From Candidatus Omnitrophota bacterium (GTDB lineage: Bacteria > Omnitrophota > Gorgyraeia > JABMRG01), in contig JAQUQI010000002.1 of the NCBI GenBank assembly GCA_028716165.1, forward strand, positions 83,228 through 147,227: DNA of 64,000 bases, in the 5' to 3' direction. Both the position numbers and the translations under genes were made by a program. Below, in pieces: positions 1 to 64,000 of the stretch (positions are counted from its first letter, which is position 1; every line of letters begins with the position of its first letter). The notes beneath the pieces were generated by a model, which searched no databases, had not been told where the DNA came from, and was given only the letters and a program-made list of their open reading frames with translations.

Positions 1-1
1 C

Positions 2-661
2 CGGGCGGGATTTGGTATTATTAACGATAAAATTGTTGAGAACGCGGCAAGGCAGGAGATAATAAGGCGTTATTTCAGGTATTCATGCGAATACATACTC
101 GGTCTCGTGGAAAAAGACGCTGTTGAGCGCGTTGAGGCTATTATGAAAAAGCTCAAGATCAAATTATCCGACCGGCGCGTCGTGTCTTTTGCCCAGAAGG
201 CGGCGAAAGAGGCCGAGAAATCCGGCAAAGGAAACGAGGGCATCTATTGCGGGGCCGCCATAGAGCTTAAGGACGGGATCATTATTACCGGGAAAAATTC
301 ATCTCTTATGCACGCTACGTCAAGCCTTATATTGAATACGATAAAAGTGCTTGCCAAAATACCCGATAGCGTGCATCTCTTGTCTCCGGGCATAATCAAA
401 TCAATAGCCAGGCTGAAAAAGGATATATCGGATGAAAAGACGGCAAGCCTTGACCTTGAAGAGGCCTTGATAGCGCTTAGCATAAGCGCTGCGACTAATC
501 CGACCTCAAAGATCTGCATGAAACATCTTAAGGGCTTATCCGGCTGCGAGATGCATATGACGCATATACCGACTACAGGTGATGAAACAGGCCTGCGCAG
601 GCTGGGGATAAACCTTACTACCGAAGCGAATTTTTCAACTAACAGTATGTTCTTATCCTGA
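2..661 (+). CDS. 5'-truncated CDS (C-terminal ~220 aa) of a conserved hypothetical protein; family not securely recognised
   Basis: The frame is open from position 2 with no upstream stop, and the ORF track starts it at GTG 107. It runs off the window start; no diagnostic motif recognised. Confidence 0.5.
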   Translation, partial: RAGFGIINDKIVENAARQEIIRRYFRYSCEYILGLVEKDAVERVEAIMKKLKIKLSDRRVVSFAQKAAKEAEKSGKGNEGIYCGAAIELKDGIIITGKNSSLMHATSSLILNTIKVLAKIPDSVHLLSPGIIKSIARLKKDISDEKTASLDLEEALIALSISAATNPTSKICMKHLKGLSGCEMHMTHIPTTGDETGLRRLGINLTTEANFSTNSMFLS

Positions 662-678
662 CAAACGGGGGTATCAAA

Positions 679-984
679 ATGACAAGACTTGCGCCTCTTG
701 CTTTATTAACGGTTTATTTATTTTTTTCTTTTCAAAACATAATCATGGCGCAGGAAACTGACCCGGGAATATACATGCCCGAACAAGCTGCCAAAGAATA
801 CGTTTCGCGTAAATACGGATGCGATATTGACGAATTGGTTATTACGGATGTTATGATAGGCCGAAGGTCGGCGCGTGTTGACGTTTCTTATGGATATACG
901 AAAGAGCGGGTTGCTTTAAAATATAATGAATCCGAAAGCCGCTGGGAGGCGGAAGGATCGTCTTCTCCCTCCGACGGTTTCTGA
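679..984 (+). CDS. small secreted hypothetical protein (signal peptide)
   Basis: Hydrophobic N-terminus LAPLALLTVYLFFSF followed by an AQE-type cleavage context. GGGGGT RBS-like motif 7-12 nt upstream. Confidence 0.5.
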   Translation: MTRLAPLALLTVYLFFSFQNIIMAQETDPGIYMPEQAAKEYVSRKYGCDIDELVITDVMIGRRSARVDVSYGYTKERVALKYNESESRWEAEGSSSPSDGF

Positions 985-1155
985 CACTCATAAACACGCT
1001 ACGGATAAAACCCGCGGGCATTTTTCAGACGGACTGTTCGCGCGCATTTCCAAAAATAATCAGGAAAGCCTTTAACGGGTATCTGTAAAAATTCTTTGCC
1101 TGTTATCACAGCGTTTTTTATGCCGGTAAGAAAGCGGACAGGATTTGCTCTTTGC

Positions 1156-1183
1156 TTGACAAATAACGTTGTTTTGTTAAAAT
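1156..1183 (+). promoter_or_regulatory. sigma70-type promoter upstream of typA (TTGACA-16-TAAAAT)
   Basis: ttgaca at 1156-1161 and taaaat at 1178-1183 with a 16-nt spacer, ~80 nt upstream of the typA ATG. Confidence 0.45.
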
Positions 1184-1222
1184 ACAGGAATTCATGAAAT
1201 TGGCCATACGTGCAACTCATCA

Positions 1223-1249
1223 AAGGCGCTTAAATACGCCTTTTTTATT
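1223..1249 (+). promoter_or_regulatory. leader hairpin + U-tract (AAGGCG-cttaaata-CGCCTT-TTTTTATTT) 12 nt upstream of typA start; possible attenuator or upstream terminator
   Basis: Inverted repeat followed directly by a T-run, read directly from the sequence. Confidence 0.3.
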
Positions 1250-1261
1250 TATGCCGAAAAT

Positions 1262-3097
1262 ATGACTCATCAGAAAAGAAGAAAAGACATAAGAAACCTC
1301 GCTATTATAGCCCATGTTGACCATGGTAAGACCACTCTGATTGACGCCTTGCTGAAATATGCCGGCGCTTATAAGTTCAAGGAAGGTGAGTCCGCTATAA
1401 TGGATTCCAATCCTATTGAAAGAGAAAGGGGCATTACCATATTGTCTAAAAATGCCTCTCTTCAGTACAAGGGAGTCCAGTTTAATCTAGTGGATACGCC
1501 CGGCCACGCCGATTTTGGAAGCGAGGTTGAGCGCATACTGAAGATGGTTGACGGCGTCTTACTGCTTGTTGACGCCTTTGAAGGCCCGATGCCTCAAACT
1601 AAATTTGTCCTTAAAAAATCTCTTGAGCTTCACCTAAAACCCATACTTGTGATAAACAAGCTTGACCGCCCGCACGTGCGTCCTGATGAAGTAGCGGACA
1701 TGGTATTTGACCTTTTCTGCGAGCTAAATGCTACCGACGAACAACTTGATTTTCCAATAGTCTATGCCTCCGGCAAAGAAGGTTATGCCGCCCTTGACCT
1801 TGACGATCCCAGGGATTCAATGAAGCCGCTCTTGGAAATAATACTGCACAGGATATTGCCCCCTGTTGCCGATGCCGAAATGCCTTTTCAGATGCTGATA
1901 ACGATGCTTGATTACGATTCTTATATAGGCCGTATCGGCATAGGCAGGATATTCTGCGGCGCTGTCCATATAAATGACAGTATAGCGCTTGTTAAACGCG
2001 ATGGCGTGATTGAAAGAGGCAAGGTAACCAGAATAATGAAATACCGCGGCCTGGCCCGCGTTGAAGTTGAAGAGGCCTCGGCAGGCGACATTGTATTAAT
2101 TTCCGGTATTGACAATGTTGAAGTGGGAGAGACCCTGGCATGCGCGGACAATCCGCAAGCCCTGCCGGCAATCAAAATAGACGAACCTACCATATCCATG
2201 AATTTTTCTCATAATACAAGCCCGCTTGCGGGCACCGACGGCGGCAGGTTCCTGACATCAAGGCATATACGCCAACGCCTGATGCACGAAGCAATGATCA
2301 ATGTGGGCGTTAAAGTGGAGGATGTGGCAGGTACGGAAAGGCTTAAGGTTTCCGGCAGGGGGGAGCTCCATCTTGCCATACTTATTGAAACAATGCGCCG
2401 CGAGGGTTATGAAATTGAGGTATCAAAGCCGCAGGTCATCCTGAAAAAGATTGACGGCCGTATACTTGAACCCGTGGAAGAGGTGGTAATAGAAGTTGAC
2501 AGTGAATATCAGGGCGCTGTCATGCAGGCGCTCGGTTGCCGTAAGGCGCAGACGCGGGAGATAAAGATAACGTCAGCCGGAACTTGCCGCATGGAATTTA
2601 TTATCGCTTCAAGGGCGCTGGTAGGGTTTAGGAGCGATTTTTTAATGATGACACGCGGCAACGGCGTGATGTATCAGAATTTTTTTGAATATCAACCTTA
2701 TAAAGGGGAATTACCGTTTCGCCAAAACGGTGTTCTTATTTCCCAGAACTCCGGAAATGCCGTCGCTTACGCTATTTTTAACCTTCAAGACCGCGGTGAG
2801 ATATTTATACGCCCGGGAGACAGGATATATGAAGGTATGATAGTAGGCGTGAATAATAAAGGCGTTGATCTGGTAGTAAACGCCCTGCGCGAAAAAAAAC
2901 TGACCAATATGCGCGCGTCAGGAAGCGATGAAGCGATAGCCCTTACCCCTCCGAGGCAGATAAGCCTTGAATTTGCCCTTGAGTTTATTGAAGATGACGA
3001 GCTGGTTGAGATTACCCCGAAGTCTATAAGGATCAGAAAAATTCATTTGAGCGAAACCGACCGCAAAAGGGCCGGCCGCGCGGCGCAGATAAATTAG
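1262..3097 (+). CDS. typA: translational GTPase TypA/BipA
   Basis: 611 aa. G1-G4 motifs [26 protein letters not shown]-like domain order with a BipA-type C-terminus. Confidence 0.95.
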
Positions 3098-3114
3098 TTT
3101 TTTTTGTCATTTTA

Positions 3115-4074
3115 TTGTATAATGTTTATATGATTATTTTATATTTATATGTAATATTTACGTTTTTAAGCCCGCACGCGGCCCCTGCCCAAGCGCAAGG
3201 CATTATCAGCTCTATGCGTGCCATAGGCCTTGAAAGGTTATTGAGGCCGGTATCAGCCGCTTTAGCGCGCGGCGTTGAAGATCTGGCCGGCGCAAGTGAG
3301 CTGCCATCAGTTTTTGTCTCTCCGGCCGTTACAATAGAACGCAATCCCTTATTGGAAGTATTAGCCATACTGGAAGAGCATTTTTATGATACAAGTGGGT
3401 GCGTAACGGTCCAGGATGTCCGTCGGTTTTGGCATGTTGACGGACGCGGCCTGCGGTATGTGGCGGCAGATATCAGGACAGCGCTTAGACTGCTGGAACA
3501 ACTGGGCATATTATCCAGGCCCTTATCCGGCGCCGGTTTCCTCTTTACCCATAGTCCTTATAAACAACTGAACGAATTTGAACGGGATAGCCTCAAACGA
3601 AAACTTGCCGCCGCTCAAAAACACAGCGGTATATTATACGATAACGCGGGATACGGCACATATATAGCCCGGCAGCTTAGTTTCTATTTTAAGCTATTCC
3701 CATCGGATTCAAAAGAAGAATTTATGTTCAATATCATATGCAGTGTGATATGCGACAAAGAGAAATTTGACCGCTTTGTCATGATGTTTGTCCGCGCGCG
3801 CAACGAATTTGAACTGGATAATATAGTCCAATTTGCCCGGGATTCAAAAGCCGATATAGGCATTCTGATATTGCGTTATATATTCAGTAATTTTGACACA
3901 GACGATGAAATTGTTGAAGGCCTGGACCGGTTGGTGCGGATGCCGGGCAACCAGGGCGCGGGTATTAGGGATTATCTTATTGAGCGCCTGGCCAAAGACG
4001 CGAATTCAAAAAACGCGCGCGCGTTACCGCGGCAAAATATTTCAATCCTGAAAATGTTACAAAGCCTGGCCTGA
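3115..4074 (+). CDS. hypothetical protein (start uncertain; the first ~25 codons are AT-rich and may be non-coding, with an alternative start near 3214)
   Basis: 319-aa ORF with coding-like composition after residue ~30; no recognised domain. Confidence 0.5.
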   Translation: MYNVYMIILYLYVIFTFLSPHAAPAQAQGIISSMRAIGLERLLRPVSAALARGVEDLAGASELPSVFVSPAVTIERNPLLEVLAILEEHFYDTSGCVTVQDVRRFWHVDGRGLRYVAADIRTALRLLEQLGILSRPLSGAGFLFTHSPYKQLNEFERDSLKRKLAAAQKHSGILYDNAGYGTYIARQLSFYFKLFPSDSKEEFMFNIICSVICDKEKFDRFVMMFVRARNEFELDNIVQFARDSKADIGILILRYIFSNFDTDDEIVEGLDRLVRMPGNQGAGIRDYLIERLAKDANSKNARALPRQNISILKMLQSLA

Positions 4075-4138
4075 ATAAATAATAGATGTTTTAAAAATCA
4101 TAATGCGCACTGCCCCAGGATTGAGATTGCAAGGCATG

Positions 4139-5218
4139 TCACCTTTTTAACCACTTTATATCATAATCATTCTTAAGCCTGTCAAGAATTTCTATAATTT
4201 CATTAAAACTGTTTGCGGATGATATAGCCTCGCGGGCTCTTTTGGAGTAAGGCAGGCCCTTGGAATACCACATAGCCACTTTGCGCAGGTGGCCGATATA
4301 GTATTTTTCAGGGGCAGGGCCGGAGGAAACGGACCCTTTGTTTTTACTTTGGCACTTATTAGCGGGAATGGGGTGTTGATGCCGCTTGTCTCTATCTTTC
4401 CAGCCCTTAAAGATTTGGAGGTGTTTTTTTGCCGTATCCACTATCATTTCATAAGAGACAGGTTCCGGAGGCGAGGAAGGGTTTTTAAGAAACATTTCCG
4501 TTTGATCAAAGATCCATGGAGCGCCGAAGGCGCCTCTTGCTATCAATACGCCGTCACAGCCGGTTTTATCTAACATATTCTTTGCCAACTCGGCAGAAAA
4601 TACGTCACCGCTTCCAAGGAGAGGCACTTTTAAGGCTTCTTTGGCCTGTTTTATTGCCTCATAATTGACCCTTCCGGAATAACCCTGCCGCATGCTTCTG
4701 CCATGGAAAAATACCGCGCTTACGCCATTATCTTCACATATCCTTGATAACAGGATACCTTCTTTGCCGTCGTTTGTATTATAGCCTGCCCTTACCTTGA
4801 CTGTGACAGGAAGATGAAGAGAAGAGGACAGTTTCTTGACTATTTTGCCCGCCTGTTTGGGATTTTCAAGAAGAGCGGATCCGCACTTTTTTTTAAGGAC
4901 TTTTTTGGCAGGGCAGGCGAAGTTTAAATCAATTATTTTAGGTTTTGAATGGGCTAAAATTATGTTTGCAGCTTCAAGGCATCGGTCTGGGTCTGAGCCT
5001 AGAATCTGGGCGCCAATTGGAGAATCTTTTTTATCGGATTCAAGCATTTCAAGTGTTTTTTTGTGGCCATAGGTTAAACCATGAGCATCAAGCATTTCAT
5101 AAAAGGCAAACTTGCAGTCATGAGCCCGGCATATTGTTCTAAAGGGCAGGTCTGTACAGCCTGATAACGGGGCTAAGATGAGTTTTGATTTTAGGGTGTA
5201 GGAGCCAATTTTTAACAT
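4139..5218 (-). CDS. dusB: tRNA-dihydrouridine synthase (DusB-like) with a lysine/basic-rich C-terminal extension
   Basis: LILAPLSGCTDLPFR N-terminus and DLNFACP, FFHGR, GSGDV motifs of the Dus TIM barrel. About 60 extra C-terminal residues (KDRDKRHQHPIPANKCQSKNKGS...). Confidence 0.85.
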   Translation of the reverse strand: MLKIGSYTLKSKLILAPLSGCTDLPFRTICRAHDCKFAFYEMLDAHGLTYGHKKTLEMLESDKKDSPIGAQILGSDPDRCLEAANIILAHSKPKIIDLNFACPAKKVLKKKCGSALLENPKQAGKIVKKLSSSLHLPVTVKVRAGYNTNDGKEGILLSRICEDNGVSAVFFHGRSMRQGYSGRVNYEAIKQAKEALKVPLLGSGDVFSAELAKNMLDKTGCDGVLIARGAFGAPWIFDQTEMFLKNPSSPPEPVSYEMIVDTAKKHLQIFKGWKDRDKRHQHPIPANKCQSKNKGSVSSGPAPEKYYIGHLRKVAMWYSKGLPYSKRAREAISSANSFNEIIEILDRLKNDYDIKWLKR

Positions 5219-5277
5219 GGGATGATTATAGCAAAAGCCTGGTAAATGTCAAAGGGTTAAGTTGGATGATATTTTTA

Positions 5278-5306
5278 TTGACAGGTGAACAATCGTTTAC
5301 TATAAT
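5278..5306 (+). promoter_or_regulatory. near-consensus sigma70 promoter (TTGACA-17-TATAAT) of lexA with a Cheo-type LexA box (GAACaatcGTTT, 5287-5298) inside the spacer
   Basis: ttgaca 5278-5283 and tataat 5301-5306 with a 17-nt spacer. The spacer contains GAAC-N4-GTTT, 7/8 match to the GAAC-N4-GTTC SOS box. lexA ATG at 5316. Confidence 0.6.
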
Positions 5307-5315
5307 GTATCTGCT

Positions 5316-5897
5316 ATGGAAAAAGAAAAACTGCTGTTACATTTAGAGAAGATAAAGACATTTTATTTTAAGAAAAAACGCATGCCATCGTATTCTGAGA
5401 TGCTTGGTGTTTTTAATCTGAGTTCAAAGAATGCTGTTTTCAAAAGAGTCCAAACGCTTATAAATGCAGGATTCCTGGAAAAAGATAACAGGGGTAAACT
5501 GATTCCAAAAAGGCCAATGATAGCAGTGCCTTTACTCGGCTCTATACAGGCAGGGTTTCCAAGCCCTGCTGAAGAAGAATTACAAGACGTTGTAAGCCTT
5601 GATGAATATCTTATATCAAATCCCAATGCAACTTTTTTAGTAAAAGTACAGGGTGATTCCATGTTAGATGCAGGCATCCACCAGGATGACCTTGTGCTTA
5701 TCCAGAAAAACCTTCAGCCAAAAGACGGCGATATTGTTATCGCGCAGGTTGACGGCGAATGGACATTAAAGTATTTTAAGCAGAAAGACAAAAAGGTCTA
5801 TTTGCAGGCGGCAAATCAAAAATACCCTACCATAATACCCAGGCAAGAACTTTCTATAGCCGGGGTAGTTATCGCAAATATAAGAAAATATAAATAA
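5316..5897 (+). CDS. lexA: LexA-family SOS repressor (winged-HTH N-terminus + S24 peptidase)
   Basis: Ala-Gly cleavage site in IQAGFP. S24 motifs VQGDSM (Ser) and a downstream Lys. 193 aa. Confidence 0.85.
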   Translation: MEKEKLLLHLEKIKTFYFKKKRMPSYSEMLGVFNLSSKNAVFKRVQTLINAGFLEKDNRGKLIPKRPMIAVPLLGSIQAGFPSPAEEELQDVVSLDEYLISNPNATFLVKVQGDSMLDAGIHQDDLVLIQKNLQPKDGDIVIAQVDGEWTLKYFKQKDKKVYLQAANQKYPTIIPRQELSIAGVVIANIRKYK

Positions 5898-5901
5898 AAA
5901 C

Positions 5902-7215
5902 GTGGCTGAATTCATAACCCTTGAAAGTTATCCAAAAGCCATATTGCACGTAGATTGTGATGCCTTTTTTGCATCATGCGAACAGGCCAGAAACCCATCC
6001 CTAAAGGGAAAATCCGTGATAACAGGAAAGGAGAGGGGTATAGTCTCCTGCGCTAGCTATGAGGCAAAAGCCAGGGGTGTTTCAAGGGGTATTCGCTTGC
6101 ATGAGGTCAAAAACATCATACCTGATGCTGTTATAATACCCAGCGATTATGAACTTTACAGCATTTATTCTGAAAGGATGTTTGCTATTTTAAGAGAGTT
6201 TAGCCCTGATGTTGAGGAATATTCTATTGATGAGGCTTTTTGTGACATTACTGGTATGAGGCGTTTGTATCATACCAGTTATGAAAATATAGCCCTTTTG
6301 ATCCAAAAAAAGGTGCAAAAAGATCTTGATATTACTGTTTCTATAGGCCTTAGTACTTCAAAGACCCTGGCAAAGATATGCTCTGGCTATAATAAACCTT
6401 GCGGTTTTGTGGCATTGCCCGGCCATGAAATTGCTAATTTCCTAAAAGAAATACCGCTTTTAGAGGTCTGTGGTTTTGGCCATAATACGGTTGAACTTTT
6501 AAGCCGTTATGGGCTTAAGAATGTCTTTGATTTTATAGACAAACCCCTAAATTTTGCAGAGAGCGTTTTAGGTAAGATTGGCAGGGAATTATGGTGTGAA
6601 TTAAGGGGCCATTATGTCTATCAAATTAGCACCCAAAAAAAGGAAAAATACCTGTCTATTAGCAAGACAAAGACCTTTTCACCGGCATCTAAAAATAAGG
6701 GGTTTATCAGGGCCCAGATCACCAGAAATCTTGAGTCCGCCTGTATCAAGTTAAGGCGCCATGGGCTTATTGCAAGGCGTCTTCTGGTATTCCTTAAAAC
6801 AGAGGATTTTGAGGGATTTGGTTTGCATGTAACTCTTACCCGGCATACATCATCAACCATGGAATTTGCTATTGCTTTAGCGGGTATTTTTGACCAGTTA
6901 TGCCAGGATTTTAGCTATAGGGCATCTGGAGTAGTCTTATTAGATATCCTGCCTGAAGGCCAGTGTCAAAGGGACCTTTTTGATGACCCTATAAGGGTAG
7001 AGAAGGTAGAAAAGGCCTCAAAAATAATTGATGAAATTGCCCTAAAATATGGCAAGCATAAGCTGCATCTGGCATCATCAGATCCTCTAAGCAAAGGCCC
7101 TAAAAAACACCCCAGAAACAGCCCGTCCTGGCGTCAAAAAAACCTGGTAAAAGGAGAAACCCAAAGGCTGCGGCTTAATATTCCGCTTTTAAATCTGGGC
7201 CAAATTAACCCCTAA
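5902..7215 (+). CDS. Y-family translesion DNA polymerase (UmuC/DinB-like), co-operonic with lexA
   Basis: HVDCDAFFASCEQ catalytic motif and SYEAKARGV. 437 aa. Starts 5 nt after the lexA stop. Confidence 0.85.
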   Translation: MAEFITLESYPKAILHVDCDAFFASCEQARNPSLKGKSVITGKERGIVSCASYEAKARGVSRGIRLHEVKNIIPDAVIIPSDYELYSIYSERMFAILREFSPDVEEYSIDEAFCDITGMRRLYHTSYENIALLIQKKVQKDLDITVSIGLSTSKTLAKICSGYNKPCGFVALPGHEIANFLKEIPLLEVCGFGHNTVELLSRYGLKNVFDFIDKPLNFAESVLGKIGRELWCELRGHYVYQISTQKKEKYLSISKTKTFSPASKNKGFIRAQITRNLESACIKLRRHGLIARRLLVFLKTEDFEGFGLHVTLTRHTSSTMEFAIALAGIFDQLCQDFSYRASGVVLLDILPEGQCQRDLFDDPIRVEKVEKASKIIDEIALKYGKHKLHLASSDPLSKGPKKHPRNSPSWRQKNLVKGETQRLRLNIPLLNLGQINP

Positions 7216-7620
7216 AAAACCTCCAAGACACCCCCAAAATCGTAAAAAAAAAATATCCACAAAAACTCTGATGTTTTATATGTATTTGAGCATAAAAAAA
7301 GAAAAATGAATTTTACTCATTTTTATGCCCAATGATAAAAGATTAGGTAGTATCTGATAGTATTTGAGCTGTTTTAAAGGACTTTAGGAGGATTCCTTAT
7401 GTATTATCCACAGCCAATATGTATAAGCTTATAACTTATGGCATATAATGACTTGCGATAGGGTTTGCCATATTGCATAGTTAACATAAGATATATTATA
7501 GGACATTGAGATTAGGTTTAGAATAGCGCCTTTATGGCTTAAACATGCCTATTGAACTGTTTATGATTGGTTATTATCAGATATTTATTGATTGATATTA
7601 TATTGCAATGCCGGGCCTGG

Positions 7621-7926
7621 CTATCCAATTTTTACCTTACCGCCTTCAATTCTTATGATCTTGCCATTGACTATCGCGTCAGCGATTTTATTTCTGGCGT
7701 TTCTTAATATTCTTTCAAAGGTTTGACGCGATATGCCCATGATCTTTCCGCATGCGGCATGCGGCATTGCCTTGTAATCAGCCAGTCTTATTGATTCATA
7801 TTGGTCTATGGCAAGTTCTATCTCATTTGGCCTGCCGGCCTTACCACGCGGGCTGAATTGACTTATCGTTGGGCATGCCTTTATGTATCTTGTTTTTGAC
7901 GGCCTTCCCGCCTTTTTTGCCGGCAT
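7621..7926 (-). CDS. DUF134/UPF0251-family putative DNA-binding protein
   Basis: Basic PAKKAGRPSK N-terminus. ESIRLADYKAMPHAACGKIMGISRQTFERILRNARNKIADAIVNGKIIRIEGG matches the DUF134 sigma70-region-4-like core ending ...NGKAIRIEGG. Confidence 0.6.
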   Translation of the reverse strand: MPAKKAGRPSKTRYIKACPTISQFSPRGKAGRPNEIELAIDQYESIRLADYKAMPHAACGKIMGISRQTFERILRNARNKIADAIVNGKIIRIEGGKVKIG

Positions 7927-8011
7927 TTAAACCCCTATTTATTTTGAGCATATGCCCATTATTAATATATCTTTACCAGCCTCTATACGATTGTCTTTTC
8001 CGGGCCACTTC

Positions 8012-8425
8012 TTAACGGATAATGATCGTTATATCCTTTGCTTCCTGGCAGGATTTGTCCCTTTCCCAGGGCCTGGCGTATTCAAGGGATATACTTGTCT
8101 TGCCGGGTTTTATTGCTTTAAATACCCATTCCTGCCTGCCGCCTGCTCCCATAAGCCGGCCTGTGCCGGTTCCTATATAGCGCGAGTCAACAAGTTCTAA
8201 AAAATGCGCGTCTATTTCTTTGGCAAACTGCCAGCTGAAACCTGTAGTGGGATTGGAATTAAGCGTTACAGTAAATTTTTCACCGCGTCTGACTGTTATA
8301 ATATCGGATATATCGTGATTCTTGATACCCATTGCCGCGGCCTGCCCGGTAATGGAAAAAAGCCATAATGCTGTAAGCGCGGTTATATGAATTTTGTTTA
8401 TGTTTATTTTCATTTTCATGCCCAA
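8012..8425 (-). CDS. secreted chagasin-family cysteine-peptidase inhibitor (ICP, MEROPS I42)
   Basis: Signal peptide, then the three chagasin loop motifs NPTTGFSW, GAGG and RPW in the correct order. 137 aa. Confidence 0.7.
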   Translation of the reverse strand: MGMKMKININKIHITALTALWLFSITGQAAAMGIKNHDISDIITVRRGEKFTVTLNSNPTTGFSWQFAKEIDAHFLELVDSRYIGTGTGRLMGAGGRQEWVFKAIKPGKTSISLEYARPWERDKSCQEAKDITIIIR

Positions 8426-8434
8426 TTTAAATCT

Positions 8435-9073
8435 TTAAGCCGCTTGCGGATTAGGCGTCTCCGGAGGGGTTTCGATAAGTGATAGCGCGAGCCCGATTTT
8501 TTCAAGAGCGATTTTTGCCGCAATATTGATATTAAACATCTTGCCGCCCAAGCCGGTGCCTTGGGCCAGCACCCTTATGGAAAAATCAGTCATACTGGAC
8601 GGGTGATAGCCTGACTCTATTAGTTTCAGGCATTGTTTGTATGTTTCAGGATATGTATTTTTTATGACCTTGCATGAGCCGTATATATACTTGTTATTTT
8701 TATCTTTTGTGGTAAAAAACCCAAAGAGCCTGCATACCAATGGCCTTAATTGATATATGCCGCAGCTTCCATTTTGGCTTATTTTGGGGTCTTTTTTAAA
8801 GAAAACACAAACATTGTCTTGCCTTGCTGATAATAACGATAGGGTTTCATCGGCTTTGCCGTTTGCCCAAAGCCAGGCTGATATAGGAAGCATCTCCAAT
8901 ACCGTGGTCTCTATTTTCATACTGTTACAGCAAAATCCGCATCCCCGGGGGCAGTGTATGCCGGTTATTTTTACGAACTCATTTATCTTAGCGTCAACGG
9001 CGGCAAAAAGCCCCAAGACTTCATTGATGCCGTATTTATAACTGTCAGGTAGTTTTTGAATAATGTTATTCAT
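8435..9073 (-). CDS. YkgJ-family Fe-S/zinc cluster protein (CxxCxxCC, UPF0153)
   Basis: CPRGCGFCC motif and a second cysteine group GSCGIYQLRPLVCRLF. Confidence 0.7.
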   Translation of the reverse strand: MNNIIQKLPDSYKYGINEVLGLFAAVDAKINEFVKITGIHCPRGCGFCCNSMKIETTVLEMLPISAWLWANGKADETLSLLSARQDNVCVFFKKDPKISQNGSCGIYQLRPLVCRLFGFFTTKDKNNKYIYGSCKVIKNTYPETYKQCLKLIESGYHPSSMTDFSIRVLAQGTGLGGKMFNINIAAKIALEKIGLALSLIETPPETPNPQAA

Positions 9074-9113
9074 GTTTTTTAAAAGAAATCCTGACTTTTA
9101 TCAAAGCAGACGG

Positions 9114-9689
9114 TCAGGCTAAAAGCGCCATGAGGCCTTTTCTTATCATCATGACCGCTATGGCCGCCAGTAAAAGATTCATGATTTTGGACAAAGCCCT
9201 GGATCCTGCCACGCCGAGTGTTTTTATAAGTGCGCCTGAAAAAAAGAAAATCGTCCCGGCGAGCGCTATGTTTATGATAACCGATAATAAGGTTGCGCTA
9301 ATGCCGTAATTCTCAAGCATTACCAGCGATGTTGTAAGAACGGCCGGGCCCGCTATAAGCGGCGTGCCTAAAGGCACCGCTCCAAGCTGACTGCCCGGTA
9401 TGCGCCTATTTTTTTCAGGATTGAGTATGTCAAGTATGGCAATTGAAAAAAGGACTGTGCCGCCTGCTATCATAAAATCTGAAACGGTGATATTTAGCAG
9501 TCTGAACGTGGCTTTGCCTAAAAATATGAAACCAATCGCCAGGCAGCATGCCGTTATCATTGACTGAATAATTATTTTTCGTTTCTGAACGCGGCTTAGC
9601 CCGTCAGTAAGCGAGGCAAATATCGGCAATACCCCAATAGCGTCAACGGCTACGAATAATGGTATAAAAACAGGTAAAAAGCCCTTCAT
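9114..9689 (-). CDS. MarC-family (UPF0056) integral membrane protein
   Basis: 191 aa with 6 TM segments. N-terminal LPVFIPLFVAVDAIGVLPIF and mid-protein GTVLF.. motifs typical of MarC. Confidence 0.75.
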   Translation of the reverse strand: MKGFLPVFIPLFVAVDAIGVLPIFASLTDGLSRVQKRKIIIQSMITACCLAIGFIFLGKATFRLLNITVSDFMIAGGTVLFSIAILDILNPEKNRRIPGSQLGAVPLGTPLIAGPAVLTTSLVMLENYGISATLLSVIINIALAGTIFFFSGALIKTLGVAGSRALSKIMNLLLAAIAVMMIRKGLMALLA

Positions 9690-9709
9690 TCCCGCCCCTT
9701 TCTTTAAGG

Positions 9710-10492
9710 TTAAATATTATCAGGCGCTTTGGGAAATTTCCCGTTTAGAGCGTTTAATGCCAGTAATTTTACTTCATCGCCAAAATCCGCGCCGGCAAGC
9801 CATTCCAGATAACCGCGGTCATTCTGCGCTATGGCCTTTATATGTTTTTTGCGCCTGTATTTTCCAAAGGACGGGTAAAGGTCCCCGTTCCACCAGCAGA
9901 ACTTTTTCTCCGGGTCATAATAGTAACTGGATGTTTCGTAATCAATATCCTTTAGCGATTCAATACCCGCGCTTTCAGAGCCGTATTTCATTATTTGCGC
10001 GCTTAGTATTTCTACAGTAGCTTCGGCATCCCCTAAAGCTGTATGGGCATTGGTAAGCTCTTTGCCGCAGTAGAGCTGATAAGCGGCCATAAGGTCTCTT
10101 TTTTCATGTATATGATAAATCTTTTGAGCGTCATATATGCCGCGGTCTTTCCAATGAAAGCTCATGCCCGCTTCAATTATCTCGCGTTCAAGGACCGGCA
10201 GGTCAAACCTGTATATATTAAAACCCCCGAGGTCGCAATCGCCTATAAATTCCAAAACCTCCGAACATATATCTTTAAAAACCGGGGCATCTTTAACATC
10301 GTTGTTTGTTATGCCGATTATCTTTGTGACATTGACGGGTATCGGTATGCCGGGATTTACGCGTTTTACATATCCCTGCCTGTTTCCGTCAGGCATAAGC
10401 TTAACCATGCCGATCTCAACGATCTTGTCTTTTTCCACCCACGTGCCTGTTGTTTCAAGGTCAAAGACTACAAGAGGTTTTTTTATAAACAT
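9710..10492 (-). CDS. DEDDh 3'-5' exonuclease (DnaQ-like) with a C-terminal DUF3820-like domain
   Basis: Exo I motif VVFDLETTG and Exo III motif HTALGDAEAT. C-terminal FGKYRRK...YLEWL resembles DUF3820. Confidence 0.8.
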   Translation of the reverse strand: MFIKKPLVVFDLETTGTWVEKDKIVEIGMVKLMPDGNRQGYVKRVNPGIPIPVNVTKIIGITNNDVKDAPVFKDICSEVLEFIGDCDLGGFNIYRFDLPVLEREIIEAGMSFHWKDRGIYDAQKIYHIHEKRDLMAAYQLYCGKELTNAHTALGDAEATVEILSAQIMKYGSESAGIESLKDIDYETSSYYYDPEKKFCWWNGDLYPSFGKYRRKKHIKAIAQNDRGYLEWLAGADFGDEVKLLALNALNGKFPKAPDNI

Positions 10493-11202
10493 GGCCTCTC
10501 CTTAAAATTGTTTGTTTTTTTACTTGTTATCTCCAGGATCTTATTATAGATATCTTTGAAATCCCCTGTCTTGCAATCGTAATGAGCCATATCTGAAAGC
10601 GCCATGTCGCGAGAGTTGAACGCTATAAAATAGCCGGAGTTTTTTGCCAGCGGGATATCGCCCGCGCTGTCTCCCACGCTTATGACCTCATTTTTTTTAA
10701 GCCCGAAACGCTTTCTGACTTGCTTTAAGGCCGCGGCTTTGGCTCCATGGCGTATATTTATTCTGACGCCGCCTGTCATTATGCCTTTACGCGAGGCCAG
10801 GATATTCGTGAGGGTAAAATCAAAATCTATATCTTTTGATATGGCGTTGGCGCTATATTGCAGGCCGGTTGAAAGCGCGGCTAATTTAAACCCCATTTTT
10901 TTTAGTTTAATTAGGCACGCCTTCGCGTTCTTTGCATACCTGACCGGCCAAAATATGGCCGATATTTTTGATTCTGGCATACCCTTCCAGCAGGCGGCAT
11001 CAAGGCGGCAGAATTCATCATAACTTATCCTGCCTTTTAAAAAGTTTTCCTGCCATCGGCAGGCAAGGTTGTCCCACATACCAAGCTTTTCGTGTATCAT
11101 CTGCCAGGAGCTGACATGCCTTGTTATGGTACCGTCAATGTCAAAGACTATCAACCTGAACACGCGATGTCCGCCGCTTGTTTTGCCGCTAATTGGCCGC
11201 AT
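10483..11202 (-). CDS. HAD-superfamily hydrolase (phosphoserine-phosphatase-like, HAD-IB); the true start is probably GTG/TTG near 11166-11157
   Basis: HAD motif I LIVFDIDGTIT, motif III K...(GD)SAGD. The ORF-track ATG start overlaps rlmN by 52 nt. Confidence 0.8.
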   Translation of the reverse strand: MRPISGKTSGGHRVFRLIVFDIDGTITRHVSSWQMIHEKLGMWDNLACRWQENFLKGRISYDEFCRLDAACWKGMPESKISAIFWPVRYAKNAKACLIKLKKMGFKLAALSTGLQYSANAISKDIDFDFTLTNILASRKGIMTGGVRINIRHGAKAAALKQVRKRFGLKKNEVISVGDSAGDIPLAKNSGYFIAFNSRDMALSDMAHYDCKTGDFKDIYNKILEITSKKTNNFKERPCL

Positions 11203-12197
11203 GCCGCTTGTATGTCCCTGCCTCTGGACTGCCTTATGGTGATATATTCGTGCCTCCTTTTTACCTGGCTTATAAACATATCAAGCTGGCGCGGCGTTGG
11301 AGGCGTAAATCTTGCCCCTAAAACCTCGCTATAAGGTATAAGGTTGATTTTTGATTTAAGCTCTCCTGCTATCTGCGCGAGTCCTTCAGCATCAGAAATT
11401 GAGTCGTTTACACCCGGTATCAGTATATATTCAAGGGTAATTATCCTCCCTGATTTGCGCGCGTATTCGGACATGGCTTCTATGAGCTTACCAAGCGGGA
11501 AAATCCTGTTGACAGGCATAATCCTTGAACGCTTTTCATCCGTCACCGCGTGCAGGGACAATGACAGGTTGACCTGCAAGTTAAACGCGCTAAGTTTTTT
11601 TATGCCGGGCACGATACCGCAGGTTGATATTGTAATTCTTCTGGCGCCAATGTTAAAAGCATTTTTATCGTTCATTATCCTTATCGCCTGAATAAGATTG
11701 TCATAATTATCAAGGGGTTCGCCCATACCCATAAAGACATAGTTGGTCGCCTGTATATGCAGGATGTCCCGGACATGCAGTATCTGGCCTAATATTTCTG
11801 ACACAGACAGGTTTCGTTTAAAACCTTTCATGCCGCTGGCGCAAAAGGCGCACTTGAACTTACAGCCCGACTGTGTTGAAAGGCAGATGGTATTCCTTGA
11901 CCTGGACTGTATAACGACAGCCTCAATACAGGAGCCGTCTTCAAGCAGAAAGATTATTTTTATGCTTGAGTCCCTGCTTACTAATTTTTGCAGCTGGCGA
12001 AGAGGCGATATGTAAAAGTAATTTTCAAGATACTGTATTAGCGGTTTTGGGATATCTGTCATCTTGTCAAACGAGACAGCTCCTTTTTGGAAAAGCCATA
12101 AGAATACCTGCCTCGCCCTATAGGCGGGGTATCCTTTTTTTATCACGGCCTTTTCCAAATCCTGGAGGGTTGTATTTCTTATGTCAATTTTTTTCAT
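11151..12197 (-). CDS. rlmN: 23S rRNA m2A2503 / tRNA m2A37 radical-SAM methyltransferase RlmN
   Basis: CxxxCxxC as CAFCASG. RlmN-specific LSLSLHA and GMGEPL motifs. 348 aa. Confidence 0.9.
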   Translation of the reverse strand: MKKIDIRNTTLQDLEKAVIKKGYPAYRARQVFLWLFQKGAVSFDKMTDIPKPLIQYLENYFYISPLRQLQKLVSRDSSIKIIFLLEDGSCIEAVVIQSRSRNTICLSTQSGCKFKCAFCASGMKGFKRNLSVSEILGQILHVRDILHIQATNYVFMGMGEPLDNYDNLIQAIRIMNDKNAFNIGARRITISTCGIVPGIKKLSAFNLQVNLSLSLHAVTDEKRSRIMPVNRIFPLGKLIEAMSEYARKSGRIITLEYILIPGVNDSISDAEGLAQIAGELKSKINLIPYSEVLGARFTPPTPRQLDMFISQVKRRHEYITIRQSRGRDIQAACGQLAAKQAADIACSG

Positions 12198-13083
12198 AAA
12201 ATCTTTTGTCCTGTTTTGCTATTCCGACCGCTTTTAAAGCGCTTTTTTCCTTGTCTTTGATTTCAAGCATTATGTCAAAATCATAGGGTTTTGTGTTTAG
12301 CAAAAATCTGCTAAAATGGGCCTGCGATATACTTAAAGCATGGGCCCCTTTTCTCGCCCCCTTCTTCTGAATGCTGTAGTCAAGGACTGGCAGTCCGTCG
12401 TGCTTTTGCCATGTCTTAACAAAATCCCGCATCAGCTCTTCCGCCGGCCCCTTGCCGCCGTTCAATGAGTGATGGAGTATATCCAAAACGACAGGAATGC
12501 CCGTTTCCCGGTGTATCGTAATGCAGTCTTTAAAACTGAAAAGCCTGTCATCATTTTCTATGACCAGATGCTTTTTTATTGTTTGCGGCAATTTTTTATA
12601 TCTGGCTATAAATCGCTTTATGCTGGCGGTTTTATCATTATACATACCGCCGACGTGAATTTGTATTTTTGCCTGCCGCCCAAGCCCAAGACTGCGCATA
12701 AGATCGGAATGGTAAACTAATTCGGCGGCACTTTTTTCGTATATTCCGGGGTCAAGGCAGTTAATTATCGTGAACTGGTCCGGATGCATGCAGACGCGCA
12801 TATTGTTTAATTTTATATAACTGCTTATTTCGTCAAATTCGGCCTTAAAATCCAATTGCCAATCAATCCGGCACACCTTATGCGAAGCAAACGGCACGAG
12901 CCCCGAACCTATCCTGAAAAACATTATACCATGTTGTGCGTTAAACTTCAGTATGTTTAACAGGCATTTCAGGTTTTTCTCTATGACTGCCCGGTGTAGT
13001 TGCCTTGAGTATGATTTTAACCGGAATGTCCCGTTACTGGTGCAACCGCAGGTATTATTAACGCAGGGGTAACCTATTTTCAT
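12184..13083 (-). CDS. uvdE: UV DNA damage endonuclease UvdE/UvsE
   Basis: TIM-barrel UVDE motifs MHPDQF, VIENDD, LDILHH. ~300 aa. Confidence 0.85.
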   Translation of the reverse strand: MKIGYPCVNNTCGCTSNGTFRLKSYSRQLHRAVIEKNLKCLLNILKFNAQHGIMFFRIGSGLVPFASHKVCRIDWQLDFKAEFDEISSYIKLNNMRVCMHPDQFTIINCLDPGIYEKSAAELVYHSDLMRSLGLGRQAKIQIHVGGMYNDKTASIKRFIARYKKLPQTIKKHLVIENDDRLFSFKDCITIHRETGIPVVLDILHHSLNGGKGPAEELMRDFVKTWQKHDGLPVLDYSIQKKGARKGAHALSISQAHFSRFLLNTKPYDFDIMLEIKDKEKSALKAVGIAKQDKRFYEKN

Positions 13084-13124
13084 CAGTATAGTATTAGATA
13101 ATACAGTGGCCAGGGGTGTTTATA

Positions 13125-14093
13125 TCAGACAGCCTCTATGGTTGAAGGAGGTTTTGTGGTTATATTATAGGTTACGCTTACAATGCCCCCGACTTCAGAC
13201 GTTATTCTGTCGGCGATCTTACGCAGTATTTTAAACGGCAGGTTCGTGGGTTTGGCCTCTCTTGCGTCCTTGCTGTCCCAGCACCTTATTTCTATCTGTC
13301 TGCCAAAGTCCCTCTTTCCATATCTTATGCCCGTAACTCTGTCTTTGTGAAGTATAGCCATATACTGAAAAGCCTTTACTCCTTTGCATTCCTGTTCAAG
13401 GATGTCTGTTGCTTCACGAGCCAATTTAATCTTTTCGTCAGTTACTTCTCCGATTATCCTGGCGGCAAGCGCGGGCCCCGGAAACGGCGGGCGGTCATAT
13501 ATGTCTTCCGGCAAACCGAGAGATTTTGCAAGATACCTGACGCTGTCCTTGCGAAGGCAGGCAAGGGGCTCCAATATTTTATAGCCAAAATTTTTTTCCG
13601 GGTCAATGCCAAGCTGTTCAAATACATTGTGCTGTCTTTTGATGCCGGCGCGGGTTTCGTCAATATCGGTCAGTATTGTTCCCTGCAGGAGAAATCTGGC
13701 CTCACTGTTTCTTACGAGTTTTCCAAAGACGTCTTTATAAAAAGTTTGCGATATGGCCTCTCTCTTTAATTCAGGGTCATCTATGCCGCGAAGGGCGGAT
13801 AAGAATGTATTTTTGGCGTCAATGACACTGACCTCAACGCCGAGTTTCTTGAAAATTCCCTTTACCTTTTTTGCCTCATCCCGGCGCATAAGGCCATTAT
13901 CTATAAAATATGTTTTGAGTTTTTTGCCTATCGCTTTATGGCCGAGCATGGTAACGGCGGCGCTGTCTACTCCGCCCGAAAGAGCATTGATAGCCTTTCC
14001 CTTGCCTATGATAGCGGAAATATTAGCGCATTTTTCTTTTATAAATTTATCAATATTTGTTTTTTTAAGGCGTATCTCCTGCATAGGGTCCAT
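13125..14093 (-). CDS. guaA: GMP synthase subunit B (ATP-pyrophosphatase + dimerisation domain; archaeal-type split GuaA)
   Basis: PP-loop SGGVDS. C-terminal ...RITSEVGGIVSVTYNITTKPPSTIEAV matches the GMP synthase C-terminal signature KPPATIEWE. No glutamine amidotransferase domain in this ORF or adjacent. Confidence 0.8.
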   Translation of the reverse strand: MDPMQEIRLKKTNIDKFIKEKCANISAIIGKGKAINALSGGVDSAAVTMLGHKAIGKKLKTYFIDNGLMRRDEAKKVKGIFKKLGVEVSVIDAKNTFLSALRGIDDPELKREAISQTFYKDVFGKLVRNSEARFLLQGTILTDIDETRAGIKRQHNVFEQLGIDPEKNFGYKILEPLACLRKDSVRYLAKSLGLPEDIYDRPPFPGPALAARIIGEVTDEKIKLAREATDILEQECKGVKAFQYMAILHKDRVTGIRYGKRDFGRQIEIRCWDSKDAREAKPTNLPFKILRKIADRITSEVGGIVSVTYNITTKPPSTIEAV

Positions 14094-14108
14094 TGGGCGC
14101 TCCTGTAG

Positions 14109-14390
14109 TTATTCGCTTCTACTGATTATTTCAATAAGATGGTATCCGAATTCTGTTTTTATTGGGCCATAAACCTTGCCGATTTCCTTGCTGAATACTA
14201 TTTCGTCAAATTCTTCAACCATCTGTCCGGGTTCAAATTCGCCGAGATTTCCGCCGTCCTGCCCTGACGGACATTCCGAATGAAGCCCGGCCAATTTTTC
14301 AAAACTTTGGCCGGATTCTATCTGTTTTTTCAGGTCTTCGCACTTCTCTTTGCTTGAAACCAGGATATGCCTTGCCGTAGCCTTTGCCAT
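14109..14390 (-). CDS. ppiC: parvulin-type peptidyl-prolyl cis-trans isomerase (PpiC/Par10-like)
   Basis: 93 aa. ARHILV..., GGNLGEF, HLIEI motifs of the rotamase domain. Confidence 0.85.
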   Translation of the reverse strand: MAKATARHILVSSKEKCEDLKKQIESGQSFEKLAGLHSECPSGQDGGNLGEFEPGQMVEEFDEIVFSKEIGKVYGPIKTEFGYHLIEIISRSE

Positions 14391-14415
14391 TACAACCTCC
14401 GCGTGTAGTTTATTA

Positions 14416-15069
14416 TTATAATAGTTCCGCTTCCATTCTGTCTATAGTTTTTTGAACATCATCTATTGTCTTTGATGAAAGTATATTTGACGTCCTGGCT
14501 TCGCTGACAAGGCTTTTAAGCGTTGTCAAAAATCTCTTTAGCAGGGTAAGCCGTTTTTTCTGCCACACCTCTTCAGGCTCCAACTCTTCACGTTGTCTGA
14601 TAAGAGCTGTCAGGTCTTTTTTGACAGAACCGGCGTCTTTGCCCATTTCAAGCACTGATCTTTTTATCTTCGCGTAGTCATCCCGGTTTAGATTTTTTTT
14701 GTTACTGGCAAGGCGCAGGACATCAACCGACTCATAGCTGGGCAAGAGCGCCGTGTCCGCTTCATCGTTATAATCTTTTTTAAGATAAAGAGGGTCTTCT
14801 TTTTCCAAAAAAGAATATGACCTTAACAGCTTGATGGCCGTCTGTTTACGTATGCCTATCTCTTTCGCTGTATATACTTCAAACTTATCGTAACCCCATC
14901 CTTTGTATAATTTATCTTTCCACACGCTGTATAGGGCCTGTGCCAGGTTTATCCATGAGGTCTTGAAATTTTTAGCGGATTCCAGTATGCCATGCCTTAT
15001 GCCGGACTCTTCAAACTGCGACATCTTTTCTTCTATTATTTTTATGGATTTGGTTTTTATATCGCTCAT
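14416..15069 (-). CDS. hypothetical protein
   Basis: 217-aa ORF with coding composition; no recognised motif. Confidence 0.55.
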   Translation of the reverse strand: MSDIKTKSIKIIEEKMSQFEESGIRHGILESAKNFKTSWINLAQALYSVWKDKLYKGWGYDKFEVYTAKEIGIRKQTAIKLLRSYSFLEKEDPLYLKKDYNDEADTALLPSYESVDVLRLASNKKNLNRDDYAKIKRSVLEMGKDAGSVKKDLTALIRQREELEPEEVWQKKRLTLLKRFLTTLKSLVSEARTSNILSSKTIDDVQKTIDRMEAELL

Positions 15070-15123
15070 CTTATGTGCCTGTTTTTCCCGCGGGCTTGTC
15101 TAAGTGGAAATATTAGAAAGCGC

Positions 15124-15170
15124 AGAATAAAAATAAACGCGCGGACCGTGTTGAAAGCGAATCCGCGCGG
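15124..15170 (-). terminator. rho-independent terminator (CGCGCGGA...TCCGCGCG hairpin + U-tract) downstream of the small Cys-rich ORF
   Basis: 8-bp GC-rich inverted repeat at 15138-15169. aataaaaataaa at 15126-15137 on plus gives the U-tract on the minus strand. Confidence 0.6.
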
Positions 15171-15223
15171 TCGGGTTTAATGCGGTAGTGCCGGTTTATC
15201 CGAGATTACAAACGCTGTTGTCG

Positions 15224-15397
15224 TTAATAGTAGTTTTCGTCTTCCTTGTCATAGCCGTCATAGTTGTCGCCGCCGGAACTTTCGCCCTTGCCGGCGCTTG
15301 AACATTCATTATATTCAGGGCACCGGGGACAGCATTCATCTTTTATCTGATCATCTTCTAAACATTTTTCATAACGTATACATGACTCGCAGCACAC
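15224..15397 (-). CDS. 57-aa cysteine-rich zinc-ribbon-like small protein with acidic Tyr-rich tail (VCCESCIRYEKCLEDDQIKDECCPRCPEYNECSSAGKGESSGGDNYDGYDKEDENYY); not in the supplied ORF track
   Basis: Translated by hand from the minus strand. GTG start preceded by GGAGGA (plus tcctcc 15405-15410) with a 7-nt spacer. Two CxxC pairs (CESC, CPRC). Followed by an intrinsic terminator. Confidence 0.5.
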   Translation of the reverse strand: MCCESCIRYEKCLEDDQIKDECCPRCPEYNECSSAGKGESSGGDNYDGYDKEDENYY

Positions 15398-15444
15398 AGA
15401 AATATCCTCCTTATATTTTTGGCGCCTCCAGCAATTATTTCAAA

Positions 15445-15819
15445 TCAATCTTCCATAGACTCAAGTTCTTCAAACTCTTCAACACGGTCAACAAAGATAT
15501 CCTTCGCCACGTTTTTCCCGCCCTCTAAAACAATGAATTCAATATCCACAAGATTGCCGGGGGTGATCTGCTGGACTGATTCTACCGAATCAAAGGACGT
15601 TTGTTCGTTAATATAGTAGGCGACTTCCTGATCTTCCCCTGTCGCGTAGTCAAATTCTCTTATAAGTATCTGTTCAGGAGAAACGCTCAATACCTCACCG
15701 TAAGCATAAAAAGACTGCGCCTCTTCAACAGCCGGAGCAGGTGTGTTTTCCGTCTGGGCATGGAGATATCCTACGCAGAAGCAAAACGTAACAGTAATAC
15801 ACGCTAACAAAATTCTCAT
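15445..15819 (-). CDS. secreted acidic hypothetical protein (start taken at internal Met MRILLAC...)
   Basis: Signal peptide ILLACITVTFCFCVGYLHAQ; the 8 codons upstream would overlap greA. Confidence 0.55.
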   Translation of the reverse strand: MRILLACITVTFCFCVGYLHAQTENTPAPAVEEAQSFYAYGEVLSVSPEQILIREFDYATGEDQEVAYYINEQTSFDSVESVQQITPGNLVDIEFIVLEGGKNVAKDIFVDRVEEFEELESMED

Positions 15820-15826
15820 AACAGGT

Positions 15827-16312
15827 TCACCTCCTTTCAATATTTATTATTTTGTATTTTAAAGTGCCAGCAGGCACATTAATCTCAACGGTTTCGTCTT
15901 TTTTTCTGCCAAGAAGGGCCTTGCCTACGGGTGAGGATACCGATATCATTCCTTTTGAAAAATCGGATTCAGCTTCGGAAACAAGGGTATAGGATTCATT
16001 TTCGCCGGTGTCAATATCCTTAACAGTCACAGTGGCCCCGATAAGGGCTTCGTTTGAGGATATGCGCGATTGGTCAATTATCCTGGCCCTGGCCAATTGA
16101 TTTTCCAGCTCAAATATCCTTTTCTCATTCATGCCCTGGGCGTCTTTCGCCGCGTCGTATTCGGCGTTTTCGCTTATATCTCCGAGAGCGCGGGCTTTGC
16201 CTATCTCTTCAGACAGCTGGCGCCTTTTTTTTGTTTTCAAATATTCAAGCTCATTTTTTAGCTTGGTATAGCCTTGTTGTGTCAGGTAAATATTTTCCAT
16301 AGCTTTTACCAT
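15827..16312 (-). CDS. greA: transcription elongation factor GreA (probable start at MENIYLTQQG, 16300)
   Basis: N-terminal coiled-coil with ...ALGDISENAEYDAAKDAQ... FKBP-like C-terminal domain. ~157 aa. Confidence 0.9.
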   Translation of the reverse strand: MVKAMENIYLTQQGYTKLKNELEYLKTKKRRQLSEEIGKARALGDISENAEYDAAKDAQGMNEKRIFELENQLARARIIDQSRISSNEALIGATVTVKDIDTGENESYTLVSEAESDFSKGMISVSSPVGKALLGRKKDETVEINVPAGTLKYKIINIERR

Positions 16313-17037
16313 CTGTTGCGCGTTTTTGAGAGCAGTCTCAAGATTTCAAGATAAAGCCATATTAACGTGACCATCAAGGCAAAGGCGCTATACCACTCCA
16401 TATACCCCGGAGCATTATACGCGGCGCCTTTTTGGATAAAGTCAAAATCAATTACAAGATTAAGCGCTGCTATAACTACAACAACAGCGCTAAAAACTAT
16501 TCCCATCGGGGTGGTGCTGTAAATAAACCCCATATTGAACCCAAAAAAACCCATAATCAGGCTCGCCGCGTAAAAAAGCGCTATTCCGCCCGTCGCCGCC
16601 ATTACCCCGAGCTTAAATCCTTCAGTAGCCCTGATGGCACCGGTCTTATAAGCTATCAACATGCACAGCAGGGTTGATAGAGTCAGCCCTACGGCCTGTA
16701 TTACTATACCCGGATAACTTGTTTCAAAAAACGCGGATATAGAACCCAATACAATACCCTGCGTTAAGGCGTATATAGGCGCCGTATAAGCGGAGTATTC
16801 TTTTTTAAATACCGTTATAATCGCTATTATTAATCCGGCAATGACTGAAGGCAGTAAGAAAGCGGCCGCGGCCGCGGGCCTGTTCCATACAAGGCTGGCT
16901 GACAAAATAACAATAAGGGCCATTAAAAAAGCCTTGTTTACTGTTCCTTGTATGGTCATCACTCCGGATGTTTTTGCAAACGCAGGCGAATGGCCGAAAA
17001 CATCCCCTCTAAGCGCGGGATTGCCTGATCTCATCAT
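16306..17037 (-). CDS. Bax-inhibitor-1/YccA-family 7-TM membrane protein
   Basis: 243 aa, about 7 TM helices, MMRSGNPAL... N-terminus typical of the BI-1/YccA family. AAGGAGGT RBS. Confidence 0.6.
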   Translation of the reverse strand: MMRSGNPALRGDVFGHSPAFAKTSGVMTIQGTVNKAFLMALIVILSASLVWNRPAAAAAFLLPSVIAGLIIAIITVFKKEYSAYTAPIYALTQGIVLGSISAFFETSYPGIVIQAVGLTLSTLLCMLIAYKTGAIRATEGFKLGVMAATGGIALFYAASLIMGFFGFNMGFIYSTTPMGIVFSAVVVVIAALNLVIDFDFIQKGAAYNAPGYMEWYSAFALMVTLIWLYLEILRLLSKTRNRW

Positions 17038-17172
17038 GTTCCTGACCTCCTTTTTAACGCGATGCCTTTTACCGCGGCAAACCAGCGCCTTATTCTGATC
17101 TGAGCCCTATAGCGCTTTCTGCACAGGCTATATCGTAAAAGTTTCATAAATTTGCCTATAAATAATACCAGT

Positions 17173-17994
17173 TTAATTATTGGCGGGCGAGAAATTAGAG
17201 CATGGTTGTTTTTTGGCGCAAGGTTTTTTATTCGCGCGTTCAGCCTTTTTGGCTTCAACACAGCCCTCTTCTGGGGCATAAGGCGCCTCTTGTGGTTGAT
17301 TCATCCTGAATTCCGCCCTGCTTTTTTTGTAGCTTGATCTTATCTGTTCTATGCGGGCCTCAATAGCCTGTTTTTCCTTCTGATACTCCATTCTCAACGC
17401 GTGTTCTTTGACTTGGGCGTCGGAGAGTATCTGGTTTTTTAATTTGCTTTTATTGGCCATATCGGTAATCTGTTCTATCTGGCTGTTTGCGTCTTCATAT
17501 ATCGCGGCAATACCGGCGTGCAATTTATCTTTCGCCGCCTGCACATCCGCCCTGCATACGTTTATCTCTTCATTATATGCTTCGTATCCGGGGTCACCGG
17601 CAAGGCGGTCTATTCTTTTATTCAGGGCCTTTATGGATCTAGAGCATTTTTTGTGTGATTCTTTAAATCCATTGTATTCCTGCCTGACAGGCGCGTATTT
17701 GACGTGGAAATCCTGTTTTAACTGTGATTGCCTTCTTTTGGACTCGCGGATAAACGTCTTTTCATCCATGTGAGATTTGCATAATATAAGATCCTGCCTT
17801 AATGATATATCCGCTTCATTGAATTCCTTTGTTAGCGCTTTGATCCTCTCCTTATATACCGTTATTTTTTCTTCAAGCTCGGCAAGTTCTTTTTTTGCCG
17901 CCTCCAGTTCGCTCGTATAATCGTTCTGTGATAAGGCATAGGAAGCCATGCCGAACAACAGCATACAAACGACAGCAAAGGTTTTTTTAAACAT
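17173..17994 (-). CDS. secreted coiled-coil hypothetical protein (start at MFKKTF with AAGGAGGG RBS)
   Basis: Signal peptide FAVVCMLLFGMASYALSQ followed by a long heptad-rich charged region. Confidence 0.6.
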   Translation of the reverse strand: MFKKTFAVVCMLLFGMASYALSQNDYTSELEAAKKELAELEEKITVYKERIKALTKEFNEADISLRQDLILCKSHMDEKTFIRESKRRQSQLKQDFHVKYAPVRQEYNGFKESHKKCSRSIKALNKRIDRLAGDPGYEAYNEEINVCRADVQAAKDKLHAGIAAIYEDANSQIEQITDMANKSKLKNQILSDAQVKEHALRMEYQKEKQAIEARIEQIRSSYKKSRAEFRMNQPQEAPYAPEEGCVEAKKAERANKKPCAKKQPCSNFSPANN

Positions 17995-18103
17995 ACACCC
18001 TCCTTGGTTTAATTTTATAAGATATTTTACCCTCGTATTCCGCGATTTACAAGAAAATTCCGTCATAAGCGTAATATAAATGGCAGTTACCTGCCCGGTT
18101 TTT

Positions 18104-19006
18104 TTATGGCATATAATATTTGTATACCATCTCTGCCAGGGCCGCTATGAATTTTCGTGATTTATAAGAATCTCTGTTTTTGTGTCCGGTAAGGACACAT
18201 ATGAGAAAATTGCCTTTTTCCGTAAATACTATACCGGCGTCATGGCAGACGCCGTTTTCAAGGCCTGTCTTGTGCGCTACTACCGTGCCTTTGGGCAGTT
18301 TTGCCGGTATCCTGTTGCGGGTTTTTTGCGTTTTTAATATGCGCAGGCATTCAAGAGAGGCATCCTTGTCAGAGAGGCGGTTTAGGTATATTTTGTCAAG
18401 CATTAAGGCGATATCGCCTGCCGTAGTATAATTTTCAATACCCTTATCCCTTAACGCCATATCCATCATCAATCTGGATATATTCGTATTTTTTAATCCG
18501 GCCTCTTTCATCCATGAGTTGAGAAAGTCAAAACCAAGAAGCTTTATCAGGATATTTGTCGCGGTATTATCACTTATAGAGACCATCATCTCTATAAGTT
18601 CCTTTACGCTGAATTCCTTTCCCGGACGCTGATTTTTTAAGATGCCGGAACCGCCTGTTATATCGCTTCTTTTAAGTTTTACCTTATCGCATAATGAAAA
18701 ACCTTTTTCCTGCTGGCAGGACAATATGGCCGCCATAATGGGGATTTTTACAATACTGGCGGCGGCAATTTTTATCTCGGGGTTTCTCTTAATCTGCCAG
18801 CCCCGGTTATAGTCTTTTATAACAATGCATGCCTGTCCGCGGAAATTTTCACTTTTTTCAAATATGGATTTTTCAAGCTGTAACCACCGCCCCCTCTCTA
18901 TTTTATACTCCCTGAAGAAATGAAGAGATACCGCTGATATGGATGCCAGGAGTATAATGATTAATGAGGTTTTTATTATGAGACCTCTTTTCAAAGACAG
19001 GGTCAT
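18104..19006 (-). CDS. class-A beta-lactamase-family serine hydrolase, membrane-anchored
   Basis: N-terminal TM helix. SxxK as SIVK, SDN as SISDNTA, KTG as AHKTG, in class-A spacing. Confidence 0.7.
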   Translation of the reverse strand: MTLSLKRGLIIKTSLIIILLASISAVSLHFFREYKIERGRWLQLEKSIFEKSENFRGQACIVIKDYNRGWQIKRNPEIKIAAASIVKIPIMAAILSCQQEKGFSLCDKVKLKRSDITGGSGILKNQRPGKEFSVKELIEMMVSISDNTATNILIKLLGFDFLNSWMKEAGLKNTNISRLMMDMALRDKGIENYTTAGDIALMLDKIYLNRLSDKDASLECLRILKTQKTRNRIPAKLPKGTVVAHKTGLENGVCHDAGIVFTEKGNFLICVLTGHKNRDSYKSRKFIAALAEMVYKYYMP

Positions 19007-19740
19007 TTTGAGCCTGCCGCCTGTTTAGAGATCTCGTGGCAGAATATGGCGCTTGCCATGGCCACATTAAGCGAAAGGGGTTCGCCCTTCATGTTTAGCG
19101 TGATGAGCAGGTCAATGTGTTTTAATATGGCCTGTTTTATTCCTTTGCCTTCGGAACCGAGCACAAGCGCGAACGGAACGGGAAACGTGAAATTCGTGAT
19201 GTCGTGGCCGCCCTCTACAACCGCCGCCGCCATCCAATAACCGGCTGATTTAGCTTTCGTGATAGCATTGAACAGATTGCTTACGACAGCCACAGGCGTG
19301 AAATTTTCTCCTCCCGAGGCGACATGTATAACCGTGTCGTTTACCTGACAGCTTGAATGAGCTGGAATGACAACGGCAAAACCGCCAAGGCAGGCGGTAA
19401 TCCTTAAAATAGAGCCAAGGTTATGGGGATCATTTATATCGTCTAAGAATAATATACACGGCCTGACGGGATTATCCGGGTTTACGATAGCCTCAAGGGG
19501 GGTGTATTCAAAACCCGGCACTTCGGCGACAATTCCCTGCAGTCTGTCCGCGTGTTTTATCCTTGAAAGCTCTTTTTCACGGACTACCCTGTAAGGTATC
19601 CCGTTTGCCTTCAAAAGCTGGATTATATGAGGGCCATTAAAATTGTCCTGCACATACACGCCTTTAATGGATTTGGGATTGACCCTCAAACGTTCATAAA
19701 CTGAATTTTTACCGTATAGAAATGTTTTATTGCGGGCCAT
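19003..19740 (-). CDS. rlmB: 23S rRNA Gm2251 2'-O-methyltransferase RlmB (SpoU/TrmH family)
   Basis: N-terminal L30e-like substrate-binding domain plus SPOUT motifs LDDINDPHNLGSILR and VLGSEGKG. Confidence 0.85.
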   Translation of the reverse strand: MARNKTFLYGKNSVYERLRVNPKSIKGVYVQDNFNGPHIIQLLKANGIPYRVVREKELSRIKHADRLQGIVAEVPGFEYTPLEAIVNPDNPVRPCILFLDDINDPHNLGSILRITACLGGFAVVIPAHSSCQVNDTVIHVASGGENFTPVAVVSNLFNAITKAKSAGYWMAAAVVEGGHDITNFTFPVPFALVLGSEGKGIKQAILKHIDLLITLNMKGEPLSLNVAMASAIFCHEISKQAAGSK

Positions 19741-19821
19741 TTGCCTGCCTTGTCTATCGCGCGCCTGTGTTTTTTTGACGAATTATGGCCAACCTGCCGG
19801 CGCCTTACCGGCTGTTTTAGT

Positions 19822-20058
19822 TTAGTCCATATTGGAAAGGGCTTCTTGTATAATGGGCAAAAGGCACTGCATCTCGGATTTTGACACTCTGCCTAATTTG
19901 GCGAATTTTAAATTATCCTGCTGGTCCCTGGACTCTCTTGAGATCTGTATTTTTTTCGGCCCATTGTTGTAAGAATAAACGCTTACGCTTAACCTGCCAT
20001 TGTCTGTTTCGCATGATTTTGTGAATAACTGCTGGTCTAAACTGCTGTCATACGGCAT
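19822..20058 (-). CDS. small protein, possibly PC4/YdbC-like ssDNA-binding fold
   Basis: 78 aa, strong RBS AAGGAGGAAAAA. LSVSVYSYNNGPKKIQISRE...KLGRVSKSEMQCLLPII loosely resembles bacterial PC4-like proteins. Confidence 0.4.
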   Translation of the reverse strand: MPYDSSLDQQLFTKSCETDNGRLSVSVYSYNNGPKKIQISRESRDQQDNLKFAKLGRVSKSEMQCLLPIIQEALSNMD

Positions 20059-20154
20059 TTTTTCCTCCTTTTTTATTAAATGGAATATCAGCTTACATTA
20101 TTGTATGCGGATTGTCAAGGGTATTTGCCGGGTTATATACTTGTGTGTTTTAAG

Positions 20155-21387
20155 TTAAAGGCTTTTGATGGAAAATACTTTATCATTTTTATGCGCTTTG
20201 AAGGGGACCTTTATGCCCACACGCAGGCCTGTTAACGCTGTATGCAGGGGCTTTTTTTCCGACTGCATCTCTTCTATCAGGCAATATTCGGCGGGCGTAT
20301 GTTTGCCCGATATCAGTATCCTGTCTCCGATTATAAGGGGGCCTTTTTCTATCAAGACATCAGCTACGCTTATCTTTGGAAAAAAACGCATTACCCTGCC
20401 GGCGTATATCTTTTCACTGCTTTTACGCGGGCCATTGTTCAATCCCCGGGGTTTGCCAAGATAAAACCCCGCGTCCAGGCCTCTGTTATATGTTGAGTTA
20501 AGGCGTTTAAGAAGTGTTTCTTTCAATCCGTCATCCAGCCGGTGCCCATAATATGCCTCCATTGCCTCGCGATAGCAAAGAGTTGTCTCCTTGACGTATT
20601 CCGGAGAACGGTTTCTGCCTTCTATCTTGAATACATCCGCTCCTGATTCCATCATTTTTTCAAAAAAAGGCATAACGCACAGGTCCTTGGGGCTTAGCAG
20701 ATAATCAGGGCCTATCCTGTAACTGCTTTCATTGTCAATGTCCTGGATAAAGAACATGCGCCTGCAGGGTTGTAGGCATTGGCCTCTGTTGGCCGATTTT
20801 TTGAACGCTTCATCCGACAAAAAACACCTGCCCGATACGCTTACACACATGGCGCCGTGTATGAATACCTCTATTTGGCATGGTATTTTCTCTTTTTCCA
20901 TAAAATCAGCGCTCTCCCTTATGCTGTCAAGGCCGCACTCTCTTGCGAGGACAACTCGTTTAGCGCCCGCCAGGGCATAGTATCGCAGGGCGTTTTTATT
21001 GGCAATGCCTGCCTGCGTAGACAGATGTATGTCAAGGCCTATGTTATTTGCTATCGGAATAAGCGACATGTCCCAGCATATAACGGCATGGACACCGCAT
21101 TTTTTCGCCTGGATGAGGATCTTTTCGGCTTTCTCCATCTCACGGTCAAAAATTATTGTATTAAGGGCAAGATAGCCTTTTTTATCTTTGGAACGCAAAA
21201 AATCCATCACCTTATTGAGTTCAAGTATATCAAAATTATCAGCCCCCTGCCTCATATTCAGTCCTTTAACCCCAAAATAAACACTGTCAGCTCCGGCTGT
21301 GACGGCTGTTCTAAGACAGCACCAGTTGCCCGCGGGCGCTGAAAGTTCCACCCTTTTTGGTTTTATTGACTGGATTTTTTTTCTCAT
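20155..21387 (-). CDS. peptidase U32-family protein (RlhA/TrhP/YegQ-like RNA-modification-associated)
   Basis: 410 aa. U32 core E-x-F-x-H-G-A-x-C as EVFIHGAMCVS and CxxxC... motifs. Confidence 0.85.
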   Translation of the reverse strand: MRKKIQSIKPKRVELSAPAGNWCCLRTAVTAGADSVYFGVKGLNMRQGADNFDILELNKVMDFLRSKDKKGYLALNTIIFDREMEKAEKILIQAKKCGVHAVICWDMSLIPIANNIGLDIHLSTQAGIANKNALRYYALAGAKRVVLARECGLDSIRESADFMEKEKIPCQIEVFIHGAMCVSVSGRCFLSDEAFKKSANRGQCLQPCRRMFFIQDIDNESSYRIGPDYLLSPKDLCVMPFFEKMMESGADVFKIEGRNRSPEYVKETTLCYREAMEAYYGHRLDDGLKETLLKRLNSTYNRGLDAGFYLGKPRGLNNGPRKSSEKIYAGRVMRFFPKISVADVLIEKGPLIIGDRILISGKHTPAEYCLIEEMQSEKKPLHTALTGLRVGIKVPFKAHKNDKVFSIKSL

Positions 21388-21401
21388 GATTTACCGTTAA
21401 T

Positions 21402-22040
21402 TCAGGTTTTCGCTTTAAAGCCATTTAAATGTGTTATGCTGTTAAGGCTTCTTTTGGGGACATTTAAGACATTATTATTATCAAGAAAATATTTAACACA
21501 GCCGTTGAATCTTACCGGCTTTGAAGGCATATTGGCCTGGCCCAGGGCTATAACAGAATCAAGGTTTATGCCTCCGGGCAGTTTGAACAGGCGCCTTAAT
21601 TTTTCTTTATCAATAGCTCCCAGCCAACAGCTGGCTATATTATCCGCCTGCGCTGTCAGCATGATATTTTCCGCCGCGGCTCCTATATCACGCAGGTCAG
21701 GCGCAAGGTTTTTGGCGCCGGGTAAGGCTAATTTGGATAAATTAACGAGTATTATGATGTATGCTTTAGGCTTGTCTTTTTGACCGGGGTTTAGCCTTGG
21801 GCTAAGATATCCTGCCCATTGCAGGTGTTTGAATATTTTTTCGCGCAAGGATGCCGATGTGACAATGATAAATTCCAGTATTTGCATATTACCCGCGCTT
21901 GGCGCCAGTCTCGCGGCATTTACCATGCGCCGCAGGTTTTTTATGCCGACCGGCTTATTGCCAAAACTGCGTATTGACCTTCTGTTTAATATAGCCTCGT
22001 AGGCGTTCATATGGGCCCTTTGTTTAGGACGACGGATCAT
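21402..22040 (-). CDS. nitroreductase-family flavoprotein
   Basis: ILNRRSIRSF and RLAPSAGN motifs of the FMN nitroreductase fold. Confidence 0.8.
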   Translation of the reverse strand: MIRRPKQRAHMNAYEAILNRRSIRSFGNKPVGIKNLRRMVNAARLAPSAGNMQILEFIIVTSASLREKIFKHLQWAGYLSPRLNPGQKDKPKAYIIILVNLSKLALPGAKNLAPDLRDIGAAAENIMLTAQADNIASCWLGAIDKEKLRRLFKLPGGINLDSVIALGQANMPSKPVRFNGCVKYFLDNNNVLNVPKRSLNSITHLNGFKAKT

Positions 22041-22399
22041 GACGCGTAAAGTATCATAAAAAACCCGCAGGCTGATTGCGCAAGCGCCATAAGCCTAAAA
22101 AAAAGAACCGGTTGTTTTCGGATAAATCCGGATATCTTTTGTGAAAATTTAGATTTTACAAAAAAGGCAAGCTTAACTATCAGGAGAACGCAGATAATTA
22201 TTATGAATTTAATCCATACCCCGTCAGCCTTTAACCATATTTTTATGAATACCGCTATCAAAACAGCCGTAAAGGCAAACAGATAATTTCTTATTATTCT
22301 TTTGCTCTTTTTTTGGATACGCCAGCGTAAAATTTGCGGAAATAAAAACAGCGCAATGCCTAAGAGAAGCCATGCCCATCCGATAATCCTGATTATCAT
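22037..22399 (-). CDS. small integral membrane protein (hypothetical)
   Basis: 120 aa with 3-4 TM helices; overlaps the downstream gene by 4 nt. Confidence 0.5.
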   Translation of the reverse strand: MIIRIIGWAWLLLGIALFLFPQILRWRIQKKSKRIIRNYLFAFTAVLIAVFIKIWLKADGVWIKFIIIICVLLIVKLAFFVKSKFSQKISGFIRKQPVLFFRLMALAQSACGFFMILYAS

Positions 22400-22433
22400 A
22401 ACAACCTCTAAAAGAGCGGTTTGCCCGTTTTGC

Positions 22434-23057
22434 CTAATCTTTTATCGCGCGGAATAGTTCTTCTATCATCAAGAATATTTTTTTAAAATCACCCGCGGCA
22501 ATCAGGTCTTTTTTGAAGATGCTTTCTCCGAAGGCAGCCGCGGAGGCCCCGCTGGCGAAATACTGCTTTATATTATCTTTATTAATGCCGCCGCAGGCGA
22601 GCAGTTCAATATGGTTAAAAGGGCCTTTGAGGTCATTAAAATATGCCGCGCCCACGGTTCTCGCGGGAAAGACCTTTACCATGGCGCATCCCGACTTGTA
22701 GGCGCCATAAACCTCCGCGGGAGTCAGCGCTCCCGGGAAATGAGGTATTGAATTTTTGGCGCAATAATCGCAAACCTCATTTATAAGGCATGGCGATACT
22801 ATGAACTCTGCCCCCGCCTTCACCGCCTCGTTTAACGCGCCCGTATCCAGGACCGTTCCTGCTCCGACAAATAACCTGCCGCGGGCTTTATCGCGGGCGT
22901 GCTTTATCAAAAGAGGCGCGTCGGCCGTGTTCATTGTAATTTCAATGGCCCGCAATCCCGCCGCGGCCGATGCCTCAATTACCGGTTCAACCGCGCTGTA
23001 ATGTATGCCCCGAAGTATGCCCAAAAGAGGGTATTTTTTAAAAACCGCGATATCCAT
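22434..23057 (-). CDS. eda: KDPG/KHG aldolase (Eda family)
   Basis: 207 aa. GILRG..., IEIT, GAGTV, FPG aldolase motifs. Confidence 0.8.
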   Translation of the reverse strand: MDIAVFKKYPLLGILRGIHYSAVEPVIEASAAAGLRAIEITMNTADAPLLIKHARDKARGRLFVGAGTVLDTGALNEAVKAGAEFIVSPCLINEVCDYCAKNSIPHFPGALTPAEVYGAYKSGCAMVKVFPARTVGAAYFNDLKGPFNHIELLACGGINKDNIKQYFASGASAAAFGESIFKKDLIAAGDFKKIFLMIEELFRAIKD

Positions 23058-23068
23058 GTGGCCTTGTG

Positions 23069-24019
23069 TTAATCAGCGGCCGTGTCTCTTACCGCTTCGT
23101 AAAATTTTCTGTAATTGTCTTTTTCGGGCGTTTTCCTGAATGCCATAGCCGCCTTGGGGTGTTCGTTAAACATGCCGGCGATGGCATATGGGATAATATA
23201 GCCCCACTCTATTGTGTTTTTGAGAGCGATGAATTCTTCGGATATTATGTCAAGCACCGGCCTGATGTCAAACTTGGGATTTTTCAGAAATCCCACAAGC
23301 AATTCAAGCGGACAGTTGCCGGCGGCCCTTCCGATGCCGTATATTGTAGCATCCATGAAATTGGCATCATGTATAATGGCCTCTATGGTATTGGCAAAGG
23401 CAAGCTGTTGGTTGTTATGCCCGTGGAATCCGATTTCTTTGGTTTTCAGCCGTGCCTTAAATTTTTTTACAAGGTCTTCGGTGGATTCCTGGTAAAGCGC
23501 GCCGAAGCTGTCAACGATATAAACCGCGTCGGCGCTTGATTCAGCTTCAATCTGGTCCAGCGCCTCATCCAGGGCCGCCCCCTGGTCCCTGGATATGGCC
23601 ATTATGTTAAAAGTGGTTTCATACCCTTTCTGGGCGAAATGGTTGACCATGAATATGGCCTTATCAATGTCTTTTACATAACAGGCAACGCGTATCATGT
23701 CAACGGGGCTCTTGTCTTTTGGCTTGACATCATCAAGGTCCACCCTGCCGACGTCAACCATGACAGATATCTTTGAGCCTTTGCCCGCGAGGCCTATGAC
23801 CTGTTCTATTATTTCATCCTCGCAGAACTTCCATAACCCGTATTCATTACCGGGAAACAGCCTCCTTGAGTTTTTGTATCCAAGTTCAACGTAATCAATG
23901 CCCGCCGCGGAAAGGGCGTGGTAGATTTTTTTTACGAAATCTATGCTGAAATTGTGGTTATTGATGAGCCCGCCGTCGCGGATAGTGCAGTCAAGCACCT
24001 TTATCTTGTCTCTGAACAT
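23069..24019 (-). CDS. DRE-TIM metallolyase (HMG-CoA lyase / 4-hydroxy-2-oxovalerate-aldolase-like); start at MFRDK with GGAGG RBS
   Basis: CTIRDGG motif, and later GFHGHNN and Y/G..AGN metal-binding motifs. Confidence 0.7.
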   Translation of the reverse strand: MFRDKIKVLDCTIRDGGLINNHNFSIDFVKKIYHALSAAGIDYVELGYKNSRRLFPGNEYGLWKFCEDEIIEQVIGLAGKGSKISVMVDVGRVDLDDVKPKDKSPVDMIRVACYVKDIDKAIFMVNHFAQKGYETTFNIMAISRDQGAALDEALDQIEAESSADAVYIVDSFGALYQESTEDLVKKFKARLKTKEIGFHGHNNQQLAFANTIEAIIHDANFMDATIYGIGRAAGNCPLELLVGFLKNPKFDIRPVLDIISEEFIALKNTIEWGYIIPYAIAGMFNEHPKAAMAFRKTPEKDNYRKFYEAVRDTAAD

Positions 24020-24083
24020 ATTGCCTCCGTTTATTTGCTTCGTGTTTCCTGATAATATACCGCTATTACGGCCCGCTTTCAAG

Positions 24084-24165
24084 CAAAAAAATAAAGACGG
24101 CTGTTTAGTCCAGGGTATCCTGAACCGCGCAACCGTCTTTACAAAACCGGAAATACTTTACCCGG
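24084..24165 (-). terminator. tandem rho-independent terminators after cspA
   Basis: Hairpin CCGGG-N10-CCGG followed by TTTTGT directly after the stop. Then GACGG...CCGTC (24096-24137) followed by a T3AT7 tract (plus aaaaaaataaa 24084-24094). Confidence 0.6.
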
Positions 24166-24366
24166 TTATATCTTTACCACATTCTTGGCTTGTTCGCCTT
24201 TTGGGCCTTGTTCTATTTCAAACTCAACATCCTGGCCTTCTTCAAGCGACTTGTATCCCTCACCCTGAAGAGCGCTGTAATGAACGAATACGTCCTTACC
24301 GTCTTCAGGAGTAATGAAACCATAGCCTTTTTGGTTATTAAACCATTTAACTTTGCCTTTTGCCAT
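24166..24366 (-). CDS. cspA: cold-shock protein (CspA family)
   Basis: 66 aa. RNP1 KGYGFI and RNP2 VFVHY motifs. GGAGG RBS. Confidence 0.95.
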
Positions 24367-24419
24367 TACTCACTAACCTCCTTTCATAAGAATTTAATGC
24401 TAGTAAATAATGGCACAGA

Positions 24420-24459
24420 CTAAAAATCCGCAAGGCGAACTGTTTCTTTACCTTGCGGC
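24420..24459 (-). promoter_or_regulatory. terminator-like hairpin + U-tract inside the cspA 5' leader (GCCGCAAGG...CCUUGCGG AUUUUUAG), ~60 nt upstream of the start codon
   Basis: Perfect 8-bp inverted repeat at 24427-24458. On the minus strand it is followed by the complement of taaaaa (24421-24426). Confidence 0.45.
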
Positions 24460-24496
24460 TACAAACATTTCTACTGCCTTATTTACTTTCATTATC

Positions 24497-24525
24497 ATTT
24501 TACTGTATTGAAGTGGTTCTGTCAA
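24497..24525 (-). promoter_or_regulatory. sigma70-type promoter of cspA (TTGACA-17-TAAAAT) giving a ~125-nt leader
   Basis: Complement of tgtcaa 24520-24525 and atttta 24497-24502, with a 17-nt spacer. Confidence 0.5.
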
Positions 24526-24735
24526 CAAAAAAAACAGTTTTTCCCAAAAATTTTTTATTTTGGTATTCTTACCAGAGTTTGAGCCAAAAACAGTCGTTTC
24601 ATCGTTTTGCGTCACGGCCGCGCCATCAGCGGACAAGCATTTATGTAAATGATCCTTAATGTAATTTTACCCCTAAGCCGGTAGTCTGTCAAGCGCCATC
24701 AGCAATGTTGATGAAAAAAAATGAACGCAATGCTT

Positions 24736-25905
24736 TTATAGCGATGTCTTGAGTATGGATAATATATCGTCTTGATCCAATGGCACAAATGAACCCAAAT
24801 GAGCGTTTCTACCCGCTATGTTCTTTGCCATTTCTTCAAGTCCGCGTTCATCAATACCCATCTGCCGAAGATTAGACGGCATGCCAAGCGAATTGAAAAA
24901 CTCTCTTGTTCTATCAATGGCATAGTTGGCTATCTCCGGTAAGCTGTTTCGTGTTTCAGCAGACCAGATATTCCGTCCGTAATCGGCAAACCTGCAGGCT
25001 GTTTCCTTGCTAAGCACGTGCCGCATCCAGTTTGGCACTATGACGGACAGCCCCGCGCCATGGCTGATATCATAAACAGCGCTTATCTCATGCTCTATGC
25101 CGTGAGACGACCAGTCTGTTATCCTGCCGGCGCCGAGAAGGCCGTTTAATGCCAGTGTTCCCGCCCACATGATATTCGCCCTGGCATCGTAGTTTTGTTT
25201 TTCTTTAATGACTACCGGAGCGTATTTTATGCACACATTAAGTATGCCTTCGCAGAGCCTGTCCTGGACGTCGCATGCCGGGGTGCGGCTGAAATACTGC
25301 TCAAAAACGTGGGCCATAATGTCAACAATGCCGGCGGCAGTATTAAATTCATCCACCGTAAAAGTATAGACAGGGTCTAATATCGCGAATACCGGGCGCA
25401 GTATGTCAGCGCATAGCGCCAATTTTTTCTGACGTTCTTCATGCGTAATCACCGCGTTGCCGTTTGTTTCCGTGCCCGTGGCCGCGAGGGTCAGGACACA
25501 GCCTGTGGGAAGCGTTTTTTGCGGCAGGGCCAATTTATCAAAAAAATCCCAGCAATCACCGTCATAGACAGCCCCTGCCGCTATTGTTTTTGAGGCGTCA
25601 ATTACACTGCCCCCTCCCACGCCCAGGACAAGGTCTATGTTATCACGCCTGCATATCCGTATGCCTTCATAGACCGTTTTTATCCTTGGGTTTGGCCTTA
25701 TGCCGGAAAGTTCAGAATAACGGATGCCGGTTTTATTTATCTGCGAAACGACGTCCTTAAACGCGGTGTATTTTTTCGCGCTTGCCTTGCCCGTTACGAT
25801 AAGGACATTGCGAAAACCCCTGTTTATGATTTCGCGCGAAAGCGATTCTATCTGACCTTTTCCGAAATATACCGTTGTCGGAGAACAGTATCTGAAGTTG
25901 TCCAT
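24736..25905 (-). CDS. iron-containing (group III) alcohol dehydrogenase
   Basis: GGGS-x-D NAD motif as GVGGGSVIDASK. Metal-binding His in HGIEHE and HG..LS. Confidence 0.85.
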   Translation of the reverse strand: MDNFRYCSPTTVYFGKGQIESLSREIINRGFRNVLIVTGKASAKKYTAFKDVVSQINKTGIRYSELSGIRPNPRIKTVYEGIRICRRDNIDLVLGVGGGSVIDASKTIAAGAVYDGDCWDFFDKLALPQKTLPTGCVLTLAATGTETNGNAVITHEERQKKLALCADILRPVFAILDPVYTFTVDEFNTAAGIVDIMAHVFEQYFSRTPACDVQDRLCEGILNVCIKYAPVVIKEKQNYDARANIMWAGTLALNGLLGAGRITDWSSHGIEHEISAVYDISHGAGLSVIVPNWMRHVLSKETACRFADYGRNIWSAETRNSLPEIANYAIDRTREFFNSLGMPSNLRQMGIDERGLEEMAKNIAGRNAHLGSFVPLDQDDILSILKTSL

Positions 25906-25907
25906 TA

Positions 25908-27125
25908 TCAGGATATCTCCCCGGCCGCCTTAAGTGACAATTTGACGAAAATTGAACCGATTATTTCCGAGAGTATGGTGCCGCCGATTACCACGGCTAT
26001 TATGATGTCCGCGAATCCGGAAAAAGCCGGTTCTTGTTTCATTAAAAGCCCCAGGCCCACTACAATGCCGCCGTAAGGTATTAGTCCTGCCGATGTGTAT
26101 TTTTTTACGTTAGTTCCTGCCTTGGCCGCGGCCGCTCCGCAAAGCGTGCCGGCGGTTTTTCCCATTATCCTGAACGCGACAAAAAATATTATCAGCACCA
26201 TGGCCGTTGGTATTACGGAAAAGTTCAACTGCATGCCGCTTACCACGAAAAACATCAGGAATATGAGCTCTTCCGTGCTTTGCTCAAGGACCTTGAATAT
26301 CTTTTGCTGTATCGGGTTAAGATTCACCGCGACAACTCCCATGACCATTGTTGCCAGCAAAGCGTCAAGCTTTAATGACTCCGTGATCCCGAAGCACAGC
26401 GTTAACAGGCCCAAAAGGGCGGCGATAAGAGTGCCGTCAGGCCTTTTCTCAAGGAATATGGATATGGCATTGAGAAAAAGCCCGAAGAGTATTCCGAATC
26501 CCGCAGAACCCGCGATTATGCCGGCAGGAACCGCTATGGATTGATACAGGCTGAAGTTTGTGTGCATGGCAAAAGTGCCTGCCAATACCATGGCTATGCA
26601 GAAATTCATGATGCCGACCGCGTCATCCAGTGCTGATACGCCGAGTATTGTTGACGTAACATCGCCTTTGGCATTGTATTCATGCGTTATGGCAAGCGCT
26701 GGCGTAGGATCAGTCGGCGAAGCTATACACCCTATCAGTATGCTGAAAGGTATATATGTATTAAACCAGCCTATGCCGGGCCCTTTTAAAAACAATTGCG
26801 TCAGCGCGAGGAAACCGAATGTGACAAAAAGGAAAGCGAACTGCGCTTCAAGTATCGTTATCCAGAGTATGCCCTTTCCGAGCTTTTTAAGGTTTGCCAG
26901 GGACAGTGTCCCGCCGATGGAAAACGTTATGAAGCATAAAGCGAGGTTTATGACGAGATTAGTCGCCTTCGCGGCCGCGTGGGGCATAAACTTCATTATG
27001 TCCGGGTTTAACAATATGCCCGCCAATATAAAACCCGTGACCCTTGGAAGGCCTGCCTTTTGTGCCAGCTCGCCGCAAATAAAACCGACGACAACAATAA
27101 TGCCGATTGCCAATACCGGATTCAT
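25908..27125 (-). CDS. cation:proton antiporter (CPA1/CPA2 family) membrane protein
   Basis: 405 aa with about 12 TM helices. Na+/H+-exchanger-type motifs. Confidence 0.8.
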   Translation of the reverse strand: MNPVLAIGIIVVVGFICGELAQKAGLPRVTGFILAGILLNPDIMKFMPHAAAKATNLVINLALCFITFSIGGTLSLANLKKLGKGILWITILEAQFAFLFVTFGFLALTQLFLKGPGIGWFNTYIPFSILIGCIASPTDPTPALAITHEYNAKGDVTSTILGVSALDDAVGIMNFCIAMVLAGTFAMHTNFSLYQSIAVPAGIIAGSAGFGILFGLFLNAISIFLEKRPDGTLIAALLGLLTLCFGITESLKLDALLATMVMGVVAVNLNPIQQKIFKVLEQSTEELIFLMFFVVSGMQLNFSVIPTAMVLIIFFVAFRIMGKTAGTLCGAAAAKAGTNVKKYTSAGLIPYGGIVVGLGLLMKQEPAFSGFADIIIAVVIGGTILSEIIGSIFVKLSLKAAGEIS

Positions 27126-27189
27126 TTAATTCCCCCGAATTAATGCGGCCGAAACAACTGCCCCGCGCTTGATTAACGCCCGCGAAAAG

Positions 27190-28389
27190 TTAAAGGCCTT
27201 TTATGGCGTTAATTACACGGCTCAAGACGGATTCATCTTCCTTCGGCTGTTCTCCTTCCGCCTCCTCGTCCTTTCCCGAAATAACGCCCGCTATTTTGTC
27301 TATGACCATGTATGCCAGGGCCTGCTTTGTTTTTGGGCCTAAGTAAAATTCAGGCTTATCAATAGCGCCTTTTACCTTAAAGTCAAAAAGGATATCGCCT
27401 TGTTCCGAAGAAAAATAACTATACAGGTCATCCGCCCCGGACGGCCAGAATCTGTTGAAGCCGTGGTTTTTTTTATTTTCCAATTCAAGGTTTGAAAATA
27501 CCAGTTCATTTGAAGAATCTATGAGCTCATTATCAATATTGATCACAAGCCTGCCGCTTACTGTGCCGGCGTGAAATATGAACGGAGAAAATTCATCATA
27601 ATAAGGGCCGAACGATTTTATATCGGCATTTTTTATATTTATATTATTGTTTAATACCGGATGAGATTTGGAAAAATCATACATTGCCGACAGCGATAGT
27701 ATCCGGCCCGGCTCGTTGTTTATAATGCCTGACCCGTCAAAATTAATTGAGCTTATATCACGCCCCCCGCGTTTTAAAACCGCGCTTGCCTTCGCGCTTA
27801 TCTTTTCCACGCTGGCCCTATAGCCTTCGCTGTCAATAAAATAATCGTTAAAGAAAACGGCGCCATTATCTATGTCAAAGACGGGTTCCAGGCGCAAAAG
27901 CTGATTTATGTCAATCTTAGGCGCAAAAAAGCCCGCCGCGCGGGCGGTTATATTTGCCCATATTCCGACGGCACTCTTGCCGTGGTTTTTGCTATTTAAA
28001 ACAGCCTCCATTTTTGCGGCGTTGAACAGGCCTAAGCTGTTTTTCTCAAGAAACACCTTTACGCCCGAGGCCTTAATGTTTTTTAGCGTGATGCCGCTCA
28101 ATATATTCCGGCTGTCGGTCTGCTCATAGGATAAACTGATGTTTTCTATCTGTAGAAAAATATCGTTTTTAAACCCGTAAGGATTGGCTACCGTAAGGCC
28201 TTTAGCAGTAATCAAGCGATTTGGCATATCAAGGCTTAATTCCTGTATCCGGGCATAGCTGGGTATGGACGCGCGTATTATCCTGTCCAGGCCGGCATTA
28301 AGCAATTTTTGCCTTTCGGCATAGGCATAAATGCCTAAAGCTATGGCAAGGGCTGTGATAATCGCGCATATGGCGAAAAATGCCTTCAT
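27190..28389 (-). CDS. membrane-anchored hypothetical protein (possibly AsmA/DUF748-like)
   Basis: Single N-terminal TM helix and a long beta-rich periplasmic region; family assignment is tentative. Confidence 0.5.
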   Translation of the reverse strand: MKAFFAICAIITALAIALGIYAYAERQKLLNAGLDRIIRASIPSYARIQELSLDMPNRLITAKGLTVANPYGFKNDIFLQIENISLSYEQTDSRNILSGITLKNIKASGVKVFLEKNSLGLFNAAKMEAVLNSKNHGKSAVGIWANITARAAGFFAPKIDINQLLRLEPVFDIDNGAVFFNDYFIDSEGYRASVEKISAKASAVLKRGGRDISSINFDGSGIINNEPGRILSLSAMYDFSKSHPVLNNNINIKNADIKSFGPYYDEFSPFIFHAGTVSGRLVINIDNELIDSSNELVFSNLELENKKNHGFNRFWPSGADDLYSYFSSEQGDILFDFKVKGAIDKPEFYLGPKTKQALAYMVIDKIAGVISGKDEEAEGEQPKEDESVLSRVINAIKGL

Positions 28390-29540
28390 CGCAGGGCAAG
28401 CTCCGCGGTTATGTCTTTAATGATGTCATAGGCCGCCCTGGGTTTGGATACGTATTCTAAATGCCCGCGCATTATTGCCAGCCTTCTTTTATTGGTGAGC
28501 AGGTCGGCAATTTTTTTGCCGCCTGTTTCCATATCGTGTATTCTTATGGCCACGCCTGATTCAAGCAGATAATCGGAGTTTCTTTGTTCCTGTCCGGGTA
28601 TAGGGTCTATGACAGCCATTAAAGTCTTGCTTGCCAAAACCTCGGATGTGGTAAGCCCGCCGGGCTTAGATATCACGATATCAGAGGCTGCCATGAATTC
28701 ATGCATATTGTCAACTATGCCGAAGACGGAAATTTTTTTGTTTTTTAAGCCCTTGGCAATTTGTTTCATCTTAAGCTCAAGTAATTTATTTTTTCCCGCC
28801 AGGACTATTATATGGCAATAGTCGTCCACATCCTTAAAAGATTCCAGCAGTTGTTCATAGCCGCGCAGGTTATATCTGCCGCTTATCATAAGCGCGCAGG
28901 GCGCCTCCTGGTCAATGCCCAATTTTTCGCGCAGGACCTGCTTATTATAATCAGCCGCGAACAAAGGGCTGACAGGTATGCCCGATATCAGTATATTATT
29001 TTCCGCGATATTATGCAGTCTTAACAGCCTCTTTTCGCCCTCGCTTGCCACGTAGTATTTATAAACATGTTTATTGATCCATAGGGCGTGCACGGCGAAA
29101 TCGGTTACCACGCAGAAAAACGGTATATCAAACAGTTTCAGGCTTTTTAAACTTCCGAGCGCGTCCCATCCCAAAAAATGCGTGAATATGATACCGTCTG
29201 GCTTGAACTCTTTTACGTATTTTAACAAAGGGGCAAGATGCATATTGCCGACAGCATGGTGCAGGCGGGTTGTTATAGTAGGCGTTTTGAATTTATAAGA
29301 ACGGTCATAAAGATAGCCCCACAATTCCGGTATTCTTTTTACTATCTGAAGATAACTGCCTTTATAGAATTTTTTAAAATACGACGGAGTATAGTCAAGT
29401 ATATCTATGGCCTCCGCGCCGGTATAACCGTTTTCCAGGCATACGGCTTTTAAGGCCTTTGCCGCCTGCATGTGGCCTGCCCCTGCCGAGGCATAAAGCA
29501 TAAGCAATTTTGGTTTCTTATCACCCGTCATAAATACCAC
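28386..29540 (-). CDS. glycosyltransferase family 28 (MGDG-synthase/UgtP-like diacylglycerol glycosyltransferase)
   Basis: N-terminal MGDG_synth-like region LMLYASAGAGH. C-terminal GT-B glycosyltransferase domain. GGAGGTGG RBS. Confidence 0.75.
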   Translation of the reverse strand: MVFMTGDKKPKLLMLYASAGAGHMQAAKALKAVCLENGYTGAEAIDILDYTPSYFKKFYKGSYLQIVKRIPELWGYLYDRSYKFKTPTITTRLHHAVGNMHLAPLLKYVKEFKPDGIIFTHFLGWDALGSLKSLKLFDIPFFCVVTDFAVHALWINKHVYKYYVASEGEKRLLRLHNIAENNILISGIPVSPLFAADYNKQVLREKLGIDQEAPCALMISGRYNLRGYEQLLESFKDVDDYCHIIVLAGKNKLLELKMKQIAKGLKNKKISVFGIVDNMHEFMAASDIVISKPGGLTTSEVLASKTLMAVIDPIPGQEQRNSDYLLESGVAIRIHDMETGGKKIADLLTNKRRLAIMRGHLEYVSKPRAAYDIIKDITAELALR

Positions 29541-29555
29541 CTCCGGAATTATTAT

Positions 29556-29597
29556 ATTAAAAAACCGGCTGACATTAAAGTTAAATCAGCCGGTTAT
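29556..29597 (-). terminator. rho-independent terminator after maf (10-bp perfect stem AACCGGCTGA/TCAGCCGGTT + U-tract)
   Basis: Inverted repeat at 29563-29572 and 29586-29595. A-run at 29559-29564 on plus gives the U-tract on minus. Confidence 0.7.
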
Positions 29598-29637
29598 GAA
29601 TTATTTTAAACCGCGAACAAACGCGGGCCTGGCATGC

Positions 29638-30249
29638 CTATGAATGAAGTCCGCGCCCGCGCGCTTTACAGAAATCAAGAATATTAAGCCCTATCTTTTC
29701 AAAAAGTTTGTTCAAGAGCCCCATAGGCAGGCCTAAAATATTGAAATACGAACCCCTGATATCGTCATAAAGTATTGATCCTATGCCTTCTATTGAAAAT
29801 CCTCCAGCCTTGTCATATGGTTTTAAGGCGTTAAAATACCTGACAAGCTCTTCTTGCCGGAGCTTTTGGGCGTATAAATAACTTGTTTCTGCCCCGCACG
29901 CTTTTTTACCGGAAGGCGTATCCAAAACGCAGACTCCGGAGCAGATGGCCAGTTTCTTACCGCTGAAATCACGGAAAAGTTTTTTTGCCTCTTCTTTGCC
30001 CTCCGGCTTGCCTATGAGCTTTTTGCCCGACATGACAAGGGTATCTGCCGCGATAATGATATTATTTTTGTGTATTTTAGCGCAGGCAAGGGCTTTTCTA
30101 CGGGCGTTTTCCGTCACATTCCATCGTAACGGGCGGTTTTGACAATGGGCCTCTTCGGCATTGGTAATATGAATTTTGTGCCGTATCCCGCAGGAAAAAA
30201 GTATTTGAGACCGCCTCTTTGAACCTGATGCCAGGATTACGGTTTTCAT
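29638..30249 (-). CDS. maf: Maf-family nucleoside-triphosphate pyrophosphatase
   Basis: N-terminal ILASGSKRR and D..V...GK, YxDxxG-type Maf motifs. 203 aa. Confidence 0.85.
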   Translation of the reverse strand: MKTVILASGSKRRSQILFSCGIRHKIHITNAEEAHCQNRPLRWNVTENARRKALACAKIHKNNIIIAADTLVMSGKKLIGKPEGKEEAKKLFRDFSGKKLAICSGVCVLDTPSGKKACGAETSYLYAQKLRQEELVRYFNALKPYDKAGGFSIEGIGSILYDDIRGSYFNILGLPMGLLNKLFEKIGLNILDFCKARGRGLHS

Positions 30250-30695
30250 CAGCGGGGCCCGTTGTTTTCATGTTTCAGGCACGAGTCCGGAATCCACGCC
30301 TTTTCAATTCCTACGGCTGTTTCCGTGTAGCGGGATGTGTAAAGAAACTTTATCTCTTTCCAGAGGCTTGCTTCAAATTCCCGCTTCTGGCCGGTCAGGA
30401 CAACTATGGTGTCAGGCGCAAGCTGTGTCATCTTGGCCCCGCCGGGGTAATTATATACGGTTATGTCCATGTCCATATACAGCCCGTCGCCTGTATGGAC
30501 CTTACCGTTTACCAATGCCGTCGGATGGTCCTTAACCAACTGCTCATACTCTTCATTGAGCTTTCTGTCAGAACTGTATCGCCTGATGCCTGTAAGCATT
30601 GATTCCCATGTTTCTTGCGAGCCCGATGTCACGGCGCCTGACACGGCAGGAAACAGAGCAATCAAAAGGACGGATAATAATATCAGTTTAATCAT
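30249..30695 (-). CDS. secreted hypothetical protein
   Basis: Signal peptide LILLSVLLIALFPAVSGA. 148 aa. Confidence 0.5.
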   Translation of the reverse strand: MIKLILLSVLLIALFPAVSGAVTSGSQETWESMLTGIRRYSSDRKLNEEYEQLVKDHPTALVNGKVHTGDGLYMDMDITVYNYPGGAKMTQLAPDTIVVLTGQKREFEASLWKEIKFLYTSRYTETAVGIEKAWIPDSCLKHENNGPR

Positions 30696-30972
30696 TCTTT
30701 TCGCGTCCTCGGCGCGGATTGCGGTATATTAACACGATAGCAAACGTTATTGTAAACAATATAAAATTTGATATGGTAAAAGAACGCAAAACTATTTCAT
30801 CCGTGACAAGTCCGTGCGGGAGCATAAGCAGTAATGATGTCCATACCCCCGCGCCCCATAACAGGCTGATATCTTCCGCGGACTTTCTTTTTATGACGCG
30901 CGCGATAAGCGGTATATTCCAGAAAGGAAGCATTATGCCGGCGATTAGAGATATTACCGCGAGTAAACTCAT
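30688..30972 (-). CDS. small 3-TM membrane protein, possibly PQ-loop/SemiSWEET-like
   Basis: 94 aa with three predicted TM helices. LPFWNIPLIARVIKRKSAEDIS resembles the PQ-loop region (PQ replaced by PL). Confidence 0.4.
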   Translation of the reverse strand: MSLLAVISLIAGIMLPFWNIPLIARVIKRKSAEDISLLWGAGVWTSLLLMLPHGLVTDEIVLRSFTISNFILFTITFAIVLIYRNPRRGREKND

Positions 30973-31259
30973 TGTCTTCTCTCCAAATACGCGCAGTTTT
31001 CGGGCAGAGCGTCTTTTTTTATAAGTTCTTTAATATGCACGCAAGTAAACTCTTTTCCGGATATTGTTTTGCGCCTGCCCAGCCTGTTCGCGTATGTATT
31101 GCACGCGTAAACACTTTCGCCAATTTTTTCAAGGTGCGCGCACGGATCATCCGGTATGCCGCAGCATCTGCCGCACCTTAAGCATAACGATTCATGTTCT
31201 TTTTCTTTCAATTCCAGATACGCGGCATAATTGTCCGTGTCCATTAAAACGTTTCCCAA
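30969..31259 (-). CDS. small CxxCxxCC (UPF0153/YkgJ-like) cysteine-cluster protein
   Basis: CLRCGRCC motif and additional Cys residues; 96 aa. Confidence 0.6.
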   Translation of the reverse strand: MGNVLMDTDNYAAYLELKEKEHESLCLRCGRCCGIPDDPCAHLEKIGESVYACNTYANRLGRRKTISGKEFTCVHIKELIKKDALPENCAYLERRQ

Positions 31260-31741
31260 TGGATAACGCTGTCAAGGGCTCTTTTCTTTTTGCCCGGGGC
31301 TTGTTTTTTGGACGGAATACCCAGCGATATGATGCTTACCAGTTTATGGCCTTTTGGGCAGTTCAAGAGGCGTTCAATAACAGCGGCATAGTCTTTTTTA
31401 TCTCCGGCTATCCAGCAGGCCCCTATGCCGGAATCAGATGCCATAAGCAGTATATTCTCACTGGCGGCGGAGCAGTCTTCAATATAGTATTTGGTGTCTT
31501 GCGAAAATACTACAATAGCGGCGGCGGCGTTTTTGATAAATGCTCCGTTTGGCGCGAGCCGTGATATTTCATCAAGTGTTTTTTGCTGTTGGATTATCAC
31601 AAAGTCCCACGGCTCAACGCCTCTGGCAGTGGGCGCGAACCTGGCCGCGTCAACAAGCTTTTTTAAAAGCCCGCGGGGGACGGCCTTTTTGGCGTATTCC
31701 CTGACGCTTCTTCTTTTCTTTATCGCCTTAAATGTCTGCAT
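31244..31741 (-). CDS. nitroreductase-family flavoprotein (ATG start at MQTFKAIKKRRSVREY; the upstream M in the ORF track is a TTG)
   Basis: RRSVREY and ARFAPTA nitroreductase motifs. Confidence 0.8.
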   Translation of the reverse strand: MQTFKAIKKRRSVREYAKKAVPRGLLKKLVDAARFAPTARGVEPWDFVIIQQQKTLDEISRLAPNGAFIKNAAAAIVVFSQDTKYYIEDCSAASENILLMASDSGIGACWIAGDKKDYAAVIERLLNCPKGHKLVSIISLGIPSKKQAPGKKKRALDSVIHWETF

Positions 31742-31751
31742 GGTATGCGCC

Positions 31752-32291
31752 TTATGATGACCTTCTTTTTCTGTCAATATCGTCTAATATGTTTTTGATG
31801 TCTCTGTCTGCCGACCGCGCGGCCATATTGCAGATGTAAATAAGAACGGAGAATTGCCAGCAATCCTCGGGCCCCATAATAAGGCCGGTATGCACGTCTT
31901 CTCTTTTCTGTAATTTTTGCCTGAATTTATCCTCGGCCTTTTTGAGGCTTGCTTCCATCACGTCCAGAGACTGGACCGTATTGTTATATTTGTATGACGG
32001 AAAGCGTATGCCTCTTATGAACAGAAAGTTTGTGACCATAGATTCCGTGGTGTCCATTTCTTCTTCAAACTTGAAGCCTTCAAAATACGGCATATTGCCC
32101 GGAAGTATTATGGCGGGTTTTTCGGCATAGACCTTGCCTTTTCTTACCACGGTATCACCTATGTTGACCGCTGATTCAGCCAGAAATATATAAGGCATTT
32201 CAGTGGTCGCGAAGGTAAGAAGCGGCTGTATCCTCGGCCTTACTATCTCGGTTTTTTTAAGGGCTTTTTCCCATCTATCCATAATGTCCAT
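31752..32291 (-). CDS. hypothetical protein
   Basis: 179-aa ORF in a tightly packed operon; no recognised motif, and no CIG-type motif that would mark an AMMECR1 domain. Confidence 0.5.
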   Translation of the reverse strand: MDIMDRWEKALKKTEIVRPRIQPLLTFATTEMPYIFLAESAVNIGDTVVRKGKVYAEKPAIILPGNMPYFEGFKFEEEMDTTESMVTNFLFIRGIRFPSYKYNNTVQSLDVMEASLKKAEDKFRQKLQKREDVHTGLIMGPEDCWQFSVLIYICNMAARSADRDIKNILDDIDRKRRSS

Positions 32292-32422
32292 TAATAATCC
32301 GTGTTTAATTGTGAAATTATATTCTATAGAAAATCAGAGTTTTGTCAACCTTAATTAAAAAATCAGCCGGCATAATGCTGCAAAAAAATTACTTTTACGT
32401 GTTTTGGCGGCGCCTGCCATTA

Positions 32423-33289
32423 TCACACATTGCCAAGATAAATATTTTTAAGGCCCTGCCCCGCGCCTATTAGCCTTGCCTCTTCCATTATCTCTACAGG
32501 TGTAATAACATCATCAAGCATTTTGTAATCGGGATGAAACCTGCTTATGTGCCAGGGCATGTTTTTATCAATGCCGGCTAAAAAAGAGGCCATATCGCGC
32601 AGTTCATCGTAAGAATCGTTTTTACCGGGGATAAGAAGGGTTGTTATTTCTATCCATATGCCTTTAGCCTTCATCCTCTCTATGGTGTCAAGCACGGGTT
32701 TGAGGCTCGCCCCGCAAAGGTTTCGGTAAAAATTTTCATTAAAAGATTTCAGATCAATATTCGCGGCGTCAAGATAGGGGCTTATGGTATCAAGGGCCTC
32801 TTTGCTCATATATCCGTTGGTAACGTATATGTTATACAGGCCCTCTTGCTTTGCCAGTTTGGCTGTCTCATAAGAGTATTCAAAGAATACCGTAGGTTCC
32901 GTATATGTGTAAGAAATGGACGCGCAGGCGGACTCTTTTGCCGCTTTTACTATCTCGTAAGGGGCAAGGCTTGCCGGCGCTTTAGGGTATCGGGCCGTTT
33001 GCTGGGATATTTGCCAGTTTTGACAGAACATGCATTTAAAATTACACCCGTACGCGGCAATGGAGAATGTCATTGTTTTAGGTAAGAAATGATAAAGCGG
33101 TTTTTTCTCAACCGGGTCTATATTCGCCGCCGCCGCTTCGCCATAAGCAAATGTGAAAAGCCTGCCGTCTGTATTTTTTCTCTGTCCGCATATTCCGAAC
33201 GCGCCGGGTTTTATCCTGCAATAATGGGCGCAGAGACGGCATTGGATACAGCCGTCAAGATTTTTGAAAAACATTGCCGGGTATTTCAT
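32423..33289 (-). CDS. AmmeMemoRadiSam-system-type radical SAM enzyme (PFL-activase-like); start taken at MKYPAMFF
   Basis: N-terminal CIQCRLCAHYC...GICG cluster and radical-SAM CNFKCMFCQNW. IDPVEKKPLYHF matches the TIGR04337-type signature. Confidence 0.8.
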   Translation of the reverse strand: MKYPAMFFKNLDGCIQCRLCAHYCRIKPGAFGICGQRKNTDGRLFTFAYGEAAAANIDPVEKKPLYHFLPKTMTFSIAAYGCNFKCMFCQNWQISQQTARYPKAPASLAPYEIVKAAKESACASISYTYTEPTVFFEYSYETAKLAKQEGLYNIYVTNGYMSKEALDTISPYLDAANIDLKSFNENFYRNLCGASLKPVLDTIERMKAKGIWIEITTLLIPGKNDSYDELRDMASFLAGIDKNMPWHISRFHPDYKMLDDVITPVEIMEEARLIGAGQGLKNIYLGNV

Positions 33290-33918
33290 GAATTTTTTTC
33301 CAGGCACAGGCTTTTTACAGGGCATTTTACGCACAAAGGGCGCTTTGCCCTGCATACCGCGCGGCCGAAATTTACCAAAAGATAGTTGAATTCAAGCCAG
33401 TATCGCCGCGGCAGGACGCGCATAAGGTCTTGTTCTATTTTTACAGGGTCTGTGTTGGAGCTTAGCCCCAAACGGCGCGAAATTCGTTTTACGTGAGTGT
33501 CAACCGCGATACCCTCGCGGACATTAAAGGCGCTTGAGAGTATGATATTGGCTGTCTTGCGGCCGACCCCCGGCAGGGTGATAAGTTCATCCATTGTCCG
33601 TGGCACACGGCCTTTAAAATTCTTTAGTATGAGTTTTGCCGACGCTATTATGTTGCGCGCCTTTTGCCTGTAAAATCCCGATTGATATATGTCTTTTTGA
33701 AATTCGCGCAGGTTTGCCTTGGCAATATCCCTAATGCCTTTGTATTTTTTAAATATTTTTGTAGAAACCCTGTTTGCTGTTTGGTCTGTTGACTGGGCTG
33801 ATAAGATCGTTGCGACCAAAAGTTCAAACGGCCTGCGGTAGATGAGCGATGTCTTGTTTTTTGGAAAAAAAGCCTTTAGCTTTTTTACGATAAGCGCGGC
33901 CCCGCTGTTATTTTTCAT
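33286..33918 (-). CDS. nth: endonuclease III (Nth)
   Basis: HhH-GPD motif LPGVGRKTANI. C-terminal 4Fe-4S cluster Cx6Cx2Cx5C as CRAKRPLCVKCPVKSLC. Confidence 0.9.
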   Translation of the reverse strand: MKNNSGAALIVKKLKAFFPKNKTSLIYRRPFELLVATILSAQSTDQTANRVSTKIFKKYKGIRDIAKANLREFQKDIYQSGFYRQKARNIIASAKLILKNFKGRVPRTMDELITLPGVGRKTANIILSSAFNVREGIAVDTHVKRISRRLGLSSNTDPVKIEQDLMRVLPRRYWLEFNYLLVNFGRAVCRAKRPLCVKCPVKSLCLEKNS

Positions 33919-33929
33919 ATTGACAATGG

Positions 33930-34112
33930 CTACTTCTTGCTCTCTAATTCCTTGATAAGCCTGTCAATCTCGTCTTCAAGAGCAAAGAGCATTTTTTTTG
34001 ATTCCATCACCTTTAGCCACTTAGACAGCCTATGAGGCTTGGCCTTGTCTTTTTCCATATCATGCTGGAGTTTTTTTAAAATTATTCTTCTTTTTTCTTT
34101 TTTATCTTTCAT
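33930..34112 (-). CDS. small highly charged (Lys/Glu-rich) hypothetical protein
   Basis: 60 aa. Weak AGGA RBS. Sits between a bidirectional terminator and nth. Confidence 0.35.
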   Translation of the reverse strand: MKDKKEKRRIILKKLQHDMEKDKAKPHRLSKWLKVMESKKMLFALEDEIDRLIKELESKK

Positions 34113-34130
34113 GTTTCATCCTGCCGGTAG

Positions 34131-34170
34131 AAAACTCTAGTCCTGCCTCGCGGCAGGGTCAGAGTTTTTA
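34131..34170. terminator. bidirectional hairpin terminator (12-bp imperfect stem CTCTAGTCCTGCC/GGCAGGGTCAGAG) flanked by A/T runs
   Basis: Inverted repeat at 34135-34164. ttttt at 34165-34169 on plus and aaaa upstream. Confidence 0.5.
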
Positions 34171-34229
34171 AGACTGTAAAAAACGCGTTTAGATAAAACT
34201 TTTGGTTTTTTGGTTACGCTATAATGATA

Positions 34230-34919
34230 TTATTTGGTATATTTCTCAATGGTCGTAATCAGCGCGCGGCCTTCAGCCGTAGGCTGGACCTTATTTGCCA
34301 TAAGAATATCATATGAGGTAAGTGATTGCTTGTAATAGTTTTCATTGGCGTCCGCTATCGGTGAGAGAACAGCGCCGTCAAGGGCAATACCCGCGAAAAG
34401 CCCCTTGCTTCTTGAATAAGACAGGATACCGGCTTTAAGAAACAGGTCTGTGCTTGCCTCGGCATTGCGTCCGACGGGGCCTGCTGAAACCGCGGCGTCA
34501 CCTCCAAGGGTAAAATTATTTTGCAATAAGCCCTTCATACCGCGTTCATTTGTTATGACCAATACCAGGTCAATTATTTGTCCGCCGATCTGGAGGCCCC
34601 AACTGCCCCCCGCTATCCTGTAAAAACACGGCGCGCTCCATTTACGCGTATTTTTGTCCCTGTGAAGGGCTACTCCCGTTCCATATCTTGCGCCGAATAT
34701 AAATCCGCCCTTAAGGACTGACGGAAATATTACTATGCCTTCGGCTTTTGATAAAAGATCTGACGGTATACTCTGTTCGGGCATTTGCATTATCTCGCGT
34801 ATCAGGTCATCCGCCTCGCTGATTTTTATGTTTAAACTCGCATTATCAGCGCAGGCGCATGGCGCGATAATAGACAATAACATTACCAAGGCGCAAAACA
34901 AGCCGCATACAGTTTTCAT
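34230..34919 (-). CDS. SYLF (Ysc84/DUF500) lipid-binding domain protein, secreted/lipoprotein
   Basis: Signal peptide with a Cys. SYLF-type Gly-rich beta motifs GGFIFGARYGTGV and GGSWGLQIGG. Confidence 0.7.
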   Translation of the reverse strand: MKTVCGLFCALVMLLSIIAPCACADNASLNIKISEADDLIREIMQMPEQSIPSDLLSKAEGIVIFPSVLKGGFIFGARYGTGVALHRDKNTRKWSAPCFYRIAGGSWGLQIGGQIIDLVLVITNERGMKGLLQNNFTLGGDAAVSAGPVGRNAEASTDLFLKAGILSYSRSKGLFAGIALDGAVLSPIADANENYYKQSLTSYDILMANKVQPTAEGRALITTIEKYTK

Positions 34920-34931
34920 AAAACATGCTCC

Positions 34932-35123
34932 TTATCTGTTTTTGAGGGTATCGTGCGCGATAGAACCGGACTTGCCCCACCCTTGTGCGGCCGGCATGGC
35001 TAAATCATCGTCCAGGATTATGCGTTTAAATATTACCCTGTGCCCCGCGCATTTTGGACACCATTCCGCCAGCGGGCCCTGGACAATATTTTTGCATATC
35101 TGGCATTCGTATAGCGTTTTCAT
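34932..35123 (-). CDS. small rubredoxin-like zinc-ribbon protein
   Basis: 63 aa with two CxxC knuckles (CQIC, CPKC). Confidence 0.5.
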   Translation of the reverse strand: MKTLYECQICKNIVQGPLAEWCPKCAGHRVIFKRIILDDDLAMPAAQGWGKSGSIAHDTLKNR

Positions 35124-35184
35124 ATTTCCTCCCGAAGGTTATTTATAGATATAACCCTTGAGAAGGAAAATTATTCCGCTATTT

Positions 35185-35457
35185 TTATTTAAAGGTATAG
35201 ACCTTGCGGATGCTTTCCACTACCTGCCAGGCGCATACTATGCCTTTAGGTAATTTTACCAGGTCGCCTTTTGTGATGATTATTTCCCCGCCTTTTTCGG
35301 TTCTTATTACGGCCTTACCCTCTATTAAAAAAAACCATTCCTCTTTATCGTATGTTCTCTGGAATTGGGAAGGCTGGCATTCCCATGGGCTCCATTTACC
35401 TATGTCAAGTTTTTGTATTTCGTCCTCTGAAGGCTGTGAAACTTCAATTTCACGCAT
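35185..35457 (-). CDS. cupin-fold protein (DUF861/cupin_3-like)
   Basis: 90 aa. EEWFFLIEGKAVI...GD beta-barrel pattern. Confidence 0.6.
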   Translation of the reverse strand: MREIEVSQPSEDEIQKLDIGKWSPWECQPSQFQRTYDKEEWFFLIEGKAVIRTEKGGEIIITKGDLVKLPKGIVCAWQVVESIRKVYTFK

Positions 35458-35473
35458 AAAAATTATCCGGATT

Positions 35474-36163
35474 TCATGGCCTTAAGCCTATATCCGCTAT
35501 CCTGATATCGCCGCAAAGGCCGGGCCCGTCGTTTTGATAAAAACCTTTTTTCGCCAAACCCATCGTCACGGTCATATCGGCTTTTACCGCTTCCGCGCGC
35601 TTTTTGCCTGAATCAGCATCCAGGCCCGAAGGGATGTCCGCGGATATAGTGTATGCCGGGCTCTTATTGATAAGGGTTATGACATCTTTGTAAATGCCTT
35701 CTGCCTTGCCGTTAAAACCCGTCCCGAATACGGCATCAATGATTATATCCGAATGAGCGGGTTTTTTCAAGGTATTAATATCGCGGCTCGTTAAAATCTC
35801 ATGTATGTTCCGGTTTATCCGTTTCAGGGCAAGCAGATTAAAATATGAAATACCGCGAACCTGCGCTTTTTGGCACATAAGATATATGTTAACATCGTAA
35901 CCCGCGCTTAAAAGATACCTGGCGCATACCAGTCCGTCGCCGCCATTATTGCCTTTGCCGCAAAATATACAAACAGATACAGCACCTTTATTTTTATCTG
36001 ATTTTTGGATAATATCAAAAACTGCCGCGGCAATTGCCACGCCCGCGTTTTCCATAAGTATGGCGGCAGGTATGCCGTAAGTATTAATGGTTTTTTTATC
36101 AATCGCCCTTGCCTGGCTTTTTGTCAGTAATTTTTTTGGTTTATGGAATAATGGTTCGCGCAT
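35474..36163 (-). CDS. nnrE: NAD(P)H-hydrate epimerase (YjeF N-terminal domain, NnrE)
   Basis: CGKGNNGGDG motif and D.VFGTGF. 229 aa. Confidence 0.8.
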   Translation of the reverse strand: MREPLFHKPKKLLTKSQARAIDKKTINTYGIPAAILMENAGVAIAAAVFDIIQKSDKNKGAVSVCIFCGKGNNGGDGLVCARYLLSAGYDVNIYLMCQKAQVRGISYFNLLALKRINRNIHEILTSRDINTLKKPAHSDIIIDAVFGTGFNGKAEGIYKDVITLINKSPAYTISADIPSGLDADSGKKRAEAVKADMTVTMGLAKKGFYQNDGPGLCGDIRIADIGLRP

Positions 36164-36235
36164 ATTGTAAGGTATTTTGCCCTAACTGCGGGCGTTTTGT
36201 TATATTAAAAACTATTATTTTAAAGGTGAAATATT

Positions 36236-37120
36236 TTAAGAAGATTTTTCGTTATACAAAAATTCGCCTTTTTTATAATCATTTCCCTCGCCTTTTACCT
36301 CTTCTACTATAATTGGATTTTTAACGGCATATCTGTCACAGCGCGTGCCTGTTATCTGCCATGATATCTGTTGGTTTGGCCTTCCTCCGGCTATGGTGAA
36401 AGAATTATTCTTTACCCCGTCTTTTATATGCAGGCTTGGCGCTGGCGCTCCCATGGCTGTTAATTGATAGCGAAAGTCTTTATTTAATGCCTCAAAATAA
36501 TCCGGCAGTATTACAACCGCTTCGCCGTTTTTATCAAGGGTAATTGTGCCGTCATAGATATTTTTCATGTCCGGCGATTCAACAAAACTATGCCGTAATA
36601 TTTTGTTTTCCGGATCTAATGGATGGTCAATCAAAAAAGAACCGGCGGTTTTTGTTAGTGTGCCGGTTACCTGCATATTTCCATTTCTTATAAGAGTGGT
36701 ACGATTTAAAAGCATTAGTACTGTTGCTGTTGAGGTATCATACCAATATAAGCCTATTGGTCCCACTGAACATGATCCTAATAGCATATTTAAATCGGGA
36801 AAGTTTATAGCTGTACCTGTCCCATGGCTTAACCGTATGGCCTCATAGAACATTCCCGGCACTATGGCCGTATCAGGCACAATCTCAAGCTTCGCGTTAG
36901 GGCTTGCTGTCCCGATACCGATACGGCCTTCAACAGTAAGCGTTCCGTCTGTAGTTGAAGCCGTGTAGTCGCTTCCTACTGAAAGCGAGTCGTATTCGCC
37001 GTAAGGGGCGGGATAATAAGTGGTTAATGTTATGGTTTCTTCGGCCTTAACGCCCGTGCCTGTTAAAAGCATAAGGCAGAATACCGGAAACATCGTAAAC
37101 ACGGCTTTTTTATCATACAA
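36236..37120 (-). CDS. secreted beta-fibre-like protein, paralog A of the tandem pair (translation start compromised: TTG at 37120 or internal ATG at 37093)
   Basis: After the signal peptide, the N-terminal ~75 residues are near-identical to the downstream paralog. Relative to paralog B, a 1-nt deletion puts its ATG out of frame. Confidence 0.6.
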   Translation of the reverse strand: MYDKKAVFTMFPVFCLMLLTGTGVKAEETITLTTYYPAPYGEYDSLSVGSDYTASTTDGTLTVEGRIGIGTASPNAKLEIVPDTAIVPGMFYEAIRLSHGTGTAINFPDLNMLLGSCSVGPIGLYWYDTSTATVLMLLNRTTLIRNGNMQVTGTLTKTAGSFLIDHPLDPENKILRHSFVESPDMKNIYDGTITLDKNGEAVVILPDYFEALNKDFRYQLTAMGAPAPSLHIKDGVKNNSFTIAGGRPNQQISWQITGTRCDRYAVKNPIIVEEVKGEGNDYKKGEFLYNEKSS

Positions 37121-37188
37121 GTCCCTCTCTATTTTAAGATGAATATGTATTACCTGTTTTAAGCCTGTTAATACATTCATAAATATGC
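36913..37188. repeat. direct repeat copy 1 (~275 bp, ~92% identical to 37862-38135), covering the 5' coding region, RBS and upstream region of paralog A
   Basis: Aligned by eye against the segment upstream of paralog B. Confidence 0.8.
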
Positions 37189-37196
37189 GTAGCAGT

Positions 37197-38066
37197 TTAC
37201 GGCTGTTTATCAAGTTTTTGCCTTAATTCAGTTACTTCGTTTTTTAAAATGTCTATTTGCGCCTGAAGTTCTTTTACGGCATTGACTAAGACGGCGTTCA
37301 AATTCCCGTAAGAGATTCCTTTTTCACCGTCTTTTCCGCTTACGATTTCAGGCACTACCTGTTCCATTTCCTGCGCTATAAATCCGATTTGCCTGGAGCC
37401 GTCTTTTTTTATGGTGAACTTTTTTGGCTGTATCAGCATAATCTCATTAAGGCCGTAATCCAAGTCGGTAATATTTTCTTTAAATGCTATATCAGAGGCG
37501 TTTGTCCATGCCCCGCCCGCACTGCAGTATGCCCCGCTTGCCATATGCAGAGGATACGCCGGGCTTGTTGTCCCTATACCGACATAACCGGTATTAAGTA
37601 TTGTAAGCCTTGCCTGCGGCCCTGTGGCATAAGAATTTGTTGTTGCCAGATACATATGCGTGCCGGCGGCATTGTCCTGGTGGACATAGATACCTGCCTG
37701 CGCGCTGTCTGCCGTCGACTGGCTGAATGTTATGGCGTTTCTTGTATTGCTTGTAAGACTGCGCACTTGTATAGCGCCCCTGTTGGTACTGCCGAAATTA
37801 GGAGCTGTATAAGAGCCTTCTCCCCCATATACTACAAGCGGGGCGTTCGGTGCCTCTGTCTTAATACCGACACTGCCTTCAACAGTAAGCGTCCCGTCTG
37901 TAGTTGAAGCAGTGTAGCCGCTTCCTACTGAAAGCGAGTCGTATTCGCCGTAAGGGGCGGGATAATAAGTGGTCAAGGTTATGGTTTCTTCGGCCTTAAC
38001 GCCCGCGCCTGTTAAAAGCATAAGGCATAATACCGGAAATATCGTAAACACGAACTTTTTTGTCAT
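37197..38066 (-). CDS. secreted tail-fibre-like protein with C-terminal intramolecular-chaperone (Peptidase S74) domain, paralog B
   Basis: Signal peptide MTKKFVFTIFPVLCLMLLTGAGVKA. C-terminal ...SDIAFKENI...IGFIAQEMEQVVPEIV...LNAVLVNAVKELQAQIDILKNEVTELRQKL matches the S74 chaperone domain (RLKENI / GFIAQEV..V.PE / L..AIKEL coiled coil). Confidence 0.7.
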   Translation of the reverse strand: MTKKFVFTIFPVLCLMLLTGAGVKAEETITLTTYYPAPYGEYDSLSVGSGYTASTTDGTLTVEGSVGIKTEAPNAPLVVYGGEGSYTAPNFGSTNRGAIQVRSLTSNTRNAITFSQSTADSAQAGIYVHQDNAAGTHMYLATTNSYATGPQARLTILNTGYVGIGTTSPAYPLHMASGAYCSAGGAWTNASDIAFKENITDLDYGLNEIMLIQPKKFTIKKDGSRQIGFIAQEMEQVVPEIVSGKDGEKGISYGNLNAVLVNAVKELQAQIDILKNEVTELRQKLDKQP

Positions 38067-38135
38067 ACGAGCCTCTCTTTTTAAGATGAATATGTATTGC
38101 CTGTTTTAAGCCTGTTAATACGTTCATCAATATAC
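37862..38135. repeat. direct repeat copy 2 (pairs with 36913-37188)
   Basis: See copy 1. Includes a conserved upstream element TAAGATGAATATGTATTRCCTGTTTTAAGCCTGTTAATAC. Confidence 0.8.
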
Positions 38136-38860
38136 GGGTGAGACCTCAAAATATACGCGACTGATATGCCTTTTTCTTCATCGGACTTAAGCACTTCAAG
38201 GGCCCTTTTCATGCCGTCAGGGTCAAAGCCCGCGCCCGTGGTATATTTTATGGCAAGTTCATCGGCCTGGTATTCATCTTTTCTGCTATAGCCTAACTGG
38301 ACGAGGTTAAAGGCGGTCGCGCCCGCGTAAGCGGCATAACCTGCCTGCTTACTTTTCTTATCATCCTGATTATTCGTATATGCCATAAGCGCTACCGTTG
38401 AGAGCAGTTGATAACCCAAAGATGCCTGCATTTTTTTTACGATATGCCTTGCCGCGACATGGCCTATTTCGTGGCCCATAACAGCGGCAAGCTGATCGTC
38501 GTCAAGCCTGTCATATAAGCCCCTGTAAATATACACATGCCCGCCCGGTATGGTAAAGGCGTTGAGCGTTTTATCCTCTATAAGATAAAATTTATATTCA
38601 AGGTCTCTTCTGTCGGATGCCGCGGCCACTTTTTTGCCTATATTCTCAAGGCGCGATATGGAAGAAGTGTCTTTGCTGATTTTATATTTTTGTTCAATCT
38701 GCGCGGCCGCGCTTTTTCCTATGACTGTCTCCGATGCCGTGTTTATGAATATGGCCTCATTGCACCCTGTAGCGGGATTAAACGTCGTCGCGCATCCGCA
38801 GGCCAGGAGCCCTGATAAAACAACCGTGCCGATAAAAAGAATTTTTGTTTTTTTTGCCAT
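38081..38860 (-). CDS. M48-family zinc metallopeptidase lipoprotein (BepA/LoiP-like)
   Basis: Lipobox LLACGC. HEIGH zinc motif in AVMGHEIGHVAARH. Downstream E for the third ligand. Confidence 0.8.
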   Translation of the reverse strand: MAKKTKILFIGTVVLSGLLACGCATTFNPATGCNEAIFINTASETVIGKSAAAQIEQKYKISKDTSSISRLENIGKKVAAASDRRDLEYKFYLIEDKTLNAFTIPGGHVYIYRGLYDRLDDDQLAAVMGHEIGHVAARHIVKKMQASLGYQLLSTVALMAYTNNQDDKKSKQAGYAAYAGATAFNLVQLGYSRKDEYQADELAIKYTTGAGFDPDGMKRALEVLKSDEEKGISVAYILRSHPYIDERINRLKTGNTYSS

Positions 38861-38895
38861 TTGTTTTTTAATACCTGTTTGTTTTAAACCGTTTT

Positions 38896-40158
38896 TTATT
38901 TAAGCAGTGACAGCATATTTTTCTTGTATGCTTCAACGCCGGGCTGATTAAAGGGGTTGACCTTCAGCAAATATCCTGAAAGCCCCACCGCGCGCTGGAA
39001 GAAATAAAATATCTGCCCCAGGCAAAAGGCCGACCTTTCTTTTACGGATAATGTCATATTGGGCACGCCCCCCTGCATATGCGCCAGGGACGTCCCTTTA
39101 TAAGCCATTTTATTGATAAAGCTTAGGCCCTTGCCAGCCAGATAATTTAAGCCGTCAAGATTATCGTCACATGCGGGCAGGGCGATGTCTTTACTTTTTT
39201 CATCTATAGCAAGAAAGGTCTCAAATATATTGCGTTCGCCTTCCTGTATCAATTGGCCATTGGCATGAAGGTCTGTGGAAAATATTGCGGTAAGCGGCAC
39301 AATGCCTTTGCCGTTTTTACCCTCGCTTTCCGCGTAAAGCTGTTTCCACCACTCAAGCACATAAAGCATTGATTGATGAAAGCTTGCCCCTATTTCTATT
39401 TTTTTACCCATTCTGTATAGTATATTTCTGTAAACCGCGTATTTACAAGACGGGTTCTTTTCCAAATCGCAGGACGCGCTCATTTCTTCCGCGCAGACGG
39501 CGCCTTTGATAAGCTCGTCAATGTCTATGCCGGCTATGGCCATCGGCAAAAGCCCTACAGAAGTCAATACGGAAAATCTCCCGCCTATGTTTTCAGGTAT
39601 AAAGAAGAGCCCGAATCCGTTTTTGCGCGCTATTTGAAAGAGCGCCCCCTTTGATTGCGTAGTTGTGCAGATAACGCGTTTTTTAAGCTCATTTGCCTTG
39701 TAGCGTTTTTTCATTTCATCCATTACCACCCTGAATGCCGCCGCTGGCTCTAAGGTAGTGCCTGATTTTGAAATGACATTAACCGCTATGTCCTGCCCCT
39801 TTAACTCGTCCAGCCTGTTACTAAGGTAATCAGGGTCTATATTGTTTCCCGCGAATATTATTTTTACGCCGCGGGTGATATCCATAAATTCTATGGCCGC
39901 TCTGGCACCCAGATATGAGCCGCCTATACCTATTACAACGCAGGCCTGGCAGGAATTCCTTATAGATGATGCCGCTAATTGTATTTCTTCAATGGATTTT
40001 TTATCTGTCCGGGAAGGAAGGTGCAGCCAACCCAGGTAATCCGACCCCTCTCCCGAACCTTTCTCCAGCATATTATGGCATTCAATGACTTCGGTTTTAA
40101 CTGACTCTAAATCAGCTTTTTTGATGAACTTATCGGCATAGGACGTATCTAATCTCAT
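38896..40158 (-). CDS. pgi: glucose-6-phosphate isomerase (short bacterial type)
   Basis: SIS-domain motifs VIGIGGSYLGARA and ISKSGTTLE. C-terminal catalytic E/H region. 420 aa. Confidence 0.85.
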   Translation of the reverse strand: MRLDTSYADKFIKKADLESVKTEVIECHNMLEKGSGEGSDYLGWLHLPSRTDKKSIEEIQLAASSIRNSCQACVVIGIGGSYLGARAAIEFMDITRGVKIIFAGNNIDPDYLSNRLDELKGQDIAVNVISKSGTTLEPAAAFRVVMDEMKKRYKANELKKRVICTTTQSKGALFQIARKNGFGLFFIPENIGGRFSVLTSVGLLPMAIAGIDIDELIKGAVCAEEMSASCDLEKNPSCKYAVYRNILYRMGKKIEIGASFHQSMLYVLEWWKQLYAESEGKNGKGIVPLTAIFSTDLHANGQLIQEGERNIFETFLAIDEKSKDIALPACDDNLDGLNYLAGKGLSFINKMAYKGTSLAHMQGGVPNMTLSVKERSAFCLGQIFYFFQRAVGLSGYLLKVNPFNQPGVEAYKKNMLSLLK

Positions 40159-40200
40159 TTTCTCCTCTAATGTTTATATAGCTTTGGCCCCCGCTCACCT

Positions 40201-41520
40201 TTACAGCATCTTTGCCGCGATAGAGGCAAGTTCGCTTCTTTCACTGCTCGTCAGCGTTACGTGCCCGAACATGGGCTGGTTTTTCATTTTTTCAACGCAA
40301 TAAGTCAGGCCGTTGCTTGATGAATCAAGGTATGGATTGTCTATCTGGTAAGGGTCGCCGGTCAATACCATTTTCGCGTAATTTCCGGTCCTGGTTATAA
40401 CGGTTTTTATTTCATGGGGCGTCAGGTTTTGGGCCTCATCAATAATTATAAACTGTTTTGGTATGCTCCTGCCCCGCATATACGTAAGGGCTTCAAGCTG
40501 TAAAAGCCCTGTGTCAAGAAGGTCATTTATTGTTTTGAATTTTCCGCGCTGTTTTTTACGGTGCATTGAAAGGATGAATTCAAGGTTATCAAAAATAGGC
40601 TCCATCCAATTCTCAAGCTTTTCTTCTTTTGTCCCGGGCAGATATCCGATGTCCCTGCCCAGCGGCATAATTGGCCTTGATATAAGGAGCCTGTCGTATG
40701 AGGCGTCGTCAAAGACCTTTTGCAGGCCCGCGGCTAAGGCGAGCAGTGTCTTTCCCGTGCCCGCACTGCCGACTAATGTTACAAGCTTGATGCTGTCGTC
40801 GCAGAGCAGTTCCTGCGCCATGACCTGTTCTTTATTGCGGGCATTTATGCTCCATATCTCTTTGCCGCCGTGTTTTATCTGCTGGAACGCTTTTTTATCC
40901 GCGTTATGCCTGGCCAGCGCCGTGTGCTTTTCATTGTCCATATCAGAAAAAAAGGCGAATTCGTTCGGCATGAAGTCAGAAGGCATGCCTTCCTGTATTG
41001 TTTTATGCTCATAGAATTCATCTATTTTCTCTTTCGGCATGCTGATCTTGCGCCAGCCTGTATATAATTTGTCAAAGTCTATTTTTTCTTTTTCAAAGTC
41101 CATTGCTTTGATGCCTATGGCATCTGCCTTGACCCTGGCATTTATGTCCTTTGAAACGAAGATTACCTTCATCTGCTGGCTTTGCAGGAGATACGCTGTC
41201 ATCAATATCCTGTTGTCAGCGACATTGGGCGAAAGCCCCAGCTCTCTTATAGCCGGCGACAAGTCCATATTGGCTATGACACGTATAAGGCCGCCGTTTT
41301 CAGTGGCAACTCCGTTACCAAGCTTTCCCTTTCTTCGGAAAGTATCAAGTTGCCTTATCGCCTCCCTGGCATTGCGGCCTTTTTCATCATGGTCTTTTTT
41401 GAATTCGTCAAGTTCTTCAATTACCTCTATAGGAATGACCACTTCATTGTCCGCGAACGCCAAAAGCGAAGCGGAATTATGCAGCATAACGTTTGTATCA
41501 AGCACGAATATCTTTTTCAT
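40201..41520 (-). CDS. PIN-domain + PhoH-like ATPase (YlaK family)
   Basis: N-terminal PIN domain VLDTNVMLH. Walker A GSAGTGKT and Walker B IIIDEAQN of the PhoH domain. Confidence 0.85.
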   Translation of the reverse strand: MKKIFVLDTNVMLHNSASLLAFADNEVVIPIEVIEELDEFKKDHDEKGRNAREAIRQLDTFRRKGKLGNGVATENGGLIRVIANMDLSPAIRELGLSPNVADNRILMTAYLLQSQQMKVIFVSKDINARVKADAIGIKAMDFEKEKIDFDKLYTGWRKISMPKEKIDEFYEHKTIQEGMPSDFMPNEFAFFSDMDNEKHTALARHNADKKAFQQIKHGGKEIWSINARNKEQVMAQELLCDDSIKLVTLVGSAGTGKTLLALAAGLQKVFDDASYDRLLISRPIMPLGRDIGYLPGTKEEKLENWMEPIFDNLEFILSMHRKKQRGKFKTINDLLDTGLLQLEALTYMRGRSIPKQFIIIDEAQNLTPHEIKTVITRTGNYAKMVLTGDPYQIDNPYLDSSSNGLTYCVEKMKNQPMFGHVTLTSSERSELASIAAKML

Positions 41521-41537
41521 CTACGCCCGCCCTTTCG

Positions 41538-42110
41538 TTATAATTGAAAATCAACTTTCGGCACAGCCTTTGCGGCTGATTCGGCCTCAAAATACTCTGC
41601 CGGTTTATCAAGGCCGCGCATGCGCGCGAATATTCCGCCGGCTATGGTCCTGATGTAACTGTTAAATATCTGGACATTTCTGTTATACCTGTTTCTTTCA
41701 ACCGATATGCGGTTTTCCGTGCCCTCAAGCTGGGCCTGGAGTGAAAGAAAGTTTTGATTAGCCTTTAAGTCGGGATAATTTTCAGCTATAAGCAAAAGCC
41801 TTGATATGGCGCTTTGCATGCCTTCGGCGGCCTTGATTTTATCATCCTGTGTAGACGCCGATGCCCATTGCCCGCGCAGGCGAGTTACCTCGGTAAAAAG
41901 GCCTTTCTCGTGCGAGGCATATCCTTTTACCGTATTGACAAGGTTTGGTATCAGGTCATTACGCCTTTGGAGCTGGTTTTCAACCTGGCTCCACGAAGCT
42001 GTTATCGCTTCATTAAGAATGGCTACCTGGTTAAGCCCTCCGATTACCCAGCCGGCAAGTATGATAATGATAACACCTATCGCGATCAATACTACCCAAA
42101 CGGTCTTCAT
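41538..42110 (-). CDS. lemA: LemA-family membrane protein
   Basis: N-terminal TM helix, then LNQV..., RRNDLIPNLV, ENYPDLKAN LemA motifs. Confidence 0.85.
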   Translation of the reverse strand: MKTVWVVLIAIGVIIIILAGWVIGGLNQVAILNEAITASWSQVENQLQRRNDLIPNLVNTVKGYASHEKGLFTEVTRLRGQWASASTQDDKIKAAEGMQSAISRLLLIAENYPDLKANQNFLSLQAQLEGTENRISVERNRYNRNVQIFNSYIRTIAGGIFARMRGLDKPAEYFEAESAAKAVPKVDFQL

Positions 42111-42166
42111 GCGCTCCTCCTATTGAATTTGTGTTTTTTATATCCTATGGTTTTCGTAGATATTTA

Positions 42167-42976
42167 TTACCAGCGGCCCGATGCTCCTCCGCCGCCGGAA
42201 AATCCTCCCCCGAAACCGCCAAACCCGGAACCGAACCCGCCTCCAGACCCGCCCGGGCCATACCAGTAACCGCCGCGCCTTCGTCCGTTCGGCGTTGTCA
42301 GAAAAAAGAACAAAAGTCCTGAACGCATGCCGAATAAAAGGACAAACAGCAGTAAATATGCCAATGACGAGAGCGGTGACGAGCGTTCTTCTGTCTGTTG
42401 CCGTATGGCAGACATGTTCTCATCAAGGTCAATATTGACATTGTATTCTTTGGCAATAAGGTCAGTGATGGCCAGGATCCCTGCCAGTACCCCTTTTTCA
42501 TAAAGCCCGTTCCTGAATTGTGGGATGATAATTCCGTGGATAATATTGCTTGCAATGGCATCAGGTATCGCCCCTTCCATGCCGTATCCTGTTTCTATCC
42601 TGACGGCTCTGTCAGCCATGGCAAAGAGCAGTAATACCCCATTATCCGAGCCTTTTTGGCCTATGCTCCATTTCTCAAAAAGCCCTGCCGCGTATTGCTC
42701 TATTTCAAGCGGGTTGGTTGTATTAACAATGACAACAGCCAGCTGGGCTCCGGTAAGGGCTTCTATTTGGCTGGCAATGGAAGCGCCTGTTTGCACAGCC
42801 TTTTGGCTTAATGTGCCCGTATAGTCATTAATATAACCGGCGGGTGCCGGGTATGTTTCATTTTCTTCTGTGTATGATGATGAAACAGCAAGAAAAATCA
42901 GGCACAGTATTCCTGCCGCGCTTAAAAAAGGCCTCTTTAATAAAGCTAAACCAAATCTTGCGTCAGGCCTGTTCAT
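42167..42976 (-). CDS. TPM-domain (YgcG-like) protein with C-terminal TM helix and Gly-rich tail
   Basis: TPM phosphatase-like core YINDYTG...LS...AQLAVVIV. C-terminus GGGFGSGFGGFGGGFSGGGG. Confidence 0.8.
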   Translation of the reverse strand: MNRPDARFGLALLKRPFLSAAGILCLIFLAVSSSYTEENETYPAPAGYINDYTGTLSQKAVQTGASIASQIEALTGAQLAVVIVNTTNPLEIEQYAAGLFEKWSIGQKGSDNGVLLLFAMADRAVRIETGYGMEGAIPDAIASNIIHGIIIPQFRNGLYEKGVLAGILAITDLIAKEYNVNIDLDENMSAIRQQTEERSSPLSSLAYLLLFVLLFGMRSGLLFFFLTTPNGRRRGGYWYGPGGSGGGFGSGFGGFGGGFSGGGGASGRW

Positions 42977-43719
42977 AAAACATTATCCGCTATTATGGAT
43001 AGTTTTTCAAGCTGTTCTATAAAACAAAACAAGGCTTCTTCAAGGTTATTGCCGTTGATTTTACCGTCATTTCTTTTGTCCGCGAGTATGTCAGAAAATA
43101 TATCTGTATCAATGTCAAACGCCGTCCCCATGGCCCTTATATTGCCTTCTTTTGTTTGTAAGGCAGGAATGCCCTTTACCCTTAATAATGCTTTGAAGAC
43201 AGGCAATAATCCCGCGAATGAATCCTTTATCAGGGCTTCAATACCTTTACGCCTTTGGCCTATTTCAAGGTAACCCTGCCGCAGCCTTACAAGTTTTCCT
43301 TTTATCTGTTCTTCACATATAAAACGCAGGTTTTTGGGGTCAATATTTATACCGGAAATAATGTCCTCTCCGTATATAAGTATATTATGTTCTTTCATTT
43401 CCATAAACTCTATCGGGAAGGTGTCAAGAGATGACATTATATAGTCCGGCGTAAGGAAAAGAGGCGCGTTAATCCCGCGCCTTATGCCGTCATTGAGTAT
43501 ACCGAGGCTTTTTTTAAGTTCAACGCGGCTTATATGACTGAAAATGACCGCGCTGTTTATGTCGGAGGAGCCCTTTTTGAATTCTTTGCCGGCACAACTG
43601 CCGTATATGAATATAGAAACGATTTTGCCGCTGTGTAATTGCAGGAACCTGTTGAAGTATGGCCCGATCAATTTATAAACATAAACGTCTAATAAGCCGG
43701 TATTCTTTAATTCTGGCAT
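42973..43719 (-). CDS. hypothetical protein with a degenerate polymerase-beta-type nucleotidyltransferase-fold N-terminus
   Basis: IYGSCAGKEFKKGSSDINSAV resembles hGS-x9-13-DhDh, with the second Asp replaced by Asn. First gene of the LemA/TPM operon. Confidence 0.4.
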   Translation of the reverse strand: MPELKNTGLLDVYVYKLIGPYFNRFLQLHSGKIVSIFIYGSCAGKEFKKGSSDINSAVIFSHISRVELKKSLGILNDGIRRGINAPLFLTPDYIMSSLDTFPIEFMEMKEHNILIYGEDIISGINIDPKNLRFICEEQIKGKLVRLRQGYLEIGQRRKGIEALIKDSFAGLLPVFKALLRVKGIPALQTKEGNIRAMGTAFDIDTDIFSDILADKRNDGKINGNNLEEALFCFIEQLEKLSIIADNVL

Positions 43720-43879
43720 AATGATAACCTCTGTTATTTTAACGGATGTATTATATAATAATTACGCGATGCACTCAAGCACCAAATTATATAATGATTT
43801 ATTTGAACATGCTCTAAGATTTTGACAGGATATCGGCGCGGAATAGTATTGTTTGGATGAGATTGTCTGTATTTTTAAT

Positions 43880-43918
43880 AACAAAAAAAGAAGCCCGCTT
43901 AAATATCGCGGGCCTCTT
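43880..43918 (-). terminator. rho-independent terminator after the 531-aa secreted protein gene
   Basis: Stem GAAGCCCGC/GCGGGCCTC at 43890-43916. A-run 43883-43889 on plus gives a U7 tract on minus. Confidence 0.65.
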
Positions 43919-43944
43919 TAATCTGTTCTATGATTTTTTTGTTA

Positions 43945-45540
43945 TTATGCCGCCAATAACGCGTTTTCATACGAATTTATAAATTCCATATGCTCCTGGC
44001 TGTAATCTGATATTATCTCAAACCTCTTGTCTTTTAACAACATGACAAGGGCCTCTATCAAACCTTGCCTGCTCCATGCTATCAAGTCTTCTTCGGCGCT
44101 GGCAAAGACCCTACTCTGGCTTATGTTATTATTAAGCATGAAACCCGCTATTATCAAAGCCGACTGGTCTGGCGTTATTGATGTTTGCTTGAATACGTAA
44201 TTTTCAAATATGTTTTTGTCTATGCCTAATTGGCCTAAAAATATATCCGCAGGCATATTTTCTTTGTTGACTAAATAGAACTTTCTGATATCTCCGGCAG
44301 ATTGTTTTATGACAGCTTGTAAAGCCGGGCTTTCCTTTAACGCGTCGGAATAGACAATTACAGCCTGCGCATTAAGGGGCTTGGCTATATTGTCCTTTGT
44401 AGTAGGCGCGTATGCAAGCAAAGCCTGTGCCATCTGAAGCTGGGCCTCATATTCCGCATCCGGCAGTCTTTCAGGTGTAATGCCGGCTGAAGAGGATTTC
44501 GTCTCCGATATATCTTCTTTCGCGGACAGGGTATACTTCTCTGTAACCGGCTTTTTGGTATCACCGGGGATATTACTGATAGGCGATATATTAGGTATGG
44601 TTGACCTTGGCTTTGTAGAAAATACTTCCCGAATGCCTATTATTTTCTGAAATTTAGCAAAGGCGTTGTTTCTAGGTTGAAGCAAATTCCGGCCCAACGC
44701 TACTTCTCCTGAATGGACGGAGATCAGTGTTACATTCTTTAATTCATCCGGTGCCAGAGGTATATCCGAAGCCAATATTTCAACAATACCGTTTTCTGGT
44801 ATTGTATATTTCTTATTGATTAACCCCCTTGGGCTGTCAGGCGCGTATCCTTGCGGTAGAAGGCGAATATAGAAGTTGATACCGGCCTGTTCTTTGGGAA
44901 ATACCACTTGTAATGTTTTATATCCGCTAAAGTTAAAATTGCCGACTGAAAAACAACTGAACATGCCCTTGTCTTCGCCCCATCTGATAGGTTTATCAGT
45001 TATGACTTGTTCCATGACACATTCAACAGCCTTAGCGCTTGACGGCTCCTCTTGGGAATCCTTGATTAACCTTTTATTCACGTTATATTGCAGAATAGGT
45101 ATGCCTGGTTCCATTTGCGCAGTGAGCCATGTCCAAAAAAAGACGCGAGATAAAATAGCCCAGGGGCTTGGCTTTGCTGATTTTAGGGCATCGGATACGG
45201 CATTGCTAAGCTCTTGACGATTATTGATATTAACGACAGTTCTGCTTTCTGGGCTGATTATTTTTATCTCACTATTTGTTACCGCCTTTGCGGATAAGCG
45301 CCACCCTTTAAAAACCTCATTATTAAGAGCCCAAGCTAATGCCCAAGCGTTGAGGGGGGCTTCAAGTGTGAGTGTAACAATTTTCTCGTTTAGTTCCTTT
45401 TCTATGCCTTTCATTACTATCGGTCCCGCAATCGGAGCCCTTAATGTCCATTCTTGGGCCAAGCCAGGGGTTGCAGACAAAACCGTATTATATAAAAAAG
45501 AAAGCACAATTAATAATGAAACAATTCTTTTGTAGCGCAT
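43945..45540 (-). CDS. large secreted hypothetical protein (orphan)
   Basis: Signal peptide IVSLLIVLSFLYNTVLSATPGLAQE. 531 aa. No recognised domain. Confidence 0.6.
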   Translation of the reverse strand: MRYKRIVSLLIVLSFLYNTVLSATPGLAQEWTLRAPIAGPIVMKGIEKELNEKIVTLTLEAPLNAWALAWALNNEVFKGWRLSAKAVTNSEIKIISPESRTVVNINNRQELSNAVSDALKSAKPSPWAILSRVFFWTWLTAQMEPGIPILQYNVNKRLIKDSQEEPSSAKAVECVMEQVITDKPIRWGEDKGMFSCFSVGNFNFSGYKTLQVVFPKEQAGINFYIRLLPQGYAPDSPRGLINKKYTIPENGIVEILASDIPLAPDELKNVTLISVHSGEVALGRNLLQPRNNAFAKFQKIIGIREVFSTKPRSTIPNISPISNIPGDTKKPVTEKYTLSAKEDISETKSSSAGITPERLPDAEYEAQLQMAQALLAYAPTTKDNIAKPLNAQAVIVYSDALKESPALQAVIKQSAGDIRKFYLVNKENMPADIFLGQLGIDKNIFENYVFKQTSITPDQSALIIAGFMLNNNISQSRVFASAEEDLIAWSRQGLIEALVMLLKDKRFEIISDYSQEHMEFINSYENALLAA

Positions 45541-45677
45541 AGACCCTCCATTTTTGAGTTCATTAATATATTTTAAATGTTTTTAAATACTATCATATAA
45601 ATCATTTGGTGTCAAGTATTAGTTTATCAAATAACAGGTATGCGATTTATAGATAGAAATAGCTTTAGGCGCGGTTT

Positions 45678-46100
45678 TTAACAGATTTTCACGCTAATTA
45701 ACATCTCGTTTAGCTGTTTAAGATCAACCGGCTTATGCAATATCTTGATATCCGGTTTTTCGTAGAGCCTTTTACGGGCAGTTTCTTCGGTATGCCCTGT
45801 AAGCATAATGGGTATGGTATCGGGGCTGGTTTCCTTGAGTCCGGCTATAATGATATCTCCGTCCAGTGGACATGAACTGCTTAAATCCAAATCGCATAAA
45901 AGGACGTCCGGTTTTTCTTTGGCAAGTATAGCCAGGGCTTTTTCAGCCGTATCGGCGCTGGAGATTGCGTAGCCTAAGCGCGTCAAGCATTCGGCTAACA
46001 TATTTAACGCCTTTACATCATCGTCAACCAGCAATATTTTCACTTTAATGCCTCTATGCTTTTGGAAATTCCAGGCAAAACGTGCTTCCGCCGCCGGCAT
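45678..46100 (-). CDS. stand-alone response-regulator receiver (REC) domain protein
   Basis: KILLVDDD, a phospho-acceptor-like Asp in LLCDLDL, and a conserved T/K region. The 5' end overlaps the histidine kinase gene, so the true start may be the internal GTG. Confidence 0.8.
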   Translation of the reverse strand: MPAAEARFAWNFQKHRGIKVKILLVDDDVKALNMLAECLTRLGYAISSADTAEKALAILAKEKPDVLLCDLDLSSSCPLDGDIIIAGLKETSPDTIPIMLTGHTEETARKRLYEKPDIKILHKPVDLKQLNEMLISVKIC

Positions 46101-48132
46101 TATTCCTTGCCGTTATACTGCCTTTATTGCGCAGGATAATTTCACGCACTACTGCCAGCCCGTAACCCGAACCGTCTGTTTTGGTAGTGACAAACGGTTC
46201 AAATATTTTATCAAGCTTATCTTCGGGTATACCGCAGCCCGAATCCGTCACCTCTATTTTTACCTTGTTGTTATCTTCTTTTGCCGTGATCAGAATACAC
46301 CCTTTTTCTTTTATAGCTTCCGCTGCGTTTTTAATCAGATTAAAAAATATCTCTTGCATCTGGTCTTTATCAGCAATGATATCAGGTAAATCCAAAGGTA
46401 TATTTTCTTCTATATGTATCCTGTCTGACTGAAGCTTATGCCCCAGAATATTAAGTGTATCTTTCACGCTTTCTTTTATATTAATGGGTTTTGAATCAAC
46501 AATCTTTTTTGGCTTGGCAAAATTTGAAAGCTTGCCTGTTATGCTGGCGACCTTTTGGATCTCGGACATTATGTCATACATTATTTTTTCCACTTCCTTA
46601 AACTGGTTTTCAAGGTCTCTATTTTCAAAAGGCTTGGCCTTTTTGTTTAATATGTAAGCCTGTATCTGGATGCTTATTCTATTTAACGGATTGCATACTT
46701 CATGATTCACGGCAGAGGCCAATGTCCCTATTGCCGCTAATTTTTCACACTGCGACGCCTGCATAAAAAGCTTAGCGTTGCTTATTGCTATTGAAAGCGC
46801 TTTCATTAAAGTCGTGATTATATCTATATCGTTTTCATCATAAGGCTGATCGGATTTTTTTGCCCCTAAACTTAGTATGCCTACCATTTCATTGTGTATA
46901 ACCAGCGGCAGGCACGCCATGGATTTTATTTTTTCCATGTCTTTTTTTACCGGTTCAGAGGCTTGCGTGCTCTTATTGCGGCTCTGGTAAAGCAAGGGCT
47001 GGTAATTTGCTTTAAGCGCCTGGACAAGACTGCTTTTTGAATCAAAATATACGCCTTTTCCGTCCACTCCAGCCGCGTTATACACTTGATACCCCACCTC
47101 TTCTTTGCTAAGGAGCAAGATAGCGCAATTTGATAAACATAAATGCCTGACCAAAGCCTCAATGGTGACATTGCAGAGCGTATCAAGATTTAAGATAGTT
47201 AATGCTTTGTTGGAGAAATCTTTAAGCATTGTTCGGGCGTCATACTTTTTTTGAAAAAGGTATTTATTGGTTAAGCTTATCAAAAAATTATAAACAGGCT
47301 GTTGTAACAGCACAATAATAACAGCGCTTATCGCCAATGCCAAATACCTGGAGTGCGGAATGTATTTTGCGATAAATTCCTGAGTCAAAAGAGCCGCCAT
47401 GATTATAATGGTGAACACAAAACCGAATAGCCCCGCGAAAACAAGGGTTTTTTTGACAATAACTTCAATATCAAGGAGTTTATGGCGTATAATGGCATAA
47501 GCTACTATTATTACGTATACGGCGATTAAGATATTTAAATAAGGAGAGAATTTAATATCGTACCACATAGGCCAATTAGACGCCCCTCCTATAAAACCAA
47601 AAGCTGCTGCAACTATGCAATATTTTATCTGTTCATGCTTAAAACCGCTACTCGTCTTTAGCCCACGAATAAAATGTATAAAACCATACAATACTTGTAT
47701 AAACCAAAAAACTAAATAAATGTTAAAAAATAAACTTGGTATGGGCCATAATCCTAAATTATATTTTAATATGAACCCATTATAAAAAATACCGGAAAAG
47801 TTGAAATAAATAAAAACGAAACTAACAGCGTAAATGACGCGTAGTAAATTTCTTTTCACAACAAGTCTATCGGTAAAAGCGAAAACAAAATGCAAGAAAG
47901 CGGCATTAATTAAAATGACTCCTAAAACCAAAACTTTAAACCAAAAAATTTTACTTGTATGACCAGCCGTTGTCTGCCATAAAAAATAGCCTATGCTATA
48001 AAGAGTGATAGATAAGTTAACGTTCAAATAGGCCTTGCTGACGGAACTATTCGGTTTTTTTAGATAACCAAACAACCCTAATATCAAACTGGTTAATGCG
48101 TTTATAAGTCCTGTAAAAGCTAAAAAAGTCAT
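46054..48132 (-). CDS. sensor histidine kinase: N-terminal 7-8 TM domain + GAF + HisKA + HATPase_c
   Basis: About 8 hydrophobic helices in the first 330 aa. H-box NHEVCNPLNRI. N, G1 and G2 boxes (DSGCGIP, GSGYGLAV). Confidence 0.85.
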   Translation of the reverse strand: MTFLAFTGLINALTSLILGLFGYLKKPNSSVSKAYLNVNLSITLYSIGYFLWQTTAGHTSKIFWFKVLVLGVILINAAFLHFVFAFTDRLVVKRNLLRVIYAVSFVFIYFNFSGIFYNGFILKYNLGLWPIPSLFFNIYLVFWFIQVLYGFIHFIRGLKTSSGFKHEQIKYCIVAAAFGFIGGASNWPMWYDIKFSPYLNILIAVYVIIVAYAIIRHKLLDIEVIVKKTLVFAGLFGFVFTIIIMAALLTQEFIAKYIPHSRYLALAISAVIIVLLQQPVYNFLISLTNKYLFQKKYDARTMLKDFSNKALTILNLDTLCNVTIEALVRHLCLSNCAILLLSKEEVGYQVYNAAGVDGKGVYFDSKSSLVQALKANYQPLLYQSRNKSTQASEPVKKDMEKIKSMACLPLVIHNEMVGILSLGAKKSDQPYDENDIDIITTLMKALSIAISNAKLFMQASQCEKLAAIGTLASAVNHEVCNPLNRISIQIQAYILNKKAKPFENRDLENQFKEVEKIMYDIMSEIQKVASITGKLSNFAKPKKIVDSKPINIKESVKDTLNILGHKLQSDRIHIEENIPLDLPDIIADKDQMQEIFFNLIKNAAEAIKEKGCILITAKEDNNKVKIEVTDSGCGIPEDKLDKIFEPFVTTKTDGSGYGLAVVREIILRNKGSITARNNAGGGSTFCLEFPKA

Positions 48133-48136
48133 AGTT

Positions 48137-49477
48137 CTATCTTTTGGTTATAATCACAAATAGGATTATGCCAGATTTATCTCTTTCAGTTTGCACATCA
48201 AAGTCTATTGATATGCCTTCTTTTATGATATTAAGAAGTTTTTCTTCATGCCTGGGATAGAATGTCCAGTCTGCCCACCAATCTATGGCGACAGGATCGT
48301 ATTTGATTATATCCTTGTGAGCTAAAATCAGGGTTCCGTTCGGTTGCAGGATATCAAACCAAAAAGAGATAAGTAACTTAAGTAGCCTGTCAGGCAGATA
48401 ATCAGCCAAACCTATACTATAAATAAGCGAATAATCGCCTAAAATTTTTTTATAATCCTGACTATCTTTTATATAGTTTAATACATTATGGTTTAGGTAT
48501 CTATGTTCAAGAAGTTTTGATGCATAGGGACTTAAAACTTTTTTGGAAAAATCCAGCGCCTCTTGATCGTGATCAACCAGAGTGAAGATTGTCTTGTTTT
48601 TCGGCGCAAAGCCTGTTGAGAGCATTTCTACTATTTCTCTGCAGGATCCGCAAGCAATATTTAAAATTTTTGTGGGATTAAACCTTGATTTTAAGAGATA
48701 TTTTTCAAGCATATCTTTCATTTTGTCTTTTCTGTTTCTTACGGCCGCAGCGTACTCATTGTTTAAAAAATACATATCCGAACAATACCCTATATTTTCA
48801 GAGATCGCTTTATTGTTATAAACAAGCTCTATAGTAAAATAATCACCTGGATAACCGCGCGGTTTTTCATAGGCGCGTTTAAGAATTTTGCCTCTATAAG
48901 CCCACGGGCCTAACAACGCTCTAAAACATTCTTTTGATTTTTTGATTAATTTCTTATTGGAAAGCAAGTTTTCAAGATTATGGCCTTTTTCCACAATGTC
49001 ATCAGTTATTCTTCCCGCTTTATTACAGGCATCGGTTAATCGTATTTTATTATTTTGGATATCATTGACAAGAGAATCCAATTGCGACATATATTTCTTA
49101 CAGTGTATAGTCCAGAAGTCTGATACAGTTTGTTTATCATCAGAACACGTTATTTCATCAATAATGGGTTTTATGGTTTCGCGTATGCACATGCCGCGCA
49201 GATAGTCTAGATCCCTTTCCTTTAATCTTATAAAACACGCGCCGTACCTGAAACCGTTTTTTTGTATAAGATGTTTGCTCCAAATGATTTTAAATTCTGT
49301 TTTTATGGATTCGTTTGGCGACAGTTCTATATCCGCAACGGCGTTTGACAGTAGCAAAGGTTTTTCAAAAGCAATGCCGAAACCTGTTTCACTGATGTCT
49401 ATGACTTTACCAAATACATTGGAATTGATACGTAAAGGAAAAGAAGTTTTAATTCTTGGGTATAGCCGTTTATTCAT
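48137..49477 (-). CDS. PilZ-domain protein fused to a class-I SAM-methyltransferase-like domain
   Basis: N-terminal RIKTSFPLRIN...DISETGFGIAF matches the PilZ RxxxR / (D/N)xSxGG motifs. C-terminal ILNIACGSCREIVEM resembles MTase motif I with Gly-to-Ala/Cys substitutions. Confidence 0.55.
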   Translation of the reverse strand: MNKRLYPRIKTSFPLRINSNVFGKVIDISETGFGIAFEKPLLLSNAVADIELSPNESIKTEFKIIWSKHLIQKNGFRYGACFIRLKERDLDYLRGMCIRETIKPIIDEITCSDDKQTVSDFWTIHCKKYMSQLDSLVNDIQNNKIRLTDACNKAGRITDDIVEKGHNLENLLSNKKLIKKSKECFRALLGPWAYRGKILKRAYEKPRGYPGDYFTIELVYNNKAISENIGYCSDMYFLNNEYAAAVRNRKDKMKDMLEKYLLKSRFNPTKILNIACGSCREIVEMLSTGFAPKNKTIFTLVDHDQEALDFSKKVLSPYASKLLEHRYLNHNVLNYIKDSQDYKKILGDYSLIYSIGLADYLPDRLLKLLISFWFDILQPNGTLILAHKDIIKYDPVAIDWWADWTFYPRHEEKLLNIIKEGISIDFDVQTERDKSGIILFVIITKR

Positions 49478-50388
49478 TATTTTACCTTTCTGATCAGGTT
49501 ATGCTTAAAGCATATAGACCATATCATTTTATTCAGTCTTTCGGCGTTTTCTTTGTCTTTTTTTTCATCATAGTTATACATATCGTCGCTTTCAATCCAT
49601 ATACCCCCGCTATGCTTGGCGTCTTTAAAACCGTGGGAGTTTATGTTTTGTTGAGTGCCATGGACAATTATTGCTTTCGGCGCATACTTTGATTTCATAA
49701 TATCACTTATCAGGTTGGCGGTTGATTCGGATTTTTTGCCATGCGGCTTGTCCGTTGGTACCTCGGTAGCGCATATTACTATATCCGGCCTGAAAGCAGA
49801 CAGGGCCCTCCGAGCTTCTTTTTGGCAATATACCGGCATATACTCATATTCGCCGTATGGCTCTACAAGCGGCGGAGGATATTTGTGTTCGCCGTCTTGA
49901 ATAGGCAAAAGATAAGGCATCCAGAACTCTCTTTCAATAAAAAGTATTTTTGCCGCCGGAACAATGTCATTTCTTCTTGTGATTTCATCTAAAGAAACGG
50001 GAATTACCCTGGTAGCGTCTTTTGCCTTTAGAACATCGTCTATTCTGTTTATTATCTCATCAAGTAGAATAGGTTTCGGGAAAAAACCGTCCACTCCAAG
50101 TTCTGCTACTGCTTTTTTCACTTCATTGTCATAACTTGTTATGACTAATACCTTTGTATCGGGATATTCCTGACGAATTATTTTTAGTACCTGTATCCCG
50201 TTTATTCCCGGAAGCTGCATATCAAGCAAAACAATGTCAGGTTTTTTTTCTTCCAATATTTTTAAAGCTTCTTCACCTGTCAGTGTTAAATATATTTCAT
50301 GTTTTAATACTTTTGGGATAAGGTCTGTGAGGAGATTAATAATGCTTACATCGTCATCAACAACAAGGATCTTTTTGATATCCGCCAT
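49477..50388 (-). CDS. response regulator: REC domain + uncharacterised C-terminal flavodoxin-like (degenerate REC-like) domain
   Basis: KILVVDDD...DIVLLDMQLPGINGIQ canonical REC. C-terminal beta-alpha-beta pattern (KILFIE, PDIVICATE, AIIVHGT) without a recognised output domain. Confidence 0.7.
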   Translation of the reverse strand: MADIKKILVVDDDVSIINLLTDLIPKVLKHEIYLTLTGEEALKILEEKKPDIVLLDMQLPGINGIQVLKIIRQEYPDTKVLVITSYDNEVKKAVAELGVDGFFPKPILLDEIINRIDDVLKAKDATRVIPVSLDEITRRNDIVPAAKILFIEREFWMPYLLPIQDGEHKYPPPLVEPYGEYEYMPVYCQKEARRALSAFRPDIVICATEVPTDKPHGKKSESTANLISDIMKSKYAPKAIIVHGTQQNINSHGFKDAKHSGGIWIESDDMYNYDEKKDKENAERLNKMIWSICFKHNLIRKVK

Positions 50389-50503
50389 AGCCCTCCCCTA
50401 CCGCTTCTTTAGATACAGCGGTGGTTTATTAGTTAATATTATTATAACAAATAGATAAAGCCGGCGGTAGGGAAAAATAGTAAAATGAAGTATTTCTTTT
50501 GAT

Positions 50504-50524
50504 AAAAACGCGAATATCGCGATT
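50504..50524 (-). terminator. rho-independent terminator after the FAD-linked oxidase gene (CGCGA-ATA-TCGCG + U-tract)
   Basis: Palindrome at 50509-50521 with aaaaa at 50504-50508 on plus. Confidence 0.55.
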
Positions 50525-50581
50525 TGTCCTTAAACGAATATTATAAAAATAATAGGCGGATTATTTTATTGCGATGGTATC

Positions 50582-52075
50582 TTACAGTGCGGGCTCAAGC
50601 AAATGCCTTGGAAATATATTATCAAGCCCCAGTATGCAGTAGGGGTCAAGCTGTTTTTTAAGGCGCGCCATCTGCGCTACGGCCTCTTTCCCGTAAAGCA
50701 TTTCAAGATAACCGTGTTTGATTTTTCCAATACCGTGTTCGGCGGTGGGTGTTCCGCCAAGCGATATGGCTTTCTGGACCAGCTTATTATATACCCGCTT
50801 TCCTTTTTCGTGCTCGGCTGTATTTTTAGGCAAAATATTTATATGCAGATGCGCCTGGCCTATGTGCCCGAAGCAAAGATATTTTAGACCGGCGCCTGAA
50901 AGCGTATTATCACAGTATTTCATCATAGCCGGCAGGTCTTTGTGGGGGACGGCCATATCAGTGCCTATTTTAAGCATATTATGTTTTTTTAAATATTCGT
51001 TGACCATATCCGGGACATCGTGCCTTATATCGCTTACTCTTTGCCTGTCTTTGTCCGCTAAGGCAAGCCATGTCTCATCTGTCAAGCCGTTACAGCGCGC
51101 TATAAGGTTTGCCCAGGCGCTTATGAGCATGTCGCCATCATCTCCACGCGGTATTTCTTGTTGAAAATATACGGCGCCTTTGGCCAGGGAAGGTATTATA
51201 TCGTGTTTTTGCCTTAAAAGATCCAACGCGTTGGAATCAAAAAATTCAAGGCAAGCGGCATCAAGGGCCGTGTTCTTGATAAGGCTTTGTTCCCTTGCCT
51301 TTAGCGCGAAAGAAACGGCATCATCGTTATTTTTAAAAAAGGCGTAACAATCCATGGACTGCCCGGGTTTTTTTATCAGTTTAAGGGTGGCGTTTAATAT
51401 TATGCCCAGAGTGCCTTCCTGGCCTATAAAAAGGTCTATGGCATCCATATCGTCTTTTATATAATATCCTGCCGCGTTCTTTACCCTCGGCATATCGTAT
51501 GACGGCAGGGTAAGAGACAGCCTGTGTCCTGATTCGGTAGTAATGTCAAGGCGCCTTCTATCGGCAAAAATCTCGCCGCGTTTTAGATTGAGTATCTGCC
51601 CGTTTGAAAGCATGAGCCTTAAGCTTTTAACAAAATCTCTTGTGGCGCCGTATTTGAAGCTCTTTGCTCCCGATGCTGACGTTGAAATGTTTCCTGCCAC
51701 AAAAGATGTTTTTTCCGTGGGGTCCGGCGGATAGAAATAACCGCCTTGATCTACTTTTTCCAGAAGGTCTTTTAATATGAGGCCCGCTCCAACCGTTATT
51801 TCAGCCGTGCCGTCCGGAAGCGGCCTGATAGCGCTTATGGAGTTCATTTTTTCAAGGGATAAGACATTGCCGCCAAAAGGTATTCTTGCTCCGGCGACAC
51901 CCGTGCCGGCTCCGGTTATAGTCAGAGGCGCCATCAGGGAGACTGAATCATGGAGCGCTTGCCGGATATCATCTTCTGTTTCGGCGAAATAGACGTCTTG
52001 GCAGAAGCCTGATTTCAGGTTGGAATAGTCTTCCAAAAATCCTTTAATAATGTCGGGGTCTTTTTTAATTATCAT
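50582..52075 (-). CDS. FAD-linked oxidase (PCMH-type FAD-binding domain; GlcD/D-lactate dehydrogenase-like)
   Basis: FAD-binding motifs TITGAGTGVAGARIPFGG... and the C-terminal FAD-oxidase_C region HGIGKIK. Confidence 0.8.
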   Translation of the reverse strand: MIIKKDPDIIKGFLEDYSNLKSGFCQDVYFAETEDDIRQALHDSVSLMAPLTITGAGTGVAGARIPFGGNVLSLEKMNSISAIRPLPDGTAEITVGAGLILKDLLEKVDQGGYFYPPDPTEKTSFVAGNISTSASGAKSFKYGATRDFVKSLRLMLSNGQILNLKRGEIFADRRRLDITTESGHRLSLTLPSYDMPRVKNAAGYYIKDDMDAIDLFIGQEGTLGIILNATLKLIKKPGQSMDCYAFFKNNDDAVSFALKAREQSLIKNTALDAACLEFFDSNALDLLRQKHDIIPSLAKGAVYFQQEIPRGDDGDMLISAWANLIARCNGLTDETWLALADKDRQRVSDIRHDVPDMVNEYLKKHNMLKIGTDMAVPHKDLPAMMKYCDNTLSGAGLKYLCFGHIGQAHLHINILPKNTAEHEKGKRVYNKLVQKAISLGGTPTAEHGIGKIKHGYLEMLYGKEAVAQMARLKKQLDPYCILGLDNIFPRHLLEPAL

Positions 52076-52308
52076 GGCTTTTTGAAAAACCGGCGGATAT
52101 TCGGCAGGTCAAAAAAATAGTTATGACATTCATTAAAAAAGGGCCCATCGGAAAAGATAAACTATAACCAACAGGCCCTTCTCGGTGGGCTGAACCATTC
52201 ATATTTCAAATGTGAATATAGCATATTTTGCCGCGTAATGCAAGCAAAAAAATAAAAAAAAGCAATCAAAAAACAAGGTTGATAAAAAAGCCTTTTTCTC
52301 CGCCGCCA

Positions 52309-52337
52309 TTGACATAACCTGTATAAAGAGGTATTAT
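52309..52337 (+). promoter_or_regulatory. sigma70-type promoter (TTGACA-17-TATTAT) for the small secreted protein gene at 52355
   Basis: ttgaca 52309-52314 and tattat 52332-52337. GGAGG RBS at 52344-52348. Confidence 0.5.
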
Positions 52338-52354
52338 ATTGACGGAGGCTGTTT

Positions 52355-52681
52355 ATGAGAATAAATATTAAATCTTTGCCTTTATTTGTCCTGCCGGCGG
52401 CTCTTGCCATATTTTTGCTTGCCCTGTATTTACATGCCGCCGAAGACCGAGCCGAGGCTTTGGATAATTATTATGATAATGCCAAAACCTATAGCCCAAC
52501 CGCGCAAACACAGCAGGGGCAATGGCTGGCAGGCCAGGATATGACCACAGAAACCCATCAACCGGTAACATATTTTCCCGTTAATGCCGGTGTCCAGGAT
52601 GATAGCGCGCAGGCCCCTATGCCTTCAGGTTATAATTATGAAGATTCCTGCAAAGATTGTCAAAAAACATGGACAGGCTAA
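52355..52681 (+). CDS. small secreted hypothetical protein
   Basis: Signal peptide LPLFVLPAALAIFLLALYLHAAE. 108 aa. Consensus promoter and RBS upstream. Confidence 0.6.
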   Translation: MRINIKSLPLFVLPAALAIFLLALYLHAAEDRAEALDNYYDNAKTYSPTAQTQQGQWLAGQDMTTETHQPVTYFPVNAGVQDDSAQAPMPSGYNYEDSCKDCQKTWTG

Positions 52682-52716
52682 AAACCCTGCAACAAGCCTG
52701 TAATTTTTCAAGCTCT

Positions 52717-53025
52717 TTATTTACCGCTTCTTTCAACACCCTGCCTAAAACCGGCATTGTATCCGGCCTCGTAACCGGCATTATATCCTGTTTCATATGA
52801 ATCTGTAGACCCTGATACCTGGGAAGAGGCTTGCCTGGGCTGCATGCCGCCTGTGACATCATCAATGATATTTCCCTGCCTGCCTGTCACGACCTTGACG
52901 CCTTCATATATGGCAAGGCCTTTGCCTATATTGCCCCATGTCTTATTAGAGCCGGCATAGCTGATACCGCAGTATGCCTGCGCGATAAGAAACGACAATA
53001 TGATGCCTGTGATAATTTTTTTCAT
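52717..53025 (-). CDS. small secreted protein with GY(N/E)AGYEAGYNAGF repeats
   Basis: Signal peptide ending ...AQAYCGIS. A short Gly/Tyr/Asn/Ala repeat block near the C-terminus. Confidence 0.55.
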   Translation of the reverse strand: MKKIITGIILSFLIAQAYCGISYAGSNKTWGNIGKGLAIYEGVKVVTGRQGNIIDDVTGGMQPRQASSQVSGSTDSYETGYNAGYEAGYNAGFRQGVERSGK

Positions 53026-53048
53026 CCCTGTCCGCCTCCTGTCATATT

Positions 53049-54236
53049 TTATTCATAAACGATATTATCCAGGTATATCACGGCTCCGTCCGGATTGGAA
53101 TTTCTATCGGTCATCCAGTAAAAACCACCGCTGACACAAGTAAGGTCTTTACCGGTGAGGTCTATCTGGTATTCTCTCCAAGTATTTGATAATACCACTG
53201 GCCCGATTTCGGCTTTTACAGAATCAGGGTATTGCCCTGTAATTCCTCCGACGCCGAAGCGGACTATGGTTTCGCCGCCCTTTTCTCCGCGAGCCCAGAA
53301 GCTTAATCTCTTTGCTCCGCTTAAATCATAACCGCCCTGCACATCACCCCAGTTATTGACGGGATTCTGCCAATAGACCCCTGCCCAGCCTGCCCCCTGC
53401 GGAGTTTTGCCCGTATATCTAAAACGCAGGCAGTCTTTTCCGGAATGCGGGTTTTCCTCCCACGAAAGCCTTCTTATCGCATCATAGTCTCCGAGCCAGC
53501 CTGAAGGATGATAATGGTTTTTTGGGTCATTTTCATCAAAAAAGACATAAAAAGGACGAAACATTTTATATATCAATTCATCCTTCCATTCTCTCCATTT
53601 TTGCCTGTCATCTTCATTTAAAGGTGTGGGTTGTTCAGGGGCCCTTGATTTATAAATTACTGTCTGATTGCCTTCGCTGACAACGATCTCTTTACCGATA
53701 ACGGATTGCATGCCCGCGCCTTTGACATAGACCCTTCCCTCATATACTTTCAATATGGTCTGGTCGTCTTTTGCTATTGTTTCAAAACCCGTGCCAAGGA
53801 CCCCGCAAACAGCCGTAGGCGTCTTTATTTCAAATTTGCTTCCGGGATCAAGGCCCTTGAGGTCTGATATTAATTTACCCTGTTCCAGGTTTATGCCCTT
53901 ATCTCCCGAGAGCTCTATCTTTTTTATGCCCAGCGACGTATCTTCTGAAGCGGATATAATATTTTTCATGTCCTTGCCGAATTTGATGTCAACGGCGGAA
54001 CCCTTGGCTGTTTTTAGATAATCGCCGTCGGATATTCTAGTATCAAGCGTCAGGGCCGACCATTGCCCTTCCCTTCCCTTTTTGTGGCTGACATAGCCCG
54101 AAACATAAAAGGCCTCGTTCTTTTGGGATGCCTTGCCCGCGGCAAGGACTTGACCCTTTTGGTAATAAAAATAAACACCGCCTGCCGCGGCAGCAATTAC
54201 CGCTATAATGATTAATAATACAATTAGCTTTGACAT
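53049..54236 (-). CDS. membrane-anchored FecR-domain protein with an uncharacterised ~170-aa C-terminal beta-rich domain (paralog 1)
   Basis: N-terminal TM helix, then a FecR-like region (..GSAVDIKFGKD...TPTAVCGVLGTGFE..ILKVYEGRVYVKG..). The C-terminus shares GWLGDY / GAGWAGVYWQNP.NNWG / GGYDLS / NPDGAVIYLDNIVYE with the next gene. Confidence 0.6.
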   Translation of the reverse strand: MSKLIVLLIIIAVIAAAAGGVYFYYQKGQVLAAGKASQKNEAFYVSGYVSHKKGREGQWSALTLDTRISDGDYLKTAKGSAVDIKFGKDMKNIISASEDTSLGIKKIELSGDKGINLEQGKLISDLKGLDPGSKFEIKTPTAVCGVLGTGFETIAKDDQTILKVYEGRVYVKGAGMQSVIGKEIVVSEGNQTVIYKSRAPEQPTPLNEDDRQKWREWKDELIYKMFRPFYVFFDENDPKNHYHPSGWLGDYDAIRRLSWEENPHSGKDCLRFRYTGKTPQGAGWAGVYWQNPVNNWGDVQGGYDLSGAKRLSFWARGEKGGETIVRFGVGGITGQYPDSVKAEIGPVVLSNTWREYQIDLTGKDLTCVSGGFYWMTDRNSNPDGAVIYLDNIVYE

Positions 54237-54250
54237 GACTGCCCCTGTTT

Positions 54251-54853
54251 TTATTCGTATTTTATGTCATCAAGATAAATCACAAATCCGTCGGGATTGT
54301 CCATACGGCTTGCGGCAAAAACAAAACCGCCGCTGATATAAAAAAGCTCCGCGCCTGAAAGGTCAATGGTGTATTCGCTCCACTCATTGCTAAGCGCCAG
54401 AGGCCCGATTCCAACGGTATCCGAATCCGGAAACTGTCCGGTTATGCCGCCTGTCTTGAATTCCAGTATCTCGCCGCCCTTGGCGCCGCGCGCCATAAGG
54501 GTCAATTTGCCTGCCCTTGACAGATTGTATCCTCCGTCTTTGGAGCCCCAGTTATTTTCGGGATTTTGCCAGAATACTCCCACCCATCCCGCTCCCTGTG
54601 ACGGTTGGCCTGTGTATGTTATTTCAATGCACGAATTGCCTGAATAAGGGCTGTTTTTACAGGATTGATTGATTTTAATTGAGCTGAAATCTCCCATCCA
54701 CCCGGACGGCACAAAATGGTTTTTTTGGGAATTGTTATCATAGTAGATGAAAAAAGGCATTGTCTCTTGATCTTTAGGCTTAAATGCCCACGCGTTACCT
54801 GTTGATAACAGCATCATGGCAATGACAGCGCATATTGCGGCTTTGTTCTTCAT
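54251..54853 (-). CDS. secreted protein consisting of the same uncharacterised C-terminal domain (paralog 2); start at MKNKAAI
   Basis: Signal peptide. About 55% identical to the C-terminal 170 aa of the FecR-domain protein. Confidence 0.6.
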   Translation of the reverse strand: MKNKAAICAVIAMMLLSTGNAWAFKPKDQETMPFFIYYDNNSQKNHFVPSGWMGDFSSIKINQSCKNSPYSGNSCIEITYTGQPSQGAGWVGVFWQNPENNWGSKDGGYNLSRAGKLTLMARGAKGGEILEFKTGGITGQFPDSDTVGIGPLALSNEWSEYTIDLSGAELFYISGGFVFAASRMDNPDGFVIYLDDIKYE

Positions 54854-54990
54854 ATCTTTCCCCTTTCCATAGATACTATTTATTAGACAATAAAATAGTA
54901 TCAAATTTAAGCCCAATAATCAAGATAAATCATGGCAGGATAACAGGAAAATGCCGGTTTTAGGGATACGGGACACAAAGGCCTTGTTAC

Positions 54991-57900
54991 TCATTTTGGC
55001 TTGTCCGCGCAAGAAGCGGCGCCTGAACGGGAAAGCTCCCACCTGTCAAGGACATTTTCCTGAAATTCCTGCATATATAAATATATGCCGGGCGTTACAA
55101 AAAGCGTAACCACCTGCGCGAATATAAGCCCTCCGACGACTATCAGCCCGAGAGGCCTTCTTGAGGCGCCGTCGGCGCCATAACCGAGAGCGATAGGCAG
55201 AGCGCCGATTATAGTTGACGCTCCGGTCATTAGTATCGGCCGAAACCGCACAAGGCAGGCATTGTAGATGGCCTGCGCGCTGTTTTTCTCGCCCTCGTTG
55301 AGATTCTGCTGGGCAAAATCAACCATGATAATACCGTTTTTGGACACAATTCCGAGAAGCATAAATACGCCTATATACGCGTAAAGCGATAACTCTGACC
55401 TGAATAATAAAAGTGTCAGCAGGCCCCCGAAGGCCGCTACGGGAAGCGTGGTAAGTATGGTGAACGGATGTATATAACTTTCATATAAAATACCAAGCAC
55501 TATATACATTAAAAAAATTGCCGCTATCAACAAGCCCGACATGCTTTTAACCGCTGATTGAAATTGTTGGGCCTCGCCCTGGAATGAGCCTGAAGCGCCC
55601 GGAGGCAAAATCGCCCGCGCCAGCCCGGAAACGGTCTTAGTAATTTCCCCAAGCGGCATGTTTTCCTTGAGATTAAACGATATGGTTGCTGAATTCAACT
55701 GGTTATAATGCGGGACATCTTGCGGCCCGACACTCTCCTTTATGTCAATAAGCGAACCCAAAGGCGTAAGTTTGCCGGTGGTTTTTGACCTGACATAGAT
55801 GTTGTCAATGTCGGCAGGATTACGCTTATAGTTTTTGTCTAACTCAACAATGACCCAGTATTGGTCTGTGTCATTTTTAAAAAGCGTTACCTTACCCTGC
55901 GCGTAAGCAAGGCTAAGCGAAGATACAATATCTTCGGCGGTGATGCCGAGTGTTGACGCCCTGTCTCTTAACAGTATAATGTCTAACTGCGGCATATCAA
56001 GTTTTACGCTGTTTTGTATGCCTGTCAGCCCCGGCATGGCCCTCATTTTTTGTTCAAGCAGATTGGCCGCTTCATAGAGTTTTTCCCTGTCCTGCCCGCT
56101 CATGACATAGGAATATTTTGAGCCGGTGGCGGTGCTTTCTCCTCCCGTGCTTATAACAAGGGCCGGCATGGCCATGGTAAATACGAGGCCGTCGCTTATC
56201 ATATACAACTTTGAGTTCAATGCTTCAACGACCTTTGCTATAGGTTGTCTGCCCTTTTCGTTGTGCGGTTTGAGTATAGCGTAAAAAATGCCCGTTGATT
56301 GGTCGGCGCCTGTCTGAAGCCCTGTTACGGTAACGGCTTTTTCTATATTTTTATCGGACTGGAGCACGGCATTGACCTTGTCCTGGAATTGGGACATTTT
56401 TTCAGACGATACGCCCAGAGGCGCCTGCATAAAACCGATGACCGCGCCGCTGTCGCCTTCCGGTATGAAGGTTTTCGGCAATATCCGGATAAACCAAAAC
56501 GTGCCGATAATGCATATTATCCATATGATAAGCGCGATATGCCTGCGCTCAAGGACATATTTTAAAGCGCGGGCATAATAATCCTTGAGCCGTTTTTCTA
56601 TTATGTCGGATTTTTCCTTAAGCCGTGTCTTTTTTTCTTCAGCGCCGCCTGTTTTCGGTTTTTCCTTAAGCATGCGCGCGCACATCATAGGCGTTAATGT
56701 GAGGGCCGCTATAGTGGAACATACTATGGCCGCTACAACCGTAAGCGATAATTCCCTGAACAGCCTGCCGACTATACCGCTCATAAATACGAGCGGCACG
56801 AAAACTATAATAAGGGCGATACTCGTTGAAATAACGGTGCCCGTGATCTCACCCATGCTTTTTATGGCCGCATTCATAGGTTTTTCGCCGGCCTCCACAT
56901 GCCTTACAGTGTTCTCAAGAACGACAATGGCATCATCAACTAAAAATCCTACCGATAAGGTTAGCCCCATCAACGAAAGATTATTAAGGCTGAATCCGGC
57001 CGCGTACATTACGGCAAACGTGCCGACAATCGCAATCGGAAGGGTAATGCTCGGTATCACGGTATCCGAGAGCCTTCCAAGAAAAAGAAATATTATCAAG
57101 ACGACAAGGATAACGGCGATTATTATGGTATCTTTTACGTCCTTAACGGACTCCACAATAGAATTGGATTGGTCGTATAAGATGTCTATTGTTACGGCCC
57201 CGGGCATCTCCTTTTTTAATTCTTCAAGGGTATCCATTATTCTCTTTGACAGAGCGACCGTATTTGCCCCCGATTCCTTGGTAATGGATAAGTATACATT
57301 AGTGTCTTTCCAGCCCAAGCCTTTCTTATATGATATTACCCTTATAACGTCGTTTTTGGAACTGTCATAGCATTTGGCAATATCTTTTAAATACACAGGC
57401 GCGTTGTTCCTGTATGTTATAATGAGATTTTTGTAAGCTTCGGCGTCCATCAACTGCCCCTGCGGCTCTATTGAGAATGTATGGAAAGTTCCGTCAAGGC
57501 TTCCAGCCGGCATTATGATTGTGCCTGTTTTTACGGCTTTTGCCACCTCGTCTATGCCTATATCCATTGCCGCCAGTTTTTTAGGGTCAACCTGCACGCG
57601 GACAGCGGTCTGGGCGCCCCAGACATTGACCTTTGAAACCCCTTCAACCATGCTAAGCCTTTGCCCTATTGCCGTATTACCGTAATCATAGAGTTGGCCC
57701 GAAGTGAGCGTATCGGAACTTACGACAATATGTATGATAGGTTTATCCGACGGGTTTGTTTTTTGATATGTGGGCGGCTGGGGCAGGTCATCGGGCAGAT
57801 TGGACATCGCCCTTGATATGGCCGCCTGGACATCAGGCGCGGCCAGGTCAACATCCACGTTTAGTTCAAATGTCAGAGTTATCTGGGATTGGCTTTCGGT

Positions 57901-58152
57901 ATTGGTTGATATGATCGTTGAAAGCCCTTGTATCTGCATACATTCATTTTCAATGGGTTTTGCAACTGTAGCCGCCATCATTACGGGGCTCGCGCCGGGG
58001 TATACAACTGTAATCGTAATAACGGGGTATTTTACTTCAGGCAAATCGCTTACAGGAAGGCCCATATATGCCGCCGCGCCAAAAATAATGGTTGTTACCA
58101 TCACAAGCACCGTCATTATCGGCCTTCTTATAAAAACTTCGGAAAATATCAT
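54991..58152 (-). CDS. RND efflux transporter permease (HAE1/AcrB-type)
   Basis: 1053 aa with 12 TM helices and two large loops. TM4 GFLVDDAIVVLEN matches the HAE1 signature. Confidence 0.9.
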   Translation of the reverse strand: MIFSEVFIRRPIMTVLVMVTTIIFGAAAYMGLPVSDLPEVKYPVITITVVYPGASPVMMAATVAKPIENECMQIQGLSTIISTNTESQSQITLTFELNVDVDLAAPDVQAAISRAMSNLPDDLPQPPTYQKTNPSDKPIIHIVVSSDTLTSGQLYDYGNTAIGQRLSMVEGVSKVNVWGAQTAVRVQVDPKKLAAMDIGIDEVAKAVKTGTIIMPAGSLDGTFHTFSIEPQGQLMDAEAYKNLIITYRNNAPVYLKDIAKCYDSSKNDVIRVISYKKGLGWKDTNVYLSITKESGANTVALSKRIMDTLEELKKEMPGAVTIDILYDQSNSIVESVKDVKDTIIIAVILVVLIIFLFLGRLSDTVIPSITLPIAIVGTFAVMYAAGFSLNNLSLMGLTLSVGFLVDDAIVVLENTVRHVEAGEKPMNAAIKSMGEITGTVISTSIALIIVFVPLVFMSGIVGRLFRELSLTVVAAIVCSTIAALTLTPMMCARMLKEKPKTGGAEEKKTRLKEKSDIIEKRLKDYYARALKYVLERRHIALIIWIICIIGTFWFIRILPKTFIPEGDSGAVIGFMQAPLGVSSEKMSQFQDKVNAVLQSDKNIEKAVTVTGLQTGADQSTGIFYAILKPHNEKGRQPIAKVVEALNSKLYMISDGLVFTMAMPALVISTGGESTATGSKYSYVMSGQDREKLYEAANLLEQKMRAMPGLTGIQNSVKLDMPQLDIILLRDRASTLGITAEDIVSSLSLAYAQGKVTLFKNDTDQYWVIVELDKNYKRNPADIDNIYVRSKTTGKLTPLGSLIDIKESVGPQDVPHYNQLNSATISFNLKENMPLGEITKTVSGLARAILPPGASGSFQGEAQQFQSAVKSMSGLLIAAIFLMYIVLGILYESYIHPFTILTTLPVAAFGGLLTLLLFRSELSLYAYIGVFMLLGIVSKNGIIMVDFAQQNLNEGEKNSAQAIYNACLVRFRPILMTGASTIIGALPIALGYGADGASRRPLGLIVVGGLIFAQVVTLFVTPGIYLYMQEFQENVLDRWELSRSGAASCADKPK

Positions 58153-59330
58153 TATCTGCTTTCTTTCTCTTTATCTTTACCGTCCGCCTCTACTACAGGC
58201 GCGCCGGGGTAAAGCCCTAATATCCCTGAAATTATGGCTTTTTCACCGGGCCTGGCCCCTTCTTCAATAACAATATAATCATCCTGCCGCAAGCCTGTCT
58301 TTACAAGCCGCAATTCAGCCTTATTTGATTCGTCAAAGATAAAAAGATAATGGCCTTTCTGGCCTATTTTTATGGCGGAATAAGGGGCCAGCACGGCGTT
58401 TTTACTGACGCTCAATATCAACCTGATGGTAGTAAATTGCCCCGCCCATAATTGATGTGTTTTATTGTCAATTAAGGCGCGCGCGTATATTGTTCCCGTT
58501 GTATTATCAACCGCGTTGTTTATAAAAACAAGTTCACCCTCAAAAACGCTTTTGCCTCCTTCAGGCACGATCTCAACTTTTAAAGCGCCCCGGGCCATGG
58601 ATTCTCTCACCCTGAAAAGTTCTCTTTCCGGAAGAGTAAAGTCGGCGAACAAGGCGTCTATATCTTTAATATTGACAAGCACAGGGCCATTGTCAGCTAC
58701 CACTATATTGCCCGGGTCAAGCTGGTTTTTCGCGGTTACGCCGCTTACAGGCGAAACGATATGGCAATAACCCAGATTAATGGCGGCCAACTCAAGCGAT
58801 GCCTTATCAAGGTCAACCTGTCCCTGGGCTGAAAGCAGCTGCGCTTGAAGCGTCTCAAAATCCTGTTTTGATATGAGCTCTTTTTCTACCAGTTTTTTGT
58901 TACGCTCAAGCGTATCTGTTTTTAATTTAAGGTCAGCCTCACTTTGCTCAAGACAGGCCCTGGCCTTGGCCAGTCCGGCTTCATATTCACTCGGATCTAT
59001 GGTGTATAATTTGTCGCCCTGTTTTACATAGTCGCCGTTTTTAAAATGCACCTCTTTTATCCTGCCTGTTACCTGTGATTTTATATCAACGTCAAGCAAA
59101 GGTGAAAGCGTCGCGAAAGACTCCGCGTAAACAGGCACGTCTTTCTGAATTATAAGGCTTGTCTGGATCGGCCTTGGAGGTATGCAGGCCGGTTTCGGCC
59201 GGAATATAATGTTTTTGACGTTAACAAGGGCCGCTAACACAAGCGCCAGCGCCAAGACGCGTTTTAAAATTTTTTTGTCTTTGAGAAGTTTTTTATACGC
59301 GTCAGGGCTTTTATAATTGAATCCTGTCAT
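58152..59330 (-). CDS. RND efflux periplasmic adaptor (membrane fusion protein, AcrA/HlyD family)
   Basis: N-terminal TM/lipoprotein region, coiled-coil hairpin, lipoyl and beta-barrel regions. Start overlaps the RND gene. Confidence 0.85.
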   Translation of the reverse strand: MTGFNYKSPDAYKKLLKDKKILKRVLALALVLAALVNVKNIIFRPKPACIPPRPIQTSLIIQKDVPVYAESFATLSPLLDVDIKSQVTGRIKEVHFKNGDYVKQGDKLYTIDPSEYEAGLAKARACLEQSEADLKLKTDTLERNKKLVEKELISKQDFETLQAQLLSAQGQVDLDKASLELAAINLGYCHIVSPVSGVTAKNQLDPGNIVVADNGPVLVNIKDIDALFADFTLPERELFRVRESMARGALKVEIVPEGGKSVFEGELVFINNAVDNTTGTIYARALIDNKTHQLWAGQFTTIRLILSVSKNAVLAPYSAIKIGQKGHYLFIFDESNKAELRLVKTGLRQDDYIVIEEGARPGEKAIISGILGLYPGAPVVEADGKDKEKESR

Positions 59331-60817
59331 GGGGCCTCTTTCTCCGGCGGTGTTCCGGCTTTTAAAGAACCTGTCGCGTGCGCCAATTCGGCGATTGCCA
59401 CAAATGCCTGCCTTTGAGAATCAACGTATCTTGCCCTGGCATTTGACAGCTCGCTTTGCGCTTGCAAAAGATCAAGCATGCTTCTGATTCCGTGCGAATA
59501 TCCCTCAAGGGCAAGTTCGTGAGATGCCGTAGAGCTGTCAAGATACGCTTTGCCGTATTCCAGTTTTTTGACAGCCGTGTTATAATTAAAATATTTTTTC
59601 CAAACATCGGCGCTTGCCTCAAGCTCAAGCCTTATGAGTTTATCCGTCTGTGCGCCGAATTCCGCCTCTGCCTGGAGTTTTTTGTTAAAATTATAAAAAC
59701 CGTCAAAAATGTCCCAATTAACGCTTAGATACCCGCTATAACTATACCCGTTATCGCGCGCGGGTTTTTCATTATAATATTTATACCAGTCATGACCGTA
59801 TGCCCCGCCCGCGTTAATTTCAGGAAATAGAGCGGAGCTTGCCTGTTTAATTCTTGCTTTTTTTTCGTTTACCAAAGCTCTTGCCGAAGCTATGTCGGGG
59901 CGGCAGGACAATGCTTCATCTATCATCTCCTTGATGTCGGACTCTTGCATCTTAAAAGAGGCCTCTTGGGCCGGAGCGGTAATATCAAAATCCGTGTCCG
60001 CGCTAAAACCCACGGCAATGGCAAGTTCAGCCTTGGCTTGTTTAAGCCTGCCCTTGGCATCTTCCAGTTCGTAAAGCGACCTGTCGCGGCTTGCCTCTGC
60101 CTGCAATTTGTCAAGCTTGGACGCGATGCCTGTCTGGAATTTTAAGTCCGCGGCTTCAAAACCTTTATTGGCGTCAACGAGGTTTGACTCCGCCGATTGC
60201 AGGGTGGAATAAGCGCTAAAAAGCCCGTAATAGGATTTTTGAACGTCAAGTATTAAGTCTTGAAGAGATTGGTTGAAGGCGTAGCCGGCAGATAGCATGT
60301 CTTGATAAGCCGCTTCAATAGAGGCATTTCTGCCTCCGAAATCAAAAAGCAAAAGTTCCGCTTTGCCTGAAGGCCCGTATTTTAATTGGTTTTCTTTTCC
60401 TGATGCCGTATTGGGAACAGATTTCTCTCTTGCGCCCTCGGCGCTGACAGATACCCGCGGCATTAATCCGCTTTTTGCTTGGCCGAGAAGGGCTCTTTTG
60501 GATTTGATGTCATGCCATGATTTTGATGTTATGGGGCTATTGTAAAAAGCAGTGTCAAGGAGTCCGGCAAGTGAAAAAGGCCCTTTGCCATCAGGCACGC
60601 GGCCTCTTATCCCCTGCCATACCTTATCGGGCGTGGGGGTTTTAGACGGTTTGGCGGCAGGCTGCCATTGCTCGTATGGAGGTGTTGGCGCCTTATAATC
60701 TCTGCATCCTGTCAGGCAGAATACCGCTGACAGGGCAAGGGCCGCTAAAGAAAAAATATTTAATATTTTATACCCGTGTATATATTTTTTGGCGAAAAAT
60801 ACGCCTTTTATAGCCAT
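59327..60817 (-). CDS. outer-membrane efflux protein (TolC-like OMF)
   Basis: Lipobox LTGC. Two OEP repeat regions rich in coiled-coil heptads. 496 aa. Confidence 0.8.
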   Translation of the reverse strand: MAIKGVFFAKKYIHGYKILNIFSLAALALSAVFCLTGCRDYKAPTPPYEQWQPAAKPSKTPTPDKVWQGIRGRVPDGKGPFSLAGLLDTAFYNSPITSKSWHDIKSKRALLGQAKSGLMPRVSVSAEGAREKSVPNTASGKENQLKYGPSGKAELLLFDFGGRNASIEAAYQDMLSAGYAFNQSLQDLILDVQKSYYGLFSAYSTLQSAESNLVDANKGFEAADLKFQTGIASKLDKLQAEASRDRSLYELEDAKGRLKQAKAELAIAVGFSADTDFDITAPAQEASFKMQESDIKEMIDEALSCRPDIASARALVNEKKARIKQASSALFPEINAGGAYGHDWYKYYNEKPARDNGYSYSGYLSVNWDIFDGFYNFNKKLQAEAEFGAQTDKLIRLELEASADVWKKYFNYNTAVKKLEYGKAYLDSSTASHELALEGYSHGIRSMLDLLQAQSELSNARARYVDSQRQAFVAIAELAHATGSLKAGTPPEKEAP

Positions 60818-60819
60818 TT

Positions 60820-61383
60820 TTACAGGTTTATTATCTTTCTGCCGAGTTTATACGCTTTTTGAAGGCATGCCTCATTGTTAGCGGCGCTGTCCCCGGCCTC
60901 AAGCCCAAAGCACCAAAGCGTTTGAGCAAGTTTAATGTCCAATACCCTGAAAAGCACCTCAACAATTTCTTTGGAATTTCTGAAAAAATTCCTGTTTTCA
61001 TATTTACTTACGCATATAAATGCCCCGCGCCTATCCCGGCAGGCTTTTTTGCCTAATAGGTATTTTTTGACCCAGGCCTGTTGGCACCTGTCTATCATTG
61101 TTTTAAGCTGTGCTGTAATTGAGCCAAAATATACCGGAGAGGCTATAATGAGCCTGTCACATGAGTCAATTTTTTTAATAAGAGCGGGCATATCGTCTTT
61201 TATGCGGCATCTGCCGTCTGCAAGGCAGGAATCATCGCCGCGGCAGGGGTTTATTTCAAGCCGGGACAGGGATATCATTTCGCTTTTGGCTCCGGCCTGG
61301 CCCGCCGAGCAAAGGGCGCGGTCAAGAAGAGTGTGCGAATTGCCGTTTACGCGCGGGCTTGCCGATATGCCCAATACCTTCAT
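60820..61383 (-). CDS. NADPH-dependent FMN reductase-family flavoprotein with Cys cluster (iron-sulfur-flavoprotein-like)
   Basis: MKVLGISASPR...NS flavodoxin-like N-terminus. CRGDDSCLADGRC cysteine motif. Confidence 0.65.
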   Translation of the reverse strand: MKVLGISASPRVNGNSHTLLDRALCSAGQAGAKSEMISLSRLEINPCRGDDSCLADGRCRIKDDMPALIKKIDSCDRLIIASPVYFGSITAQLKTMIDRCQQAWVKKYLLGKKACRDRRGAFICVSKYENRNFFRNSKEIVEVLFRVLDIKLAQTLWCFGLEAGDSAANNEACLQKAYKLGRKIINL

Positions 61384-61384
61384 C

Positions 61385-62176
61385 TTACCTTCCCCTGTCT
61401 AAAACAGCAAGCATCTGCGAATGTATCTTATTATTTGAGGCAAGGACGCGTTTCATGAAAGGGTCAAAACGCCTGCCGTTAAAATCCGTGACTTTTCCGC
61501 CGGCCTCCTGGACTATAAGCGCTCCTGCGGCAGTATCCCAGGGGCGCAGTTCCATTTCCCAAAAACCGTCAAACCTGCCGGAGGCGACATAGCATAAATC
61601 CAAAGACGCCGAACCCGGCCTCCTTATGGCCTGCGCCCTTAGCATAAATGACTTAAAGTATGCTATGTTATCGCGCATTTCTTTTCCAAGCTTATACGGA
61701 AATCCCGTTGAAAGCAAAGACTCTTTTACGGCCTTAACGCGGGAGACGTGTATCCTTTTTTTATTTAGATATGCTCCTCTGCCCTTCATGGCGGTAAACA
61801 TCTCGTCCCTGACAGGGTCATAAACAATGCCGGCTATGATATCATCATTTTTCATCAATGCTATGGATACCGCGAAGAAACAAAAGCTATGGGCGTAATT
61901 GGTAGTGCCGTCAAGAGGGTCTATTACCCACCTGTATTCAGAACCGGCCTTGCCCGCATGCCCTGTTTCCTCGGAAAGAATACTGTGGGAGGGAAAGTTC
62001 CGGCGAAGGGACGCGATGATCAGCGCCTCACTTTTTTTATCCATTTCGGTAACAAGGTTTTTTCTGCCTTTGTATCTGATGTCGTGTTTTTTGCCAAGGC
62101 CTTTAAGCAGGCAGTCCCCCGAGCGCTTGGCCGCGTGCCTGCCCGTGCGTAAAAAAAAGCTAAGCTCATCTTTCAT
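61385..62176 (-). CDS. suhB: inositol monophosphatase-family protein (SuhB-like)
   Basis: IMPase motifs WVIDPLDGT and WDTAAG. Confidence 0.85.
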   Translation of the reverse strand: MKDELSFFLRTGRHAAKRSGDCLLKGLGKKHDIRYKGRKNLVTEMDKKSEALIIASLRRNFPSHSILSEETGHAGKAGSEYRWVIDPLDGTTNYAHSFCFFAVSIALMKNDDIIAGIVYDPVRDEMFTAMKGRGAYLNKKRIHVSRVKAVKESLLSTGFPYKLGKEMRDNIAYFKSFMLRAQAIRRPGSASLDLCYVASGRFDGFWEMELRPWDTAAGALIVQEAGGKVTDFNGRRFDPFMKRVLASNNKIHSQMLAVLDRGR

Positions 62177-62224
62177 TTTTTAATTTTCCCTTCCATGCCG
62201 CGCGCTGTATAGATAAAAAATTGG

Positions 62225-63379
62225 CTAAAAACTCGGCTCAACGCATAATACTTTATATTTTTTAAAACCTTTAAGCCCGCCTGCCACAAAGCTTAGGTTT
62301 GTCAGATACCTCATCCTTGCCCATTCAAAGAAACATTTCCCCGGTTTCATAAAAAAGCACCAGTAGAAAAACCTGTATGCCGACCAGAGTGCAAAAAAAG
62401 CCATGGCAAAGGTAAATATGACAAGCCCATTATTGCCCGGGTTGGCGATAGATGCCGCAAGGCCGATGATAAAAGCCGCCGCGGATACGTGCATCATATG
62501 AAAACTCCCGATATAAATATATCCTTTTATAAAAAAAGGCACGCGAAATAGCGGTGTCCTGGGGTAGCGGCCGATAAACTGGAATATCAGTTCAAATTTG
62601 CGGCAGCTATGCTTGTCTATTAGCGCCGGATGGGCCATGGCATAGGTATACCATACCCTCCTCAACGCGTTAAGGTCAGACCTGTGCATATGCTCTACCT
62701 TTGCCTCGGGAGCAAAATAAAGCCTCCAGCCATGTTGTCCTATCTGCAGTGACATGTCTATATCTTCACCGGTAGGATGCGGCCAGAACCTGGCGCCAAC
62801 ACTATCCAGCGCCTTTCTTCGGTATGCCACGTTGGCTGTCACAAAAAAATACGCCCTGTGGCCGGCTATCTGCGTGGGGCTTTTGTCTGTAAGCGGCGGG
62901 AAATACCCCTCTTTAATAAATCCATAACGCGGAGATACCATGTTAAATTTAAAATGTTCGCAATAGGCTTCCGTCAGGTTGTCTTTGTCAACCCTTAGCG
63001 TGTATATCTCGCCGCCTACCGCGCCGATTGTCCGGTCTTTTTCAAACTTGCTTAGTATGATATTTATCCATTCTTCGCATGGAGCGCAGTCGCCGTCCGT
63101 AAAGAATATGTATTCCCCCGCGGCGCGTTTGATCGCTTCATTTCTTGACGCGCCTGCCGTCAGAGACCCGGGGACATTCACTATTTTTATAAAAGGGTAT
63201 TTCGCCTGCCAGCTTTTTATGATATCAAGGGTGGAGTCTGTTGAGCCTCCATCGGCGATGATTATCTCCCAACGGTCGTGGGGATAATTTATCTTAAGCA
63301 GGTATTGGAAGGTTTTTCCTACCGTTCTTTCAAAATTTTTGATTGGGATTATTACCGAAACAAATGGTTTTTCGCTCAT
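62225..63379 (-). CDS. family-2 glycosyltransferase with C-terminal multi-TM region
   Basis: VSVIIPIKN, DGGSTD, FFTDGDC (DxD) GT-A motifs. Four C-terminal TM helices. Confidence 0.8.
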   Translation of the reverse strand: MSEKPFVSVIIPIKNFERTVGKTFQYLLKINYPHDRWEIIIADGGSTDSTLDIIKSWQAKYPFIKIVNVPGSLTAGASRNEAIKRAAGEYIFFTDGDCAPCEEWINIILSKFEKDRTIGAVGGEIYTLRVDKDNLTEAYCEHFKFNMVSPRYGFIKEGYFPPLTDKSPTQIAGHRAYFFVTANVAYRRKALDSVGARFWPHPTGEDIDMSLQIGQHGWRLYFAPEAKVEHMHRSDLNALRRVWYTYAMAHPALIDKHSCRKFELIFQFIGRYPRTPLFRVPFFIKGYIYIGSFHMMHVSAAAFIIGLAASIANPGNNGLVIFTFAMAFFALWSAYRFFYWCFFMKPGKCFFEWARMRYLTNLSFVAGGLKGFKKYKVLCVEPSF

Positions 63380-63427
63380 AATGCCACCGGCCGGTTTTTG
63401 ATCACGGCGAAAACGGATAATCCTATG

Positions 63428-63457
63428 AAAAAGGGTTGTCTAAAGACAACCCTTTTT
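63428..63457. terminator. bidirectional rho-independent terminator (GGGTTGTC-TAAA-GACAACCC flanked by A5/T5)
   Basis: Perfect 8-bp stem at 63433-63452, between the TIGR04073-like gene end and the GT2 gene start. Confidence 0.7.
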
Positions 63458-63482
63458 CATAGTTTACTGATGTATATAAAAG

Positions 63483-63821
63483 TTATTTACTTACGTTGCA
63501 ATTAGGTATTTCCACCATAGAAGGTTTTATGGCTGACTTGTATTCAGGATTGTGAAGTGTTACGGCATCTCCGACGCCTGACACGGTCCTGGCAAAAGCG
63601 TTTACCACGCCTTTCCACAGGCCTATCGTAAGTCCGAGAAACGGGTTGTCCGAATCCTTGGTAACCGCTGCCACGGCCTTTGGTATTTCCGTCCAACCGA
63701 GCAGGGCGTTATTGTGCACGGTCTCTATCTTGTCCTTGTCATCTGTTTGTGCCGTCGCGGGCATAAACATTACGCTTAACACAAGGCTTACTGTTAACGC
63801 GCATATTACCATTTTTTTCAT
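63483..63821 (-). CDS. secreted exosortase-system-associated TIGR04073-like protein
   Basis: Signal peptide. LGWTEIPK...NPFLGLTIGLWKGVVNAFARTVSGVGDAVT resembles the TIGR04073 core (GW.EIP...G...G..kG...a..R...G..e..TF). AGGAGGG RBS. Confidence 0.5.
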   Translation of the reverse strand: MKKMVICALTVSLVLSVMFMPATAQTDDKDKIETVHNNALLGWTEIPKAVAAVTKDSDNPFLGLTIGLWKGVVNAFARTVSGVGDAVTLHNPEYKSAIKPSMVEIPNCNVSK

Positions 63822-64000
63822 TGCACTTCCCTCCTGTTTTTAATTATACTAACACAAAAAAAATCCATAGGCAACAAAAATTATACCGCTTGGTAATTTT
63901 TAGCGGCAGCGATACGTTCAGCCGCCGGTGGATGGCTGTAAAAAAATATTTTTTCAAACCTGCACGGGGAAGGGTCTGAAAGGTTTTGCGATGAGAGCCT

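Follow-up and report, generated by a model that had tools for sequence, protein, structure and literature searches.

The window, by which we mean the whole 64,000-nucleotide stretch of DNA that was analysed, carries on its minus strand a coding sequence of 57 codons for a 57-aa protein with eight cysteines (Cys8; 15224..15397), which starts with GTG at 15397-15395 and stops with TAA at 15226-15224. Its translation is exactly the one quoted in an earlier sequence-only reading of this DNA. The Shine-Dalgarno sequence GGAGGA (15405..15410, minus strand) was found where that reading had placed it, separated from the GTG by the 7-nt spacer tatttct, and AAGGAGG(A/G) is kept at an equal distance from the start in the upstream DNA of relatives L001-L011. 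The ORF had been called unannotated, which holds just for an ORF track with a minimum of 60 aa: GenBank contains an exact match, the "hypothetical protein" MDD5504048.1 (locus PHV77_01895), on a 257-kb contig of a Candidatus Omnitrophica MAG. Proteins shorter than 60 aa are routinely lost to ORF filters; if called, they are left as "hypothetical".

The cysteines occupy positions 2, 3, 6, 12, 22, 23, 26 and 32, forming two CC pairs and two CxxC motifs (residues 3-6 and 23-26). They account for 14% of the 57 residues and lie entirely within a 31-residue core, where the proportion rises to 26%. The window has 396 ORFs of 40 aa or more; of the short ones, this is the richest in cysteine, and its motif occurs a single time. 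Residues 33-57 (15227..15301, minus strand) form an acidic, tyrosine-rich tail with seven Asp/Glu, two Lys and four Tyr, and end in YY. The N-terminus (MCCESC) is not hydrophobic and there is no signal peptide; the protein would therefore remain in the reducing cytoplasm. The eight cysteines, the two CxxC motifs, the composition of the tail and the lack of a signal peptide had all been described in the same terms from the DNA sequence.

The upstream partner on the same strand (PHV77_01900 in GenBank; 15445..15819, minus strand) encodes a secreted acidic protein of 124 aa with a predicted OB fold. A TTG at 15840 is an alternative start, giving 131 aa. The fold was predicted from an alignment of two sequences, as the word-index search found just two homologues. 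The partner contains no cysteine, and no histidine or methionine in the folded domain, and is therefore not expected to be a soft-metal binder of the CusF type. A gap of 47 nt separates the end of the OB gene from the small ORF. Between the two, the only sigma-70-like match (15443..15415, 9/12) was rejected as the small ORF's own promoter: it would initiate transcription inside the Shine-Dalgarno sequence, and we therefore prefer the view that the small ORF is probably co-transcribed with the upstream OB gene.

Downstream of the stop codon there is an intrinsic-terminator-like element (15128..15169, minus strand). The GC-rich hairpin with U-tract that the sequence-only reading had proposed was found at 15169-15138, with the arms CGCGCGGAU.CG and CG.GUCCGCGCG, followed by UUUAUUUUUA at 15137-15128. 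In isolation the hairpin folds with an energy of -16.9 kcal/mol (z = -3.2), which was equalled by one of 200 shuffles. A simple terminator scan did not pick it up because its loop exceeds the length that the scan allows. The syntenic relative L005 has a hairpin and T-tract at the matching position 3' of its small ORF. Taken whole, the 3' region folds no better than shuffled sequence, and Rfam has no family in the small-ORF region, nor anywhere in the whole window.

A first search for homologues gave one cluster of 12 orthologues from metagenomes, with 57-66% identity. This grew to 20 clusters at 50% identity, all aligning from residue 1, when 1.84 billion representatives were searched exhaustively with a profile, and a word-index profile search of a 5.8-billion-sequence collection yielded 56 clusters at 90% identity. 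The related proteins total about 60 sequence clusters and are 42-76 aa long. All taxonomically labelled members derive from MAGs, and the labels are restricted to Omnitrophota, WOR-3, 'Atribacteria' and 'Planctomycetia'; the remainder come from metagenome contigs. No relative was found in the viral contigs of IMG/VR. A literature search on the CCX2CX5C motif and its variants, on DUF2769 and on small Cys-rich proteins of Omnitrophota returned no description of such a family. As judged by these searches, the 57-aa protein belongs to a previously undescribed family of small eight-cysteine proteins, the Cys8 family.

In an alignment of 59 sequences all eight cysteines are invariant, and 58 of the proteins begin with M-C-C, the exception having a 20-residue N-terminal extension. 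The family signature is M-CC-x2-C-P-x-Y-x2-C, nine residues, CC-x2-C-P-x-[YF]-x2-C and then a variable charged tail. In the window protein, repeat 1 is CCESCIRYEKC (residues 2-12; 15362..15394, minus strand) and repeat 2 is CCPRCPEYNEC (residues 22-32; 15302..15334, minus strand), joined by the nine-residue linker LEDDQIKDE (15335-15361, minus strand). The repeats were delimited by the motif and by hhalign, which aligned one with the other at a probability of 96% (E 3e-9); by this comparison an 11-residue four-cysteine unit is duplicated in tandem to form the core. The linker measures 9 aa in 56 of the 59 members. Tyr occupies position 9 in 57 of them, position 29 is Tyr or Phe in every one, and L18, D20 and P27 are nearly invariant. 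The eight cysteines allow two readings: a pair of Cx2Cx5C triads with a fourth cysteine adjoining each, or a twin Cx9C. Of the 59 tails, 45 are acidic, 11 basic and three neutral, and 40 have an aromatic residue within the last three positions. The basic-tail form (MCCRAC...) is WOR-3-labelled, and the acidic-tail form (MCCE[ES]C...) is of the Omnitrophota type. Residues 33-57 are probably disordered, as suggested by AlphaFold2 pLDDT values below 50 at residues 37-47. The sharp signature, the number of clusters and the purifying selection described below make for a family definition fit for a Pfam or NCBIfam model. The internal duplication, the strict N-terminal M-C-C, the family as a whole and the conserved pairing with an upstream secreted protein go beyond the sequence-only reading. 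The family, its duplicated signature and its gene partners are new; the broader kind, small Cys-rich metalloproteins, is familiar, and nothing known is overturned.

To assess selection, we compared codons between relatives. Over the core (codons 2-33), the comparison with the syntenic L005 gave dN 0.039 and dS 0.484 (dN/dS about 0.08). Against L001 there were 11 synonymous and four non-synonymous codon differences, and within the L001 group dN/dS was 0-0.2 over codons 2-35. The tail evolves fast, with 14 non-synonymous and five synonymous codon differences from L005. On these counts, the 57-codon frame is a selectively maintained, translated-looking gene with a core under purifying selection. 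The earlier claim of a genuine small-protein gene with its own Shine-Dalgarno sequence and terminator is borne out by this conservation, as the frame is kept in related genomes and synonymous changes dominate. One lineage departs from the pattern: in L012 and L013 the small ORF has decayed, with codon 2 changed from TGC to TGA, three more Cys codons replaced and a frameshift in the tail, and in the L012 pseudogene copy the Shine-Dalgarno sequence is weakened to GGAGAA. Both neighbouring genes are intact, and the small ORF is therefore dispensable in that lineage.

Profile and structure searches did not place the family. Neither Pfam nor NCBIfam has a family for the 57-aa protein, and none rose above noise for any of the 59 relatives. 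The only recurrent Pfam signal was DUF2769 (PF10967), a family without known function, which matched 10 of the 59 members weakly (best E 0.018). In P0014 the match covers 12 residues of repeat 2 (CPKCPEYNECAG) on profile positions 3-14 of 57. We rejected membership of this family: P0014 scores 11.9 bits against a gathering cut-off of 22.8, and the window protein itself has no match. Searching the profile against every PDB sequence, with E values up to 10 admitted, gave zero matches. AlphaFold2, run on the 59-sequence alignment, produced a low-confidence model (mean pLDDT 58), too uncertain for structural conclusions, with helices at residues 9-14, 19-25 and 27-36 and no strands, and a Foldseek search with this model against the PDB likewise gave zero matches.

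The gene contexts of the small ORF vary between clades. In six diverged Omnitrophota-type lineages (the window and L005; the L002 group; L026; L016 and L023; L018; L019), the genes directly 5' of the small ORF are homologous, with 21-59% identity between lineages, and encode acidic proteins of about 120-130 aa with a signal peptide. In L019 the stop of the OB gene overlaps the start of the small ORF. This pairing of the small ORF with a secreted OB-fold protein is testable. The window and L005 are fully syntenic: a 272-aa gene (a relative of the 297-aa ORF in the window), BaxI, GreA, the OB gene and the small ORF are followed downstream by a 217-aa gene, PpiC and a GuaA-like gene. A GH65 and GT4 pair lies directly 3' of the small ORF in L026, L008 and others, and at least GH65 does so in L002; in L026 a homologue of the 217-aa gene and PpiC come after the pair. 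The window and L005 do not have the pair, and have the terminator and a longer spacer in its place. In L016, L018, L019 and L023 the first gene of the operon encodes an ArsR/SmtB-family regulator (72-77 bits against an NCBIfam cut-off of 55). The operons of the window, L002, L005 and L026 are without an ArsR gene and have GreA upstream instead. On inspection, the ArsR-type regulators of the relatives have a single conserved cysteine in helix 3, and canonical metal sites are not evident in them. In the WOR-3-type loci L014, L015, L021, L022, L025 and L027, the small ORF begins 6-17 nt after an Arginase-family gene, which in L014, L021, L025 and L027 scores as the metalloenzyme agmatinase (196-210 bits with TIGR01230, whose cut-off is 174). 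In L025, two paralogues with tails of opposite charge, one basic and one acidic, adjoin each other 3' of the agmatinase gene, the stop of one overlapping the start of the next. The copy in L024 stands alone, with bacA and dut on either side.

With a probability of roughly 0.6, we propose that the 57-aa protein binds metal through its thiolates in the cytoplasm and would serve either the homeostasis of metal or thiol stress or the delivery of metal. Metal binding by the Cys-rich part is most likely and the most reasonable reading of the sequence, with four cysteines per repeat and the high cysteine density of the core in its support. The eight invariant thiolates would fold the 31-residue core around metal, probably with one tetrathiolate site per repeat, or else in a small shared metal-thiolate cluster; any assignment of ligands to sites would be a guess. 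Ions of the Zn(II) type are slightly favoured because eight ligands in 31 residues are very compact, and an Fe or Fe-S centre would be the main alternative. The disordered acidic tail (basic in some relatives) may serve as an interaction or solubility appendage. For the role in homeostasis or metal delivery, the ArsR/SmtB regulators, the agmatinase and the periplasmic OB partner offer circumstantial hints. The low AlphaFold confidence despite 59 sequences would be consistent with a metal-dependent fold and proves nothing. In Pfam, NCBIfam, the PDB and Foldseek, no profile, sequence or fold match ties the family to a characterised metalloprotein. The window operon without ArsR, the regulators without evident canonical metal sites and the loss of the gene in L012/L013 weaken the case for such a role. 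Further points against the proposal are the variation of gene context from clade to clade, the lone copy in L024 and the lack of soft-metal ligands in the OB partner.

Bacterial metallothioneins are of the SmtA/BmtA type, repressed by the ArsR-family protein SmtB, and also include the mycobacterial MymT. The Cys8 protein resembles them in being cytoplasmic and about 55 aa long, in a core cysteine density (8/31) comparable to that of a metallothionein domain and in the presence of CC and CxxC motifs. Several relatives, not including the window copy, lie in operons headed by ArsR/SmtB-family regulators in which canonical metal-site residues are not evident, and the poor AlphaFold confidence is as expected of metal-templated folds. 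In classical metallothioneins aromatic residues are few or lacking and positions other than cysteine are little conserved, whereas in the Cys8 family two aromatic positions together with Y9, L18, D20 and P27 are nearly invariant. The strict duplication of the cysteine unit and the long charged tail are further differences, and there is no sequence or profile similarity: metallothionein profiles are absent from the Pfam matches of the 59 members at E values up to 10. Of the label "metallothionein-like" in the sequence-only reading, the high cysteine content stands, and the near-invariant aromatic and other non-Cys residues and the missing profile match speak against the rest. By analogy, the Cys8 protein may work like a metallothionein, yet outside the described metallothionein families. 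If its metal were identified, the protein would represent a very compact module (eight ligands in 31 residues) or offer a handle on metal or redox homeostasis in Omnitrophota and WOR-3.

A tentative alternative is a miniature Fe-S protein, in which each CC-x2-C-x5-C half would ligate a [4Fe-4S] or [2Fe-2S] cluster, or a dimer would share clusters. Its possible function, put forward with the same reserve, would be that of an electron carrier, or of a Wbl-like redox or O2/NO-sensing protein that engages its partner via the charged tail. The N-terminal site of NUBP1/Nbp35, the Wbl proteins, the cytoplasmic domain of RseC and SPASM domains all have the cluster-ligand spacing Cx2Cx5C plus a fourth cysteine; NUBP1 and Wbl ligate a [4Fe-4S] cluster with it, and in RseC it forms an oxygen-sensitive Fe-S cluster. 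The identical spacing with a fourth cysteine occurs twice in the Cys8 family, and the duplication of the four-cysteine unit recalls 2x[4Fe-4S] ferredoxins. Such a centre would also agree with the conserved Pro behind a ligand Cys, with the conserved aromatic residue near by and with the sources of the labelled members, since Omnitrophota, WOR-3, 'Atribacteria' and 'Planctomycetia' are anaerobic lineages. However, the fourth cysteine is adjacent (CC) rather than distant as in the known proteins, the Cys8 protein is much smaller, and the likeness is at the level of the motif, with no homology. A 31-residue core is very small for shielding two cubanes. There is no ferredoxin or Wbl profile match, the Whib profile having reached only E 4.3 in one of the 59 members (8.4 bits against a cut-off of 23.6), and the Wbl motif G[V/I]WGG is absent from the 59-sequence alignment. 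Among the neighbouring genes of the examined loci, none encodes a redox enzyme that would need a carrier.

A rather unlikely possibility is that the Cys8 module goes beyond one more zinc knuckle and forms a minimal metal-centre domain of a new type, serving Omnitrophota and WOR-3 as a metallochaperone or as a sensor of redox state. The duplicated 31-residue module would then carry Fe-S clusters; alternatively, the N-terminal Cys-Cys, exposed after removal of the Met, would bind and hand over Ni, Co or Fe. The charge of the tail would set the choice of partner, for which the opposite-charge paralogues of L025 may be compared. C2, C6 and Y9 coincide with the Ni-hook of NiSOD (H-C-x3-C-x2-Y), a coincidence that we treat as a lead only.

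The sequence-only reading had called the protein zinc-ribbon-like. As a zinc-ribbon or zinc-finger regulatory micro-protein, it would form one Zn(Cys)4 site from the two CxxC knuckles and act in partner regulation or nucleic-acid binding, which we judge improbable. The two CxxC motifs are 16 residues apart, and zinc binding has been shown for small CxxC-x17-CxxC proteins of Methanosarcina (PMC12704099). The archaeal zinc micro-proteins, comprising the CxxC-x17-CxxC group of Methanosarcina mazei and the CPxCG proteins of Haloferax, share with the Cys8 protein a length below 60 aa, paired CxxC motifs, poor annotation and loss to length cut-offs (PMC12704099). They differ in having four invariant cysteines, where the bacterial Cys8 proteins have eight within the duplicated CC-x2-C-P-x-Y-x2-C; this invariance extends beyond the four knuckle cysteines. 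Zinc-ribbon and zinc-finger profiles gave nothing above noise, with a single zf-UDP match (E 0.75) among the 59 members, and the low-confidence model is helical and without beta-hairpins, on which a zinc ribbon carries its knuckles within a small three-stranded sheet. AlphaFold usually does well on CxxC zinc sites (PMC12704099), but it gave no confident tetrahedral site for the 57-aa protein. Cys S-S distances in that paper are about 3.5-4.0 Å for Zn sites and 5.7-6.7 Å for [4Fe-4S] sites.

The C2-x9-C12 and C22-x9-C32 spacing also recalls the twin Cx9C of CHCH proteins such as Cox17, and the weak model has helices over both halves. Cox17 has a CC-containing Cu(I) site, and the helical hairpin of CHCH proteins is held by disulfides in an oxidising compartment. 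We rejected CHCH membership: the spacing fits, but the compartment of a cytoplasmic protein without a signal peptide is wrong, and the CHCH profile in Pfam matched none of the 59 members.

We also weighed a RiPP precursor of the ranthipeptide/SCIFF or sactipeptide type, with cysteines cross-linked by a maturase. The protein is small, Cys-rich and without a Pfam match, and L021 and L022 have a radical SAM/SPASM gene about 5.8 kb upstream. Five genes, one of them in the opposite orientation, lie between that gene and the small ORF, and the related L014 has no such gene. No radical SAM/SPASM maturase or other tailoring enzyme adjoins the small ORF in the window, L002, L005, L014, L016, L018, L019 or L023-L027, and a maturase, protease or exporter adjoins it in none of about ten independent contexts. 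The Cys-rich part comes first, from residue 2 onwards in 58 of the 59 members, which leaves no room for a leader, and the variable part sits at the C-terminal end. The NCBIfam RiPP-precursor models did not match the 57-aa protein. With no linked maturase and the leader/core order wrong, a RiPP precursor is very improbable and was rejected.

That the frame is a chance ORF in the 3' UTR of the upstream gene, as its shortness, its GTG start and the disrupted copy in one lineage might suggest, is scarcely credible and is refuted by the conservation data: the region has no Rfam match and its RNA folding is not unusual, while the frame, the start and the eight cysteines are conserved over about 60 clusters, the Shine-Dalgarno sequence is conserved with them, and the core dN/dS is low.

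The gene for the 57-aa eight-cysteine protein (window 15224-15397, minus strand) is represented by a decayed copy on two independent metagenome contigs (L012:2040-2217 and L013:5970-6147). The start of this copy reads GTG TGA, which places a stop at codon 2, and three more cysteine codons besides codon 2 have been lost, two to tyrosine and one to leucine. Its tail carries a 1-nt deletion, and its Shine-Dalgarno sequence has mutated to GGAGAA. The OB-fold gene and the GH65 gene on either side of the decayed copy are both intact. With the small gene decayed between intact neighbors, this lineage can evidently dispense with the small protein.

Between the gene for the secreted acidic OB-fold protein and the small ORF, the group of loci L001, L002 and L008 contains a 14-bp sequence that is perfectly palindromic, TTAAGCGCGCTTAA, with an A-run after it (L001:98-111; L008:5968-5981; window counterpart at about 15421-15430). 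The six sequences that were aligned, among them the window (GGCGCC), all share the GCGC core. Folding predicted no stable RNA hairpin at this palindrome, which could be a site of protein binding.

Downstream of the small ORF, the window encodes a 217-aa hypothetical protein (14416-15069, minus strand). This gene is kept beside ppiC in L005, which is syntenic with the window, and in L026, where the protein has 214 aa. The 217-aa protein has no NCBIfam match and yielded only sub-threshold matches, to TelA and bAvd-like proteins. In relatives, two genes, one for a GH65 glycoside hydrolase/phosphorylase and one for a GT4 glycosyltransferase, separate the small ORF from the homolog of this gene (L026:5172-8794 and L008:6172-9725, the counterpart of window 15070-15223). 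Neither is present in the window or in L005, where a terminator and a spacer of 154-326 nt occupy that place. The presence versus absence of GH65/GT4 is an indel of ~3.6 kb between related genomes.

The minus strand carries nearly all long ORFs of the 64-kb window, and neither tRNA genes nor Rfam families at gathering score were found anywhere in it (1-64000).

Two family members lie back to back downstream of agmatinase in another relative (L025:1095-1390), the stop of one overlapping the start of the next. The tail of the first is basic, ending …RRGARLKTVKEV; that of the second is acidic, ending …ERIEEEEEEEF. Basic-tail and acidic-tail types may form pairs.

The taxonomic labels of some metagenome-derived relatives look unreliable. 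L006 (CAZBNF010000023.1) is labeled 'uncultured Planctomycetia bacterium', yet it is nearly identical to the L008 locus both in the order of its genes and in the sequences of its proteins, and the gene order of L008 is common to loci labeled Omnitrophota. Another relative, P0044, likewise carries the label 'Atribacteria'.

Follow-up and report, generated by a model that had tools for sequence, protein, structure and literature searches.

The closest known system is the mosaic adhesive trimer (MAT) fibre family of Bdellovibrio. These prey-binding fibres comprise S74 and NS74 subfamilies, share a conserved N-terminus and show tip swapping, and in one of them, Bd3182, the loop spacing is 96 residues (R656, F752) (Caulton et al., 2024; PMC10769870). 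In the window, by which we mean the whole 64-kb stretch of DNA analyzed here, two adjacent minus-strand genes, B and A, encode proteins resembling this family (Table 1). We propose, with a probability of about 0.72, that B and A are chromosomal genes for Sec-exported mini-fibres on the Bdellovibrio MAT plan, whose tips are exchanged at a slot between an M48 metallopeptidase gene and a YjeF_N-family gene. For this pair we infer surface display, trimerization, autocleavage and ligand binding. Each protein would trimerize after export, and the chaperone of B would cleave itself at S191, so that a short fibre of ~165 residues remains. At the N-terminus, the conserved motif may anchor all the fibres to one and the same envelope component. 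The variable ends may recognize ligands on surfaces or on other cells, and these ligands are probably glycans.

The likeness to the MAT fibres extends to several features. In both systems the genes are chromosomal and lie outside prophages, and the proteins carry signal peptides and phage-like parts. Both have two classes of protein with a common N-terminus, one with S74 (SDxxxK) and one with β-sandwich or lectin-type tips, and in both the tips have been exchanged in evolution. Capping loops of the V-G-x-x-x-x-P-x-x-x-L type are found at residues 66 and 162 of B and at residue 67 of A. The two B loops have the same 96-residue spacing as those of Bd3182, and B aligns with the crystallized tip of Bd3182 without gaps from its second loop to the catalytic serine. 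However, the proteins described here have 289-294 aa and are 3-4 times shorter than the MAT fibres (~600-1,100 aa), without the long stalk. Their N-terminus consists of a ~20-aa motif and one loop, modelled at pLDDT 37-73, instead of the ~130-aa β-rich domain described for the Bdellovibrio MAT fibres. The lineage is Omnitrophota, the A tip is a domain type absent from the description of Caulton et al., and exchange is observed at a single fixed position of the chromosome as well as in tandem arrays whose 5' DNA is homogenized.

Phage tailspikes and fibres of the S74 type, such as the K1F endosialidase and the T5 L-shaped fibre, share with B the Peptidase_S74 domain, the Ser-Lys motif and a β-helical segment before the cleavage site. 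Unlike these, B has a predicted Sec signal peptide but lacks an N-terminus for attachment to a particle, and it lies without phage genes nearby, among flanking cellular genes that are conserved across species. The tip of A resembles those of the Pam1 tailspike, the R2-pyocin fibre and AP22 gp53. In contrast to those phage tips, the A family is found overwhelmingly outside cultured phages, with >6,600 metagenome and genome homologues versus 10 of 50,697 phage records.

Table 1. Features of the fibre locus, in positions of the window.
Feature	Position	Strand	Description
M48 metallopeptidase gene	38081-38860	-	259 aa; Pfam PF01435, E 5.5e-38
Repeat copy 1	37835-38136	-	M48 3' end 38081-38136, 14-nt spacer 38067-38080, B codons 1-77
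Gene B	37197-38066	-	289 aa; NCBI name 'tail fiber domain-containing protein'
S74 chaperone/autoprotease part of B	37200-37496	-	residues 191-289; SDIAFK 191-196
Gene A	36236-37120	-	294 aa from TTG 37120; whole ORF 36236-37213
Gene A, NCBI annotation (P0009)	start ATG 37180	-	314 aa
Repeat copy 2	36886-37189	-	non-coding M48 3'-end relic ~37134-37189, RBS region with 3-nt insertion, A 5' cassette
Out-of-frame ATG and slippery site	37105-37116	-	ATG 37116-37114, then A_AAA_AAG 37111-37105; read from sequence
A C-terminal domain	36290-36665	-	about residues 153-277; IDHPLDP…FRYQLT…SWQ.TG.R; β-sandwich
Segment absent from the sister species (L013)	36150-37209	-	~1.06 kb; M48 relic, cassette copy 2, A body, 72-nt spacer
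YjeF_N-family gene	35474-36163	-	Pfam PF03853, E 5.7e-45; synteny in L003, L005, L013

B and A have their 5' cassette in common but are unrelated in the body that follows it. The cassette is made up of an RBS, a predicted signal peptide, the EETITLTTYYPAPYGEY motif and a first VGIGT loop. The near-identical signal peptide and N-terminus that a sequence-only reading of this DNA had described for the tandem paralogues amount to 64 of 77 identical residues (83%), and similarity between the two proteins ends there. Upstream of the pair, the M48 ORF of the present genome differs from those of two related loci, L005 and L013, by a 1-nt loss that adds 8 codons (ending in INRLKTGNTYSS and the stop). 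In the relatives M48 ends in INRL and the stop, and the 8-codon extension corresponds to intergenic DNA. The N-terminus of the M48 protein carries a lipoprotein-box-like LLACGC. Downstream, the YjeF_N gene forms the conserved border of the fibre slot. No terminator-like site was found on the coding strand between M48, B and A. A dedicated partnership of M48 with the fibres was rejected because their adjacency is restricted to the present lineage; family members elsewhere have other neighbours, namely ilvN and ilvC on either side in L001, rpsO-pnp downstream in L008, and a STAS-domain gene and crcB on either side in L011, where one unannotated gene also intervenes.

B consists of a predicted signal peptide at residues 1-25 (MTKKFVFTIFPVLCLMLLTGAGVKA, ending in GVKA before EE, read by eye), the motif at residues 26-42, one β-helical tip module between the two VGI(K/G)T..P...L loops, and the S74 part. 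A profile search placed Peptidase_S74 (PF13884) at residues 191-242, scoring 49.2 bits (cut-off, 22 bits; E = 6.6e-13), and the Ser-Lys dyad S191-D-I-A-F-K196 fits the SDxxxK motif, which bears out the S74 chaperone named from the sequence alone. Among 76 homologues K196 is invariant and S191 is at least 90% conserved. The AF2 models, which are monomers, were poor for the N-terminal motif and shaft of both B and A (pLDDT about 37-73), whereas residues 200-289 of B reached pLDDT 95-98, with a C-terminal helix at 253-286. In Foldseek, the S74 part of B matched the MyRF ICA domain (7dc3; E = 4e-5, target-normalized TM 0.63), and B also matched the Bdellovibrio fibres 8ond and 8onc. A phmmer search of the PDB similarly returned the Bdellovibrio fibres Bd3182, Bd2133 and Bd1334 (8ojn, E = 8.9e-6; 8ond; 8oml). 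B had 39 PHROG matches, and tail-fibre or baseplate families make up most of the 25 matches listed; NCBIfam contained no model for B or A. These data support B as a probably secreted protein that ends in a phage-type S74 chaperone and lies outside any prophage.

A has the signal peptide and N-terminal motif of B and a single VGIGT loop, followed by its own body. It had been taken for a diverged copy of B; instead, the body is unrelated and has a distinct, highly conserved C-terminal domain, for which neither Pfam nor NCBIfam has a model. This domain resembles the receptor-binding tips of phage tail fibres and tailspikes, and it also ends a few phage tail fibres. The start of A is damaged. As had been noticed, a 1-nt deletion after AAAAAAG puts ATG 37116 out of frame. 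This ATG is the best placed, 7 nt past the GAGG core of the RBS, and opens a 17-codon ORF, while the in-frame TTG 37120 is just 3 nt past the core. The TTG and an internal ATG (37093) are not the sole in-frame starts, as was first thought, since ATG 37180, 16 nt past the B stop, also exists. The A_AAA_AAG sequence could, speculatively, be a dnaX-type slippery heptamer in the ATG frame, where a -1 slip would lead into the A frame (MIKK-AVFTMFPV…). A search downstream of it for a frameshift stimulator showed no unusual structure (z = -0.95). With its start compromised, A may have low expression or no activity. One possible explanation is that A is a pseudogene, a recently gained or duplicated fibre gene silenced at its start by the deletion, and the sister species is indeed without A. 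We consider this unlikely. The 885-nt frame is open, every invariant residue of the C-terminal family is kept, and cassette codons 27-64 differ between the B and A copies by four synonymous changes versus one non-synonymous change. Moreover, three in-frame starts are present, and a -1 slip on the heptamer would also restore the frame.

The direct repeat that carries the cassette was described earlier as ~275 bp long; the repeat is confirmed, and its actual size is ~300 nt. As a single gapped match, the two copies are 89.9% identical over 306 columns (E = 1e-112). The match is composed of a 226-nt segment (36886-37111 versus 37835-38060, 89%) and a 58-nt segment (37132-37189 versus 38079-38136, 93%), with a period of 947-949 and a longest identical run of 55 nt, and no third copy was found within the 64-kb window. 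Copy 2 begins 8 nt past the B stop codon, where the homology ends abruptly. The upstream part of the repeat consists mostly of the last 19 M48 codons, followed by the 14-nt spacer, which carries a GAGAGG RBS in copy 1. In the M48 relic before A, four of the five changes are non-synonymous and fall on PYIDER residues conserved in all M48 orthologues, so the relic is not part of a working M48 gene. The upstream repeat was copied together with the cassette. It is a passenger of the segment gain described below and not a dedicated regulator, and the supposed conserved regulatory region is the M48 3' coding end with the RBS spacer. The inverted repeat GTATTA-N16-TAATAC reported within it is exact in the A copy, but the B copy reads GTATTA-N16-CAATAC. 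We rejected it as an RNA or regulatory element, as it folds no better than shuffled sequences (z = -0.36 and +0.13); it was not conserved in the orthologous loci L005 and L003. A sigma-70-like TTAACA-N18-CATATT (score 9/12) lies inside both repeat copies and is a possible site at most; the region has 16 such sites versus 11.1 ± 3.2 expected, which is within chance.

Related loci show the history of the site. The sister species (L013) has M48-B-YjeF_N only, and L005 has the same order. A more distant relative (L003) has M48-(A-type)-HAD-YjeF_N, and a strain close to it (L010) has M48-(third tip type)-HAD. L010 and L003 show 91% identity as far as fibre codon ~75, and identity returns, at 85.6%, right after the fibre stop; the tip replacement break is at codon ~75 in each comparative case. 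In blastn against L013, collinearity of the present genome is lost at 37210 and restored at 36149. Identity between the two cassette copies is 88.5%, compared with only 74% and 68% between them and L005. The same cellular flanks are found in L003 and L013, and the immediate flanks are also present on the short contigs L005 and L010. By this comparison, the M48-YjeF_N site is a slot for the exchange of fibre bodies by recombination, with the cassette as the left homology arm. The present genome has two alleles in tandem, the ~1.06-kb segment having been gained after B. The segment may have originated by tandem duplication followed by a tip swap or by illegitimate insertion of a donor allele; either is compatible with the comparison. 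The earlier view of a cellular fibre or adhesin locus shaped by duplication and recombination is supported.

The Mu G segment, the P1 C segment and the shufflons have a constant 5' part with side-by-side alternative 3' tips and vary by site-specific inversion. The present locus is similar in its constant 5' part with adjacent alternative 3' tips. However, its repeats are direct, both genes are complete and have a cassette copy of their own, and no recombinase or invertase was found among 20 flanking ORFs scanned (25.9-50.4 kb); the variation here arises on an evolutionary time scale, through homologous or illegitimate recombination, and not by a reversible switch. Another kind of switch can be envisaged, in which a RecA-type crossover of the direct repeats deletes B and fuses its start to the A body, giving cell-to-cell fibre variation. 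The repeat length and the 55-nt identical run would suit it, a crossover 3' of the indel would mend the A start, and M48-(A-type only) loci occur in the more distant relative. On the other hand, deletion of B is irreversible, so this would not be phase variation in the usual sense, and 89% identity lowers recombination rates. With no invertase or recombinase nearby either, we regard such a switch as improbable. The sequence-only reading had suggested that the cassette may be a shufflable or phase-variable module. A recombination module on evolutionary time scales is supported by the different tips of L003 and L010 and by the gain relative to L013. Nothing points to phase variation, given the direct repeats, the lack of an invertase and the one-way loss of B.

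The tandem arrangement might also be an assembly artefact, in which the assembler linked two strain alleles of one slot, M48-B-YjeF_N and M48-A-YjeF_N, head to tail. The slot is polymorphic among relatives, the repeat is of the kind that confuses assemblers, and the exact protein sequence of B had no match in the contig index searched. Such a join, however, needs a k-mer common to the 3' ends of B and M48, and none is evident. The M48 piece before A, with its four non-synonymous changes at conserved residues and abrupt end of homology, has the character of a decayed relic, and tandem arrays with common 5' ends recur in independent assemblies. An artefact is thus very improbable. The least credible explanation is that the two genes are what is left of a prophage, tailocin or contractile injection system, as tail-fibre genes in the present or former service of a phage-like particle: it could account for the many PHROG tail-fibre families matched by B, for the occurrence of the A tip domain in Arthrobacter and cyanophage tail proteins, and for the GC content of the A body (40.4%, below the 44-47% of the surroundings), but both proteins have predicted Sec signal peptides, which particle-assembled tail fibres are without, the slot has conserved cellular flanks in four other loci, the DNA pattern of the N-terminal motif matched 0 of 2.9 million viral contigs versus 86 metagenome loci, and, in agreement with the earlier remark that no phage genes lie near the pair, none of the 44 ORFs tested over 62 kb of the window (1.2-63.4 kb) belonged to a phage family, all having cellular Pfam matches or no match.

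The N-terminal motif, TTYYPAPYGEY, is found at the head of many small proteins. Most of these have a predicted signal peptide, and they are often encoded in tandem with common 5' ends. It was present in 41 of 239 homologues, of which 13 had S74, 15 A-type and 13 other C-termini, and the residues common to family members at the N-terminus are just ~20-55. Two or three motif genes occur in nine of the 86 metagenome loci; in eight of the nine they are in tandem, 0.5-1.9 kb apart. The 5' ends of adjacent motif genes are 74-99% identical, in most pairs from ~20-26 nt upstream of the start codon; in L008, for example, tandem S74 and non-S74 genes are 92% identical over 223 nt. A search with a 57-aa N-terminal profile matched nothing but fragments of at most 100 aa; eight of these had organism names, seven being from Omnitrophica/Omnitrophota and one from Elusimicrobia. 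The same profile in a full-library HMMER search was swamped by the generic fibre repeat GNVGIGT..P...L (84,247 proteins; top matches of about 1,900-7,900 aa with up to 70 repeats), so this search is uninformative on the motif itself. The motif was not found in the literature searched. As a bolder and rather doubtful proposal, the TTYYPAPYGEY cassette might define an undescribed mini-fibre display system, in which the anchor stays constant and the tips, swapped at fixed chromosomal slots and within tandem arrays, keep pace with the surfaces of hosts or prey. The repeat would then be a one-step switch, with deletion of B repairing the A start. Such a system would belong mainly to Omnitrophota, with the one named Elusimicrobia match, in bacteria that are ultra-small and possibly host-dependent.

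Omnitrophota are uncultured and mostly ultra-small bacteria that are suspected to live on or prey on other cells (PMC10066038). Work on their partner recognition has so far centred on pili and giant ORFs. The locus suggests that small MAT-like fibres, built from components of phage tail fibres and bearing a lineage-specific motif at the N-terminus, exist in Omnitrophota too, and it offers unusually clean evidence of tip exchange at a single chromosomal site. It yields candidates for host-recognition proteins, and TTYYPAPYGEY provides a short motif for finding the whole fibre repertoire in genomes. The unannotated C-terminal family of A, which is very large (>6,600 members), merits a family model. 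The general principles are unchanged, as cellular S74 fibres and tip swapping are already known in Bdellovibrio. If the cassette does define a display system, the host-range cassettes of phages would have an equivalent in cells.

In the window, the M48 metallopeptidase gene, gene B, gene A and the YjeF_N-family gene lie on the minus strand in one direction, according to the ORF listing and our reading of the strand. The repeat finder reported two adjoining direct repeats, one of 226 nt at 89% and the other of 58 nt at 93%, spaced by a period of 947-949 nt; they also align as a single gapped match. The direct repeat described in the sequence-only reading is real, with a size of ~300 nt rather than ~275 nt, and no third copy was found within the 64-kb window. 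The N-terminus that the two paralogues were said to share is confirmed at 83% identity across 77 residues, beyond which the A and B proteins are unrelated. We refer to this shared 5' part (RBS, signal peptide, N-terminal motif and first VGIGT loop) as the cassette. Identical database entries exist for both proteins in a Candidatus Omnitrophica MAG (257-kb contig), "tail fiber domain-containing protein" for B and "hypothetical protein PHV77_02050" (314 aa from ATG 37180) for A.

Coordinates of genes, repeat copies and candidate start codons of gene A
Feature	Position	Strand	Remarks
M48 metallopeptidase gene	38081-38860	-	from the ORF listing
M48 C-terminal extension	38081-38107	-	8 codons
Gene B, 289 aa	37197-38066	-	14 nt downstream of M48
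Gene A ORF	36236-37213	-	directly after B
Non-cassette part of A	36236-36886	-	GC 40.4%
YjeF_N-family gene	35474-36163	-	from the ORF listing
Second repeat copy	36886-37189		89.9% identity to the upstream copy
Upstream repeat copy	37835-38136
ATG of A	37180	-	in frame; without SD; 16 nt past the B stop; choice of NCBI
TTG of A	37120	-	in frame; GAGG core of the RBS merely 3 nt upstream
ATG of A	37116	-	best spacing, but out of frame
ATG of A	37093	-	in frame; resulting signal peptide without charged start
Out-of-frame ATG followed by slippery heptamer A_AAA_AAG	37105-37116	-	heptamer dnaX-type; codons 2-4 in the ATG-37116 frame

The surroundings of the locus are cellular. We scanned 44 ORFs between 1.2 and 63.4 kb of the window against Pfam and found no phage families among them, several ORFs having no match; the claimed absence of phage genes holds for the ORFs scanned, with no phage structural genes next door. 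The Pfam-matched neighbours near the locus (PGI, PIN/PhoH, LemA, TPM, cupin, Ysc84, endonuclease III, radical SAM, Maf and MGDG synthase) are all cellular, as are the families further out (BipA, Dus, DinB, RlmN, an RND efflux pump with a TolC-like protein, and two-component regulators). Seven sizeable ORFs showed no significant Pfam match (43945-45540, 42973-43719, 31752-32291, 30249-30695, 17173-18066, 14416-15069 and 3115-4074). The 248-aa ORF at 42973-43719 adjoins the TPM-LemA genes on the upstream side, and a 253-aa gene occupies the matching position in L003, a comparison locus from a metagenome.

Gene B encodes a compact fibre. The S74 chaperone domain assigned to it was recovered in the HMM search (Pfam Peptidase_S74, E 6.6e-13, well above the cut-off), with the catalytic SDxxxK motif at S191-K196, and B matched 39 PHROG families, mostly tail-fibre or baseplate. 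A sequence search of the PDB returned the Bdellovibrio bacteriovorus fibres Bd3182 (8ojn, E 8.9e-6), Bd2133 (8ond) and Bd1334 (8oml). The alignment with Bd3182 is ungapped from the second VGIGT loop of B to the cleavage-site serine. The loops of B at residues 66 and 162 are 96 residues apart, and the capping loops of the Bd3182 tip, at R656 and F752, are likewise 96 apart (PMC10769870). In the AF2 model of B the chaperone is confident (pLDDT 95-98), and the structures most similar to the model are the MyRF ICA domain and, next, fibres of Bdellovibrio. B is therefore made up of a signal peptide followed by a short N-terminal motif, a single tip module of the Bd3182 type and the S74 chaperone.

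Gene A had been read as a paralogue that diverged downstream of the shared N-terminus. It is no degraded form of B: the cassette is followed by an unrelated body ending in a conserved domain of its own, of ~125 residues (IDHPLDP…FRYQLT…SWQ.TG.R). The family of this C-terminal domain is large: of 8,000 candidates scored, more than 6,673 are homologues, many of them 60-70% identical, and the named ones belong to Omnitrophica, Patescibacteria and Bacteroidota. Neither Pfam nor NCBIfam has a model for the domain. A keeps each of the 21 residues that are invariant in the tip family, and the tip was modelled as a beta-sandwich (pLDDT 89-98). Phage relatives of the tip are real but rare (10 of 50,697 records, from tblastn against phage genomes and Foldseek against viral models), and include the minor tail protein of Arthrobacter phage Mufasa8 (32-39% identity) and the P-SSM2 tail fibre. 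The GC content of the non-cassette part of A is low compared with 46.2% in the corresponding part of B and 44.1% in the window, a weak hint of an outside origin of the A body.

The start of A is affected by the 1-nt deletion described earlier, which lies just after AAAAAAG and indeed puts the cassette ATG out of frame. The RBS is 11 nt upstream of the slippery heptamer in A. In E. coli dnaX, −1 slippage is stimulated by a Shine-Dalgarno-like element at about such an upstream distance. A −1 slip at the heptamer would reach the A frame and yield MIKKAVFTMFPV…, nearly matching MTKKFVFTIFPV… of B, which we mention as a curiosity and not as a claim. The downstream structure is nothing notable (z −0.95), and B has the same heptamer because the sequence encodes KK. 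Between the two copies, the cassette core carries four synonymous changes against one non-synonymous change. Such purifying selection and the intact tip domain argue that A is functional now or was until recently.

The supposed conserved regulatory region upstream of the two genes turned out to be mostly coding sequence. The upstream repeat copy opens with 56 nt that are the final 19 codons of M48 (…HPYIDERINRLKTGNTYSS*), followed by 14 nt with GAGAGG and the ATG of B, and the second copy begins 8 nt past the B stop codon. When the second copy is read in the M48 frame, four of five differences are non-synonymous, at P, Y, D and R of PYIDER, residues conserved in every M48 orthologue recovered. 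The M48 piece is therefore a decaying relic carried along with the copying of the cassette. M48 ends in …INRL* in L005 and L013, two comparison loci with B-type fibres, and is longer in the window (…INRLKTGNTYSS*), where the loss of one T from a TTT run lets the ORF run into the former intergenic spacer and stop just before the B start. The inverted repeat GTATTA-N16-TAATAC exists as reported in the A copy and is exact only there; it is absent from L005 and L003, and shuffled sequences fold as well as its region does (z −0.36 and +0.13). Both repeat copies contain a weak sigma-70-like TTAACA-N18-CATATT, and 9-of-12 matches of this kind are not above chance frequency in the region. The genes lie close together and no terminator-like site separates them on the coding strand, which suggests that B and A may be co-transcribed with M48.

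Comparison with other genomes points to an exchange of fibre bodies at this site. L013, in a GTDB representative Omnitrophota MAG, and the short contig L005 carry PGI-M48-B-YjeF_N-cupin-Ysc84-EndoIII. Their B is 80% identical to that of the window, its stop codon overlaps the YjeF_N start, and gene A is missing at the locus. Collinearity of the window with L013 extends down to 37210 (81.6%) and resumes from 36149 (78.5%); the extra ~1.06 kb between these points comprises the M48 relic, cassette copy, A body and spacer. The more distant L003 (M48 80% identical) has the same flanks, and between them one A-type fibre (386 aa) with a HAD gene after it. L010, from JGI metagenome 3300077567, which is related to that of L003 (3300077566), shares 91% identity with L003 through M48, the spacer and the fibre up to codon ~75, and identity resumes at 85.6% past the fibre stop codon. 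Between these flanks the bodies are unrelated, with 428 aa ending in a coiled coil in L010 (738-2024) versus the 386-aa A-type in L003 (8001-9161), so that this pair of closely related strains shows a clean allelic tip replacement. The M48-YjeF_N interval is thus a slot for body replacement, with the break at the cassette end. The proposal of a shufflable or phase-variable 5' cassette survives in its first half on evolutionary time scales, since body swaps break at the cassette end; phase variation at the locus is not supported.

The window cassettes are 88.5% identical to each other versus 74% and 68% to the L005 orthologue, and share a signal peptide that differs from that of L005; the copying or conversion therefore took place after the split from the L005 lineage. 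Two routes fit the data. The unit from the M48 3' end to the B end may have been duplicated in tandem and the second body then replaced, or a donor allele of the M48-A type may have been inserted illegitimately after B.

The N-terminal motif extends beyond this locus. Among 239 homologues collected, 41 have (signal peptide)-x-E-x-I-T-L-T-T-Y-Y-P-A/S-P-Y-G-x-Y, as TAYTAYCCNGCNCCNTAYGGNGARTAY or the YYPSPYG variant, of which 13 end in S74, 15 in an A-type C-terminus and 13 in something else. A scan with the exact back-translated motif gave 86 loci in metagenomes and no match among 2.9 million viral contigs. The motif lies a median of 32 residues from the start in 90 ORFs; complete ORFs are mostly about 140-630 aa, and 15 of them are S74-type while 52 end otherwise. 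G-N-V-G-I-G-T-x-x-P-x-x-x-L, which forms the second half of the cassette, is a generic repeat: 84,247 cluster representatives match a profile that includes it, and the top matches (among proteins P0289-P0438) are giants, about 1,900-7,900 aa long, that carry as many as 70 copies.

Nine of the loci carry two or three motif genes on one strand, in tandem and 0.5-1.9 kb apart in eight of them. Independent tandem arrays of this kind occur in L008 (6001-7791), L067, L059, L042, L061, L091, L022, L023 and L083; L067 has three genes in a row within 1.8 kb. Adjacent genes have near-identical RBS, signal peptide and N-terminal cassettes and then different bodies: their 5' ends are 74-99% identical, mostly from ~20-26 nt upstream of the start codon, and identity is lost after roughly +120 to +540. 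In L008, upstream of rpsO-pnp, an S74 gene shares 92% identity over 223 nt (−41 to +182) with a gene for 222 aa that has a precomputed match to PF26696 "PTL_trimer"; the window pattern recurs there at another site. Small motif genes appear to insert between housekeeping genes, as with a 219-aa gene (P0081, 8001-8660) between ilvN and ilvC in the branched-chain amino-acid biosynthesis cluster of another Omnitrophica genome (L001). A further one lies between a STAS-domain gene and crcB with one unannotated gene intervening (L011). No conserved partner gene was evident across the loci compared.

The closest known system is the superfamily of mosaic adhesive trimer (MAT) fibres of Bdellovibrio. 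MATs and the A/B proteins are alike in signal peptide, capping loops, S74 and non-S74 classes and tip swapping, whereas the defining ~130-aa N-terminal domain and ~1,000-aa length of MATs are missing in A and B. Because of this combination, A and B probably work like MATs, and membership should not be assigned without direct comparison of the N-termini. B was already known from annotation as a tail-fibre-domain protein. The miniature fibre format is new, as are the lineage-specific N-terminal motif, which has no Pfam or NCBIfam model and was not found in the literature searched, the large unannotated tip family of A, and the clean evidence that tips are swapped at a slot and that tandem arrays have homogenised 5' ends.

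The export signals, the domain make-up, the homology to S74 and to the tips of MAT fibres, and the swapping at the slot are observed; from there, the families involved suggest how the fibres may work. The A and B proteins would be exported by Sec and then trimerise, and the S74 chaperone of B would free itself at S191. The strictly conserved N-terminal motif may dock all family members to a common envelope element; MATs have been proposed to use their invariant N-terminal domain in this way (PMC10769870). The variable ends would bind ligands on other cells. Host-dependent traits have been proposed for Omnitrophota, with no mention of such fibres (PMC10066038), and a role in host or prey recognition would fit.

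Follow-up and report, generated by a model that had tools for sequence, protein, structure and literature searches.

A PilZ-fused, PhcB-like methyltransferase encoded beside a seven-helix membrane histidine kinase: a candidate signal synthase and receptor module in an Omnitrophota bacterium

Introduction

To our knowledge, work on Phc-type signalling has been confined to Ralstonia and the closely related Cupriavidus, and we know of almost nothing on cell-cell communication in candidate phyla. In Ralstonia, PhcB is the genetically established synthase of a 3-hydroxy-fatty-acid methyl-ester quorum signal, which is secreted (PMC8578825), and there is evidence that PhcQ influences the synthesis of this signal by PhcB (PMC6989110). 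The receivers of the phc operon lack DNA-binding domains, and its list of parts is that of the operon described here (PMC8578825, PMC11960443). As for the coupling of PilZ domains to methyltransferases, the PilZ reviews that we could search mention only the two-protein MapZ-CheR1 pair, and none of them reports a fusion.

Here we analyzed a 64-kb stretch of Omnitrophota DNA (the window), in which an earlier note had described a compact four-gene signalling operon and likened it to a chemotaxis-like adaptation module. Literature searches on PilZ with PhcB, on HisKA_7TM and on Omnitrophota with quorum sensing returned no earlier description of such a module.

Results

The four minus-strand open reading frames of the proposed operon are all present (Table 1), and their spacing is indeed tight, with a 1-nt overlap between RR1 and the methyltransferase gene and a 4-nt gap between the latter and the kinase gene. 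The longest junction that the earlier note gave, a 47-nt overlap of the kinase gene and RR2, is probably an artefact of taking the longest open reading frame; the start of RR2 is probably GTG 46043, which lies 10 nt past the kinase stop codon, has AGAGG in front of it and yields a 121-aa product, matching the 116-128 aa of RR2 homologues.

The terminators that were said to bracket the four genes, at 50504-50524 and ~43.9 kb, were both found, yet they enclose five genes, as the latter comes after a 531-aa gene and no terminator-like fold lies directly 3' of RR2 (fold z=0.27). The upstream hairpin ends an FAD-oxidase (GlcD-like) gene and sets the 5' boundary of the unit, while the downstream one (43918..43888 plus the T-tract) folds with a dG of -28.5 kcal/mol and z=-6.5, a value reached by 0/200 shuffles. 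The TATAAT ahead of RR1 was seen by direct reading and was not picked up by a two-hexamer promoter scan.

Since no terminator follows RR2, the 531-aa gene may be co-transcribed with the module, though the scan also found a promoter-like TTGACA-17-TAGTAT with TG at 45615..45587 that would be its own. Its product has a hydrophobic, signal-peptide-like N-terminus, matches nothing by sequence in Pfam, NCBIfam or the PDB, and has a single PHROGs match, to a ParB-like partition nuclease (E=8e-4, 17.8 bits), which is too weak to interpret. As no homologue occurs in any of the 87 related loci, we treat this gene as a passenger.

Table 1. Features of the unit and its boundaries, in the direction of transcription (positions are those of the window)
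Feature	Position	Strand	Basis or remark
Terminator-like hairpin and T-run	50509..50521	(-)	scan match CGCGATATTCGCG, then TTTTTATCAA; sequence read
Putative -10 TATAAT	50446..50441	(-)	ahead of RR1 start codon; consensus resemblance only
Putative ribosome-binding site GGGGAGGG	50398..50391	(-)	ahead of RR1 start codon; consensus resemblance only
RR1, REC + pseudo-REC, 303 aa	50388..49477	(-)	open reading frame
RR1 canonical receiver (residues 1-121) and pseudo-receiver (~140-303)	49477..50388	(-)	Pfam, hhalign, AF2, Foldseek
PilZ + class I SAM methyltransferase protein, 446 aa	49477..48137	(-)	open reading frame
PilZ beta-barrel, residues 1-85 of the 446-aa protein	49223..49477	(-)	Pfam, motifs, AF2
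Four-helix linker, residues 87-193	48899..49219	(-)	joins PilZ to methyltransferase; AF2
PhcB-like class I SAM methyltransferase domain, residues 197-446	48137..48889	(-)	
HisKA_7TM-GAF histidine kinase, 692 aa	48132..46054	(-)	open reading frame
Sensor histidine kinase domains	46054..48132	(-)	HisKA_7TM 3-276, GAF 315-450, DHp His477, HATPase_c 588-691
RR2 stand-alone REC, longest frame, 140 aa	46100..45678	(-)	open reading frame
RR2 from its probable GTG start, 121 aa	45678..46043	(-)	Pfam Response_reg E=3e-18
Fifth gene, 531 aa	45540..43945	(-)	open reading frame
Intrinsic terminator, 11-bp GC-rich stem and T7 tract	43882..43918	(-)	3' boundary of unit

The 446-aa protein had been described as a PilZ domain joined to a methyltransferase-like domain, and both halves of this description were borne out. 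The motifs quoted for PilZ, RIKTSFPLRIN and DISETGFG, are present as RxxxR (R4 and R8) and DxSxxG (D27-I-S29-E-T-G32), with R4, R8 and G32 invariant and S29 conserved in at least 90% of a 30-sequence alignment. Pfam PilZ (PF07238) detects residues 3-97 with 28.0 bits (cut-off 22.5) and matches 30/30 aligned homologues (best E=5e-13). In the AF2 model (pTM 0.84) the barrel is formed by six strands within residues 14-82 (pLDDT 81-88), followed by linker helices at 87-108, 112-141, 147-172 and 175-193 (pLDDT about 90). Judging by these motifs the protein would bind c-di-GMP via PilZ, and the linker likely serves as an allosteric relay between the two domains.

The C-terminal part scores above the cut-off for Pfam Methyltransf_20 (24.9 bits against 21). 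When the family profile was searched against PDB sequences, the matches were only marginal (BseCI, E=0.008; the PilZ protein YpfA, E=0.018), so that a fold comparison was needed. The model (pLDDT 89.7) shows a complete class I fold, in which a helical cap with an invariant KPRGYPGDY precedes a Rossmann fold of seven strands that has ILNIACGSCRE as motif I; among solved structures, methyltransferases of small molecules and natural products come closest, and the many fold neighbours include phospholipid N-methyltransferases and cyclopropane-fatty-acid synthase. The earlier note had called motif I degenerate and had asked whether the SAM pocket is intact. ACGSCRE turned out to be near-invariant across the 30 aligned homologues, and the variant also occurs in PhcB. 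About 40 positions, including the conserved SAM-binding residues of the entire pocket and the substrate-side cap, are invariant among homologues of 35-65% identity, as one would expect of an enzyme; the alignment argues that the methyltransferase is not degenerate.

The relation to PhcB was assessed with a Paraburkholderia reference, which was obtained by tblastn against plasmids, a search that found no full-length match to the 446-aa protein. This reference is 68% identical to Cupriavidus proteins and sits in a methyltransferase-kinase-receiver-receiver cluster; its family in Burkholderiales carries the JGI/NCBI name 'extracellular factor 3-hydroxypalmitic acid methyl ester biosynthesis protein' (PhcB, KEGG K19620, by its sources), and the same JGI name is attached to three homologues of the 446-aa protein itself. 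Pairwise BLASTP aligned residues 169-441 with the reference (E=1e-21), and profile-profile comparison aligned residues 189-420 with the PhcB family over 228 columns (hhalign 99.6%, E=6e-24), spanning the pre-Rossmann KPxGYxGDY, motif I and YS/CxGLxDYL. The N-terminal ~200 residues of PhcB do not match PilZ plus linker (hhalign probability <1%); full-length orthology is not found, and the idea of a cryptic PilZ barrel in the PhcB N-terminus was rejected. From these comparisons we take the protein to be a catalytic-domain relative of PhcB, not an orthologue. Its gene context is also that of the PhcB family, with a membrane sensor kinase and receivers free of DNA-binding domains adjoining.

The kinase agrees with what had been claimed for it, a sensor of 7-8 transmembrane segments followed by GAF and kinase domains. 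A hydropathy scan found seven such segments in residues 3-276, the region matches HisKA_7TM (PF16927; 49.4 bits, cut-off 28.6), and GAF and HATPase_c (E=7e-25) also exceed their gathering thresholds. Its core is 28% identical to a PhcS-like kinase (E=1e-30), with His477 (NHEVCNPL) opposite the H-box His. Only this DHp/ATPase core aligns; the membrane region gave no alignment, and its Pfam family differs, being HisKA_7TM here and a weak MASE8 match in the PhcS-like reference. PrsK, the XrtA/PEP-CTERM kinase (TIGR02916), is similar in architecture, but at 119 bits against a 300-bit cut-off the window kinase is not a member.

The reading of RR1 as a receiver fused to a second receiver-like domain that lacks the phospho-acceptor, and of RR2 as a stand-alone receiver, held on all counts. 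Residues 7-116 of RR1 match Pfam Response_reg (E=3e-25) and the family alignment shows D12, D56, T84 and K105 in place, while its C-terminal half aligns with the N-terminal REC (hhalign 92.7%, E=4e-7) and is without an acceptor Asp. The AF2 model (pLDDT 81, pTM 0.82) has the REC-REC' part of PleD as its best Foldseek matches. Neither RR1 nor RR2 carries a DNA-binding or enzymatic output. In related loci, RR1-type genes were judged by a length of at least 240 aa and the hhalign test; a jackhmmer profile seeded with the C-terminal half of RR1 came to match REC domains of every kind, which made its per-locus labels unusable.

We surveyed gene neighbourhoods at 80 loci from GTDB species genomes of many phyla, 77 of which had enough downstream DNA. 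A HisKA_7TM protein is the next same-strand gene after the methyltransferase in 56 of these 77 (median gap about 5 nt), and a different multi-TM hybrid kinase takes this place in 7 more. Of the four-gene synteny that the earlier note had proposed to look for, the methyltransferase and 7TM sensor pair is thus the conserved part, and the receivers vary from locus to locus as accessories. At its N-terminus the methyltransferase carries PilZ, REC+PilZ or no such domain, with REC replacing or joining PilZ in some family members. This swapping, together with the family-wide PilZ motifs, points to the enzyme as the component under regulation, which agrees with the evidence on PhcQ and PhcB (PMC6989110). 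Its partners comprise 7TM-GAF-kinases, 7TM-HD-GYP proteins, non-7TM hybrid kinases and a PhcS-like kinase, with no cytoplasmic domain common to them; a polytopic membrane region is the sole feature that all share, and this speaks more for a lipophilic ligand than for a conserved methyl-acceptor site.

HD-GYP genes occur in 16/80 loci (12 on the same strand), as REC-HD-GYP, GAF-HD-GYP or 7TM-HD-GYP, compared to a GGDEF motif in 2 loci. Acyl-carrier-protein (ACP) genes occur in 10 loci, in one of them (L008, a 65%-identical relative) directly 3' of the kinase gene, and 4HBT thioesterase genes lie close to the module in L001 and L004; the neighbours in L001 include ACP, thioesterase, UbiA and polyprenyl synthase. 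A homologue search of the 64-kb window found no HD-GYP gene, the output of an Rpf/DSF-type circuit, and a crude regex scan for GGDEF, EAL and HD-GYP found nothing credible.

Discussion

We give about an even chance to the reading in which this operon encodes a Phc-like two-component module, with a signal synthase, its receptor and an input from c-di-GMP. What has been established, and what this reading builds on, are the domain identities, the PhcB homology, the integrity of the SAM and PilZ motifs and the conservation of the gene pair. The 446-aa protein would be an active enzyme of the PhcB lineage that methylates small molecules with SAM, and by analogy with PhcB its product would be hydrophobic and methylated, most plausibly a fatty-acid methyl ester. 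Binding of c-di-GMP to the N-terminal PilZ domain would tune catalysis, in one direction or the other, via the four-helix linker; the product would partition into the membrane, where the kinase, whose gene is translationally coupled, would sense it with its seven-helix domain, autophosphorylate on His477 and pass the phosphate to RR2 and RR1. As these have no DNA-binding or enzymatic output, they would act by protein-protein contacts, like PhcR and PhcQ. At the level of the family, HD-GYP ends in sister loci could close a loop from c-di-GMP through signal synthesis and receptor back to c-di-GMP. The signal may pass between cells, in which case the operon could have a quorum function, or may act on its producer only.

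Several observations count against this reading. The identity to PhcB is only 24%, and methyltransferase families switch substrate readily; the kinase and PhcS have non-homologous sensor domains; the 64 kb of the window encode neither an ACP nor a thioesterase, HD-GYP or GGDEF protein, nor anything that can be named as the output; and tight linkage of synthase and receptor is equally expected of a methyltransferase that acts on its neighbour. Omnitrophota are, moreover, often tiny and possibly host-associated, so that they have no evident need of classical quorum sensing.

The alternative that survives best, though we think it unlikely, is that the methyltransferase is an effector that methylates an envelope lipid or metabolite under c-di-GMP control while the 7TM-GAF kinase monitors the membrane or metabolic state, the two forming a homeostatic circuit rather than a means of communication. 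The fold resemblance to lipid and small-molecule methyltransferases and the neighbours in L001 fit lipid metabolism too, and no ligand is on record for HisKA_7TM, which PMC5847659 only lists as a sensor domain. Against it, the specific homology points to PhcB, which makes a secreted signal (PMC8578825), the pairing with the sensor is much tighter and wider than that with any metabolic gene, and the operon in the window has no gene of lipid metabolism.

The chemotaxis-like adaptation of the earlier note, here taken to mean that methylation of the kinase or a receiver by the PilZ-methyltransferase resets the sensitivity of this target, with c-di-GMP in the role that MapZ has towards CheR1 in Pseudomonas but within one fused protein, is improbable. 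It could draw on the translational coupling of the methyltransferase and kinase genes, with gaps of about 5 nt, on the precedent of PilZ control in MapZ-CheR1 (bioRxiv 10.1101/814665, PMC12564702), on the HD-GYP outputs of sister loci, which could feed c-di-GMP back onto the methyltransferase, and on a weak, sub-threshold CheR match of the Paraburkholderia PhcB-family reference (E=0.0011). This module claim is nevertheless unsupported, because the fold resembles that of small-molecule methyltransferases rather than CheR, and a methylesterase is missing: the 446-aa protein does not qualify as a CheR-type protein-glutamate methyltransferase, and no CheB, CheD, MCP, CheA or CheW domain occurs in the five genes of the unit or in the annotated related loci.

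A catalytically inert methyltransferase domain that senses SAM/SAH or another ligand and that, together with PilZ, integrates metabolic state and c-di-GMP and regulates the kinase through direct contact, is very improbable: motif I (ACGSC) departs from the textbook GxGxG, no substrate is known and PilZ adaptors can regulate kinases directly, as HapZ does SagS (PMC12564702), but PhcB, a genetically established signal synthase, has the same motif variant (PMC8578825) and the invariant SAM pocket and cap are what one would expect of an enzyme.

Returning to the Phc-like module, PhcB-like methyltransferase and membrane-sensor pairs occur in 272 GTDB species genomes from at least 8 phyla, most of them uncultivated. 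We tentatively suggest, at somewhat less than even chances, that they make up a widespread, undescribed class of lipid-methyl-ester signalling, with c-di-GMP gating synthesis via the fused PilZ domain and HD-GYP feedback. If true, a c-di-GMP receptor directly on a signal synthase would be a one-protein link from an intracellular messenger of sessility to extracellular signalling, a loop of second messenger and quorum signal would be hard-wired into one operon, Phc synthase-receptor logic would be ancient and widespread in candidate phyla, and the orphan HisKA_7TM sensor domain would gain its first ligand class. With its four genes the system is compact, and it is open to direct tests.

Among the known proteins and systems compared here is PDB 3ocj, an uncharacterised 'putative exported protein' of Bordetella parapertussis, which has 16% identity and no PilZ domain. 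PleD of Caulobacter (REC-REC'-GGDEF) resembles RR1, which aligns structurally with its phosphorylatable receiver and adaptor pseudo-receiver but stops after the latter, with no GGDEF or other output. The Rpf/DSF circuit of Xanthomonas (the synthase RpfF, the membrane hybrid kinase RpfC and the REC-HD-GYP protein RpfG) would share a lipid-type signal sensed by a polytopic membrane kinase and an output that lowers c-di-GMP, the latter through the HD-GYP proteins of sister loci; RpfF is a crotonase-family enzyme, whereas the proposed synthase here is a methyltransferase. In MapZ-CheR1 of Pseudomonas aeruginosa, PilZ is likewise coupled to a SAM-dependent methyltransferase and c-di-GMP controls methylation, yet there two proteins are involved, c-di-GMP-bound MapZ inhibiting CheR1, a protein-glutamate methyltransferase of chemoreceptors, while here a single fusion carries a PhcB-like, small-molecule-type enzyme with no CheR signature, methylesterase or MCP.

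The closest system is phcBSRQ of Ralstonia and Cupriavidus. The operon in the window, whose host is an uncultivated Omnitrophota bacterium, differs in having PilZ and a four-helix linker instead of the N-terminal ~200 residues of PhcB, HisKA_7TM and GAF instead of the PhcS membrane domain, a receiver gene in first place, and an RR1 of REC and pseudo-REC where PhcR is REC and kinase-like; a PhcA-type LysR regulator was not identified for it. The two nonetheless consist of the same four kinds of parts (PhcB methyltransferase, PhcS kinase, and the receivers PhcR and PhcQ), with two receiver proteins that both lack DNA-binding domains, a homologous catalytic domain that shares KPxGYxGDY and N-[IV]-[AG]-C-G-[SP]-x-x-E, a methyltransferase gene directly upstream of that of a polytopic membrane kinase, and evidence that the synthase is itself regulated.

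Organization of the operon

The four minus-strand open reading frames that an earlier note had described all lie where it placed them, and each of the domains it named is backed by a Pfam match above the gathering threshold. Response_reg was matched on RR1 (the first gene product, a receiver followed by a pseudo-receiver; residues 7-116) and on RR2 (the stand-alone receiver encoded by the fourth gene), PilZ (28.0 bits) and Methyltransf_20 (24.9 bits) on the PilZ-methyltransferase (METHYLTRANSFERASE), and HisKA_7TM, GAF and HATPase_c on the histidine kinase, in which a hydropathy scan placed seven TM segments in residues 3-276. An exact match (P0001) was found on a 257-kb Candidatus Omnitrophica MAG contig.

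Coordinates of the operon, its surroundings and one gene of a related locus (window positions unless a locus is named)
Feature	Position	Strand	Remarks
Hairpin with T-run	50521..50509	-	end of upstream GlcD-like FAD oxidase gene
TATAAT	50446..50441	-	5' of RR1 start codon
Ribosome-binding site GGGGAGGG	upstream of RR1 start codon	-	sequence reading
RR1	50388..49477	-	303 aa
PilZ-methyltransferase	49477..48137	-	446 aa
Kinase	48132..46054	-	692 aa
RR2	46100..45678	-	140 aa as longest ORF
531-aa protein	43945-45540	-	signal-peptide-like N-terminus; between RR2 and strong terminator
Strong terminator with T-tract	43918..43888	-	dG -28.5 kcal/mol, z=-6.5; 3' of 531-aa gene
248-aa protein, weak nucleotidyltransferase (Polbeta) match, and 269-aa TPM-domain protein with Gly-rich C-terminal tail	42167-43719	-	4-nt overlap
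ACP of L008	10473-10703 (L008)		76 aa, LGIDSL motif

The genes had been said to abut or overlap by 0-47 nt. RR1 and the methyltransferase gene indeed overlap by 1 nt, and 4 nt separate the latter from the kinase gene, but the 47-nt overlap of kinase and RR2 is probably an artefact, since translation of RR2 from an alternative start (GTG 46043, with AGAGG in front, 10 nt past the kinase stop) gives a product of 121 aa, matching the size of its homologues. Likewise, the terminators thought to bracket the operon are both real, but they enclose five genes rather than four, as no terminator-like structure was detected 3' of RR2 (folding versus shuffles, z=0.27) and a strong one follows the 531-aa gene. 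This fifth gene has a promoter-like sequence of its own (TTGACA-17-TAGTAT); its product had no Pfam, NCBIfam or PDB match, none of 87 related loci has a homologue of it, and we treat it as a passenger. The G+C content falls to 36.5-37.1% over the operon (46001-50000), whereas the bins on either side have 41.7-43.2% and most of the window has ~44-47%; the drop may be due to horizontal acquisition, or simply to membrane and helical coding sequence being AT-rich.

The N-terminal receiver of RR1 has D12, D56, T84 and K105 in place. Its C-terminal half was correctly recognized as a pseudo-receiver: it matches the protein's own REC profile (92.7% probability, E=4e-7), it carries Ala207 opposite the acceptor Asp56 and E-R opposite the DD pair, and the best match of the AF2 model of RR1 (pLDDT 81) is the REC-REC' pair of PleD. 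No output domain was found in RR1 or RR2.

The methyltransferase is homologous to PhcB

A search of 5.8 billion proteins yielded at least 470 relatives of the PilZ-methyltransferase, mainly from Omnitrophota, three of which carry the JGI name 'extracellular factor 3-hydroxypalmitic acid methyl ester biosynthesis protein', used in KEGG (K19620) for PhcB, the synthase of the Ralstonia quorum signal. By tblastn of plasmids we found a 468-aa Paraburkholderia graminis methyltransferase, situated in a methyltransferase-kinase-receiver-receiver cluster; this reference is 68% identical to proteins of Cupriavidus, in which phcB and phcS orthologues are known (PMC6989110), and many of its relatives bear the PhcB name. 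The window protein aligned with it pairwise at E=1e-21 (residues 169-441), and a profile-profile comparison of 30 window-type with 14 PhcB-type sequences gave 99.6% probability and E=6e-24 (residues 189-420). Common to both types are a pre-Rossmann KP(R/L)GY(P/A)GDY motif, a motif I of the form N-[IV]-[AG]-C-G-[SP]-x-x-E, an Asp behind beta2 and, behind beta4, Y-[SC]-x-G-L-x-D-Y-L; in the family alignment each of these is invariant or near-invariant. Motif I (ACGSCRE), previously taken to be degenerate, is thus typical of the family. At E<=1e-30 the catalytic-domain family forms 262 clusters (50% identity), and relaxing the cut-off to E<=1e-10 brings the number to 1,832.

The PilZ head was detected in all 30 aligned homologues, with R4 and R8 (RxxxR) and G32 invariant and S29 conserved in at least 90% within (D/N)xSxxG, and this match and these motifs make c-di-GMP binding likely.

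The methyltransferase-sensor pair is the conserved unit

Scanning GTDB species genomes, we obtained 272 loci, provisionally labelled (by MAG titles) Omnitrophota, Spirochaetota/Leptospirales, Thermodesulfobacteriota, Nitrospirota, Planctomycetota, Elusimicrobiota, Margulisiibacteriota and others, and analysed the 80 best, 77 of them with enough downstream DNA. The next same-strand gene after the methyltransferase encodes a HisKA_7TM homologue in 56 of these 77 (median gap ~5 nt) and a different multi-TM hybrid kinase in 7 more; the sensor is missing only in the most distant Planctomycetota members. Its output is usually a kinase, and HD-GYP in L005/L014. A receiver gene follows the kinase in 17/37 loci and precedes the methyltransferase in 9/49, with both in 2. 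Of the proposed four-gene arrangement, the methyltransferase-sensor pair is widely kept and is the conserved unit, and the receivers are variable accessories; the full order recurs solely among close relatives, L001 for example.

The methyltransferase N-terminus also varies, with PilZ in 44 of the 80 loci, none in 35 and REC+PilZ in 1. Profile labels assign REC+PilZ to L004 and mark L032 as a second such GTDB locus; among metagenome homologues, precomputed Pfam gave two REC fusions, P0060 (the same as L004) and P0095.

Several loci show further arrangements. On a 567-kb Omnitrophota contig (L002:2531-12271) the module adjoins integrase (rve) and HTH_17 genes, and after it come an ACP gene and six genes for receivers, of which two are RR1-like with 294 aa; this suggests mobility and an expanded phosphorelay. 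In L015, L028, L043, L046 and L049 it is tandemly duplicated, with two 7TM kinases or PilZ-methyltransferases side by side, as expected of diversifying signal/receptor channels. Between the PilZ-less methyltransferase and the 7TM-HD-GYP receptor of L005 (8238-10063; the same as L014) lie genes for a 305-aa protein that matched no Pfam family and for another methyltransferase, of 303 aa. A 2.2-kb contig labelled 'uncultured archaeon' (L077), too short to bear out that label, encodes the methyltransferase and then a 7TM-GAF protein.

GAF-HD-GYP, or in Thermodesulfobacteriota REC-HD-GYP, is a recurrent neighbour; HD-GYP genes were found in 16 of the 80 loci (12 on the methyltransferase strand) and a GGDEF motif in 2. 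Acyl-carrier-protein (ACP) genes accompany 10 loci, including the closest relative (L008, 65% identity), where one directly follows the kinase in the place of RR2, and in L001 and L004 the module has 4HBT thioesterase genes nearby. No HD-GYP, GGDEF, ACP or 4HBT thioesterase gene was found in the 64 kb of the window.

A proposed Phc-like synthase and receptor module

On the best-supported reading, the operon encodes a signal synthase and receptor module of the Phc kind, in which c-di-GMP would gate the synthase and a small lipophilic product would be made and then sensed in the membrane. Such a product is favoured over protein methylation by the specific homology to PhcB, which makes a secreted signal, by the small-molecule type of the methyltransferase fold and the absence of a demethylase, and by the partner proteins, which have only a polytopic membrane region in common and share no cytoplasmic domain. 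We infer the product, c-di-GMP binding and the sign of its control, the kinase ligand, and intercellular as against autocrine signalling. That the methyltransferase is instead an effector modifying a lipid or metabolite under two-component and c-di-GMP control seems unlikely. Still less probable is a CheR-like adaptation enzyme, as in the chemotaxis-like module envisaged in the earlier note. An inert, SAM-sensing domain is the alternative to which we give least credence.

Our literature search, which covered PilZ together with PhcB, HisKA_7TM, and quorum sensing in Omnitrophota, brought up no account of this module, and the sole case mentioned in the PilZ reviews searched is the two-protein MapZ-CheR1. 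Returning to the Phc-like reading, the phc operon (phcBSRQ) has the same list of parts as the window operon, and there too the receivers are without DNA-binding domains (PMC8578825, PMC11960443). An effect on signal synthesis is also known for PhcQ (PMC6989110), a parallel to the regulatory heads carried by the synthase here.
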